From the NCBI GenBank assembly GCA_035496135.1, contig DATJEX010000155.1:1-45126 (forward strand): a stretch of DNA of 45,126 bases, given 5' to 3'. Shown here in pieces: positions 1-45,126 of the stretch. The DNA is from Bacteroidia bacterium. Its GTDB lineage: Bacteria; Bacteroidota; Bacteroidia; Palsa-965. The position numbers were made by a program, and so were the translations under genes. The notes under the pieces were generated by a model. That model was not told the DNA's origin. It did not search any database and saw nothing but the letters and a program-made list of their open reading frames with translations. Position 1 is the stretch's first letter; the number at the start of each line of letters is the position of its first letter.

Positions 1-1193
1 GGAGGAATTTTCTCGTCGTGGTGATCATTGGAATTTTTCTCGCGATGCTCAGCTGGCTCCTCTACGCGTGTTATCATTACATTTTTCACTTCGACACGAA
101 CGGGCAGGTGGGAAATGATATGCTCTACAGTTTCTTCGGCATCGGATTCATCGAAGAACTCGTGAAGCTCATTCCGTTCCTGATCATCCTGCATTTCACG
201 AACATCATCCGGAAACCGATCGATTACCTGCTGATCGCTTCTGCTGCCGGACTGGGTTTCGCCTTTTTTGAAAACCTGCTTTACATTTCGCAATACGGGC
301 TCGATGTGATACACGCGCGTGCGCTCACCGCATCCGTATCACACATGGCGTCGAGCGCGATCGCCGCTTACGGATTCGTGCTGGTGAAATACCGTTACCC
401 GAAAAAGTGGTGGATCATTCCGTTATTCTTCGTTGCGGCGGCAGGAGCGCATGGCTTTTATGATTTCTGGCTGCTGAATGAAAAAGTGCGTTCGTTCTCC
501 ATCTTCACACTTTTCTTTTTCCTTTCCGAGATCCTGGTTTACGTTTCGTTCATCAACAATGCGCTGAATCATTCCGCTCCCGAAAATTACAAGCAATCGG
601 ACATCGTGCTCAACACGCAGCGGCTCGCTTCTTTCATTGGCGGCTCGCTCGTCCTGGTGTTCGCACTGGAATATGTGGCGAATTGTTTTGTGTACGGAAC
701 GCAGATCGGGAATTCCACGCTGATGGGTTCGTTCCTCTCGGGCGGATATCTCGTATTCTTCCTCGCGGTGCGTTTGTCGAACATCGACATCATTCCGGGC
801 GAATGGGGAAGAATAGAATTCTTCGAAGGATTGTTGCCGTCGGAATTAATGTCGAGCAGGAAACGCGCGGGATACAATTCCGTCGTTGGGAAAAAATTCA
901 TTCTCCGCAGCGATGTATCAACAGGGAATTTCGCTCAGCAATTACCGCTCGCCGGAACGATGACGAAGCGATTGACGATACAGGAAGATTCCGGGTGGTT
1001 TGAATTCCAGCCCGAAGTGCCGGTGATGATCGGGATCGTGCAGCATGAATTTCTTTACATACGCACGAAGGAAAGTGGTGAAACGATCGCGCAGGAAGAA
1101 CCGGTGGTGATCGGAATTTTTGCGCGCGTGCAGGATACGTTCGATCCGCAGAAAAGCAAACTCACATTTGTGGACTGGGCTCTTGTGGGCTGA
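1..1193 (+). CDS. PrsW-family intramembrane protease with a ~190-aa C-terminal extension. The 5' end is probably outside the window (alternatively a GTG start at 18).
   Basis: Multi-TM protein with PrsW-like motifs FIEELVK, FFENLLY, SHMASSAIAAYG and HGFYDF. The frame stays open upstream of 18 to the window edge. Confidence 0.65.
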   Translation, partial: RNFLVVVIIGIFLAMLSWLLYACYHYIFHFDTNGQVGNDMLYSFFGIGFIEELVKLIPFLIILHFTNIIRKPIDYLLIASAAGLGFAFFENLLYISQYGLDVIHARALTASVSHMASSAIAAYGFVLVKYRYPKKWWIIPLFFVAAAGAHGFYDFWLLNEKVRSFSIFTLFFFLSEILVYVSFINNALNHSAPENYKQSDIVLNTQRLASFIGGSLVLVFALEYVANCFVYGTQIGNSTLMGSFLSGGYLVFFLAVRLSNIDIIPGEWGRIEFFEGLLPSELMSSRKRAGYNSVVGKKFILRSDVSTGNFAQQLPLAGTMTKRLTIQEDSGWFEFQPEVPVMIGIVQHEFLYIRTKESGETIAQEEPVVIGIFARVQDTFDPQKSKLTFVDWALVG

Positions 1194-1523
1194 CGCACGG
1201 GCCTGCGCGCAGAAAGCAGTAGGCGGTAGGCAGCCATGAAGTACAGCAGAGCTGACTTCATGGTCAATTAATTATTTCCGAATTGAAAATTCGTATTTGT
1301 TCGTAATGCTCCATCGGAGCATTCTATCATTAGCACCGGAGGTGCGTCATGTTTTTTTCACGCCACGTGGTGGCGTTCCGGGGGCGGGAACGTGCGTGCG
1401 TAACGTGATTTGATGTGATGCTGATCTTTCTTAGCCCCCATGCAGCAGAAGCGTACCATGTACGCCACGCTGCAGGGGGACAGGTGGTTTTTTGAAACGC
1501 AGGTGATCTTGCTCCAAAATAAA

Positions 1524-1955
1524 TTACGGTTGTTTTGTCATCCAGAAGTAAAAGATCTGCCCGGCTCCGTAATATTGATAGAATGGCGAATCGATGATCT
1601 CTCCGTATGAATCAAATGTACTTGCAACAACGCCGTTCACTGTACCGAATGGGGTATCAAAAAGTTCAAGTGATGTTTGATAATCATTCCCTGAGTAAAG
1701 ATATTTTGCGTGAACTCCGTTCCATGTGTAAGTGGAGTCGGTTATAAAAACGAGCGTGTCGTGCCGCGGAAGAGGATTGGCCATGGAAGAATCGCGGTAT
1801 TGATCCAGCACCCATTTTTCTCCGGCGAGTGTGCCCACGAATCCGTGACTGGGATTGGATGAATAATTGGATGGCGTCACATCTTCTTTCGTGCAGGAAG
1901 AAAAAATGAAGCTGAAGGAAATGATGGTGAGAAAAACGGAGATGAATTTTTTCAT
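1524..1955 (-). CDS. Hypothetical lipoprotein
   Basis: ORF 1524..1991 trimmed to the ATG at 1955. N-terminus MKKFISVFLTIISFSFIFSSC is a signal peptide with a lipobox Cys. Confidence 0.6.
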   Translation of the reverse strand: MKKFISVFLTIISFSFIFSSCTKEDVTPSNYSSNPSHGFVGTLAGEKWVLDQYRDSSMANPLPRHDTLVFITDSTYTWNGVHAKYLYSGNDYQTSLELFDTPFGTVNGVVASTFDSYGEIIDSPFYQYYGAGQIFYFWMTKQP

Positions 1956-2018
1956 GGTGCTGCTTTCACTAAAAATAGGAAGCAGTGCCAATGAAACTGG
2001 TGTCGTTTGTGTAAGTGG

Positions 2019-2173
2019 TGGTTAGTTTGAAATATCCGGTGACTTTCTTTAGTACGAACTACGAAACTTTCGAATACGCGTATTACAGATCCGCTAAAGA
2101 TTCAAACCGGGTTTCATAAAGCATCCGTACCGATTTTGTAGTTAGCATATTCGCCAATTTCGTAGTTCGTGCC
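2019..2173 (+). repeat. Intergenic repeat copy R1, direct repeat of 2982..3167, with internal inverted words GTACGAACTACG / CGTAGTTCGTG
   Basis: Hand alignment with 2982..3167 gives roughly 85% identity over the first ~115 nt, plus shared GTAGTTAGCATATTCGCC and CGTAGTTCGT blocks. Contains the 12-bp palindrome AATACGCGTATT. Confidence 0.8.
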
Positions 2174-2216
2174 AAAGAGAACACTCCCATTGTGTTGAAC
2201 AGACTACTTTAGCGCC

Positions 2217-2981
2217 ATGGGATTCTATGATCTTTCCAAAGAGGAACGTGTGAACGTTGTAGCACGGATCGAAAAGGATATTCTTTCCGGGATAGAAAAG
2301 AATTTGCCGGAGAAGATCATTCTTTATTTTTCCGACGACGACACATATATCCGCAAGTCGGCCTACATCGCAACAGGAAGAATTTATTCCCGTGAAAAGA
2401 AACTCAGGAAAAAAATGATCACGTTGCTCAATGAATTATTTACCGAAGATGATTTCCGGATACGGCAGACGGTGGTAAACACGGCAGGAGAGATCGGGAT
2501 CAAAGAGTTCGGACCAGTGGAGCATTTTTTCGAAAAGGGGCTTTTCGATGAACATCATTCCATCCGCAATGCCGTGATCGGTTCGATCAAAAAAGCTGGA
2601 GCGAAAAATCCAAAGCCGGTTTTCCGCTGGGCGAAAAAATATTTACACCATCCGGATAAAGAGGTCCGCCGCGAGATCTGTCACGGCATAGAATTGCGCG
2701 GAAGAAAATTCCCGCAGGATATTCTCCCGATGTTACGCGAACTCGAATTCGACAAAACGGCGCGCGTGCGGAAGACACTTGTACATGTGCTCGGACAGAT
2801 CGCTTACAAGAAAGGCTGCCTGGAGACCGTCATTGCTGATCTGAAAACCTGGAAGAACAAGGAGCTGGTGGCGGAGGCGATCGAAGAGATCATCGATGTG
2901 CACGAGCGTTACCGGAATTTTTCAGCAATGACACAAAAGGAAGCCGTCGCGTTCATCAGGAAGAATCACAACTCTGGTTGA
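2217..2981 (+). CDS. HEAT/ARM-like repeat protein (AlkD-like superfamily suspected)
   Basis: 254 aa with repeated helical units containing conserved D..IR / VR..A positions (DDDTYIRKSA, DDFRIRQTV, DEHHSIRNAV, PDKEVRREI, DKTARVRKTL). Confidence 0.5.
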   Translation: MGFYDLSKEERVNVVARIEKDILSGIEKNLPEKIILYFSDDDTYIRKSAYIATGRIYSREKKLRKKMITLLNELFTEDDFRIRQTVVNTAGEIGIKEFGPVEHFFEKGLFDEHHSIRNAVIGSIKKAGAKNPKPVFRWAKKYLHHPDKEVRREICHGIELRGRKFPQDILPMLRELEFDKTARVRKTLVHVLGQIAYKKGCLETVIADLKTWKNKELVAEAIEEIIDVHERYRNFSAMTQKEAVAFIRKNHNSG

Positions 2982-3167
2982 TGGTTAGTTTGAAATATCC
3001 GGCGACTTTCTTTAGTACGAACTACAAAACCAGCGAATACGCGTAATACAGATCGCTAAAGGTTCGATCCGGATTTCGCAAAGCGCCCGAACTGGTTTCG
3101 TGTGATAAAATCCTTTCGTAGTTAGCATATTCGCCTCCTGAGTTTGTCGAAGGATCGTAGTTCGTAC
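2982..3167 (+). repeat. Intergenic repeat copy R2, direct repeat of 2019..2173, with a terminal 13-bp inverted repeat TAGTACGAACTAC / GTAGTTCGTACTA
   Basis: Starts on the base after the stop codon of 2217..2981. Aligned by hand to R1, with a ~35-nt insertion relative to R1. Confidence 0.8.
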
Positions 3168-3175
3168 TAACGCGA

Positions 3176-3931
3176 TCACTGTTTAAAATGCCTCGCGTAT
3201 CTCGTCCCGCGTCTCGTCACTTTCATTTCTTTCTTGATCGCCATTCGCTTTTCCGCTTCCTTGTCGTCTTTTCCCCAATAGGATTGGTACTTGCGTGTGT
3301 GCGGATCGTAGAAGTTGATGTATCCTCCGGGATTTGCGCCGAATGATTTCAGTGTGCTTCCGTCCTTGTGAATGGTTCCGAGAAAATCATTTCTTCCTTC
3401 GTATTCGTCGCCCCCGGTGAAGTAAAGCGGCAGCACAAAATTGCAGACGTGCACGCCATCGATCACATACGATTCGCCCTGCACCGCGTCGCACATTTCA
3501 TAATCGTGCAGCACTTTCCGCTTGATCTTCGGATTCGGATGTGGCCCTGCGACAAGAAGATTCACTTCGGGATCGGCGATGAGTTCGAGCGCTTCATGTG
3601 AAAACGTGATGCTCCAGTTCTTATCCAGTTTTTTCGCGAGCTTGAGATACACTACGCCGTATGGAATCCCGCGGTTGTTCTTGTCGTGATAGCCGGCTGC
3701 ATCATCATCGTCTTCCGCGTCCCACACATAGAGGATCGCATCGCCACGCAGATCGGCCGCACTGGTCTCGGATGGTTTCTGCGAACTTTTTCCTTCGAGA
3801 CGAAGTGTAGCGCCGAATCCCCAATAAGGCATGAAGTCTTCTTTCACCTGGCGATTGACGGCGCGGATCACTTCCTGCAGTTTTTTATTACTGACGGAGC
3901 CGTTGGAGAGATTGATCACTGATATCAGCAT
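3176..3931 (-). CDS. Hypothetical cytoplasmic protein with an acidic DAEDDDDAAGYHD segment and an SHEALELIADP motif
   Basis: 251-aa ORF with an ATG start and no signal peptide. I cannot name a family. Confidence 0.6.
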   Translation of the reverse strand: MLISVINLSNGSVSNKKLQEVIRAVNRQVKEDFMPYWGFGATLRLEGKSSQKPSETSAADLRGDAILYVWDAEDDDDAAGYHDKNNRGIPYGVVYLKLAKKLDKNWSITFSHEALELIADPEVNLLVAGPHPNPKIKRKVLHDYEMCDAVQGESYVIDGVHVCNFVLPLYFTGGDEYEGRNDFLGTIHKDGSTLKSFGANPGGYINFYDPHTRKYQSYWGKDDKEAEKRMAIKKEMKVTRRGTRYARHFKQ

Positions 3932-3940
3932 TTCAATTAA

Positions 3941-3975
3941 TGGTTAATGGTTAATGGTTAATGGTTAATGGTTAA
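3941..3975. repeat. Heptanucleotide tandem repeat (TGGTTAA)x5
   Basis: Five perfect 7-bp units read directly from the sequence, 10 nt upstream of the ATG at 3931 (minus strand). Confidence 0.95.
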
Positions 3976-4002
3976 TAATTGGTTTTTGGCTGGAGAAATT
4001 CG

Positions 4003-4404
4003 TCAGTCTTTTGCAATATAAATTTTCACAGAGATAGTCCACCACTTCTCACCTGTCTTGTTTCCATTAGCATCTTCTATATCACCCCATTCAACTTTTT
4101 TAATTTTCCATGAAGTGACATGATAGCCCGGGGTCGAACATGAAAAACGTATGCTATCCAAAAGTTCATTTTGAAAAAAGGGCCATCCTCCGTTTTTCCC
4201 GAAGGTGAGCTGCCTGGACGTATCCGGAAAAACAACATTAATATTCAACTTGCCCTTCGGTTCCGGTTTTCCCGAAGCGGAATCCAGGTATTCCGCCATT
4301 GTAATAGCCACACCCGGTCTCATCGGTTCACCACTCTGTGCGCTTATGGTGATCGAAATCAGTTGAGCAAAAAATAAAAAGATCCCCAGTCGAATGGACT
4401 TCAT
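4003..4404 (-). CDS. Small secreted hypothetical protein
   Basis: 133 aa with signal peptide MKSIRLGIFLFFAQLISITISAQS. Its start overlaps the stop of the upstream gene by 4 nt (ATGA). Confidence 0.6.
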   Translation of the reverse strand: MKSIRLGIFLFFAQLISITISAQSGEPMRPGVAITMAEYLDSASGKPEPKGKLNINVVFPDTSRQLTFGKNGGWPFFQNELLDSIRFSCSTPGYHVTSWKIKKVEWGDIEDANGNKTGEKWWTISVKIYIAKD

Positions 4405-4868
4405 TTTCCCACCTCCAGATAATTTTCATCATATCCCACCTGCATGTCTTTCGGAAGAACGTGATTTATTTCTTTTACCAGATCAAGTATCTCCTGCACT
4501 GCTGTAACATAAATATGAAAATCCTTTTTCTTTCCGTCCATCGTGATCGAGAAATCAAATTCGGCCGCATCGTCCACATTGTTGTTGGTGTAATCGCTTT
4601 GCAATTTATCGAGATCGATCTTTGAAAGCGCGTCCGCAATTTTTTTCGACGCCGTTGGAAGAAGCGCGTTCTCATATCCGAATTCTTCGTTATGGTAATT
4701 CGTTCCGTTTACCACAACAGAGTCCTGGGTGACACGCGTAATGACATTGCTGCTTAACATTCCTCCCCATTGTTTGATGATAATGGAGAAGGTTTTTGGA
4801 GGGGCCGAGACGAAACTGGAAAAGGCCAACAAGAGGAGAATGGGAAAGGTGAGTTTTAGGATTCGCAT
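4401..4868 (-). CDS. Small secreted hypothetical protein
   Basis: ORF 4401..4991 trimmed to the ATG at 4868 (MRILKLTFPILLLLAFSSFVSA signal peptide). The longer version runs into tRNA-Asn. Confidence 0.6.
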   Translation of the reverse strand: MRILKLTFPILLLLAFSSFVSAPPKTFSIIIKQWGGMLSSNVITRVTQDSVVVNGTNYHNEEFGYENALLPTASKKIADALSKIDLDKLQSDYTNNNVDDAAEFDFSITMDGKKKDFHIYVTAVQEILDLVKEINHVLPKDMQVGYDENYLEVGK

Positions 4869-4945
4869 GATGGAAAAGTACATCCGAAAAATCGCATAAC
4901 AAAAAAACCACCCCGTTTTCACAAGATGGTTTTCAGTACTTGAAG

Positions 4946-5019
4946 CTCCCCGGGCTGGGCTCGAACCAGCGACCCCATGATTAACAGTCATGTGCTCTAA
5001 CCAGCTGAGCTACCAGGGA
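4946..5019 (-). tRNA. tRNA-Asn (anticodon GTT)
   Basis: Reverse complement TCCCTGGTAGCTCAGCTGGTTAGAGCACATGACTGTTAATCATGGGGTCGCTGGTTCGAGCCCAGCCCGGGGAG folds as a cloverleaf. It has a 7-bp acceptor stem, a CT-GTT-AA anticodon loop and a GGTTCGAGCC T-arm. CCA is not encoded. Confidence 0.9.
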
Positions 5020-5254
5020 ATTTGTTGTTGATCTGGTTATGCCGTCATTGAGGGAATTTGCCTCAAAACGGGCTGCAATAGTACTCAGTTGCGGGGAAAT
5101 ATGCAACTGATAAGAGGAAAAATTGCCCAAATCGGCTGATTTTCCGGCATATTAAGCATGTATAGCCCATAGAAATTGTGAAGGCCGAATACCTCCGTGA
5201 AAACATCATGTTTCCTGAATGAAAATGTCATTACAAATTGAACGGTTTAAGCGA

Positions 5255-5262
5255 TACATTTG
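5255..5262 (+). promoter_or_regulatory. Bacteroidota-type -7 box TACATTTG (TAnnTTTG) upstream of the PfkB kinase gene
   Basis: Exact consensus match 23 nt upstream of the ATG at 5285. Confidence 0.45.
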
Positions 5263-5284
5263 CGCAACATTTTAACCAGATCTC

Positions 5285-6208
5285 ATGAGCTTATTAGTCG
5301 TTGGTACAGTAGCATTCGACGCGATCGAAACCCCATTCGGAAAAACCGACAAGATCATCGGTGGCGCCGCCACTTACATCTCACTCGCTGCTTCCTATTT
5401 CACGCAGGACATCGAACTCGTTTCCGTTGTCGGAAGTGATTTCCCGCAGGAATCGATGGACATGCTCAAGAAGCACGGCATCAGTTTGGGCGGACTCCAG
5501 ATCAAACAGGGCGAGAAATCCTTTTTCTGGTCGGGCCGATACCACAACGACATGAACATGCGTGATACGCTCATCACCGAATTGAACGTACTCGCCGATT
5601 TCGATCCGATCGTGCCGGAGAAGATGCGTGAATGTGATTTTCTCATGCTGGGAAATCTCATGCCGCTCGTGCAGCAGAAAGTGATCGCGCAATTGAAGAA
5701 GCGCCCGAAACTCATTGTGCTCGACACGATGAATTTCTGGATGGACACCGCGATGGATGAACTGATGAAAACCATCGCACAGGTGGATGTGCTCACGGTG
5801 AACGACGCGGAAGCAAGACAGTTGTCGGGAGAATATTCACTCGTGAAGGCGGCGCAGAAAATTCTCGCGATGGGACCAAAAGTACTCATCATTAAAAAAG
5901 GTGAACACGGTGCATTGCTCTTCAACAAGGAACAGGTGTTCTTCGCTCCTGCTCTTCCTTTGGAAGACGTATTCGATCCGACCGGAGCAGGCGACAGTTT
6001 CGCCGGTGGTTTCATCGGTTATCTCGCCGAGACAAAAGATATTTCCTTCGACAACATGAAGCGCGCGATCATCTTCGGATCGGCGATGGCTTCTTTCACG
6101 GTGGAGAAATTCGGAGTGGAAAGATTAGTGGGATTGACGCAAGACGCTGTTGACGAACGCGTGCAGGAATTCATCGACCTCGTGCAGTTTGATATTTCAT
6201 TGGTTTGA
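5285..6208 (+). CDS. PfkB-family carbohydrate/nucleoside kinase
   Basis: N-terminal VVGTVAFD and the PfkB signature DPTGAGDSFAGGF near the C-terminus. Confidence 0.85.
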   Translation: MSLLVVGTVAFDAIETPFGKTDKIIGGAATYISLAASYFTQDIELVSVVGSDFPQESMDMLKKHGISLGGLQIKQGEKSFFWSGRYHNDMNMRDTLITELNVLADFDPIVPEKMRECDFLMLGNLMPLVQQKVIAQLKKRPKLIVLDTMNFWMDTAMDELMKTIAQVDVLTVNDAEARQLSGEYSLVKAAQKILAMGPKVLIIKKGEHGALLFNKEQVFFAPALPLEDVFDPTGAGDSFAGGFIGYLAETKDISFDNMKRAIIFGSAMASFTVEKFGVERLVGLTQDAVDERVQEFIDLVQFDISLV

Positions 6209-6370
6209 TCTTTCATTCCTTAGTTCTTAAGCGGGAACGAATTTCGAATTGCACGAAGCTGTCTGCCGGAAGGCAGTATCCAAAACATCATTCGGGAAAT
6301 TTGCAATAGCGCTCCGTTCTGAAACAAGAAAACGATGAAAGAAAAAACGGGTTATTGATCTGATCATTTC

Positions 6371-7066
6371 ATGTCTTCCAATCTGAAAACGGTAAATTTC
6401 ATTCTCGCCATTCCCGCAATGCTTCTTCCGGCGTTCATCGGATGGTGCTGCATTTATTTTTCTTACCGCTATCATCCCGGTAACATCATCAGTCCTTTCA
6501 GTGTGATCGATATTGCGATCGCTGTTGGTTGTCTTGCGGTTGACTTTTATGCTATCCGCTGGTGGATCCGCAGATCGTCATACACCGGCAGTAGTCCTGC
6601 GCTCTTTCTTGTCCTTTTTGCAGGTGTATTATATTTTATGATCGCCGTTCAAACCTACAATGGTTATCACACACTTGCGAATCCGGTCCTGGTGATCGAT
6701 AATGGAACTGATTCCCTGATCACTGTTAAGATAAACGGAACGGATGTGCGTGTTGGTCCGCATGGCACGATCAATTTTACTGTTCCTGCAGGTAAACTGG
6801 AAACAACCTTCAATGGAATGAAAACGGACAGAACGATCGCACCCGGCGAATGGATCTATAATCCTGGAGGAAATTATTCCTATAAAATTGAAACAGTCGC
6901 CTATTCGATGAGTGAATGGTCTGTTGTTGAAAATGCACCAGCAGATAAAGATCTTGGTTCGCCGGAATTTTTCATTGTAACGACCGATTATCTTCTCGAA
7001 GCTCCTGATAAGATCACCACGGAAGGCTCAAGCGATGTTACAAAAACGCTGCTGACCCATTATTGA
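6371..7066 (+). CDS. Hypothetical membrane protein (about 3 TM plus an extracytoplasmic domain)
   Basis: 231-aa ORF with hydrophobic N-terminal segments and no recognisable motif. Confidence 0.5.
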   Translation: MSSNLKTVNFILAIPAMLLPAFIGWCCIYFSYRYHPGNIISPFSVIDIAIAVGCLAVDFYAIRWWIRRSSYTGSSPALFLVLFAGVLYFMIAVQTYNGYHTLANPVLVIDNGTDSLITVKINGTDVRVGPHGTINFTVPAGKLETTFNGMKTDRTIAPGEWIYNPGGNYSYKIETVAYSMSEWSVVENAPADKDLGSPEFFIVTTDYLLEAPDKITTEGSSDVTKTLLTHY

Positions 7067-7073
7067 GCAGCAT

Positions 7074-7853
7074 TCACATTCCCCCCTCAAAAAAACGCCT
7101 CACACTCTTCGGCATCGCATCCACGAAATTCGCTTTCGTCGGATCGTTCGAATCGTAAATAATTTTCTCTTTCGCTTCGTCGGTGATGCGCTCGATCAGA
7201 TGCGTGCGCGTGACCGCGGTCACTGGTGCGTTGTTCACGAGAAATTGAAACGTAACGATGTGCACATAACGATTGTTGATCCTGGTATTGGTGCGTTGCA
7301 TACTGATCACTTTTCCTTCCGTGAGAATTCCATTGCGTACGAGGTAAACATTCTTCCTTCCTTTCCGGATCACGATGATGAGAAAAATGAGTCCGATCAG
7401 AAAAGGCATCAATCCGGCGAGTGCGACGAATGGAGAGAATTCCGAACCACGCATTCCCACGATACGTGCCGTTTGTGGTTCATCCGCGAGATATTCCACA
7501 TCCACTACTCCATCATTGATATCCCACCAGGTATCATAGGAAATTCCGGTTCGCGCAATTCCGTCGGGTGTCTTATACGAGAAGACATACTTGTAAATGT
7601 TCTGATGATTCACCCTGGAATTGGTTTGCGTCATTTCGGTGATCGAGCCTTTCACACGCGGTTCATTCCCCTTGAACTTGAAAGATTTGAAATCCGCGAG
7701 TGATGCGAAGACGGTCGTCAGAATTATCCCGACGATCATAGGGATGAATGCGGCGATAACGAGTGGATTGCCGAAGATGATCCTGCGTTTCAATCCGGAA
7801 GGGATCGCGCGCGGAAGATCCATGTTGGAAATGCTTTCGGAAGATGTGTGCAT
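7074..7853 (-). CDS. Membrane protein with two DUF3592-like modules
   Basis: Two TM-plus-beta units with similar cores (GSITEMTQTNSRVNHQNIYKYVFSY and TEGKVISMQRTNTRINNRYVHIVTFQF). Start set to the ATG at 7853. Confidence 0.5.
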   Translation of the reverse strand: MHTSSESISNMDLPRAIPSGLKRRIIFGNPLVIAAFIPMIVGIILTTVFASLADFKSFKFKGNEPRVKGSITEMTQTNSRVNHQNIYKYVFSYKTPDGIARTGISYDTWWDINDGVVDVEYLADEPQTARIVGMRGSEFSPFVALAGLMPFLIGLIFLIIVIRKGRKNVYLVRNGILTEGKVISMQRTNTRINNRYVHIVTFQFLVNNAPVTAVTRTHLIERITDEAKEKIIYDSNDPTKANFVDAMPKSVRRFFEGGM

Positions 7854-7857
7854 GGAA

Positions 7858-7957
7858 GGGAACGAATTACTAATCTTCACGAATATACAAATCTGCACGC
7901 GCGGAGAGGTACAAATGATCTGTGATCAGTATATCCGTACAATCCGTAATTGATCCC
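7858..7957. repeat. Palindromic intergenic element, GGGAACGAATT family
   Basis: Left arm GGGAACGAATTACTAATCTTCACGAATATAC. The right arm reverse complement is GGGATCAATTACGGATTGTACGGATATAC. Confidence 0.7.
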
Positions 7958-8103
7958 TTGCAAATAAAGAGTATTCCGCATTCATTCGTGGTTCACTCCC
8001 GTCTTGCTTCGAACAAAAATTTACTCCTCTTTTTACATTCGTGCTTCAGTGGTTCGTAGTTTCGTAGTTGGTTCGTAGTTCGTACCCCATAATTTACTGC
8101 CGA

Positions 8104-8595
8104 ATGAAAAAGTTATTACTCATAAGACATGCTAAGTCGGCCTGGGGGATTGCATCACTTCCCGATATAGACCGGCCATTGAATCATCGTGGCTATTCCG
8201 ACGCGTATGAAATGTCGGAGCGATTGATAAAAGTGGTGAAGGGTCCGCACATCATTACAAGTCCTGCGATCCGTGCTGTTTCCACCGCGCTCATCTTTTC
8301 CAGGACATTCGGTGTCGAACCGCAGAAGATCTGGATGGAGAAAAGATTATATGAATCGGCTCCTGAAGAATATCTCGATGTGATCCGCACGATCGATGAT
8401 AAACATCACGAAGTTCTTTTGTTCGGACATAACCCGGTCATCACCGAAGTGCTCGACATGCTGGCTTCATCGGGAACAGAAGAAATGTCGACCTGCGCTG
8501 TTGCAGGAATTGAGTTCAATGTGAAAAGCTGGAAGGAGATCGCGCCGGAGCATGCCAAATTATTTTTGTTCGATTTTCCGAAGAATAAAGAGTGA
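8104..8595 (+). CDS. sixA: Histidine phosphatase family protein, SixA-like
   Basis: LLIRHAKS catalytic motif at the N-terminus and LFGHNPVI further in. About 160 aa, immediately upstream of ppk. Confidence 0.7.
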   Translation: MKKLLLIRHAKSAWGIASLPDIDRPLNHRGYSDAYEMSERLIKVVKGPHIITSPAIRAVSTALIFSRTFGVEPQKIWMEKRLYESAPEEYLDVIRTIDDKHHEVLLFGHNPVITEVLDMLASSGTEEMSTCAVAGIEFNVKSWKEIAPEHAKLFLFDFPKNKE

Positions 8596-8725
8596 TCTTT
8601 TTCAGCATTCATTCTAAGACCCTGAGCCTCAATCCTGCTCTGCATTCCCACTCTTCCTGTTAAACCACTGTTAACCCCGTTTTCATTGGTATTTTCCGTT
8701 AATTTTACCCTCCTTCATAACGGAA

Positions 8726-10894
8726 ATGAAAAAGAAAACGCTTCGCAAAAAATTACCATTGGTGAACAGGGAGATCAGCTGGCTCTCGTTCAACGATCGT
8801 GTGTTGCAGGAAGCGGAAGATGACGGAAATCCGTTGCTCGAACGCCTTCGTTTTCTCGGAATTTATTCCAACAACCGTGATGAGTTCTTCCGGGTACGCG
8901 TGGCGACATTGAAACGCCTGGCCAAACTCGGAAAGAAAGCAACCGAGACGATCGGTGGTGATCCTGAATTTGTGATGGAACAGGTGCAGCGGAGAGTGGT
9001 GAGTTCTTCCATCCGTTTCGATCGCGTGTACAAACGATTGCTGAGTGAACTTGAACATCACCGCATTCATATCACCGATGAAAAAGGATTGACAAGAGAA
9101 CAGGGCGAATGGGTGCAGGAATATTTCCGCGAGCACATCATGCCCAATCTTTTCCCGATCATGCTCGACAGCGCTCCTTCTTTTCCTTACCTGAAGGATA
9201 AGTCGATCTATCTTGCCGTGAAACTCGAGCGAAGGGAAAGAAATAAAAAGACGCGGTATGCGCTCATCGAAGTTCCGACCGATTCACTTTCCCGCTTCGT
9301 CGTTCTTCCGCATCGTAATTCGCACCAGTATGTCATCCTGCTCGATGATGTGATCCGTTATTGCCTTGAGGAAATTTTTCCTTTACATGAGTACTCGCGC
9401 GTATCTGCGTTCACGGTCAAACTCACCCGCGACGCGGAACTGGATCTCGATAATGATATTTCGAAAAGTTTCCTGGAAAAAATTTCAGGAAGTGTCAAGA
9501 AAAGAAAGAAAGGCGCGCCGGTCCGTTTCCTTTACGACAAAGCGATGCCTACCGATCTTTTTTCCTTTCTGCGGAAAAAACTGAAAGTGATCAAGCAGGA
9601 CAATATCATTCCGGGATCGCGTTACCACAATTTCAAGGATTTCATTTCCTTCCCGGATCTCGGCCACAAGGAACTGGTGTGGCCCGATGTTCGCCCGCTT
9701 TCCCATCCGCGATTCTCACCTGGCATCAACATGTTCAGCGCCATCCGTGCAAAAGATGTACTGCTGCATTTTCCATATCACTCCTTTCATCACATCATCG
9801 ATCTGCTGCGCGAAGCTTCCATTGATCCGAGGGTGAAAAAGATCCAGATCACATTATATCGCGTGGCAAAAAATTCCAACGTGGTGAACGCGCTCATCAA
9901 CGCGGTGAAGAATGGAAAAGAAGTGGTGGTGGTGATGGAACTGCAGGCGCGATTCGATGAAGAGAATAATATTTTCTGGGCGAACCGTTTGCAGGAAGAA
10001 GGAGCGCGTGTCATCTTCGGTGTTCCCGGGATCAAGGTGCATTCCAAATTATTTCTCATCTCCCGCCATGAAGAAGGAAAGTTCGTGCATTACGCACACG
10101 TAGGATCGGGCAACATGAATGAGACCACGGCGAAGATCTACACTGACAAATCGCTGCTCACCGCCGACCGGCGTATCACCGAAGAAGTTCAGCAGGTCTT
10201 CTCTTTCTTCAGCGATAACCTGAAGCACGGCAATTACAAACATCTCGGTGTTGCTCCTTTCGGTATGCGCAGAAAATTCGTCACGTTCATCGAGAAAGAG
10301 ATCGATCACGCGACCAAAGGCCGCCCGGCATGGATGATCTTAAAGATCAATAATCTTGTGGACCGCGACATGATCCTCAAATTGTACGAGGCGAGCCGTG
10401 CCGGTGTACGCATCAAACTCATCATCCGCGGAACATGCGCGCTCGTTCCGGGCGTGAAAGGTTTCAGCGAGAACATCGAAGTGATCAGTATCCTCGGACG
10501 ATTCCTCGAGCACAGCAGGGTGTTCATTTTTTCCAACGGAGGCGATGAGAAGTATTTCATATCTTCGGCTGACTGGATGACAAGAAATCTTGATCATCGT
10601 TCGGAAGTAGCGGTTCCGATCTATGATCGCGAGAGCCAGCTCGAATTGAGGCACATCATCAGTTTACAGTTGCGCGACAATAAAAAAGCGCGTGTCATTG
10701 GTGGAAGAGAAGAAAATGCATATCGCACTACGCTCTCCAAAAAACCGCTCATCGCACAGGAAGAGATCAGAAGCTTCCTCGAGCGCAAGGCAAAAGCATT
10801 CGGCAGGAAAAACATAAGAAAGAAGAAAGTTGAAGTTCGGAGCAATAGACATAGGATCAAACGCGGTACGGCTCCTGCTCGGAAACGTGTATGA
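8726..10894 (+). CDS. ppk: Polyphosphate kinase 1
   Basis: 722 aa. REISWLSFNDRVLQEA N-terminus and two PLD-like motifs, GIKVHSKLFLI and RFLEHSRVFIF. Confidence 0.95.
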   Translation: MKKKTLRKKLPLVNREISWLSFNDRVLQEAEDDGNPLLERLRFLGIYSNNRDEFFRVRVATLKRLAKLGKKATETIGGDPEFVMEQVQRRVVSSSIRFDRVYKRLLSELEHHRIHITDEKGLTREQGEWVQEYFREHIMPNLFPIMLDSAPSFPYLKDKSIYLAVKLERRERNKKTRYALIEVPTDSLSRFVVLPHRNSHQYVILLDDVIRYCLEEIFPLHEYSRVSAFTVKLTRDAELDLDNDISKSFLEKISGSVKKRKKGAPVRFLYDKAMPTDLFSFLRKKLKVIKQDNIIPGSRYHNFKDFISFPDLGHKELVWPDVRPLSHPRFSPGINMFSAIRAKDVLLHFPYHSFHHIIDLLREASIDPRVKKIQITLYRVAKNSNVVNALINAVKNGKEVVVVMELQARFDEENNIFWANRLQEEGARVIFGVPGIKVHSKLFLISRHEEGKFVHYAHVGSGNMNETTAKIYTDKSLLTADRRITEEVQQVFSFFSDNLKHGNYKHLGVAPFGMRRKFVTFIEKEIDHATKGRPAWMILKINNLVDRDMILKLYEASRAGVRIKLIIRGTCALVPGVKGFSENIEVISILGRFLEHSRVFIFSNGGDEKYFISSADWMTRNLDHRSEVAVPIYDRESQLELRHIISLQLRDNKKARVIGGREENAYRTTLSKKPLIAQEEIRSFLERKAKAFGRKNIRKKKVEVRSNRHRIKRGTAPARKRV

Positions 10895-11738
10895 ATCACC
10901 ATCGGGCCCCATTTTCAAAAAAGCAGATCTTGTACGCATTCCGCTCCGTTTAGGAGAAGACGCTTTCATCCGCAAGAAAATTTCAGACGAGAAGATCGCG
11001 AAGCTCATCACCGCGATGAAAGTCTTCCGCCAGCTTCTCGACTTTTACGAGATCGATGAATACAAAGCGGTCGCCACTTCCGCCATGCGTGAAGCGGGCA
11101 ACGGTGTGGATGTTTCGGCCGAAGTATTGCATGAAGCAGGAATTGCCATTGAGATCATCGATGGAAAAACAGAAGCGCAGATCATCTACTCCAATCACAT
11201 CGCCGAGAAAATGGATCCGCTGAGCAACTATCTCTACATCGACGTTGGCGGAGGAAGTACCGAGCTCACCCTTTTTTCGCAAAATAAAATTGTCATTTCA
11301 AAATCGTTCAACGTCGGAACGATCCGTTTCCTGAATGACCTGGTACCGAAGGAAAAGTGGACAGAGTTCAAAGAATGGATCAAGGCGCAGACGAAAGATT
11401 TTCATCCGCTCATCGCCATCGGTTCGGGCGGCAACATCAACAAGATCTTCAAGATGTCGCGCAAGAAACAGAATCGTCCGCTCACGGTAACGAAACTCAA
11501 AGAGATCCACGAATACATCTGTTCCTTCACACTGAAAGAAAGAATTGAAATTTTAGGATTGAACGAGGACCGCGCCGATGTGATCGAGCCTGCCGGAAAA
11601 ATATTTCTGTCCGTGATGAAAAATGCAGAGATCAACAAACTTTACGTTCCGCAGATCGGAATGGTGGATGGCCTGATCCATCTGCTGTATGAGAAACATC
11701 TTGCGAAGGATAAAAAGGTGCTGACGTTTACGGAGTGA
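10830..11738 (+). CDS. ppx: Exopolyphosphatase, Ppx/GppA family (short form)
   Basis: ASKHA motifs GAIDIGSNAVRLL and YIDVGGGSTELT. The start overlaps the ppk 3' end by 65 nt. Confidence 0.9.
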   Translation: MKFGAIDIGSNAVRLLLGNVYESPSGPIFKKADLVRIPLRLGEDAFIRKKISDEKIAKLITAMKVFRQLLDFYEIDEYKAVATSAMREAGNGVDVSAEVLHEAGIAIEIIDGKTEAQIIYSNHIAEKMDPLSNYLYIDVGGGSTELTLFSQNKIVISKSFNVGTIRFLNDLVPKEKWTEFKEWIKAQTKDFHPLIAIGSGGNINKIFKMSRKKQNRPLTVTKLKEIHEYICSFTLKERIEILGLNEDRADVIEPAGKIFLSVMKNAEINKLYVPQIGMVDGLIHLLYEKHLAKDKKVLTFTE

Positions 11739-11761
11739 TTAAGTCAGGCAATAAAATATTC

Positions 11762-13021
11762 TTACTTCTTTAACTTCCAAAGGGTAAAGAATCCCTTAAT
11801 GTAGTTTTCGGATCCAAAGAAATATTTGTCAGCACTGAAAACCATCAGATGATTTATCCGTTGAACAGTCTTAATATCAATATCAATCCTGCTTATTCTC
11901 TTTCTCGAAAATTCAAACCCTAGGTTTTTCTTGTCTATAGGTGCATTACTAAGAATACAGCAGTGTTTTGGGTCAATCGGGATGATAATCCCATTTGATT
12001 CATTAAATTGTTCATCAAAGACATGATTCTTGATATTCTCTTCTTTATCAACAAACAAAACCGGGTTATCACTGGTAATAAATTCAGAACTGTCGGTGAT
12101 AGTAGCAATTGCAATTCGCTTGTTCCCATGAGCATTTATTACCCGCGGTAAGATTTCCAAAAGATGGTACGCTTTATAATCCTCTTTTATTTTGTCCATT
12201 TCAAAGTGATTTTCTTCTGGGATGGTGCTAAAAAAAAGCTCGAATTGCTTTGGAGTTCGACAGTGCAAACTGAGAAGGAACATTAATAATCGTAAGTGCT
12301 CTTCTTCCTCGAGATACTCGACATTCGTGTCAATAAGACGATTATAGATTTTTGTATAGTAGTCTTCTATCTCCTTCATATAAATCAACTTCTCGACTAG
12401 CATTGGTTCTATGCCACTCTTAACCGTGTAGAAATCTCTTACTACCGTTGCCTTGGAAAGCGGTAAAGGCCGGTTGAACTCCTTCTGCAGATCCTCATCA
12501 TTTGTGTGATTTCGTTTGACCTTATGATAAATAAATGATTCCCCGTTCGAGAAGTTTTTCAGATAACACTTTGGGGTCGTATGTTGATCATGTGTTGGTT
12601 GGGTCGGCTTATATGTTACCTGAACCCATTTAATAAGAAAGTCTGTAGCAATCTTATTGCACATTTCAAGAGTAATCTTTACTGGCACATTTGCTTTTGC
12701 TTGATTAAGCATTGACGCCTTTTTCTTGACTGTAGAGAAAAGAATTTCTCCCAATATTGATTCTCCTTCCGTGCTGCCAAAATCAAAGATCTTCCCAGTT
12801 CTGCTCTTAATAGTAATTGAATGCTTTTGGACTACGACGCAAGTTTGACCATCTTTAAATTTCAATCCGACAAAAGTAATTAGAGTTAAACTGAATTCAT
12901 TTCCATTCTTGGTCAGACTTTCACATGAAATGGCTGGAGAATTTCCCAGTTCTCTAAACTCAATTGTTGGGAAAATCTCTTTGTTAAACGAATAGGAAAT
13001 GAAATCACTTTTTGCCTTCAC
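11762..13021 (-). CDS. DUF4238-like protein with an uncharacterised ~140-aa N-terminal extension (candidate defense gene)
   Basis: Motifs HTTPKCYLKNF, LSLHCRTPKQFE and FITSDNPVLFV match my recollection of DUF4238. GTG start at 13021, with the first in-frame ATG at 12712. About 35% GC against roughly 50% in the flanks. Confidence 0.6.
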   Translation of the reverse strand: MKAKSDFISYSFNKEIFPTIEFRELGNSPAISCESLTKNGNEFSLTLITFVGLKFKDGQTCVVVQKHSITIKSRTGKIFDFGSTEGESILGEILFSTVKKKASMLNQAKANVPVKITLEMCNKIATDFLIKWVQVTYKPTQPTHDQHTTPKCYLKNFSNGESFIYHKVKRNHTNDEDLQKEFNRPLPLSKATVVRDFYTVKSGIEPMLVEKLIYMKEIEDYYTKIYNRLIDTNVEYLEEEEHLRLLMFLLSLHCRTPKQFELFFSTIPEENHFEMDKIKEDYKAYHLLEILPRVINAHGNKRIAIATITDSSEFITSDNPVLFVDKEENIKNHVFDEQFNESNGIIIPIDPKHCCILSNAPIDKKNLGFEFSRKRISRIDIDIKTVQRINHLMVFSADKYFFGSENYIKGFFTLWKLKK

Positions 13022-13141
13022 ATCACTTAAATAAGGTTTAAACGGCTTTGTTCTTTGTGGTTTCTCAACATGTCCAATTTAATGATTAGAATCAATGTGA
13101 ATAGCATCCGTATCTTCGTACTTCAGTAATCCGCACCCCGT

Positions 13142-13897
13142 TTGATTATCATCCGCTTCCTTCGCTCCATTTTCGGTATTTACGGCCTGCTCTTCTCCGT
13201 CGTGAATTTATTCCTGCACGCACCGGTCGCGCTTTTCATCATTGCATTCTTCCCGAAAAGATCACAGATCAGATATGCGCACAAGGTCGCACGCTCATGG
13301 TCGTTCCTTTACTCGCTCTTTCTGTTCATGCCGATGAGGATCAGGAATAAGAATTTCATTGACAGAAATACGACTTATGTGTTCGTAGCGAATCACCGTT
13401 CGCAACTTGATATTCCGGTATACACGCTTGCTTCTCCGAACACGATGCGTTTTTTAGCGAAAGCCGAACTCACGAAAATTCCCATCTTCGGATATCTTGT
13501 GAAAACACTTTACGTGACGGTGAACCGTGAAGAGCGTGCCGATCGTCATAAAAGTTTAGAGGTGATGAAGCGTTCACTCGATGAAGGCGTTTCTGTTTTT
13601 CTCTGTCCCGAAGGAACTCGGAATAAAAAACTGGATCCGCCGTTGCTCGATTTCCGCGATGGCGCTTTTCGCTTAGCCATTGCCTCACAAACTCCGGTCG
13701 CTGTGCTTACGGTGCTCAACAGCGGAGAAAAACTTTCTCCTGTCCGTCCATTCGAACTTGCGCCGGGAACCATTCACGCCGTGTGGGACAAACCGATCGA
13801 GACAAAAGGAATGACGGAGCAAGATCTTCCTGAACTAAAAGAAAAAGTGAGAGCGATGATGATAGAGCACCTGCGCGCATTCAGACAACACTCGTAG
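13142..13897 (+). CDS. plsC: 1-acyl-sn-glycerol-3-phosphate acyltransferase
   Basis: Acyltransferase motifs NHRSQLD (HX4D) and CPEGTRN. Apparent TTG start. Confidence 0.85.
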   Translation: MIIIRFLRSIFGIYGLLFSVVNLFLHAPVALFIIAFFPKRSQIRYAHKVARSWSFLYSLFLFMPMRIRNKNFIDRNTTYVFVANHRSQLDIPVYTLASPNTMRFLAKAELTKIPIFGYLVKTLYVTVNREERADRHKSLEVMKRSLDEGVSVFLCPEGTRNKKLDPPLLDFRDGAFRLAIASQTPVAVLTVLNSGEKLSPVRPFELAPGTIHAVWDKPIETKGMTEQDLPELKEKVRAMMIEHLRAFRQHS

Positions 13898-13908
13898 GTC
13901 GTCGCATT

Positions 13909-13970
13909 GTTGGTAGTTGGTGGCCGCATTAAAGAATGAACTGAGGTATTAACGACCACCAACGACCAAC
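13909..13970 (+). terminator. Imperfect 15-bp inverted repeat (GTTGGTAGTTGGTGG / CCACCAACGACCAAC) downstream of plsC
   Basis: Read directly. 13 of 15 positions are complementary, with a ~32-nt loop and no clear T-tract. Confidence 0.35.
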
Positions 13971-14022
13971 TCATCTGCTACTAACTTTTTCGTACCTTTC
14001 TCCTCCCAAAATCACCTTTCCC

Positions 14023-14898
14023 ATGCTGAGAAAATCGATCTTCCCCGCCCTTACAGTTCTCGCGCTGTTTTCGGCGTGCAAAAAAGATCATAATGAACAG
14101 CCGGCTCCGACTCCGGCGGCTCCCCGCATTTATTTCACGTTCAAATTCGACAGCACGCAAACACGTCTCGATAATCTCGGAAATCCTGCAACCGTTCCCG
14201 CAAATCACTGCGCACAGTCGCCGGTGTTTCACCTGATGTCATCGCATTATATCGAACTCGCACCGGGAGCGTTGACCGCACTCGGTAGCGGAGATGTTCT
14301 GTATCGTGCACCTGAAACAACATTGGGCGGACCAAACGCGATCGACTTCGACAGTTCGCATGTTGTTGCGGAAGGCGCTGAATTTTTCTCCATGCCGATC
14401 TCACAACTCACTGCCGGCACGTACAATTACCTGCGCGTTTCACTCGCTTACCAGAATTACGATGTGAAAGTGAGAGCGAACAGTGTTGACTTCACCGGAA
14501 GGCTCGCTTCGTTCATTGGTTACAACACGTACATCAGAACATATTCTCCGAATACCATTCCCGTTACGATCAACGCAAATAAAGCGCAGGGCTATTGGGC
14601 ATTCGAAGCATTCTCGCAGGTATCGCAGGGGCAAGCACCTCCCGGAGCGACCACCGTTCCGAATCCTATCTTCGCTACTTCACCTGTGCCGCAGGGTTCG
14701 TGTGTGGTCACCGGGCAGTTCGCATCTCCATTGACGATCACCGGAAATGAAACGCACGACATTCACATCATCGTTTCACTTTCCACCAACCAGAGTTTCG
14801 AATGGGTTGAACACAGTACTCCGGGAATCTACGAACCATTGAACGGCGACACCGTGGTGGACATGGGTGTTCGCGGACTTATTCCAATCGTGCAGTAA
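14023..14898 (+). CDS. Hypothetical lipoprotein
   Basis: MLRKSIFPALTVLALFSAC lipobox. 291 aa. Confidence 0.6.
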   Translation: MLRKSIFPALTVLALFSACKKDHNEQPAPTPAAPRIYFTFKFDSTQTRLDNLGNPATVPANHCAQSPVFHLMSSHYIELAPGALTALGSGDVLYRAPETTLGGPNAIDFDSSHVVAEGAEFFSMPISQLTAGTYNYLRVSLAYQNYDVKVRANSVDFTGRLASFIGYNTYIRTYSPNTIPVTINANKAQGYWAFEAFSQVSQGQAPPGATTVPNPIFATSPVPQGSCVVTGQFASPLTITGNETHDIHIIVSLSTNQSFEWVEHSTPGIYEPLNGDTVVDMGVRGLIPIVQ

Positions 14899-14904
14899 AA
14901 AACT

Positions 14905-15726
14905 ATGCGTTACTTCATTTTTCTTCTCTCTGTTTTTCTTTTTTCCTGTTCGGGCACTGATGATGCGGACGGAAATAAAGTTGATTCCCCGAATGTGGTG
15001 AATTTGAAAATGGATTCTACTTCCGATTGGCGTTCGCTTACAGAAAGCTGGACCGCTTCGCTCAACCTGAAGAATGCTTCCATCATGAAATCTTTCTACG
15101 CTGATACCGTGAGTTATTACGGCGACAGGATCTCCAGCGCGGATGTGGTGATGCGTCAATCTTCCTATTTCGCGAAGAACGCCGATTACAAACAGAAGAT
15201 CACTGAATTCATCAGCGAAGAATTACAACCCGACGGAACATGGAGAGTGCGCCTGATGAAACAGGTGACCGCCGGAGGAAAAACGGCCGACTATCCTTCT
15301 TCACTTGTTTTCGGAAGGTCGAATGGTATCTGGAAGATCGTGAATGAGAGTGATGATATTTCCGATCTCACAAAAGCGAGAGTGCAGGAAGTGCATTTCG
15401 CGCCGGAAGTGGTGACGATCGAAGGTTTGCTCGAGGAAACGACCGGTTTCGGAAAAACGAATGGCGGTGATCCGAAAAGTGACGCGAGGGAGAATTACAA
15501 TATCGTTTGGCCTTCAACGCTTATCGATGTGCTGGCGAATGGCGGTTCGCGCGATGGTGTGAATGTAAAAGGCGTTGATAAGATCCAGGTGGTGGGAAAT
15601 GACAATGCAGTGGCGGGATTACTCAATAAAAAAGTGAAGATCACCGGAACGATCCGTCTCGGAACCGGTGAACATGAATTCACAAAAGTCGTACTCGATG
15701 TAAAAAGCATTGAGGAAGTGAAATAG
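14905..15726 (+). CDS. Hypothetical lipoprotein (possible NTF2-like N-domain plus DUF4431-like C-domain)
   Basis: MRYFIFLLSVFLFSC lipobox. The domain guesses come from sequence pattern only. Confidence 0.55.
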   Translation: MRYFIFLLSVFLFSCSGTDDADGNKVDSPNVVNLKMDSTSDWRSLTESWTASLNLKNASIMKSFYADTVSYYGDRISSADVVMRQSSYFAKNADYKQKITEFISEELQPDGTWRVRLMKQVTAGGKTADYPSSLVFGRSNGIWKIVNESDDISDLTKARVQEVHFAPEVVTIEGLLEETTGFGKTNGGDPKSDARENYNIVWPSTLIDVLANGGSRDGVNVKGVDKIQVVGNDNAVAGLLNKKVKITGTIRLGTGEHEFTKVVLDVKSIEEVK

Positions 15727-15744
15727 GATCCAAAAAAACTGCCC

Positions 15745-16803
15745 ATGAAAAAAATCGTACTCCTCTTCTCTTTCACGTTCACCTTCACGTTCACTTTATT
15801 GGCACAAACCTTCAATTCCCCGGAGAGCGTGGAGTTCGACGCCGCGAACAGTCGCTGGATCGTCGGGAACAATGGCGCGGGAACACTCGTGTATTTTTAT
15901 CCTGCGACCGCGTCAACCGTTCAGTTCGCTTCCGGACTCGCGACAGGTCCGCACGGCATCGAGATCATGGGAACGAATGTGTATGTGTGTGATGGCGCAT
16001 ACATCCGCGGATACGATCTCGCTACAGGCGCGAATAATTTCAACCTGAATTGCGGCGCCACATTCCTCAATGGGTTGACGACTGACGGAAGCACTTATCT
16101 TTTTGCCAGTGATTTCACCGCGAAGAAAATTTACCGCATCAATCCATCAGCGAATGCTTACAACATCATGTGCTCAACGGCAAAAACTCCGAATGGAATG
16201 TATTACGATGGCGCGAACAATCGTCTTGTGTTTGTAACGTGGGGAAGCAGCGCACCGATCCAGGCTGTTTCGCTTGCAGACTCCACTGTTTCTACACTCA
16301 CGTCAACCACACTTTCCAATTGTGACGGCATCACACGCGACAACGCAGGTTACTGGTACGTGACCAACTGGGGCGCGAATTCCCTGTATCGCTTCACACC
16401 GACTTTCACTTCACCAACATCGGTGATGAGTGGATTAAACGGACCAGCGGACATCGACATCAATACAGCAGGAGATTCCATCGGCATTCCGAATTCAAAT
16501 GGAACCACCGTTGTTTTCTATACCGGGATCACAACGGACGTTCAGGAAAATAATTCGGGCGCAGAAATTTCTCTTTACCCGAACCCAACATCAGGGCCCA
16601 TCAATGTTACGTTGCCGGATCATTTTTCGGACGGAACATACGAAGTTGTGAATTTCTGGGGTGACGTGGTGAGAAAAGGAAATTTCGTTGGCTCTTCTTT
16701 CCAGCTTGACCTACCCTCTTCCCCGGGAACTTCTTACCTACTCCGCGTTACCGACGCTGAAGGAAAATTTACATACACGAAACAGTTTTTGATCGGAAAA
16801 TAA
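15745..16803 (+). CDS. Secreted beta-propeller-like protein with a T9SS C-terminal sorting domain
   Basis: Signal peptide ending LLAQ and a C-terminal ISLYPNPTSGPINVTLP ... SYLLRV ... KQFLIGK pattern. Confidence 0.65.
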   Translation: MKKIVLLFSFTFTFTFTLLAQTFNSPESVEFDAANSRWIVGNNGAGTLVYFYPATASTVQFASGLATGPHGIEIMGTNVYVCDGAYIRGYDLATGANNFNLNCGATFLNGLTTDGSTYLFASDFTAKKIYRINPSANAYNIMCSTAKTPNGMYYDGANNRLVFVTWGSSAPIQAVSLADSTVSTLTSTTLSNCDGITRDNAGYWYVTNWGANSLYRFTPTFTSPTSVMSGLNGPADIDINTAGDSIGIPNSNGTTVVFYTGITTDVQENNSGAEISLYPNPTSGPINVTLPDHFSDGTYEVVNFWGDVVRKGNFVGSSFQLDLPSSPGTSYLLRVTDAEGKFTYTKQFLIGK

Positions 16804-16812
16804 TTTCTCCTG

Positions 16813-17859
16813 CTATTTCAAAAATCTTCTCACGTTTACTTCTACCGGAATTTCCTTTCCTTCATAGATCGCGTCACATAATTTCTCCGAGAGAAAAGGC
16901 GTCAGTAAAACCGCCCTGCTTCCTGTTCCGTTGATGATACTCACTTGCAGATGCAGCGGATGAATTCCGACAACTGATCTTCTGTCCTGCGTGGCCGGGC
17001 GAACTCCTGCCAATTGATTTTCGACCGTGATGGGAAGAGAAATGAATTTCTTCACTTTCTCCAGCAATTCTTCTTTTCCCTCTTCTGTTAAACGCTCATC
17101 ATCCTGGTCATTCCCGAATGTTCCGCTGAGTATGAATCGTTCATTTCCGAGAGGAATAAGCGAAACACCGCGACTAAGGATCTCTTCGCATTTCAATCCC
17201 GGAATGTGAACGTGCAGCAATTGTCCTTTGGCCGGTTTGAACGGAATGAAGTTGAACAATGGATTTCTCCTCGCGAGATGTCCTTCACAAAAGGTGATGT
17301 ATTTCGCCGAAAGTTTATGATCGTAAACCGCTTCTCCATTCGAAAGGTCGAGCCGTTCATGCTGAAATTGTTCCACCAGGTAATGTCCCGAAGCGATGAT
17401 CTGTTCCGACACCACGTGAAGCAGTAATTCACAATCCACATTGCCACCTCCATTCACCACCCCGATGCCGTGCGGTGCAACAACTCCTTCCGGAATTACT
17501 TCAAGAATTTTTTCATCCGCGAATAATCCTTCCCGCATCATGCAGGCTTCTTCCCATTGTTTCCGTTCCGCTTCAGCAAGGATCTTGAAGATCTTCCGTT
17601 GCGTATGGATTTTTTCCCTGGAAATTTTTTCCGCATAAGCACAAAGTTCATTCACGCAAACCACCATTTCCTTCGCTTTCCAGAGATTCATCATGAATTT
17701 GAAGTTGAACGGATTGTAAACTCCGCCCGCGATCTTCGAACTGGAAGAAAGTTTCGCATCATCAATGACCGCAACTGTTTTCCCCCGGCGGAGCAAAGTC
17801 AACGCGAGCATGCTTCCTGTAATTCCCTGTCCGACGATGAGATGATCGACCCGATGCAT
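16813..17859 (-). CDS. FAD-dependent oxidoreductase (DAO family)
   Basis: N-terminal dinucleotide-binding motif DHLIVGQGITGSMLA after trimming to the ATG at 17859. Confidence 0.75.
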   Translation of the reverse strand: MHRVDHLIVGQGITGSMLALTLLRRGKTVAVIDDAKLSSSSKIAGGVYNPFNFKFMMNLWKAKEMVVCVNELCAYAEKISREKIHTQRKIFKILAEAERKQWEEACMMREGLFADEKILEVIPEGVVAPHGIGVVNGGGNVDCELLLHVVSEQIIASGHYLVEQFQHERLDLSNGEAVYDHKLSAKYITFCEGHLARRNPLFNFIPFKPAKGQLLHVHIPGLKCEEILSRGVSLIPLGNERFILSGTFGNDQDDERLTEEGKEELLEKVKKFISLPITVENQLAGVRPATQDRRSVVGIHPLHLQVSIINGTGSRAVLLTPFLSEKLCDAIYEGKEIPVEVNVRRFLK

Positions 17860-17896
17860 GGGGCAAAAGTAGTCATTGGACAGTTGTCGGTTGCCA

Positions 17897-17927
17897 GTTA
17901 TCGGTATTCGGTTATCGGTATTCGGTT
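17897..17927. repeat. 14-bp tandem repeat (GTTATCGGTATTCG) x2.2
   Basis: Two perfect units plus a partial one, preceded by a degenerate unit at 17883..17896. Confidence 0.85.
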
Positions 17928-18030
17928 GTAGAGCAACAAAGTTCCGAATTCTCAGTAATTCGCATATCCGTATCATTCGTAATTCGCTCCCATTTCCTAC
18001 CTTTCTCCTCCTAATAAAAACCAACAAACC

Positions 18031-18966
18031 ATGCCAGAAGCCGTACCATACATTATGATCGGGGTGTTCCTGTTCCTCGTGATCATTCTCTCTTTTGTTT
18101 CCATCAACCAGGGAACAGTTGGAGTAACAACAGTATTCGGAAAATACAATCGTGTTCTCCGTCCGGGATTGAATATGAAAATTCCGTTCATTGAGCGGAT
18201 CTATAAACGCATTTCCATCCAGAACCGTTCCGCTGAATTAGGATTCCAGGCGGTGACGATCGACCAGGCGAATGTGAATTTCACCGCCATGTTGCTTTAC
18301 GCGGTGGTGAACCAGGAAGACAAGACGATCCAGAACGTTGCGTTCAAATTCGTGAACGATACCAACCTCATGCAGGCGCTCGTGCGTTCGATCGAAGGAT
18401 CGGTCCGTGCGTTCGTCGCGACAAAAAAACAATCGGAAGTTCTTTCACTCCGCCGCGATATCGTGGAAGCGGTAAAAGAACAACTTGACAACACGCTCGA
18501 AGGATGGGGCTATCACCTCATCGATCTCCAGTTGAATGACATTACGTTCGATGAAGAAGTAATGCGTTCGATGGCGAAAGTAGTTGCAGCCAACAACTCG
18601 AAAGCTGCTGCGGAGAACGAAGGACAGGCGTTGCTGATCACCAAAACAAAAGCTGCGGAAGCGGAAGGAAATTCCATCAAGATCCAGGCGCAGGCGGAAA
18701 AAGACGCGGCGCAGTTGCGTGGACAAGGTGTGGCGTTATTCCGTGAAGAGGTTGCAAAGGGAATGTCGCAGGCCGCGAAGATGATGACCGACGCTAATCT
18801 TGATGCTTCACTCATTCTTTTCTCGATGTGGACAGAAGCCGTAAAGAATTTCGCGGAACACGGAAAAGGAAATGTCATTTTCCTCGACGGATCTACAGAA
18901 GGAATGGAGCGTACGATGAAACAGATGATGGCGATCGGGCAGATGGATCTGAAGCCGGTAAAATAG
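18031..18966 (+). CDS. SPFH/band 7 (prohibitin/stomatin-like) domain protein
   Basis: N-terminal TM segment, a band-7-like core, and an alanine/glutamate-rich coiled-coil tail (AAENEGQALLITKTKAAEAEG). Confidence 0.8.
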   Translation: MPEAVPYIMIGVFLFLVIILSFVSINQGTVGVTTVFGKYNRVLRPGLNMKIPFIERIYKRISIQNRSAELGFQAVTIDQANVNFTAMLLYAVVNQEDKTIQNVAFKFVNDTNLMQALVRSIEGSVRAFVATKKQSEVLSLRRDIVEAVKEQLDNTLEGWGYHLIDLQLNDITFDEEVMRSMAKVVAANNSKAAAENEGQALLITKTKAAEAEGNSIKIQAQAEKDAAQLRGQGVALFREEVAKGMSQAAKMMTDANLDASLILFSMWTEAVKNFAEHGKGNVIFLDGSTEGMERTMKQMMAIGQMDLKPVK

Positions 18967-18982
18967 CGTACAGAATACGAAG

Positions 18983-19047
18983 AAGAACTAAAAGTTACGA
19001 AGCAGGACCAGTCTCCATACAACGTAATTTTTAGTTCTTTTCGTTTT
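18983..19047 (+). terminator. 17-bp inverted repeat (AAGAACTAAAAGTTACG / CGTAATTTTTAGTTCTT) followed by a T-rich tract
   Basis: One mismatch, a 23-nt loop, then TTCGTTTTG. Lies 17 nt after the SPFH stop. Confidence 0.5.
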
Positions 19048-19058
19048 GAAAAATTGCA

Positions 19059-19508
19059 ATGGCAATATTATTAAAACAAAAAAGGATCATCGGTCGCCGG
19101 GAATTCATCGACTTCCCTGATCTCGGATTATTCCGGCTCGAAGCGAAGATCGACACGGGTGCGAATACGACCGCGCTGCACTGCAGCCACGTGCGTGTGG
19201 AGAATGGCATTCTGCTTTTCCGTTTGCTCGATGAGAATCATCCTGAATACCGGCACGAACACCGTTTTGAAAAATTCGAGCAGAAGATCATCCGCAGTTC
19301 ATTCGGCGAAGAAGAGATGCGCTACATCATCCGCACGCGTATCCGCATCGGAAAAAAAACGATCCTGAGTATTGTTTCACTCTCCGACCGCAAAGACATG
19401 AAATACCCGGTGCTCATCGGAAGAAGACTGTTGAAGGGAAGATTTCTCGTGGATGTTTCGCTGCTGCACATTACGAATGGGACATGGGACGTGAGACGTG
19501 AGACGTGA
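19059..19508 (+). CDS. RimK-associated retropepsin-like protease (annotated in databases as 'ATP-dependent zinc protease', DUF785; RimB-like)
   Basis: GRREFIDFPDLGL..LEAKIDTGANTTALH motif, about 150 aa, directly upstream of rimK. Confidence 0.8.
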   Translation: MAILLKQKRIIGRREFIDFPDLGLFRLEAKIDTGANTTALHCSHVRVENGILLFRLLDENHPEYRHEHRFEKFEQKIIRSSFGEEEMRYIIRTRIRIGKKTILSIVSLSDRKDMKYPVLIGRRLLKGRFLVDVSLLHITNGTWDVRRET

Positions 19509-19586
19509 GAACATAGTGCTCTTCTTTGTAAATTCGTTTAAATCTGTAATCTGTAGTTTCCGTAGAAAATCTGTAATCCCCCTCCA

Positions 19587-20477
19587 ATGAAAATTGCCAT
19601 ATTATCGAGAAGCGGCAGCCTTTATTCCACGGCGCGACTTGTGGAAGCCGGAAAAAAACGCGGGCATGAAATGATGGTGATCGATCACCAGAAATGTGTG
19701 CTCGTCATCGAATCGAATCGCCCGCATGTGTATTACCAGGGAAAAGAACTCTCGGGGATCGACGCGATCATTCCGCGCATCGGCGCAAGCGTTACTTTTT
19801 ACGGAGCGGCTGTTGTGCGCCAGTTCGAACAGATGCACGTTTTCTCCACGGTGGAATCGCAGGCGCTCGTTCGTTCGCGCGACAAACTCCGTTCACTGCA
19901 GCTGCTCGCGAAAGCCGGGGTGGGAATGCCTAAAACAGCGTTCGCTTCTTCACCGAAAGATATTGACAGCGTCATCAAACTTGTTGGAGGTGCACCGGTC
20001 GTGATCAAATTGCTCGAAGGAACGCAGGGCATCGGGGTCATTCTTGCAGAGACACACAATTCAGCAAAATCCGTGATCGAAGCTTTTCTCGATGTGGAAG
20101 TGAACATTCTCGTGCAGGAATTCATCAAAGAAGCCAAAGGCGCCGACATCCGTGCATTCGTGGTCGATGGACAAATTGTTGGTGCGATGCGAAGACAGGG
20201 AGCCGAAGGAGATTTCCGTTCCAATCTTCACCGCGGGGGAACAGCGCAACTCATCGATCTTTCTGCCGAAGAAAAAGCAACGGCCATCAAGTCAGTAAAA
20301 AAATTAGGATTGGCGATCGCCGGTGTCGATATGCTGCAGGGTTCGCGCGGCCCGCTTGTGATGGAGGTGAATTCTTCACCCGGCCTCGAAGGAATTGAAG
20401 GCGCGACAGGAGTGGACATCGCCGGAAAGATCATTGAGTATATCGAACGGAATGAATTCCACGCCCACGTTGGATAA
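19587..20477 (+). CDS. rimK: Ribosomal protein S6 L-glutamate ligase RimK (ATP-grasp)
   Basis: ATP-grasp layout with [15 protein letters not shown] and the RimK-typical [10 protein letters not shown]. Confidence 0.9.
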
Positions 20478-20618
20478 GTGAATTTTTCATTCCGGTGTAA
20501 ATTCGGGTTGTACCAAATACGAATGGATACGAAACTACGAACCACTGACAACACGAATACTTAACGTGACAAGATTCGCATATTCGCGCACATTAGCAAT
20601 TCGTTCCCTTTTCCTAAC

Positions 20619-22226
20619 TTGTGTCTCTTGAAAAAAAGCCTCTGCATATTATTCTTCTCGGTCATTTGCCTGACAGGAATGTTCGCGCAAACTTATCCGG
20701 CTTACAACATCAATTTCTGTACGAGCGGATCGAAAGGATATTATTTCCTTGATCCGTTCACGATCTCCCAGTTCACGACGGGGAATCCGACACAAATGAT
20801 CATTGACAGTACGGGTCAGACCATTTATTACCGACCACTCTCAAACGGTGGAGGCGATTTCAAAATTCAACCGAATGGCGGATTGATGTCCTATCTCTAC
20901 AACAACAAATTTTTTCTGATGGATAGCACGTTCACTGTTGTTGATTCTGTTGCCTGCATTGGACATACGACAGACGGGCACGATCTGCAGGTTTTACCCA
21001 ATGGAGATTTTCTCCTGCTCGGACTGGAGAACATCAACATGAATCTCTCTTCTTATAATTTCTTCGGTCCTTCTCATACTTCTCCCGGAAACGCAAATGC
21101 AACGGTGAAATGCGGAATTATCCAGGAACAGAATGCCGCTCACCAGGTGGTGTTTGAATGGCATACCAAAGATCATTTCGCTTTTGCCGATGTGGACTCC
21201 AGCTGGCTTTATGCACCGAACATTGTCGACTGGACGCATTGCAACGCAGTAGAACTGGATGATGACGGAAACATTCTGTTATCGATGCGGCATTTCGATG
21301 AGATCACGAAGATCAATCGCAGCGACAGTTCTGTGATCTGGAGAATGGGAGGAAATGCGAACCAGTTTACATTCACGAATGATCCGCAGATGTTCAAAGG
21401 CCAACACGACATCCGCAGGATCGACAATGGACACCTGACACTTTGGGATAATGGACAGTCAAGCCCGCTGCATATGGGGACTGCGAAAGAATATGAACTG
21501 GATGAAACGAATCATATCGCGACACTCGACTGGAGTTATGTTGAATCCCCGAATTCATACAGCATTGCGGTCGGAGATGTACAGCGTTTGCCGAATGGAA
21601 ATACGCTGATCGATTATGGTGTTACCAGTCACGAACCGCGGCTTTTTGATGTGGTGGATCCGTCCGGAAATATTGTTTTCGAAATTCAGTTCGCGGATAC
21701 ACTTCGTTCCTATCGTGCTTTCAACTATCAAACCATGCCGTGGCAATTACCGCGGCCGGAGATCACCTGTGTGAGAATAGGCAATCAGAATTTTCTGGAT
21801 GCAGGTCCCGGTTACTCGAGTTATCAATGGTCGACCGGTGCGACTACAGAAATGATCCCTGTTACGACCACTGATACCTTCACCGTTTTTGTTCCGATCG
21901 GACAAGGCGGATTTATCCGTTCGCTTGATTTTATTGTGGTTGATACTGCTGCTCCATGCGGGCCGCTCGCTGTTCAACCGGAAACACAGGAAAATGAATT
22001 CACTTTTCATATGTTTCCGAATCCGGTGAATGATGAATTGCATATTCAATTCGATAAAAATCCGGCCGAAGGATCGGTGCTCGAAATATTCGACGCCATC
22101 GGGGAACTCGTTTATTCGGAGAAAATGAATTCTTCTTCCGCTGATGTGATTATTCCCACAACGGATTTCGCTTCGGGGATCTATCTCGTGCGTGTGAATG
22201 GCGCATCCGGAAAATTTGTGAAGTGA
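20619..22226 (+). CDS. Arylsulfotransferase (ASST)-like beta-propeller protein with a T9SS C-terminal sorting domain
   Basis: HDLQVLPNGDFLLL, DWTHCNAVELDDDGNILLSMRH and QHDIRRIDNGHLTLWDNG motifs. C-terminal FPNPVNDELHIQF...GIYLVRVNG. TTG start (20619 or 20628). Confidence 0.7.
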   Translation: MCLLKKSLCILFFSVICLTGMFAQTYPAYNINFCTSGSKGYYFLDPFTISQFTTGNPTQMIIDSTGQTIYYRPLSNGGGDFKIQPNGGLMSYLYNNKFFLMDSTFTVVDSVACIGHTTDGHDLQVLPNGDFLLLGLENINMNLSSYNFFGPSHTSPGNANATVKCGIIQEQNAAHQVVFEWHTKDHFAFADVDSSWLYAPNIVDWTHCNAVELDDDGNILLSMRHFDEITKINRSDSSVIWRMGGNANQFTFTNDPQMFKGQHDIRRIDNGHLTLWDNGQSSPLHMGTAKEYELDETNHIATLDWSYVESPNSYSIAVGDVQRLPNGNTLIDYGVTSHEPRLFDVVDPSGNIVFEIQFADTLRSYRAFNYQTMPWQLPRPEITCVRIGNQNFLDAGPGYSSYQWSTGATTEMIPVTTTDTFTVFVPIGQGGFIRSLDFIVVDTAAPCGPLAVQPETQENEFTFHMFPNPVNDELHIQFDKNPAEGSVLEIFDAIGELVYSEKMNSSSADVIIPTTDFASGIYLVRVNGASGKFVK

Positions 22227-22285
22227 AAGATTCCCTGTATCCATCCGTAGTTCGTAGATTCGTGCTTATCCGCATTTAGTACAAC

Positions 22286-23233
22286 ATGGGAAAACCATTC
22301 AGTATACAGGGTCAGACGATCCGCGCAGGGGAACACGCACAGGTCGTGTTGAATATTTACAAATTACCAACGCACACACTCATTGAAATTCCTGTTTTCA
22401 TTTTCAATGGAAAAGATCCCGGACCGACCGTTCTGTTTCTTGCCGGCATGCACGGCGATGAAATAAACGGAATTGAAGTTGTCCGTCAGTTGATCAAGAA
22501 TAAAGAAGTGCAGCAACCGAAGTGCGGATGTATCGTCGCCATTCCTGTCATCAATATCATTTCCTTCATTGCCGGAACGCGCGATCTTCCGGATGGCCGC
22601 GATCTGAACCGCTGTTTTCCCGGGACAAGGAACGGTTCGCTCGGTTCGCGCATCGCGCACGACCTGATGGAAACGATCATTCCGCAGATCGATTTCGGAA
22701 TTGACTTTCATACCGGCGGATCGAAAATTTCCAACTACCCGCAGATCCGCTGCGTGTTCGATGACAGGAAAAATCTTGACCTCGGAAAAATTTTCGCGCC
22801 GCGCATGGTTTTGAATTCTCCGTTCAGGGAAAACACATTGCGTCTTGCCGCATCCAAACTCGGGAAACAGATCCTTGTTTTTGAAGGCGGTGAATCAAAA
22901 CGATTCGACTACGATAGTGTAACGGAAGGGATCGATGGCTGCCTGCGTATCCTGCATCATTACAAAATGATCAAGACGAGTACGAAGCAGAAAAAAACAG
23001 TGTTTCTCAAAAAAACTTCCTGGCTGCGCGCGAAGAGTTCCGGATTATTCCACACCACCTTCAAATCGGGATTGAAAGTGAAGAAAGGAGAAATGCTCGG
23101 GATGATCTGTGATCCGTACGGCGAAGTGGAACATGAATTATTCTCTCCGCATGACGGATACATCGTTGGTGTGAACAATCAGCCCGTGGTGAATGCCGGT
23201 GATGCGCTGATACATGTAGGCATAGCCGGCTAA
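22286..23233 (+). CDS. Succinylglutamate desuccinylase/aspartoacylase (AstE/AspA, M14-like) family protein
   Basis: Zinc-site motif GMHGDEINGIE, plus DLNRCFPG and DFHTGG. Confidence 0.8.
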   Translation: MGKPFSIQGQTIRAGEHAQVVLNIYKLPTHTLIEIPVFIFNGKDPGPTVLFLAGMHGDEINGIEVVRQLIKNKEVQQPKCGCIVAIPVINIISFIAGTRDLPDGRDLNRCFPGTRNGSLGSRIAHDLMETIIPQIDFGIDFHTGGSKISNYPQIRCVFDDRKNLDLGKIFAPRMVLNSPFRENTLRLAASKLGKQILVFEGGESKRFDYDSVTEGIDGCLRILHHYKMIKTSTKQKKTVFLKKTSWLRAKSSGLFHTTFKSGLKVKKGEMLGMICDPYGEVEHELFSPHDGYIVGVNNQPVVNAGDALIHVGIAG

Positions 23234-23236
23234 TTT

Positions 23237-23300
23237 CCAATTGGTCGATGACCAATGGCCAATTATTTTGCGGATAAAGAATACTGAATTGTAATTTTCA
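23237..23300 (+). repeat. CCAATTGG/TGACCAA palindrome-rich repeat, copy 1
   Basis: Shares GACCAATTATT.T.CGG.TAAAGAATA.TGAATTGTA.TTTTCA with 23835..23898. Confidence 0.75.
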
Positions 23301-23345
23301 TTTACGCTCTGAAATTTCCAGGGCTTATTCAACATTATTAACGAA

Positions 23346-23813
23346 ATGGATACAACGCTTCCATCCTTCCTTGAAAAGCAATTTCACGCCACGTATGATC
23401 ACACCGAATGGTTTGTGTCCTTCCAGCAGGCGGTGAAAGGCCTTACGCATGACCAGGCTATTGATAAGATCAATGACGAAACACCGAGCATCTTTGCGAT
23501 CGTAGCGCATCTTACGTATTGGAATGATCGCTACCTGAAAAAAATGAAAGGAGAAGCGCAGGATGCGCCGATGATCTCCGATAATGACCTCACTTTTTCA
23601 ACCAGCGGTTATAAAAACTGGGAAGAGCTGCTCGCAAAAGCTGAAACTGTATTTCCCGGCTGGTGTGAACATCTCGCAAAACTTTCGGAAAATGATGCGG
23701 AACATTTTTCAGCGATCGCCAATACAACAGCGCACAACGCTTATCATATCGGCCAGATCGTCATGATCAGGAAGATCAGTGGAAACTGGAATAGTGCTGA
23801 TGGTGTGAAATGA
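23346..23813 (+). CDS. DinB-family (DinB_2-like) four-helix metalloprotein
   Basis: HLTYWNDRYL and HNAYHIGQIVMIRK histidine motifs. 155 aa. Confidence 0.7.
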   Translation: MDTTLPSFLEKQFHATYDHTEWFVSFQQAVKGLTHDQAIDKINDETPSIFAIVAHLTYWNDRYLKKMKGEAQDAPMISDNDLTFSTSGYKNWEELLAKAETVFPGWCEHLAKLSENDAEHFSAIANTTAHNAYHIGQIVMIRKISGNWNSADGVK

Positions 23814-23834
23814 TTTCGTCGTTTCCAAATCGGG

Positions 23835-23898
23835 CAATGACCAATTGGTCAATGACCAATTATTGTCCGGGTAAAGAATAATGAATTGTACTTTTTCA
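23835..23898 (+). repeat. CCAATTGG/TGACCAA palindrome-rich repeat, copy 2
   Basis: Contains the perfect 14-bp palindrome TGACCAATTGGTCA (23838..23851), overlapping TTGGTCAATGACCAA. Confidence 0.75.
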
Positions 23899-23908
23899 GA
23901 ATAATTAT

Positions 23909-23916
23909 TACGTTTG
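23909..23916 (+). promoter_or_regulatory. -7 box TACGTTTG (TAnnTTTG) upstream of the four-helix-bundle gene
   Basis: Exact consensus match 40 nt upstream of the ATG at 23956. Confidence 0.45.
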
Positions 23917-23955
23917 CAGCCCTATTTTTTTTCCAGATACGTTCAATATTATTTT

Positions 23956-24306
23956 ATGAAACAAAACAACATTATTCTTGACCTTACATTCGACTTTTCC
24001 CTGCAAATTATCAAGTACACTAAGATTCTCAAGGAAAACAGGGAATACGAATTGTCTAAACAATTGTTCCGTTCAGGAACATCAATCGGCGCCAATGTGC
24101 GTGAAGCGCAATCTGCGGAAAGCAGAAATGACTTTATTCATAAACTCCGGATTTCAGATAAGGAGGCGCAGGAAACCGAGTATTGGCTCTTGCTTTGTAA
24201 ACGCTCCGAAGGCTATCCGGATGCAGATGAACTTCTCAAAACGATTGGAAATATCAAACGAATTCTCGGAAAAATCATCTCTACTTCAAAATTGAACAAC
24301 AATTAA
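23956..24306 (+). CDS. Four-helix-bundle protein (23S rRNA intervening-sequence protein family)
   Basis: GANVREAQSAESRNDFIHKLRISDKEAQETEYWLLL is the typical motif of this family. Start set to the ATG at 23956. Confidence 0.8.
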   Translation: MKQNNIILDLTFDFSLQIIKYTKILKENREYELSKQLFRSGTSIGANVREAQSAESRNDFIHKLRISDKEAQETEYWLLLCKRSEGYPDADELLKTIGNIKRILGKIISTSKLNNN

Positions 24307-24346
24307 TATCCTTTCAATTGGCAATTGGCCATTGACCAATTGGTAA

Positions 24347-24961
24347 TTATTTTTTCCTCCAGCGATCCAGATCGTTTTCCTCATTCTTATCCATCGTGTC
24401 CTTCGGTTTGAAACGATCCGGATCTATATTCTGAATTTGTCTTGTCGCTTCTTCCGCGCTTTGTCGGTATTGTTCCCAGTCGAATACTTCCACCGGTTGT
24501 GTCATTTGACTGGCCTGCGATTCGGACAGGTGCTGCAGGTGATCGGTATAGGATTTGATCCGGAACAAATGCATCAGGCGCGGAATGTAACTGATGAGCC
24601 CGAAAAGAATTCCGTATACAGGAATGATGAACGTGCAGAAAAAAATATTCGCCGTCATGCCCAGAGAAGAACCGGGCCTCGATTCACGAATGATAATTCC
24701 TCTCGCCGTGAATTCATTATTGAAACTATTCGCCACCGCAGTGCTCACCATGAATTGCCAGAACATTCCGAAGAGCGGGATCATGGCGAGCCACGTCATC
24801 CCGGATTCCATTGTGCGGAATGGCGGAGCGATCGTCTCGAGCGCTTTCTGCATCTGCAGTATCCAGAGCGGCGTGATGACCACCCAAAGCACGACTGATG
24901 TCCACAATAAAATGTAGATGATGTGAATGCCTAATTCGTCGGGTGTAAACATAGGGATCAA
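24347..24961 (-). CDS. DUF4328-like membrane protein, paralog of 38109..38591
   Basis: The core LQMQKALETIAPPFRTMESGMTWLAMIPLFGMFWQFMV aligns with LQRTMELVHPQLRKMSPGQVWMVFIPIFGLIWNFMM in the other copy. Confidence 0.55.
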   Translation of the reverse strand: MIPMFTPDELGIHIIYILLWTSVVLWVVITPLWILQMQKALETIAPPFRTMESGMTWLAMIPLFGMFWQFMVSTAVANSFNNEFTARGIIIRESRPGSSLGMTANIFFCTFIIPVYGILFGLISYIPRLMHLFRIKSYTDHLQHLSESQASQMTQPVEVFDWEQYRQSAEEATRQIQNIDPDRFKPKDTMDKNEENDLDRWRKK

Positions 24962-25017
24962 TTACTGATCATACGAATATACCGATTACAGATGTTTACG
25001 AATTGCCATAGGTGAAG

Positions 25018-27711
25018 CTACTCCTTGATCAGTTTCTGCACCCCGGCAATTTTACCGTCTGATCTGATCGCGCAGAAATAAATTCCGTTGTCGACCGATG
25101 TGAGATCGAGATTCAAAGCCTGTTCAGTGAAATGCTCTTGCAGAATAATTCTTCCGGTTGCGTCGGTGAGAATGGCTTCGTAACTCTTGCCGGAAAAGTT
25201 AACAGGGAGAACGATCGTCACATTTTCGTTCGCCGGATTCGGGAAGATCGGGAATTGATCTGCGAATTCATTTGAAATGCCAAGCATCACCGAAGAATCC
25301 GCGACGGTCACACTGTCGTTCACAAGATTCGCCGTTTGCGGAGTTTCATTGGCAGAGATGATCGTGACATTGCTCAAAGTGAAATTCACATTCTGCATAT
25401 TTCCCGTATTGTCGAGCAGGCTCGAAGTGGTGAATCCGAGATCGGCTATGTTCCCGAAACCGTTTGCGTTGGTGTGATCGAATTTCGTGATCGCAACCTG
25501 CACCGACGAAGTGTTCGGTTGTTTCAGTACAACACCCATTAAATTATTTCCTGCTGTTCCCATCCAGCAATTTGAATTGCTCATGCCGAAGGAATTGGAG
25601 AGAATTTGCGCCTGATCGAAATTCAGCGTGAAGGCAACACCGTAAACATTCGATGCGGGAACGGAAGAATTTCCCAATGAAACAGAAAGTGTTCCGGAAG
25701 AACCCGCAGCGACCATCGGTTGATTCATCGTGATGGTGAGATCCGGAAGTGTCGCATCATACACGGGCGCATTGCCCACACGCATGTTGTGCGTGAATCC
25801 GAAATTCTGAATGACCGCATTCGTATCCGCATTCGCGATCGTTCCGTCTCCATCACAATCCGCGAATTTGTAATCCGTTCCGCTCACGAAAGTCTGTCCC
25901 CAATCGGCAGAAGGCTGACCGATCCAGTTTGTTGTTGCATTCGCACGCGTTGTTCCCGTCGCGCCGTTTGCAATTCCTATTGCGAGAATATCGTTGTTGT
26001 CAGCGACAGCATCTTCATTCGCATCGCCCGGCCAAACGTAATTGCAGGAATCTGTTTCTGTGAAAGCCGCAGAGTCCATGCAGCCATTCACATCAGTGAC
26101 ATATACAGTAAAAGTTGTCAATGATGGAATATTGTTGATCGTAGCCCCGCTGACACTTGAAGGAAGCCATGTGTACGTGTAAGCGGGAGTTCCTCCTGTG
26201 GCTGTGGCTGTCGCACTTCCATCTGAGTTGTTGCATCCGGCAGGAACGAAAGAAGAAATTGTTGCGACAAGTTGAGGCGGTGTGGTGATCGTCACACTCG
26301 CAGTAGCGGTACAACCATTCGCATCGGTCACCGTACAGGTATAATTTCCGGCAACGATGCCGGTCACTGTAGCTGTTGTTGCTCCGGAAGGCGACCATAA
26401 GTAGGTGTACGGAGTTGTTCCTCCGAATGCAGTTACTGTTGCGCTTCCGTCATTACCACCAAAACAGGAAACATTCGTGGAAGAAGTTATGCTTGCAGAT
26501 GGTCCGGGAACATTGGTAACATTTACGATTGCCGTAGACTGGCAATTATTCGCGTCGGTTACTGTTACAGTATACGCGCCTGCCATAAGTCCTGTAGCCG
26601 TTTGTGTTGTTTGAACTGGAGTAGAGTTCCAATTGTAAGTGTATGGTGGAGTTCCTCCGGATGGATTTGCAGTTGCAGTACCGAATGTGTTACACATTAA
26701 AGGTGTAGAGCTTGTAGCGATCGAGATCGCTGTTGGTTGCGTCACCGTAGCCGTTGCGGTTCCAACACATCCTAAATTATCAGTGACGGTTGCGGTATAA
26801 GTTCCCGGGCAAACATTGGTGAGACTCGGATTCGTCTGTGAAGTTGGGGACCAAAGACAAGTGTAAGGTCCATTACCACCGGTTGAATTGGCGATCATGG
26901 TTGCATCACATGAAGCGTTGCAGGTGCTGTTGGTAACACTGATCGTCACCGTTGGGTTTGATGTTGTCGGTACAAAAACATTATTGCTGTATGAACATCC
27001 GTTCGCATCCGTCACGGTACAAGTATAAGTAGCCGATGTCAGTCCTGTTGCTGTCTGCGTTGTCTGAACCGGATTGGTATTCCAGTAGTAAGCGTATGGA
27101 GCTGTTCCGCCGGAAGGATAACATGTTGCGGTTCCATTGGGGTTTCCGCAAGTAGCCGAGATAAAAGAGAGTGTTGAGGTAAGCGCAGTTGGTTGGGTGA
27201 GCACAAGCACATGCACCACACTGCAGCCATTCGCATCCACAACCGTGAGTGTATAAGACGCAGCAGGAGCGTTGGTGATGGACGGACCGAAAGCATAAGG
27301 CATCGCATTACCACTCCATGAATACGTATATGACGGAGTTCCGCCCGTCACAATTGCGGTTGCAGATCCGTAACCTCCATTACACTGGATCGATTGTGTT
27401 GTGCTGAATGTAAATGCGAGCACGGGCGGTTGAGTGATTGTACACGTCGCGGTAACCGTAGCGCTTGTCGCATCAGTGACCGTAACGGTATAATTTCCCG
27501 GACAAAGCCCGGTGATCCCCGTTGTTGTTTGTCCGCCCGGAGCCCAGACGTAGGTGTACGGTGAAGTACCGCCGGAAGGAACTGCAGTAGCTGCTCCATT
27601 GCACGCTGAATTACAGGTAACATCCGTGTGATTGACATTCGCGGCCAGTGCCTGCGCGTTCAGTTTCTGAATTCCACAGAGCAGAACGATGAGCGCAAAA
27701 ATTTTCTTCAT
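25018..27711 (-). CDS. Large secreted SprB-repeat protein with a dockerin-like segment and a T9SS C-terminal sorting domain
   Basis: About 7 repeats of the C-x-G-x(2)-(D/N)G-x-A ... GG(T/S)xPYTYxW type. GDANEDAVADNNDILAIG and DCDGDGTIANADTNAV Ca-binding-like loops. C-terminal FPNPANENVTIVLP...GIYFCAIRSDGKIAGVQKLIKE. Confidence 0.8.
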   Translation of the reverse strand: MKKIFALIVLLCGIQKLNAQALAANVNHTDVTCNSACNGAATAVPSGGTSPYTYVWAPGGQTTTGITGLCPGNYTVTVTDATSATVTATCTITQPPVLAFTFSTTQSIQCNGGYGSATAIVTGGTPSYTYSWSGNAMPYAFGPSITNAPAASYTLTVVDANGCSVVHVLVLTQPTALTSTLSFISATCGNPNGTATCYPSGGTAPYAYYWNTNPVQTTQTATGLTSATYTCTVTDANGCSYSNNVFVPTTSNPTVTISVTNSTCNASCDATMIANSTGGNGPYTCLWSPTSQTNPSLTNVCPGTYTATVTDNLGCVGTATATVTQPTAISIATSSTPLMCNTFGTATANPSGGTPPYTYNWNSTPVQTTQTATGLMAGAYTVTVTDANNCQSTAIVNVTNVPGPSASITSSTNVSCFGGNDGSATVTAFGGTTPYTYLWSPSGATTATVTGIVAGNYTCTVTDANGCTATASVTITTPPQLVATISSFVPAGCNNSDGSATATATGGTPAYTYTWLPSSVSGATINNIPSLTTFTVYVTDVNGCMDSAAFTETDSCNYVWPGDANEDAVADNNDILAIGIANGATGTTRANATTNWIGQPSADWGQTFVSGTDYKFADCDGDGTIANADTNAVIQNFGFTHNMRVGNAPVYDATLPDLTITMNQPMVAAGSSGTLSVSLGNSSVPASNVYGVAFTLNFDQAQILSNSFGMSNSNCWMGTAGNNLMGVVLKQPNTSSVQVAITKFDHTNANGFGNIADLGFTTSSLLDNTGNMQNVNFTLSNVTIISANETPQTANLVNDSVTVADSSVMLGISNEFADQFPIFPNPANENVTIVLPVNFSGKSYEAILTDATGRIILQEHFTEQALNLDLTSVDNGIYFCAIRSDGKIAGVQKLIKE

Positions 27712-27732
27712 GTTTTTTCTGATTAACGGGGT

Positions 27733-30700
27733 TTATTCTTTTATCAGTTTCTGCACACCGATGATCTTGCCATCCGATCGGAGCGTGCAGAAATAAATTC
27801 CGCTCGCGACCGATGAGAGATCGATGGTGGTTGTTTGTTCGCTGAATGTTTTCTGCGTAATGATCCTTCCAGTTGCATCCGTCAGAAGGAGATCGGAATT
27901 TTTTCCGGCGCTGCTTGCCGGAAGAACGATCGTTACGGATTCCTTTGCGGGATTCGGATAGAGCGAGAAATTATCATTGTGGAATTCCGTTATGCCTGTT
28001 GTCACATTCACGATCACTGTATCCGAAGTGGTATTCGTGATGACCGGCGCGTTGTAATCGAAATAAATTCCTGCCGTGTTGTTGATCACATCACCCGGTA
28101 TCAATCCCTGTTTCATTTTCGCGCGGTACTGGAACCAGCCGTGACTCATCGGTTCGTTGCGGTTACTGTCGGGCAATTGAATGTTATAGAAATTGAATTT
28201 CATCACACCATTACACAACTCCGGTGTGTACACATGACTCGATGGTCCTGGTTCAATGGAAAGCGGATCGAGATTGGAAGAAAGGGTATCGATCACCACG
28301 ATGTTGAATGCTGTGTCTGTTCCCGTATTCTGGAAATGGATCGTGTACGTGATCAGCGAATCATCCTGGTCGATGGTTCCCGCAACAGGATCAAGAGAAA
28401 ATGCACTTGCACTTTTTTCATTCGGATCGAATGACCCCTGGATGATCCGGCAATCGGTCGCATAATTATCCCACGTGTTGCTTTCTCCTGCTAACGGCAT
28501 GATGTTCGCATTCGCACACAATGAATTTCCGAGAACGGCATTGGCAGGAACGTTCATGTGTACAGTGATGCTTGACCATGCACCTGCAGGAAGTGTTCCC
28601 AGGTTCCAGACTGCTGTTGGATTGTTATAGGAAGTTGGAGCTGTACTCGCAGAAACAAAACTGAGGATCGGATCGTGGTTGAAAGTGAGTACAACATTGT
28701 TCACGGCTATTGTTCCGTTGTTGTAATAAGAGATGGTATAATCCATCGGAAATCCAGGTCGCGCCGCTGTGGACGTGAGCCACACACCGATATTCTGCAC
28801 GGGTGAAGGATGCATTCCGAAATTATAATTGTACAGCGTGTCGCCGAGATTCGTGAAGGTTGCTGTGTAAGTCGTACTGACCGGGCAACCGACCATCCAT
28901 CCATAATACGGATTGCAATGAATCGTGTACGTTCCGGTGAAAGGAAGATGTAGTACATAATTCCCGTTTGCGTCGGTCCATGTGGTGTAATTGCCCGGTG
29001 TCGCGTAAACGTATGTCCATTGTGCGTGCGAATCTCCCGCGTCAAAAACACAGTTCAGATTCGGATCGGTGTACACATTTCCCATCACGATATCATCGCA
29101 CGTGCTGAAGAGTGACGTGTATGCCGTATTCTGACATCCGTGTGCATCCGTGATCGTGCAGGTGTAATTACCACCTACCAATGTCGTCATGGTATCATTT
29201 GCCACTGAATTGGACCATTGATAGGAAAGCGGAGGAACTCCTCCGCTCGCATGCACGATCGCCATTCCCGCGGTCGCGCCGCAATTCACCGATTGATTCG
29301 TGACGTAACTGTTGATCGCAGGTGGAGCCTGTATCGTATCGAACACCGATGCAAAACATCCGCTCTGATCTCCAACGATAATATGATAAACTCCCGGAGG
29401 AAGATTTGTTGCTGTTGAAGTTGTCTGATTGGTTGGTGTCCACAGATAAGTGTAAGGTGGAAGTCCTCCGGACATTGTTACTGTTCCTGTTCCCGTGGTG
29501 TACCAGCAAGCGGCAGGCGTGGACGAAACAGTAGCGTTGAACCCGGTGTTCGCACCAACACTTCCGATGCCTGTTCCTGTACATCCGATCGAATCTGTTA
29601 CAGTGACTGTATAATTTCCAACGCAAAGATTATTGATGAATTGTGTTGTTGCAGAATTCGACCAGCTGTATGTGAGCGGACCCTGTCCTCCTGTTGCTGT
29701 AGCGTTCGCCGTACCGGTACAGGCAGTACAGCCGGAATTATTGGTCGTGACAGAAACATTCACAACGTTGTTGGCTGTGAGGATCGCTGTTGTTGTGCCT
29801 GAACATCCCACTGCATCTGTCACAGTGAGCGTATATGTTCCGGGGCACAAATTGGTTGCCGTAGGCATAGTTTGAAATGCAGGTGACCACATGTAAGTAT
29901 ATGGTCCCGTGCCTCCGGAGGAAGATCCCTGTATCATTCCATTACAGGTATTGGCACAGGTTGGATTCGTTGACGAAACAATGACCGGCGCCGGTCCTGG
30001 ATTATTGTAAACGGTTACAGTAGCTGTAGCTGTATTCATACACGCATCTGTTACGACGATAGTGTATGTTCCCGGCATGACCCCATTCACATTCTGCGTT
30101 GTATAATTTCCGGGGGTCCAGGAGTAAGTGTACGGAGCCGATCCGCCTGAAGGTGTACAGTAAAGCGATCCGATCGGTGTATTGCATTCTGCGTTGTTCC
30201 AACTTGTCGTTACAGAAAGCGCTGTGCTGTTTGAAATAGTGATCGTCGATGTCCGTGAACAACCATGATTATCTGTGGTGGTAACTGTATATGCTCCCGA
30301 GCATAATGACGAAGCAGAATTGGTTGTACTCACGTTCGGGCTCCAGGTGAATGCATAAGGTGTTGTTCCTCCTGTTGGTGTAACCGTTGCTGTTCCTGTA
30401 CACGGAGTGCAACCATTGGAAGAAGAGTAAGTCTGGTTCAACAACGGAGGTTGTGTGATCGCAAAAGAATTCTGACTGAAACAACCATTCATATCCGTTA
30501 CCGAACAGGTGTAAGTATTGGCACAAAGCCCGCTCGCGGTTGCACCGGGTCCGCCAGTGGGCGACCAGGAATACGAGAATGGCGGAGTTCCTCCTGAAAC
30601 GATGGTGCATGTAGCTGAACCGTCGCAATTACCAAAACAGGAAACGTTGTTCGAAGTGATATTGAGATTGATCGCCCCCGGTTGTGTGATACACACCGTA

Positions 30701-31440
30701 GCGAAAGCGGTGCAGAAATTCGCATCAGTAACCATTACGGTATAACATCCGGCAACAAGATTGTTTGCCGTTGCCCCGGTGCCGCCCGTCGGCGACCATG
30801 AATAAAGGTAGGGAGCCGATCCTCCAGAAGCGATAACAGTTGCGGATCCGTTGTTTCCTCCATAACACGATGTGTTAATGAAAGAAGAGATCGTTGCGGT
30901 TGGTCCCGGTACATTCGTCACATTCACTGTCGCTGTTTGGAAACATGCGTTCACATCCGTTACAGTTACCGTATAAGAACCAGCTGATAATCCTATAGCC
31001 GTTGCTGACGTTTGATTTCCCGGAGACCATAAGTAAGAATAAGCTGGCGATCCGCCTGAAGCAACAACCGTCGCCGATCCATTTGGATTGCCGCAGGATG
31101 ACTGAACGGAAGACATAGAAGTTGTTATCGCAAAGGGTTCAGTGATCGTGACAGTCGCTGTCGCTGTACTCATATCAAACTGGTCGGTAATGGTACATGA
31201 GTAACTTCCGGCTGAAAGATTATTCGCCGTTGCATTCGTTCCTCCGCCCGGAGCCCATGCGTAAGTGAACGGACCTGTTCCTCCCGAAGGAGCAGCTGTT
31301 GCGCTTCCATCATTCCCTCCATTACACAAAACAGGAGAAGAAGAAGTGATCGATGCGGAGACTTGCGCCGAAATCTGGATCGCCGATAATGAAAAAACAG
31401 CAATCGCCAGAACGCAGATACGTGAGTACATCTGTTTCAT
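27733..31440 (-). CDS. Very large secreted SprB-repeat protein with CARDB/DUF11-like domains and a T9SS C-terminal sorting domain
   Basis: About 10 SprB-type repeats, then an SdrD-B-like segment (TDANGNYVLHLPFTGTYTI) and a DUF11-like segment. C-terminal LYPNPAKESVTIVLP...GIYFCTLRSDGKIIGVQKLIKE. Confidence 0.8.
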   Translation of the reverse strand: MKQMYSRICVLAIAVFSLSAIQISAQVSASITSSSPVLCNGGNDGSATAAPSGGTGPFTYAWAPGGGTNATANNLSAGSYSCTITDQFDMSTATATVTITEPFAITTSMSSVQSSCGNPNGSATVVASGGSPAYSYLWSPGNQTSATAIGLSAGSYTVTVTDVNACFQTATVNVTNVPGPTATISSFINTSCYGGNNGSATVIASGGSAPYLYSWSPTGGTGATANNLVAGCYTVMVTDANFCTAFATVCITQPGAINLNITSNNVSCFGNCDGSATCTIVSGGTPPFSYSWSPTGGPGATASGLCANTYTCSVTDMNGCFSQNSFAITQPPLLNQTYSSSNGCTPCTGTATVTPTGGTTPYAFTWSPNVSTTNSASSLCSGAYTVTTTDNHGCSRTSTITISNSTALSVTTSWNNAECNTPIGSLYCTPSGGSAPYTYSWTPGNYTTQNVNGVMPGTYTIVVTDACMNTATATVTVYNNPGPAPVIVSSTNPTCANTCNGMIQGSSSGGTGPYTYMWSPAFQTMPTATNLCPGTYTLTVTDAVGCSGTTTAILTANNVVNVSVTTNNSGCTACTGTANATATGGQGPLTYSWSNSATTQFINNLCVGNYTVTVTDSIGCTGTGIGSVGANTGFNATVSSTPAACWYTTGTGTVTMSGGLPPYTYLWTPTNQTTSTATNLPPGVYHIIVGDQSGCFASVFDTIQAPPAINSYVTNQSVNCGATAGMAIVHASGGVPPLSYQWSNSVANDTMTTLVGGNYTCTITDAHGCQNTAYTSLFSTCDDIVMGNVYTDPNLNCVFDAGDSHAQWTYVYATPGNYTTWTDANGNYVLHLPFTGTYTIHCNPYYGWMVGCPVSTTYTATFTNLGDTLYNYNFGMHPSPVQNIGVWLTSTAARPGFPMDYTISYYNNGTIAVNNVVLTFNHDPILSFVSASTAPTSYNNPTAVWNLGTLPAGAWSSITVHMNVPANAVLGNSLCANANIMPLAGESNTWDNYATDCRIIQGSFDPNEKSASAFSLDPVAGTIDQDDSLITYTIHFQNTGTDTAFNIVVIDTLSSNLDPLSIEPGPSSHVYTPELCNGVMKFNFYNIQLPDSNRNEPMSHGWFQYRAKMKQGLIPGDVINNTAGIYFDYNAPVITNTTSDTVIVNVTTGITEFHNDNFSLYPNPAKESVTIVLPASSAGKNSDLLLTDATGRIITQKTFSEQTTTIDLSSVASGIYFCTLRSDGKIIGVQKLIKE

Positions 31441-31536
31441 GTGTAAGGATTAAGGGGTGAATAAGGATGTTTGCCATTAGAAATGTAGGATAAAAAGAGA
31501 CAAGTTCCAAATAGGGTCAATTACGGATGGTACAGG

Positions 31537-31596
31537 TATACTGATTACAGATCACTGGAATACGTTCCCGATCGCTGTTGATCTGTAATCAGTATA
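31537..31596. repeat. Perfect 18-bp inverted repeat TATACTGATTACAGATCA / TGATCTGTAATCAGTATA with a 24-nt spacer
   Basis: Read directly. Lies in the divergent spacer between the SprB-repeat operon and rnhA. Confidence 0.9.
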
Positions 31597-31649
31597 TCTG
31601 TACAATTTGTAATCCTCCCTCTACTATCTTCGCACAAATAATTTTCCTT

Positions 31650-32108
31650 GTGTCGCACAATATTCATATTTACACCGATGGTTCTTCGAGAGGAAATCCC
31701 GGCCCGGGCGGATACGGCGTCATTCTCATGTCGGGCCATCACCGCAAGGAATTGTCACAGGGCTTTCGTGTGACAACGAATAACCGGATGGAATTACTCA
31801 GCGTGATCGTCGCGCTCGAATCACTGAAAGTTCCCGGATCGCATGTCACTATTTTTTCCGATTCGAAATATGTGGTGGACAGCGTGGAGAAAAAATGGGT
31901 ATTCGGTTGGGAAAAAACAGGATTCAAGAAAAAAGCAAACGCCGATCTGTGGATGCGCTTCCTCGATATCTACGAAAAACATCACGTGAAATTCCACTGG
32001 ATAAAAGGCCACGCTTCCAATCCGTACAATGAACGTTGTGATGAATTAGCCGTGGCCGCCGCGCTGGGAGGAGATCTGATTGAAGACGAAGGATATAGTA
32101 GTGAGTAA
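31650..32108 (+). CDS. rnhA: Ribonuclease HI
   Basis: IYTDGSSRGNPGPGGYG, NNRMEL, SDSKYV and GHASNPYNERCDELA give the catalytic D-E-D-(H)-D pattern. GTG start at 31650 is inferred, because the longer ORF from 31578 runs through repeat sequence. Confidence 0.85.
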   Translation: MSHNIHIYTDGSSRGNPGPGGYGVILMSGHHRKELSQGFRVTTNNRMELLSVIVALESLKVPGSHVTIFSDSKYVVDSVEKKWVFGWEKTGFKKKANADLWMRFLDIYEKHHVKFHWIKGHASNPYNERCDELAVAAALGGDLIEDEGYSSE

Positions 32109-32188
32109 TTAGTATAGAGTATTTCGTATTGGGCCGTGAGAATATCCGCCCAAAGGTTTCTAACTACTCTATACTAACTACTCACTAC
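32098..32188. terminator. 24-bp inverted repeat (GTAGTGAGTAATTAGTATAGAGTA / TACTCTATACTAACTACTCACTAC) between convergent rnhA and the aminopeptidase gene
   Basis: One mismatch in 24 bp. The left arm covers the last rnhA codons and the right arm reaches the aminopeptidase stop. Likely a bidirectional terminator. Confidence 0.5.
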
Positions 32189-34899
32189 TTAAGTCGTGCT
32201 ACCACCGCATTGATCGCCGCAGCTTTGTCATCCGCTTTCGCTTTATCGTCGGCGAGTTTCTGCAAACCGGTCGCGTTGTTCTTCACCTGTTTCAGATCGT
32301 CATATTGCTTCTGGAGATCCGCTGATGTGCTCTGGAAATAACGCGAGATGTCTTTAAGTGTTCCTTTGAGATAAAGTTTTATGCTCGGTGAAGAAGTGGA
32401 ATTGTACAGATCTTCCCATTGCGGCAATGCCTTGTTGATCGTTTCGAGTGAACAGCGACGCAGGAGCGAACCGTATTCCTGGATGAAATACGTCTGGAAA
32501 CTTCCGCAGAGTGTCGGCAAAGTTTTCTGGAACCAAGCCTGCTGATCATCTGTTCCATAATACGCATAAGCACTTCCTACTGCTGTTTTGATATCGCGCG
32601 AAGGGTCGTTCTCCATTTTCGCCAGCTGCACCATTCCGTCTTTCGGGAAATTTTTTGTCAAAGCGAGCAACGCAGATGTGATCACATTGTAGGAACTGTC
32701 ATTGATGCACGACATGAAAACAGGTTTCAGATTGTCATCTGTCGAAGCGTCCGCCAGCGCATCGAGCGCGCTCGCACGCACCGCCGCTTTCGGATCGCCC
32801 TGCGCCAATTTGATCAGAATGTCTTTCACTCCGTCCACCTGGTTGGCATTGTTGTCGATCCTGCTGCACGCGAGATTTCTGATCGCCCAGAATTCATCCT
32901 TCAAAGCTTTACTCACGATCTGCAGGGAAAGATCATAATCCGGATTCGGTTTATCGCGCGACACTTTCAGATTCTGTGCCAATGCGTTGATCGCTTCTAC
33001 CCGATCCACATACAATGTTGAATTGTTGTAGAGAAAAGCCCACTCCGCTGCATTGTGATGGTCTGCTTTGAAACATGGCAGCGTTTTCTGCGCGTCCACA
33101 TTTACGATATCCGGTTTTGTTGCAGCGTCAAAATAAAATGTGTCACAGAGACTTTTCACGATCACTTCCTGTCTCGTTGTTTTTCCACCGCTGTACAGAT
33201 CGATACTCAAAGGAATTCTGAAGATCGGTGTGCCGTCTGTTCTGTCCTGTGTTTGTTTGATAATGACTCGTTGCTTCATTTTCACCGCGTCATAATCATA
33301 AGCAATGTCCAGTTCCGGATGTCCGCGTTCCATGAACCATTCGTTGAAGAACCAGCGCAGATCCTGGCCGGTGGTTTGTTCAAATGCCAAACGGAGATCA
33401 TCGACTTCGCCCGAAGAGAATTTTTTTGTCTCGAGATATAATTTCAATGAAGCGAAGAAAGCGTCATCTCCAACGTACTGGCGAAGCAGGTGTAGCACCT
33501 GTCCACCTTTGTTGTAGGAATGCCCGTCGAACATGTCTTCGCGGTCCTCATAATAAAAACGGATGAGCGGTTCGCGCACGCCCGGCCATTGTTCTGTTCT
33601 TCTTCCCGCTGCCGATTCCCGCAGGTAACCGTGCAGCGATGAATAATGTCCGTAATCCGCTTCTTCTTTTCCGTAACGGAATTCGTTCCACAGATATTCG
33701 CCGTAAGTGGCGAACGATTCATTCAGCGGAAGATTCGACCACGATTCGCAAGTGACAAGATCGCCGAACCACTGGTGGAATAATTCGTGCGAGATGTAAT
33801 CTTCATAACTCTCATCGAGCACTTCGCGTGAATCCTGCTGTAGAAAATCGGAATGAAGTGTGGCTGTCGTATTCTCCATCGCGCCGCTCACATAATCGCG
33901 CGCGCAGATCTGCGAATATTTCGCCCATTGGAAATCCACGCCGAGTTTCTTCGAGAAGAAATCGATCATGTCGGGCGTGTGGCCGAAAACCACTCTCGCG
34001 TCATTCGCGAATTGCGGTTCCACATAATAACTCACTTCTTTTCCTTTCCACGAATCTTTTACGATGGTGAATGAACCAACCGCCATCATCACAAGATATG
34101 GCGCGCTCGGCAGATCCATTCTCCAGTGATCCGTACGTGTTCCATCCGCATTTTTTTTCTGATCGAACAGCAATCCATTGGAAAGCGTGACGTACTTGTC
34201 TTCCACCGTCATGTAGATCTCCGATGTCATTCTCTCGTTCGGATGATCGATCGTCGGCATCCACACCGAATTCGATTGTGTTTCTCCCTGCGTCCAGATC
34301 TGGCGCGGATGTAAAACAGAATCTTTCGGATCGGCATCGGGATTGATGAAATACAATCCCTTGTCTTCGTTGATCGCCGCGCTTCCTCCCACAGGAATTT
34401 CATCGGGTTTCGAAACGTAGTCGATGAAAACCGTGTACTCTTCATCTTTCGTGTACGAACGTCCAAGCTGAATGACGAGTTTGTTGTCTTTATATGTGTA
34501 CGGCGCTGTGATCGTGTCCTCGGCGAAGAGCGTGGAATTATTGGTAGAACGTTTCAGCAACGCAACACGATTGATCTGCATGCCGCGTGCATCGAGTTCC
34601 AGTGTGGACTGAGAATAGAAATAAGGTTTCGCGCTGATCGTCGCTTTCCCGTACATGTATCGCTTCTTCCAGTCAAAACGCACATCGAGTTTGGTGTGCA
34701 GCAGATCGCTCAGTCTTGTTGCCGATGGATTATAATCCGGTTGCGACTCTGCGTTGATCGTAGAATCGTACGGCGCGAGGAGCGACATGCTCCAGTTTGG
34801 TTTCGGTTTGTTGTTATTCGCCGCATGTTTGGTGTGGCCGCAAGCGAGTGCGAAGAAGAGGATGCTGGACGGGATAATGAGTTTGTGAAGTGTTTTCAT
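32185..34899 (-). CDS. pepN: M1-family aminopeptidase N lipoprotein with a C-terminal HEAT-like region
   Basis: GAMEN motif (SGAMENTT) and the zinc site HELFHQWFGDLVT ... NESFATYGE. N-terminal ILFFALAC lipobox. Confidence 0.9.
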   Translation of the reverse strand: MKTLHKLIIPSSILFFALACGHTKHAANNNKPKPNWSMSLLAPYDSTINAESQPDYNPSATRLSDLLHTKLDVRFDWKKRYMYGKATISAKPYFYSQSTLELDARGMQINRVALLKRSTNNSTLFAEDTITAPYTYKDNKLVIQLGRSYTKDEEYTVFIDYVSKPDEIPVGGSAAINEDKGLYFINPDADPKDSVLHPRQIWTQGETQSNSVWMPTIDHPNERMTSEIYMTVEDKYVTLSNGLLFDQKKNADGTRTDHWRMDLPSAPYLVMMAVGSFTIVKDSWKGKEVSYYVEPQFANDARVVFGHTPDMIDFFSKKLGVDFQWAKYSQICARDYVSGAMENTTATLHSDFLQQDSREVLDESYEDYISHELFHQWFGDLVTCESWSNLPLNESFATYGEYLWNEFRYGKEEADYGHYSSLHGYLRESAAGRRTEQWPGVREPLIRFYYEDREDMFDGHSYNKGGQVLHLLRQYVGDDAFFASLKLYLETKKFSSGEVDDLRLAFEQTTGQDLRWFFNEWFMERGHPELDIAYDYDAVKMKQRVIIKQTQDRTDGTPIFRIPLSIDLYSGGKTTRQEVIVKSLCDTFYFDAATKPDIVNVDAQKTLPCFKADHHNAAEWAFLYNNSTLYVDRVEAINALAQNLKVSRDKPNPDYDLSLQIVSKALKDEFWAIRNLACSRIDNNANQVDGVKDILIKLAQGDPKAAVRASALDALADASTDDNLKPVFMSCINDSSYNVITSALLALTKNFPKDGMVQLAKMENDPSRDIKTAVGSAYAYYGTDDQQAWFQKTLPTLCGSFQTYFIQEYGSLLRRCSLETINKALPQWEDLYNSTSSPSIKLYLKGTLKDISRYFQSTSADLQKQYDDLKQVKNNATGLQKLADDKAKADDKAAAINAVVARLK

Positions 34900-34908
34900 T
34901 TTATTGGG

Positions 34909-35022
34909 GGGAACGAATTGCTAATCTACCCGAATATACTAATGTGGAGTTGCAATTGGTTTTCGATACTGCTCCGGTTGCTTCCTGATTTTAATATTTG
35001 AGCAGATTAGTAATTCGTTCCC
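34909..35022. repeat. Palindromic intergenic element, GGGAACGAATT family, full copy A (~114 bp)
   Basis: Left arm GGGAACGAATTGCTAATCTACCCGAATATACTAATG. The right arm reverse complement is GGGAACGAATTACTAATCTGCTCAAATATTAA. Confidence 0.85.
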
Positions 35023-35035
35023 TTTTTTAGAAACG

Positions 35036-35043
35036 TAAATTTG
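35036..35043 (+). promoter_or_regulatory. -7 box TAAATTTG (TAnnTTTG) just after palindromic element A
   Basis: Exact consensus match, but 107 nt upstream of the ATG at 35150, which implies a long leader. Confidence 0.35.
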
Positions 35044-35149
35044 GTGAATTATCCCATCCATTCGTCCCCGCCCGTCGGGGAAATACGCCGATGGACATAA
35101 TTTTTCCTGTATCTTTTCCATTGCTGGCCGATATAGTATAAAACGATTC

Positions 35150-35794
35150 ATGAAAAGAAAATTACCATTCCTTCTTTTGTTTCTGCTTCCGCTCATATCC
35201 TTCAAAAGCAGCACCCCACTAACGATACGCCTGAAAGGATACTTCATCGTACTCGCTTTCCGTCTCCATCACGATTGTCCCTGCGGACTGGATATCTCCA
35301 GCACAAAACTCATAACCGGTGAATATGGGCAAGCCTACTGTCTTTGTGATGGGAATTATTACAAGAACTTCGGCATAACCTGGTATGTGCCGCAGGATAA
35401 ACTGGATGAAAACCGTATTGATGATTTCAAGTATTTCTCAAAGAACGCCCCGAATGAACATTACATGTTCCTTTCCGTTGACAAACGTATCCTGTCTGAT
35501 AATTACAAGGGTGATACACTCATCGCCCGGAATGATTCGCTGATCAAAATGGTGCAGAGCGATACCGTGATGGCCGAAAACATCAGCAGGGAAGTGTCCA
35601 GGGCAAATCTGAATTTTGCACACAGGGGTTCATACTATGTGCTGATGAAAGGAGAAGTGACAGCATTGCGGCTGAATAACATGCCGGGCAAGAAAACAAA
35701 AGGTGGTATAGGGAAAGAACAATATCTTTTTCTCAATGATCCTTCGAACACCATTGAGTTCGTGAAAGTCATCAAAGACAGATTCGGGAGCTGA
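35150..35794 (+). CDS. Secreted hypothetical protein with a CxC...CxC motif, tandem paralog 1
   Basis: MKRKLPFLLLFLLPLISF signal peptide. Conserved IRLKGY, C-P-CGLDIS and CLCDGNYYK, shared with 35854..36513. Confidence 0.65.
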   Translation: MKRKLPFLLLFLLPLISFKSSTPLTIRLKGYFIVLAFRLHHDCPCGLDISSTKLITGEYGQAYCLCDGNYYKNFGITWYVPQDKLDENRIDDFKYFSKNAPNEHYMFLSVDKRILSDNYKGDTLIARNDSLIKMVQSDTVMAENISREVSRANLNFAHRGSYYVLMKGEVTALRLNNMPGKKTKGGIGKEQYLFLNDPSNTIEFVKVIKDRFGS

Positions 35795-35853
35795 AATGAA
35801 ATGATCTTTCATAAAAATATCTGCGCCACCGAATGAAATACTCAAATCACTTC

Positions 35854-36513
35854 ATGAAAAGAAAATTACCATTCCTCCTGCTGCTCGTCATCCCTTTGCT
35901 TTCCTTCACGAAAAAGAAGGAGCCGCTTTTCATTCGCCTGAAAGGATATTACATCATCACATCTTTCAATCCGAAATATCCGATGTGTACATGCGGGCTC
36001 GACATTTCGCGTACGAGGGACATCAACAACAAGATCGACACGAACGCACATTGCCTGTGCGATGGGAACTATTACAAGCAGATCGGGTACATTCATTATG
36101 CGAGCGAAAAAGATCTTGATCCTGCCCGCATAGATGATTACAAGTACCAGACTGCGATCGAAAAATATCACCACTATACCTTTCTGACCACGAATCCTTC
36201 GATCCTCCAAGACAATTATGCCGGAGATCCCGCCATAGTGGCGAATGACTCCTTGAGCCGCGTGGTGAAAAGCGATACGGTACTCGCGGAAAAAATAAAC
36301 GATGAACTTTCCAAAGCAAAAATGAAGTTTACAACATCGCGGGTGGCCTACGAAGTGCTGATGAAAGGAGAGATCACCGCGATGCGGTTGAATGATGTTC
36401 CCGTTCCTAAGGATTACAAGACCGACATACTTCGAGCACAGTATCTGTTGCTGAACGATCCCGCCAATACGCTGAAATTTGTAAAGATCCTTCCCGATCC
36501 GTGGGGGAAATGA
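35854..36513 (+). CDS. Secreted hypothetical protein with a CxC...CxC motif, tandem paralog 2
   Basis: MKRKLPFLLLLVIPLLSF signal peptide. C-T-CGLDIS and CLCDGNYYK. Roughly 45% identity to paralog 1 by hand alignment. Start set to the ATG at 35854. Confidence 0.65.
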   Translation: MKRKLPFLLLLVIPLLSFTKKKEPLFIRLKGYYIITSFNPKYPMCTCGLDISRTRDINNKIDTNAHCLCDGNYYKQIGYIHYASEKDLDPARIDDYKYQTAIEKYHHYTFLTTNPSILQDNYAGDPAIVANDSLSRVVKSDTVLAEKINDELSKAKMKFTTSRVAYEVLMKGEITAMRLNDVPVPKDYKTDILRAQYLLLNDPANTLKFVKILPDPWGK

Positions 36514-36640
36514 AAAAAGCTGCCGGCGTGAACACAGCGTAAAAATGTTCGGCGGTCTGCGAATGACAACTTAATGTCGAAATTTTTCCATTCACCCATT
36601 CGTATTTCGTAGATTCGCAACGATCAGTATCTGAAATACT

Positions 36641-37159
36641 ATGGAGAAACAATCATTCACCGTTACATCCGGAAAAACAGCTCACAGAATAGAACTGGAG
36701 AAAAACGGTTCTTATAGCGGAACTATTGATGGAAAAGAATTTTCCTGCGATACGATCAGTACCGGAACCGACAAATTCCACGTGATCCGCAACAACCGCT
36801 CGTATGAAGTGGAGATCGTAAAATCGGATCTCGCCGCGAAAACCATCACGGTGAAAGTGAATGGGCATCTTTATCCGTTGACCTTAAAAGACAAATACGA
36901 TGAATTGCTCCACTCGCTGGGAATGGACAAACTGCATTCGGCAAAAGTGAATGAACTCAAAGCGCCGATGCCGGGACTCGTGCTGGACATCGTGGTTCGC
37001 GAAGGACAGGAAGTGAAGAAAGGCGATCCGCTCGTGGTGCTGGAAGCGATGAAAATGGAAAACATCCTGAAATCTCCAGCCGACGTGACCGTGAAGAAAA
37101 TATCCGTGAAGAAGGGAACGGCGGTGGAGAAGAACCAGGTTCTCGTTCTTTTCAATTGA
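36641..37159 (+). CDS. Biotin carboxyl carrier / biotin-lipoyl attachment domain protein
   Basis: C-terminal biotinylation motif VLEAMKMEN within a ~70-aa hammerhead domain. Confidence 0.85.
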   Translation: MEKQSFTVTSGKTAHRIELEKNGSYSGTIDGKEFSCDTISTGTDKFHVIRNNRSYEVEIVKSDLAAKTITVKVNGHLYPLTLKDKYDELLHSLGMDKLHSAKVNELKAPMPGLVLDIVVREGQEVKKGDPLVVLEAMKMENILKSPADVTVKKISVKKGTAVEKNQVLVLFN

Positions 37160-37174
37160 TATTTCCCGATCGAA

Positions 37175-37285
37175 GGGAACGAATTGCGAATCTACCCGAA
37201 TATTCTAATGGGATCCGCAAACTGCACAACGGCGATTGATCTTGAACAAGATTCGCATATTAGGATAGATTCGAAATTCGTTCCC
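37175..37285. repeat. Palindromic intergenic element, GGGAACGAATT family, full copy B (~111 bp)
   Basis: Left arm GGGAACGAATTGCGAATCTACCCGAATATTCTAATG, nearly identical to copy A. The right arm reverse complement is GGGAACGAATTTCGAATCTATCCTAATATGC. Confidence 0.85.
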
Positions 37286-37323
37286 TTGTAAATAAAATTT
37301 CATCAAATAAAAAATATCTACCC

Positions 37324-38073
37324 ATGGACAAACGCCGCGATTTTCTCAAAAAAAGTTTTCTCGCCACACTCGGAATTTCCTTCTTCGGAAAAAAATTACT
37401 GAACGCGGAAAACCACAACGCACTGAATATTTCCTTGCTGCAGATCAACGCGCCTTACACGCTTCCTGATCTGCCTTACGCGTACGATGCGATCGAACCG
37501 CACATCGATATGCAAACGATGCAGATCCATCACGACAAGCATCACCAGGCTTATGTCACGAACCTGAACAAAGCACTGGCGGATGTGAAAGATGCTCCGG
37601 CCGATCTTGAATCGCTGCTGAAAACCGTTTCGAAAATGCCGGTGGCGGTGCGCAACAACGGTGGCGGACACTGGAACCATACCTTTTTCTGGAACAGTAT
37701 GCGCGCAACCGCTTCTGCAGGATCTTCTTCCGTTCCCAATGGGAAATTGGCCGAAGCGATCAATTCGACTTTCACATCGTTCGACAAATTCAAAGAGCAA
37801 TTCGCCAATGCAGGAAAAGACCGTTTCGGTTCGGGATGGGCGTGGCTCATTGTGGACAAGGACAAAAAACTGCAGATCATTTCCACTCCCAACCAGGATA
37901 ATCCGTTGATGGATATCGCCGATACGAAAGGTGTTCCTGTGCTTGGACTTGACGTGTGGGAACATGCGTACTACCTGAAGTACCAGAACAAACGTGCCGA
38001 TTATGTAACGGCGTGGTGGAATGTGGTGAATTGGGAAAAAGCCGCTGAACTCTATGAAAACGCTGTGAAATAA
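37324..38073 (+). CDS. Fe/Mn superoxide dismutase with a twin-arginine (Tat) signal peptide
   Basis: [22 protein letters not shown] Tat motif. SOD motifs [10 protein letters not shown] and DVWEHAYYL. Confidence 0.9.
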
Positions 38074-38108
38074 TTTACATTCGCTGCTTCACTAAACCTC
38101 ACATCAAA

Positions 38109-38591
38109 ATGAGTTCAAACCCATTTCGTGCATTCGAATTATTAGGACCATTATTCCTCGGCATTTTCTTATGTGTTCTCCTTGTCGGTATCGTGCTGCA
38201 GATCTTTTATCTGCTCACTTTACAACGAACCATGGAACTCGTTCATCCGCAACTCCGCAAAATGTCGCCGGGACAAGTGTGGATGGTCTTCATTCCGATC
38301 TTCGGACTCATCTGGAATTTCATGATGGTCGGCTACATCGCCGATTCGCTGCGTGATGAATTCCGTGCGCGGAATGTGCGCGTGGATGAAGAGCGCCCGG
38401 GTTATAGCGTGGGATTGTGGATGTGCATTCTTCCGCTCACGGGTTTTCTTCCCTTCATTGGATTTTTCGGAAGCATCGCCGGACTGGTTTGCTGGATCGT
38501 TTTCTGGACCAAAATGTCGGGATACAAGCGACTGCTCGAACAAACGAAAATGAATCCGCCGAACCCATTCATGCAGCAGCCTACCTTCTGA
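38109..38591 (+). CDS. DUF4328-like membrane protein, paralog of 24347..24961
   Basis: See 24347..24961. Four predicted hydrophobic segments. Confidence 0.55.
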   Translation: MSSNPFRAFELLGPLFLGIFLCVLLVGIVLQIFYLLTLQRTMELVHPQLRKMSPGQVWMVFIPIFGLIWNFMMVGYIADSLRDEFRARNVRVDEERPGYSVGLWMCILPLTGFLPFIGFFGSIAGLVCWIVFWTKMSGYKRLLEQTKMNPPNPFMQQPTF

Positions 38592-38682
38592 GAAGTTGGC
38601 CGTTCGTTGATAGGTGGTTGGTGGTTAATGAATTACAAGAAACAGCTGCCTGCAATCAGCGACCAACGACCAACTATTTTCG

Positions 38683-38690
38683 TATCTTTG
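38683..38690 (+). promoter_or_regulatory. -7 box TATCTTTG (TAnnTTTG) upstream of tatA
   Basis: Exact consensus match 19 nt upstream of the ATG at 38709. Confidence 0.5.
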
Positions 38691-38708
38691 CGGTAGAAAC
38701 AACAAACA

Positions 38709-38897
38709 ATGAATCCTTTTATCATACTCGGCCCATTCGGCCTCGGCGGACCAGAGCTCATCATCATCCTGGTAGTGGTGTTATTGCTTTTCGGCGGACG
38801 CAAAATTCCTGAATTCATGAAAGGCCTTGGAAAAGGCATCAAGGAATTCAAAGATGCTTCCAAAGGTGTGGATGAAACCACTCCGAAAAAAGACTAA
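38709..38897 (+). CDS. tatA: Twin-arginine translocase subunit TatA/E
   Basis: 62 aa. [36 protein letters not shown] gives the TM plus amphipathic helix pattern. Confidence 0.9.
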
Positions 38898-38975
38898 CTG
38901 AATTTTCACTGATAGAATGATGAATGATGATCACCACGTCGTTCATCATTTTTCATTTCCACATTTTTCACGCGC

Positions 38976-40394
38976 TTGAATTACCGGTCTCTTTCTGAAA
39001 TTCAAACTGATCTGCACAGCGGGAAAATTTCCTGCGCCGCATTGGTTGAAGATTATCTCCGGAAGATCGATGAGAAAAAAGAACTCAACGCTTTTCTCGA
39101 AGTGTTTCCGGAAAGTGCACGTGCAAAAGCGAAAGAGGTGGATGAAAAAATAAAAAGCGGTATAGCAGGCAAACTCGCCGGGATGGTCATCGCTTTCAAG
39201 GACAACATCTGCTACAAGGACCATAAAGTTTCCGCTTCATCAAAAATTCTTGAAGGATTCATCTCCCCTTATTCTTCCACGGTTGCCGAACGTTTGCTTG
39301 CTGAAGACGCGATCATCATCGGGCGAACAAACTGCGATGAATTCGCGATGGGTTCTTCCAATGAGAATTCTGCCTTCGGAAATGTGAAGAATCCGCACGA
39401 TCTGAAGCGTGTGCCCGGCGGATCATCGGGCGGAAGTGCCGCTGCTGTTGCTGCCGGATTATGTCTCGCCGCATTGGGAACAGACACCGGCGGATCTATC
39501 CGTCAACCTGCATCTTTCTGCGGGATCGTTGGAATGAAACCAACATACGGACGAGTTTCCCGCTGGGGAATCATTGCGTATGCTTCTTCATTCGACCAGG
39601 TTGGCCCGTTGACGAACAACGTGGACGACGCGGCGAAAATTCTTGAAGTGATGGCGGGAATGGATGAATATGATTCGACGCTTTCTTCCGTTCCTGTTGC
39701 AGAATATTCGAAACAACTTTCCAAACCGGAAAAGAAACGCGTTGCGTATCTCGCCGACTGTATCGAGAAAGACGGCCTCGATCCGGAAATAAGATCGCAC
39801 ATGCTTTCGCTCATCGAGAAACTGAAAGCAGACGGACACACCGTTGAACCTGTTCGTTTTCCTTATCTCGATTTTCTCGTTCCGGCTTATTATGTTCTCA
39901 CTACCGCTGAAGCTTCTTCCAATCTCGCGCGATACGACGGCATCCGTTACGGATACAGAAGTAAAAATGCGACCGACCTCGAATCAACGTACAAGAAATC
40001 GAGAAGCGAAGGATTCGGAGCAGAAGTGAAACGCCGCATCATGCTCGGCACTTTTGTGCTGAGTGCGGGTTATTACGACGCTTATTATTCCAAAGGGCAA
40101 AAAGTAAGAAGATTGCTGCGCGATAAAACGCAGGAGATCTTCGATCAGTACGATCTCATTCTTCTTCCCACCACTCCGGGAACTGCATTTGAATTCGGTG
40201 CGAATTCAGCCGATCCGATCAAGATGTATCTCGAAGATATTTTCACCGTGCAGGCGAATCTCACCGGATTTCCCGCGATCTCTGTTCCGTCGGGCAATGC
40301 GAAGAACGGACTTCCGTTCGGTGTACAGCTGATGGGTAAGCGATTCGCCGAAGGAGAACTTCTCGCTTTTGCGAAGTATGTGCAGGCTGTTTAG
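38976..40394 (+). CDS. gatA: Glu-tRNA(Gln)/Asp-tRNA(Asn) amidotransferase subunit A
   Basis: Amidase signature GGSSGGSAAAVAAG...GTDTGGSIRQPA. TTG start. Confidence 0.9.
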   Translation: MNYRSLSEIQTDLHSGKISCAALVEDYLRKIDEKKELNAFLEVFPESARAKAKEVDEKIKSGIAGKLAGMVIAFKDNICYKDHKVSASSKILEGFISPYSSTVAERLLAEDAIIIGRTNCDEFAMGSSNENSAFGNVKNPHDLKRVPGGSSGGSAAAVAAGLCLAALGTDTGGSIRQPASFCGIVGMKPTYGRVSRWGIIAYASSFDQVGPLTNNVDDAAKILEVMAGMDEYDSTLSSVPVAEYSKQLSKPEKKRVAYLADCIEKDGLDPEIRSHMLSLIEKLKADGHTVEPVRFPYLDFLVPAYYVLTTAEASSNLARYDGIRYGYRSKNATDLESTYKKSRSEGFGAEVKRRIMLGTFVLSAGYYDAYYSKGQKVRRLLRDKTQEIFDQYDLILLPTTPGTAFEFGANSADPIKMYLEDIFTVQANLTGFPAISVPSGNAKNGLPFGVQLMGKRFAEGELLAFAKYVQAV

Positions 40395-40549
40395 CATGAT
40401 CTGCAAATACCGCGAATAGGTGCTGTTTTTAACAATTTACCCTTCATAACCTGCGTTCTCGCTATTGGTAAATCCCAATGAGGATGCGATCTTTGTAAGA
40501 ATCGCGTACTTTTTACCCTATTCCACGTATAATTCTCAGGAAGAAGCTG

Positions 40550-42064
40550 ATGATGAGAAGATCTGCAGTCGTATTTATTCTGATTTTACTTGCGGCCAGC
40601 GTGCACGCACAAATGGACACGGTGAAATTTGCCGATGATCCCGTTGTTGCCATGCTCGACAGTCTCGCGCATAATCAATACATCGCTTCTCTTCCGGAAC
40701 AACCGACACAGCACAACAACAAATATCATTACGCTGCCGACAGTATTCCTGCAGCAAATCCTACCGAGATCGAAACGCGTCTCGCTAAACTGAATGCCGC
40801 CTCTCCATTTGATCTTGTTTACAATGATGATGTGCAAGCGTACATCAACATGTACGTGGTGAAACGCAGAAGCCTCGTTGGAAAAATGCTCGCGCTTTCG
40901 CAGTTGTATTACCCGATCTTCGAAGAGAAACTCGACAAGTACGGCCTTCCGCTCGAACTCAAACATCTTGCTGTGATCGAATCCGCACTCAATCCTACAG
41001 CGACTTCTCACGCAGGCGCGCGCGGACTCTGGCAATTCATGTACACGACCGGAAAGATGTACAACCTCGAAGTGAATTCATACGTGGACGAGCGCTGTGA
41101 TCCGATCGTTTCCACCGATGCCGCCTGTCGTTGCCTGAAAGATCTGTATACGATGTTCGGCGATTGGCAGATCGTACTCGCGGCCTACAACGCAGGCCCT
41201 GGAAATGTGAACAAAGCGATCCGTCGCGCAGGCGGTGGAAAGAAAACCTATTGGGAGATCCGTCCGTTCCTTCCGAAAGAAACACAGGCTTATGTTCCCG
41301 CTTTCATCGCGGCGAATTACGTGATGAATTATTACGAAGAGCACAATTTATATTCCGACGTTCCGAAAAAAGTCTTCTTCGACATTGACACTGTTTCCGT
41401 AAAACAGGAAGTGACTTTCACGCAGATCGAGTCGGTGCTTTCCATTTCGCTCGATGAACTCGAATTCCTGAATCCCGAATACAAGATCGATGTGATCCCG
41501 CTTTCAACAACAGGAACTCCTTACAAGATCACACTTCCACTCGACAAAGTCGGACAATTCGTGACGAACGAACAGCAGATCTACTCGTACATCAAAACAG
41601 ATACAGCGATGGCTGCTTTGGCGATCGTACAGGTGAAAACAACGCATACCGTGAAGAAAGGCGAGACGATCACCTCCATCGCGCGCGTCTACAAATGTTC
41701 AGCAACGGATATCCGCGCGTGGAACGGTTTGAAAAGTAATTACATCAAAGTCGGACAGAAACTGACGATCTACACTCCACAGAAAGCGCCGGCAACAAGT
41801 ACAACAACCACAACTGCGACCACAACTGTTGATGCACCCGCTACGACGACCTCTTCGAGTGCCGCCACTTCAACAACTTCGACCAGCACGACCACCACTT
41901 CAACCGCTGTAAAATATAAATACTACACGGTGAAGAATGGCGACAACCTCTACACCATCTCCAAAGCGACGAATGTTTCTGTGGCCGAACTGAAGAAGCT
42001 GAATAATTTCAGTGATCACTTCATCATGCACGCGGGAGATAAGATTAAAATTGGAAAATACTGA
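40550..42064 (+). CDS. Lytic transglycosylase (MltD-like) with two LysM domains and a Thr/Ser-rich linker
   Basis: SLT catalytic region LAVIESALNP...GARGLWQFM. LysM units HTVKKGETITSIARVY and YTVKNGDNLYTISKAT. Confidence 0.85.
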   Translation: MMRRSAVVFILILLAASVHAQMDTVKFADDPVVAMLDSLAHNQYIASLPEQPTQHNNKYHYAADSIPAANPTEIETRLAKLNAASPFDLVYNDDVQAYINMYVVKRRSLVGKMLALSQLYYPIFEEKLDKYGLPLELKHLAVIESALNPTATSHAGARGLWQFMYTTGKMYNLEVNSYVDERCDPIVSTDAACRCLKDLYTMFGDWQIVLAAYNAGPGNVNKAIRRAGGGKKTYWEIRPFLPKETQAYVPAFIAANYVMNYYEEHNLYSDVPKKVFFDIDTVSVKQEVTFTQIESVLSISLDELEFLNPEYKIDVIPLSTTGTPYKITLPLDKVGQFVTNEQQIYSYIKTDTAMAALAIVQVKTTHTVKKGETITSIARVYKCSATDIRAWNGLKSNYIKVGQKLTIYTPQKAPATSTTTTTATTTVDAPATTTSSSAATSTTSTSTTTTSTAVKYKYYTVKNGDNLYTISKATNVSVAELKKLNNFSDHFIMHAGDKIKIGKY

Positions 42065-42076
42065 GATCCTTATAGG

Positions 42077-42165
42077 GTACTAACTACGAACCAATCCCGA
42101 AAATACGAACCTGTAAGTTCGAATTTTCGGGATTTGTATTTTCGGATTTTGTTCGTAGTTAGTAC
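42077..42165. repeat. Nested palindrome: outer 15-bp perfect IR GTACTAACTACGAAC / GTTCGTAGTTAGTAC around the inner hairpin CCCGAAAATACGAAC...GTTCGAATTTTCGGG
   Basis: Read directly. Lies between the convergent transglycosylase and TPR genes. Confidence 0.85.
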
Positions 42166-42170
42166 GCCAT

Positions 42171-42203
42171 AAAAAAACGACTGTGAATTTCTCCACAGCC
42201 GTC
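42171..42203 (-). terminator. Rho-independent-like terminator of the TPR gene
   Basis: The minus strand reads GGCTGTGGAGAAATTCACAGTCGTTTTTTT, a short stem followed by a T7 tract, ~20 nt after the stop. Confidence 0.5.
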
Positions 42204-42224
42204 TCCGGGGCATTCTGGGGTTGA

Positions 42225-42908
42225 TCATGCCTTACGGAATTTCTTGTAAGATTTCTTCGCGTCTTTGTTACCAAGTTTACCTGCGGTCTTCCAGTCGGCG
42301 AGTGCGCTTGCTTTGTCACCATTGAGGTATTCAGAATTGGCACGATTGTAAATATTATTTCCCGTTGGAGTCGCGTTGACAGAGATGGTGAACGCGTCTA
42401 CGGCTTCTGAATATTTCTCCGCGTTGTAGAGTTTGATGCCGAGTCGGTTCGCATCGCCCATTGCGAGATTGGCGCCTGATGCATTATCATTCTCTCCTTT
42501 TTGCGCGGCCATTTTGTAATCGGCCAGTGCACCATCGAGATCTTCGAGATTGAATTTGCATTCACCGCGGTACTGGTAATCGTCGCAGTTGCCTCTTTTC
42601 TGAACCGCGACATCGAAATCTTTCAGCGCCACATCATATTGCCCGAGGAAAAAACTCGCGTCACCACGCTGCACATACGCATCCACGCATTCAGGATCGA
42701 GTGTGATCGCCTGGTCGCAGATACTTTTTGCCGCGTTGAGCGAATCGGCATTGTCGAAATTGAGAATGATCATCCACGAAGCTTTGCTGGCAAGATCGGC
42801 TGCTTGTGTCTTGGGTTCATCACCATTGAATGGAACATTTCCCGCGAATACAGGAACGGCGCCGGCGAAGATCATCGCGAGGACCGGAATGAAGATTGAC
42901 TTTTTCAT
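42225..42908 (-). CDS. Secreted TPR-repeat protein
   Basis: Signal peptide MKKSIFIPVLAMIFAGAVPVFA. Repeated A..D(F/Y)..A(I/L)...P/N TPR-like units. Confidence 0.7.
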   Translation of the reverse strand: MKKSIFIPVLAMIFAGAVPVFAGNVPFNGDEPKTQAADLASKASWMIILNFDNADSLNAAKSICDQAITLDPECVDAYVQRGDASFFLGQYDVALKDFDVAVQKRGNCDDYQYRGECKFNLEDLDGALADYKMAAQKGENDNASGANLAMGDANRLGIKLYNAEKYSEAVDAFTISVNATPTGNNIYNRANSEYLNGDKASALADWKTAGKLGNKDAKKSYKKFRKA

Positions 42909-43135
42909 GAGAGTGGTTTTTTAAGCCCTGAAGTATAGCGTTGACTTCATGGCGGGTTGGTTTATCATGAAGCACGATTTTCGTGCGGTTCTGATATCCT
43001 AATGCGCTGGACATGGAAAAGTCACAATGTGATTTGAAAAAATAAGTTAATGGGGGTTTTCTGCGACCTCTGCGTGATCAGCGAGAAGAATTTGCTCGCG
43101 GATCACGGAGATTGCGCAGAGATGTCTAAGTAGAA

Positions 43136-44377
43136 CTACTTATATGATTTCAACGCCGGCTTTGCGGAATTCTTCACCATCATCACTTTCGTATCACTGA
43201 ATCCTTCGCACAATTTGGTTTGATAACCGGCATTGATCCACGCAGGAAGTGAATCGAGTTCACACCACTGTGCCGGAATGACGACGTGCTGCTGAATGGA
43301 ATTATCATTCGAGCGATTGACCATTGTTGGAAAATATTGCGTTTGCTCGAGCGAAATTTTCCCTGTGGTGAAATTTTTCTTCAGGGATAAAGTGAGAATG
43401 ACTCCCGCATCAGTGTAACGCCAGTACTGGTTGGAAAGAAAATTTCCCAATGACCACGCTACAATCCCGGTATCGAGCCTGGCATTCGAAGCTGTTTTGA
43501 AATAAGTAAGTGGTTCGAGTACGTGCGGATGTGCGCCTATGACAAGATCTGCCCCCGCATCGGCTGCCCAGTGAAACATGGAACCCTGTTTTGCCACAGG
43601 CTCCTGTTTGTTCTCAATTCCCCAATGATAAAATACGAGCACAACATCGGCATTCGTCGCGCGTGCATGCAGCACATCATTATGCACGAGCGCGCTGTCG
43701 GCCACGTTGAGCATGTATTTGCGCGAAGAATCGGGATAGGCACCGTTCGTTCCGTACGTGTAATTCAGTACTGCGACCTTCACTCCTTTGATGTCGAGTA
43801 CACGAATGGAATCACGATCGCGTTGTGAAAGAAAAGTTCCGGTCGATTGTAATCCGGCCTCGCGCACTTTTTTCACCGTGCGCAATAATCCTTCTTCCCC
43901 CGTATCCATGCTGTGATTATTCGCCGTGCAGACGAAATCAATCCCGGAATTTTTTATCGCCCACAGATAAGCATCGGGCGCATTGAAAGCAGGATAACCC
44001 TGGTAAGGTCGGCCCGATCCGGCAAATGTGCATTCGAGATTTCCCATCGTCACATCGGCCGCCGAAAGATATTGCGTGATCTCTTTGAAACTCGGATTGA
44101 AATCAAAACTTCCATCCGGTTTTCGTGCATTGTCAATTTGCGGAACGTGGCACATCAAGTCTCCGATGAATGACATCGTAATGACGACAGTGGAATCTTC
44201 TCCCACAATGGAAGACGGAGCACGGAAGACGGAGGACAGACTCGTAGCGGAATTTCTTTCATCCAATTTCACCAGGAAAAAACAAAGCAGCATCAATGAA
44301 GTGATCCCGTAAAAGACAAACGGAATTCTCCAGTGAATTTTTGTGGTGATGGATATTTTTCCTGTGAGGGTTGACAT
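43136..44377 (-). CDS. CapA-family (poly-gamma-glutamate synthesis-like) metallophosphatase with an N-terminal TM anchor
   Basis: Pattern GDLMCH...GNLE...TANNHSMD...HWG.E...GAHPHV. Start set to the ATG at 44377. Confidence 0.75.
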   Translation of the reverse strand: MSTLTGKISITTKIHWRIPFVFYGITSLMLLCFFLVKLDERNSATSLSSVFRAPSSIVGEDSTVVITMSFIGDLMCHVPQIDNARKPDGSFDFNPSFKEITQYLSAADVTMGNLECTFAGSGRPYQGYPAFNAPDAYLWAIKNSGIDFVCTANNHSMDTGEEGLLRTVKKVREAGLQSTGTFLSQRDRDSIRVLDIKGVKVAVLNYTYGTNGAYPDSSRKYMLNVADSALVHNDVLHARATNADVVLVFYHWGIENKQEPVAKQGSMFHWAADAGADLVIGAHPHVLEPLTYFKTASNARLDTGIVAWSLGNFLSNQYWRYTDAGVILTLSLKKNFTTGKISLEQTQYFPTMVNRSNDNSIQQHVVIPAQWCELDSLPAWINAGYQTKLCEGFSDTKVMMVKNSAKPALKSYK

Positions 44378-44543
44378 GAGAGACAAAGGTAAACACAAGT
44401 GTATGTGAAAGCGTGTGTGAAAAGGGGTAATTATACGATGGTGATGCAAGAACTGTTCCGCATAAAAAGAAAACGCCATCATTTCTGACAGCGTAATTCT
44501 TAACTTATTATTTCCCCTTCACATTCACTCTCACATTCACTTT

Positions 44544-45126
44544 TTAGTGCATCGTGAACGTACGGGTATGATTATTCACTGTAACCGTTGCAAGATCGTC
44601 ACAAGCTCCGTTTCCGAAATCGATATGGCGGACCGGGCGCGTTCCTTTAGTGAAATCGATCGTTCCCTGGATGATCGGGTATTTTCCACCGATGTTGCAG
44701 CCACCGAAATCGCGGATCAATTGGCTCGTTACATTCCCGGTGAATGCTTCTCCGTCCGCACAGGTTCCGTTCGCACTTCCGGTGATGCCGATGCGTGCCA
44801 GGTTCCAGCTGATCGGTTGCGCCGTTCCATGATACACATTCGCATCAGAGGTATTGAGCAGTTCTTTCGTGCGATCGCAATTCCAGTCAATGGTTCCGCC
44901 TGAAGATTTGGTCACCGCAACATGCGCAACAATGTGCCAGGTGAGATCGGTAGTGAGCGGATTGAATCCGACAGCGGTGGTATTCGTGATGACTTTGCTG
45001 ATGATGTTCACCGCATTTCCGTCAACAACATAATTATTCGAGGTAACAGAAGCGCAGAAACCCGGATCGCGGTAATAACGTGCACCATTGGTAGAAGCGG
45101 AATAATCAATTGAAATGGAACCACTG
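44544..45126 (-). CDS. Hypothetical protein, C-terminal part. The frame stays open to the window edge.
   Basis: The minus-strand frame has no stop from 45126 down to the stop at 44544. The GTG at 45011 is probably internal. Confidence 0.5.
   Translation of the reverse strand, partial: SGSISIDYSASTNGARYYRDPGFCASVTSNNYVVDGNAVNIISKVITNTTAVGFNPLTTDLTWHIVAHVAVTKSSGGTIDWNCDRTKELLNTSDANVYHGTAQPISWNLARIGITGSANGTCADGEAFTGNVTSQLIRDFGGCNIGGKYPIIQGTIDFTKGTRPVRHIDFGNGACDDLATVTVNNHTRTFTMH

Follow-up and report, generated by a model that had tools for sequence, protein, structure and literature searches.

A horizontally acquired low-GC gene between ppx and plsC of a Bacteroidia genome joins an orphan N-terminal domain to a DUF4238 domain

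The closest described system to the gene reported here is a single DUF4238 protein from a P2-prophage hotspot of E. coli, which confers strong resistance against phage T7 (Rousset et al., 2022; PMC9122126). The validated protein has 309 aa (plasmid pFR101, Table S2A; PMC9122126). DUF4238 is a validated single-gene anti-phage family, and a natural fusion can hint at what controls such an effector. The system is catalogued as Rst_DUF4238 in DefenseFinder and as DUF4238-Pers in PADLOC, and shares the PF14022 family with a protein encoded in the stretch of 45,126 nt from a Bacteroidia MAG that was analyzed here (the window). The gene of this protein lies on an inserted segment, is composed of two parts of different types joined end to end, and both parts are intact. 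Our main reading, to which we assign a probability of about 0.5, is that it is an acquired in-frame fusion translated from a GTG codon, in which a DUF4238 effector would be modulated by the N-terminal domain and would act against phages or other mobile elements.

The ORF is located at 11,762 to 13,021 on the reverse strand and encodes 419 aa from a GTG start, with an orphan N-terminal domain fused to a DUF4238 domain. Its placement was read correctly in the first-pass annotation, as it runs antisense to both neighbors, 23 nt from the ppx stop codon (11,738) and 120 nt from the TTG start of plsC. The left neighbor (10,830 to 11,738, forward strand) is a ppx gene for a Ppx/GppA phosphatase (Pfam PF02541, E-value = 2.4e-38), preceded by ppk1 (Pfam), and the right one (13,142 to 13,897, forward strand, TTG start at 13,142) encodes a plsC-type acyltransferase (PF01553, E-value = 2e-23); both have native GC. 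Comparison of ppx with 80 Bacteroidota genomes, at 54–76% identity, agrees with the proposed Bacteroidota host, and in the closest relatives plsC directly follows ppx.

Between these two genes, directly 3′ of the ppx stop codon, lies a segment of ~1.35 kb (11,739 to 13,092) with a GC content of 0.358, compared with 0.473 elsewhere in the window. This is ~6.8 sd below the mean of 1354-nt windows taken outside the insert (sd 0.017), and, because none of those falls under 0.414, no other part of the 45 kb is as poor in GC. In 300-nt windows GC ranges from 0.34 to 0.40 within the ORF and from 0.45 to 0.52 in the flanks, and it is equally low in the two halves of the ORF (0.351 and 0.369). Related genomes were compared at the same junction. 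In nine related MAGs (L001, L002, L003, L006, L007, L008, L010, L013, and L017) ppx and plsC are separated by 3–85 nt and the insert is absent, eight other relatives carry different cargo between the two genes, and two further ones have other genes right after ppx, with plsC absent within range. The empty sites and the unrelated cargo of the others therefore identify the gene as an insertion at a variable site. The right limit of the insert (~13,093) was set where native intergenic sequence resumes; this remnant of the ppx-plsC spacer (13,093 to 13,141, forward strand, beginning with ATGTGAATAGCATCCGTATCTTCGTACTT) aligns with the unoccupied junctions of L003, L010, and L013 and is conserved in them. 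Horizontal acquisition, formerly proposed on GC counts, is thus upheld by the site being empty in nine related MAGs as well as by the very low GC of the insert, and the ~1.35-kb segment is a horizontally acquired islet at a variable junction. It contains one long ORF only (ORF list), with neither integrase nor transposase. A repeat search gave no meaningful flanking repeats, target-site duplication or terminal inverted repeats, no tRNA is found at the junction (the sole tRNA is at 4,945 to 5,019), and no Rfam RNA family was detected in 11,000 to 14,000. Here one defense-type gene has landed exactly behind the stop codon of a housekeeping gene, a clean example of its kind, in a position where the lineage holds variable cargo.

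The DUF4238 domain spans residues 146–404 (11,810 to 12,586, reverse strand). The Pfam search confirmed the family first assigned by eye, with a PF14022 match of E-value = 4.5e-25 and 89.1 bits (cutoff 27) over model positions 2–278 of 281. The three motifs on which that assignment had relied, HTTPKCYLKNF, LSLHCRTPKQFE, and FITSDNPVLFV, are all present in the ORF product, and the domain has preserved the motifs of the family, QHTTPKCYLKNF, LHCRTPKQF, and FITSDNPV. We collected 75 close homologues with 39–57% identity to the DUF4238 part, plus one distant homologue (26%). All 75 are stand-alone proteins, about 280–300 aa in size with a full range of 243–327 aa, that span 57–69% of the query. 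The domain retains 12/12 invariant columns of the family and 67 of the 74 highly conserved ones (≥90%), with a match at conserved columns of 0.905 against a homologue median of 0.973; it has drifted a little further than its relatives and departs from them in a loop at residues 365–374. AF2 with an MSA gave pLDDT >90 over most of residues 140–419, and a pLDDT of 34 from the single sequence. No solved structure resembled the modeled domain (best PDB Foldseek E-value = 0.02), NCBIfam and PHROGs searches yielded nothing useful, and a PDB sequence search returned noise only.

Concerning function, the name Rst_DUF4238 that had been attached to the gene is not sustained. In the PADLOC run DUF4238-Pers (PDLC03000) did not match at E ≤ 1, nor did any other PADLOC family at that threshold, and the E. 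coli protein is a remote relative (hhalign probability 94% over 245 columns, ~21–29% identity), so that transfer of its function is unsafe. The homologue P0004 does match DUF4238-Pers weakly (E-value = 3.2e-4). Its gene overlaps the end of a TaqI_C gene by 4 nt, the latter following an MmeI-like methyltransferase gene, and all of them lie within an integrase element. Other homologues reside in neighborhoods with an integrase and a KAP-NTPase, with IS elements or with a ParE toxin, or are lone insertions among housekeeping genes. A conserved partner gene was not seen near the homologues, and a single-gene system therefore fits. Relatives were not found by tblastn in 50,697 phage records and 72,556 plasmids, nor in IMG/VR with the protein or the family alignment; the best viral structural match was a protein of Stenotrophomonas phage Smp131, a P2-like phage (E-value = 1.6e-6). 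Family-level homology together with the context of the homologues makes a defense role of the 419-aa protein plausible.

Among the alternatives, the one that holds its ground best, unlikely as we judge it, accepts the fusion as real and denies it an immune role: DUF4238 proteins of this Bacteroidota subfamily would have another accessory function tied to mobile elements, for example addiction or toxin-like maintenance, or the activity of an enzyme modifying nucleic acids or metabolites, and the E. coli phenotype would not be transferable to them. The remoteness of the validated protein and the missing PADLOC match agree with such a view, as do several homologues that sit amid ordinary metabolic genes with no defense neighbors (L088, L090), and the literature searched reports no mechanism for DUF4238. 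However, the homologue described above is encoded, in operon position, downstream of the methyltransferase and specificity genes of a restriction-modification system, homologues recur in integrase, IS, toxin-antitoxin, and KAP-NTPase contexts, and the cargo found after ppx in the relatives includes STAND-like NTPases and a HipA toxin. Additionally, a patchy, solitary, and low-GC distribution is typical of defense genes.

The N-terminal domain (residues 1–133; 12,623 to 13,021, reverse strand) belongs to an orphan family whose other member is the free-standing protein P0077. An exhaustive phmmer search against 1.84 billion representative proteins gave P0077 as the only real relative (E-value = 8.5e-25, 42% identity over query positions 5–129), and direct BLASTP of the domain against it showed 41% identity (E-value = 3e-37), with Gly, Pro, Cys, and acidic positions conserved between the two. 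P0077 is a hypothetical protein of 131 aa, encoded beside a tyrosine integrase on a contig of Logan SRR21686415 (L081); its GC is low relative to its own contig, on which tblastn detected no DUF4238. A profile of the two members recovered P0077 again and nothing further, and matched none of the PDB sequences, while Pfam gave no match at E ≤ 10 for residues 1–133 or for P0077. A word-indexed search with residues 1–138 returned nothing, the window's own protein being missed as well. The domain is absent from the loci of the DUF4238 homologues (tblastn), and no hits came from metagenome or viral contigs when the N-terminal alignment served as query, nor from metagenome contigs when the full protein did. 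The label of a sensor, suggested earlier for this domain, goes further than a two-member orphan family unmatched in Pfam and among PDB sequences allows.

Both alignments meet at one point of the ORF. The Met of P0077 aligns with the GTG and its end falls at residue ~133–134, while the start Met of the DUF4238 homologues aligns with V135, which is encoded by GTA and is not a start codon here. Since P0077 ends coincide with the GTG and residue ~133, and the DUF4238 homologues begin at 135, the ORF consists of two gene types fused end to end. The junction comprises residues 130–138 (IKWVQVTYK; 12,608 to 12,634, reverse strand), as delimited by the alignments and by reading of the DNA. The architecture is new, as had been supposed, the N-terminal part being present in 0/75 close homologues. 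Its supposed occurrence in Bacteroidota narrows to a singleton in one organism; consequently, the fusion is untried by selection across lineages. No unfused pair of an N-terminal gene and a DUF4238 gene appeared in the metagenome and viral contig scans, the two-member profile search, or the tblastn of homologue loci.

It could also be argued that only the DUF4238 part matters. Translation would then start at M104 or M119, and the ~100 codons upstream would be the remnant of a co-transferred small gene, recently inactivated, joined by accident, and devoid of a role. In-frame ATGs do occur at codons 104 and 119, so that a shorter product is possible, and an A-rich stretch (AAGAAAAAGG) precedes the ATG of M104. 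The −7 promoter consensus of Bacteroidetes is TAnnTTTG, and a chance match to it occurs at ~12,876 to 12,869. Moreover, the relatives all manage with no N-terminal domain and the fusion is a singleton. We nevertheless regard this explanation as doubtful. Residues 104–133 belong to the P0077-type domain and not to DUF4238, and an M104 product would therefore begin with a cut-down piece of a foreign domain. Codons 1–103 are undamaged, their product retains 41% identity to P0077 along with the conserved Gly, Pro, Cys, and acidic residues, and an open frame of this kind is very unlikely by chance: the first 133 codons stayed stop-free in 2/200,000 mononucleotide shuffles (p ~ 1e-5). The GTG coincides with the start codon of P0077 and was chosen by three gene callers. 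The first in-frame ATG is M104, as noted in the first-pass annotation. Reading on from the preceding stop codon, the GTG at 13,021 is the first canonical start. With a homologue such as P0077 whose start matches that GTG, the N-terminal ~135 aa are genuine coding sequence and not a leader.

A lead on the fold of the N-terminal domain came from structure comparison. Four strands followed by two helices are predicted within its ~130 aa, in a model with pLDDT of 30–72, and the SecB fold has a similar order of strands and helices. Foldseek against the PDB returned weak matches to SecB, to Rv1957 (5mtw), and to 2o2a, with probabilities of 0.6–0.93, E-values of 0.02–0.1, and target TM-scores of 0.26–0.42; they cover ~125–150 aligned columns whose query residues are not reported, and rest on that same model. 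Weak matches to phage “SecB” proteins were also obtained in BFVD. SecB-like chaperones such as Rv1957 belong to toxin-antitoxin-chaperone (TAC) systems. Membership in the SecB family found no support at the sequence level, as the Pfam and PDB profile searches were empty, and hhalign of the domain against an approximate E. coli SecB sequence gave a probability of 0.07%. A SecB-like fold is accordingly kept as a lead only. A bolder and rather speculative extension of our main reading would treat the gene as a Rosetta-stone event, with the P0077-type family, possibly SecB-like, as the functional partner of DUF4238 effectors, and the protein as a new two-module immune protein whose N-terminal domain could form a trigger-binding or autoinhibitory gate on an enzyme. 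If true, it would offer a first clue to what turns DUF4238 systems on. The value of the case as a whole is limited by the restriction of the fusion to one organism and by the added domain being itself an orphan.

The ~70 nt upstream of the GTG (13,022 to 13,092, reverse strand) came with the insert and presumably hold the promoter and the 5′ leader. A candidate element, TAAATTGG at 13,081 to 13,074, has one mismatch to the −7 consensus; a sigma-70 scan, which does not cover Bacteroidota promoters, scored no better than shuffles. It seems very improbable that the gene is a decaying or non-functional acquisition on its way to becoming a pseudogene, under no selection for function in its host. 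The singleton status, the GTG start, the slightly raised divergence at conserved columns, and the failure of the sigma-70 scan to identify a promoter would suit such decay, but the 419 codons contain no frameshift or stop in DNA of 36% GC, and the invariant residues and the confident AF2 model of the DUF4238 domain are equally against it. An assembly or binning artefact, in which a chimera or the loss of a stop codon would have produced a false fusion or insertion, can practically be dismissed. The source is metagenome-assembled, and an abrupt shift in GC might in principle betray a chimeric contig. Nevertheless, three contigs (NCBI, 45 kb; JGI 3300045391, 50 kb; Logan SRR9009773, 4.3 kb) carry this ORF of 419 aa in identical form between the same two neighbors, ppx and plsC, and both flanks are collinear with the relatives, so that the low-GC piece is embedded and is not a contig join.

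Returning to the acquired, GTG-translated fusion with a role in immunity, its history may be pictured as follows. An AT-rich segment of ~1.35 kb, probably from a lower-GC Bacteroidota donor, was inserted directly past the ppx stop codon, bringing one gene together with ~70 nt that had preceded it. This gene unites a member of an orphan family tied to mobile elements, ~131 aa long (residues 1–133), with a complete DUF4238 protein of the solitary type (residues 135–419), and the most parsimonious origin would be a pair of genes whose intervening stop codon was lost with the frame kept. Initiation at the GTG would probably yield one polypeptide of 419 aa, which would act by itself, as a single-gene system, against phages or mobile elements. 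The effector would be the DUF4238 domain, whose set of invariant residues (His, Glu, Arg, Lys, Asp, and Asn) is enzyme-like, and the N-terminal domain may modulate it through sensing, autoinhibition, or chaperone-like binding, control presumably running in that direction.

Compared with known systems, the gene differs from each of its relatives in a particular way. P0077, unlike the fused N-terminal domain, has a gene to itself, located after genes for a lipoprotein and a membrane protein. The solitary DUF4238 proteins of Bacteroidota (P0002–P0075; e.g., Flavobacterium, Tenacibaculum) retain all invariant residues like the domain in the window, and their genes are low-GC and patchy, often in islands or as lone insertions; unlike the 419-aa ORF, they begin at the position of residue 135 with no N-terminal domain, and none is situated at a ppx-plsC junction. 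The E. coli protein stands alone with 309 aa (~290–310 aa for the system type), whereas the protein described here has 419 aa with an extra N-terminal domain of 133 aa, and in the hhalign alignment H253, H353, and C354, invariant in the subfamily of the latter, have no counterpart in the former. The E. coli gene is found in a P2 prophage and ours at a chromosomal ppx-plsC junction of a Bacteroidia MAG. Nevertheless, the two proteins have in common the motifs H-x4-CYLKxF, RTPxQ, and FITSDNPV (BLASTP, hhalign), and each is the product of a lone gene that was acquired at a locus of variable content.

The window ORF occupies the position given by the first-pass annotation (11762..13021, minus strand), starts at a GTG and encodes 419 aa, with 23 nt separating its end from the ppx stop and 120 nt between its own start and the TTG with which the next gene begins. 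The proposed neighbours were borne out by Pfam, as the gene at 10830-11738 belongs to Ppx/GppA (ppx; E-value = 2.4e-38) and the one at 13142-13897 is a plsC-type acyltransferase of PF01553 (E-value = 2e-23); a polyphosphate kinase gene (ppk) was also identified with Pfam at 8726-10894. As mechanically called (TTG start, 302 aa), the ppx ORF has its first 65 nt in common with the end of ppk (10830-10894). Its real start probably lies about 19 codons further in, because gene callers give a Ppx of 283 aa on the sister contigs. The low GC content of the ORF was confirmed, with 0.34-0.40 inside and 0.45-0.52 outside in 300-nt windows, while 1354-nt windows elsewhere on the contig have a standard deviation of 0.017 and a minimum of 0.414. 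A weak terminator-like hairpin (5-bp stem, then a T-rich tail) is located at 11780-11797 on the plus strand, 42 nt past the ppx stop, where it falls within the 3′ end of the ORF in the insert. This hairpin could now act as a ppx terminator; sites of this kind are no more frequent than in shuffled sequences.

Concerning the origin of the gene, 80 loci from Bacteroidota MAGs were retrieved with the Ppx protein (54-76% identity), and ppk, ppx and plsC were placed in them by tblastn. The ppx-plsC gap is only 3-85 nt in nine closer relatives (L001, L002, L003, L006, L007, L008, L010, L013 and L017), and a DUF4238 relative was found in none of the 80 loci. Three other loci carry an AAA_16/nSTAND1/BrxC-like NTPase of about 400 aa directly after ppx (L011:6990-8192, L012:7019-8209 and L015:6953-8149), and that of L011 has a GC content of 0.36 between flanks of 0.51-0.54. 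Locus L023 has a HipA_C toxin kinase (8659-9663) along with a TPR-histidine kinase and a LuxR regulator, the latter pair also being the cargo of L005, and secreted proteins are encoded at the same position in L009, L014, L018 and L021. In this Bacteroidia lineage, the position just past ppx is a hotspot for cargo. Alignment of the window with the empty sites showed that native intergenic sequence is back at about 13093, where the window reads ATGTGAATAGCATCCGTATCTTCGTACTT, L003 reads ATGTGCTACATTCGCGTTTC immediately past its ppx stop and the L013 counterpart is GCGTATCTTCGTACTT. For this reason the insert can be placed at approximately 11739-13092, directly behind the ppx stop, and comprises the ORF and some 70 nt that belong upstream of it. 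The suspected foreign single-gene insertion is therefore upheld by the empty junction in nine relatives, the variable cargo in others and the GC content of the insert (0.358, against 0.473 for the remaining contig). Flanking repeats, an integrase or a tRNA were not found at the insert, which may plausibly have entered by recombinational exchange across the conserved flanks.

The window protein carries a true DUF4238 domain. PF14022 matches residues 146-404 (89 bits, E-value = 4.5e-25, cutoff 27), and the three motifs on which the first assignment was based are all present in the product. A search with the whole protein led to 75 relatives of 243-327 aa, all with PF14022, of which 74 present 39-57% identity and one 26%, with a query coverage of only 57-69%. 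Several of these solitary homologues are located in mobile surroundings. Specifically, the P0004 gene shares 4 nt with the end of a TaqI_C gene, itself preceded by an N6_Mtase/MmeI-type methyltransferase (L084:5251-8864), in an element that also has an integrase, a PriCT primase and an AAA_25 protein; this operon-like stretch could couple DUF4238 to restriction-modification. The island around homologue P0053 also encodes an integrase and a KAP NTPase, P0050 adjoins IS transposases, genes for a ParE toxin, a Bro-N protein and a PD-(D/E)XK protein are close to P0010, and P0058 is part of a run of hypothetical genes that includes a transposase. P0069 stands by itself between the housekeeping genes for an M24 peptidase and glycyl-tRNA synthetase, the arrangement seen in Tenacibaculum aquimarinum (L088:8001-8846; GC 0.265, against 0.316 around it), and this is the same dropped-in single-gene pattern as in the window. 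The DUF4238 genes have a GC content below that of their surroundings in every locus examined, and no conserved partner gene was present in these loci. Genes that are solitary, mobile, patchy and at times beside defence genes are what would be expected if one gene formed a whole defence or addiction module, which is an association and not proof. We favour, with a probability of about 0.5, a reading in which a 419 aa polypeptide would be translated from the GTG and would act on its own as an anti-phage or anti-mobile-element factor, its DUF4238 domain serving as the putative effector and its N-terminal domain as the modulator. A non-immune accessory function is a rival reading that we consider rather unlikely.

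The N-terminal part (residues 1-133), in which no motif had been recognised, proved to be a genuine domain. A word-indexed protein search with residues 1-138 gave no matches and missed even the window's own protein, so that negatives of this kind are not trustworthy for short, rare domains; an exhaustive phmmer search of 1.84 billion representatives recovered that protein and one real relative, the free-standing 131-aa P0077 (E-value = 8.5e-25, 42% identity, residues 3-128 on query 5-129; by BLASTP 41% identity, E-value = 3e-37). A two-sequence profile run against 5.8 billion clusters led again to P0077 alone, metagenome and viral scans gave nothing, and Pfam, PDB sequences, NCBIfam and PHROG contained no match to the domain. 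This homology, along with a stop-free frame reproduced in 2 of 200,000 shuffles, shows the domain to be real and conserved but orphan. P0077 is established on a 3.3-kb contig (L081) after a lipoprotein-like and a membrane-protein gene, facing a tyrosine integrase (Arm-DNA-bind_5/Phage_integrase), and this contig bears no DUF4238. Both AlphaFold2 runs placed strands at 30-39, 42-54 and 60-72 followed by helices at 84-108 and 118-132, and the alignment-based run added a strand at 4-9. Foldseek, applied to this low-pLDDT model and without reported aligned query residues, weakly matched SecB, the SecB-like TAC chaperone Rv1957 and phage 'SecB' proteins (E-value = 0.02-0.1, target TM-score 0.26-0.43); sequence tests for a SecB relation were negative, and a SecB-like fold is only a lead.

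On pairwise alignment, the GTG codon of the window coincides with the Met of P0077, whose end (..DFLRQR-stop) lies opposite ..DFLIKWV at about residue 133, while the initiator Met of the DUF4238 relatives aligns with V135, a GTA and no start codon; none of the 75 matches residues 1-134. The ORF is thus a complete P0077-type gene that runs, after one or two codons, into an entire DUF4238 gene of the solitary type, an end-to-end fusion that these comparisons show to be unique to this organism. Because the join respects both gene boundaries so exactly, it is best explained by two formerly adjacent genes that lost the intervening stop. An unfused pair was not found; the halves have equally low GC contents (0.351 and 0.369), which fits joint acquisition. 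At the junction (12608-12634, minus strand) the window encodes ..DFL-IK-W-V-Q-V(GTA)-T-Y, and the P0077 gene ends (L081:1765-1790) with ..DFL-RQR-TGA followed in frame by TGG-ATT (W-I), a resemblance to a P0077-type end minus its stop codon that is suggestive only. Q134 (CAG) differs from TAG by one transition. No in-frame ATG occurs before codon 104, and the nearest upstream stop is 20 codons before the GTG with no further canonical start in between. Translation yielding only a shorter product from M104 or M119 is unlikely; a start at M104 would produce an atypical DUF4238 protein, because residues 104-133 belong to the N-terminal domain. The fusion could hint at how DUF4238 is regulated, although it is a singleton and its added domain is an orphan.

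Regarding the integrity of the DUF4238 part, it keeps 67 of the 74 columns conserved at 90% or more (0.905; median of relatives 0.973), and its differences concentrate in loop 365-374. In that loop the window has K365, N366, S372 and K374, the subfamily consensus being N, G, F and N. A decaying gene is nevertheless improbable, as the 76-sequence alignment has 12 invariant columns and all of them are intact here. Three contigs from possibly related samples (the 45-kb window, one of 50 kb from a JGI metagenome and one of 4.3 kb from Logan) encode this 419-aa product without any change, each time between ppx and plsC, and therefore an assembly artefact is very improbable. AlphaFold2 with the alignment gave a pLDDT above 90 for most of residues 140-419, falling to 60 at 361-370, and only 30-72 for residues 1-135. 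Foldseek against PDB yielded no solved structure like the confidently modelled DUF4238 domain (best E-value = 0.02), and the sole significant BFVD match was an uncharacterised protein of the P2-like Stenotrophomonas phage Smp131 (E-value = 1.6e-6). Relatives were not found in phage and plasmid records (tblastn) or in IMG/VR.

On its own, a DUF4238 protein encoded in a P2-prophage hotspot has been reported to confer strong T7 resistance, its molecular function being given as unknown (Rousset et al., 2022; PMC9122126), and the literature searched contained no other experimental DUF4238 work. The PADLOC model of the system, DUF4238-Pers (PDLC03000), did not match the window protein at E ≤ 1 and matched homologue P0004 only weakly (3.2e-4). 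The window protein departs from Rst_DUF4238 in the system-specific profile, in length and architecture, and in prophage location. The reference protein (pFR101, 309 aa; Table S2A of PMC9122126) aligned with it by BLASTP in patches only (26-29% identity), and hhalign against the subfamily alignment gave 94% probability and 21% identity over 245 columns. Both share the motifs H-x4-CYLKxF, RTPxQ and FITSDNPV. Because the identity is remote and DUF4238-Pers finds no match, the window domain, as judged from these comparisons, belongs to the same Pfam family as the validated system, yet to another subfamily.
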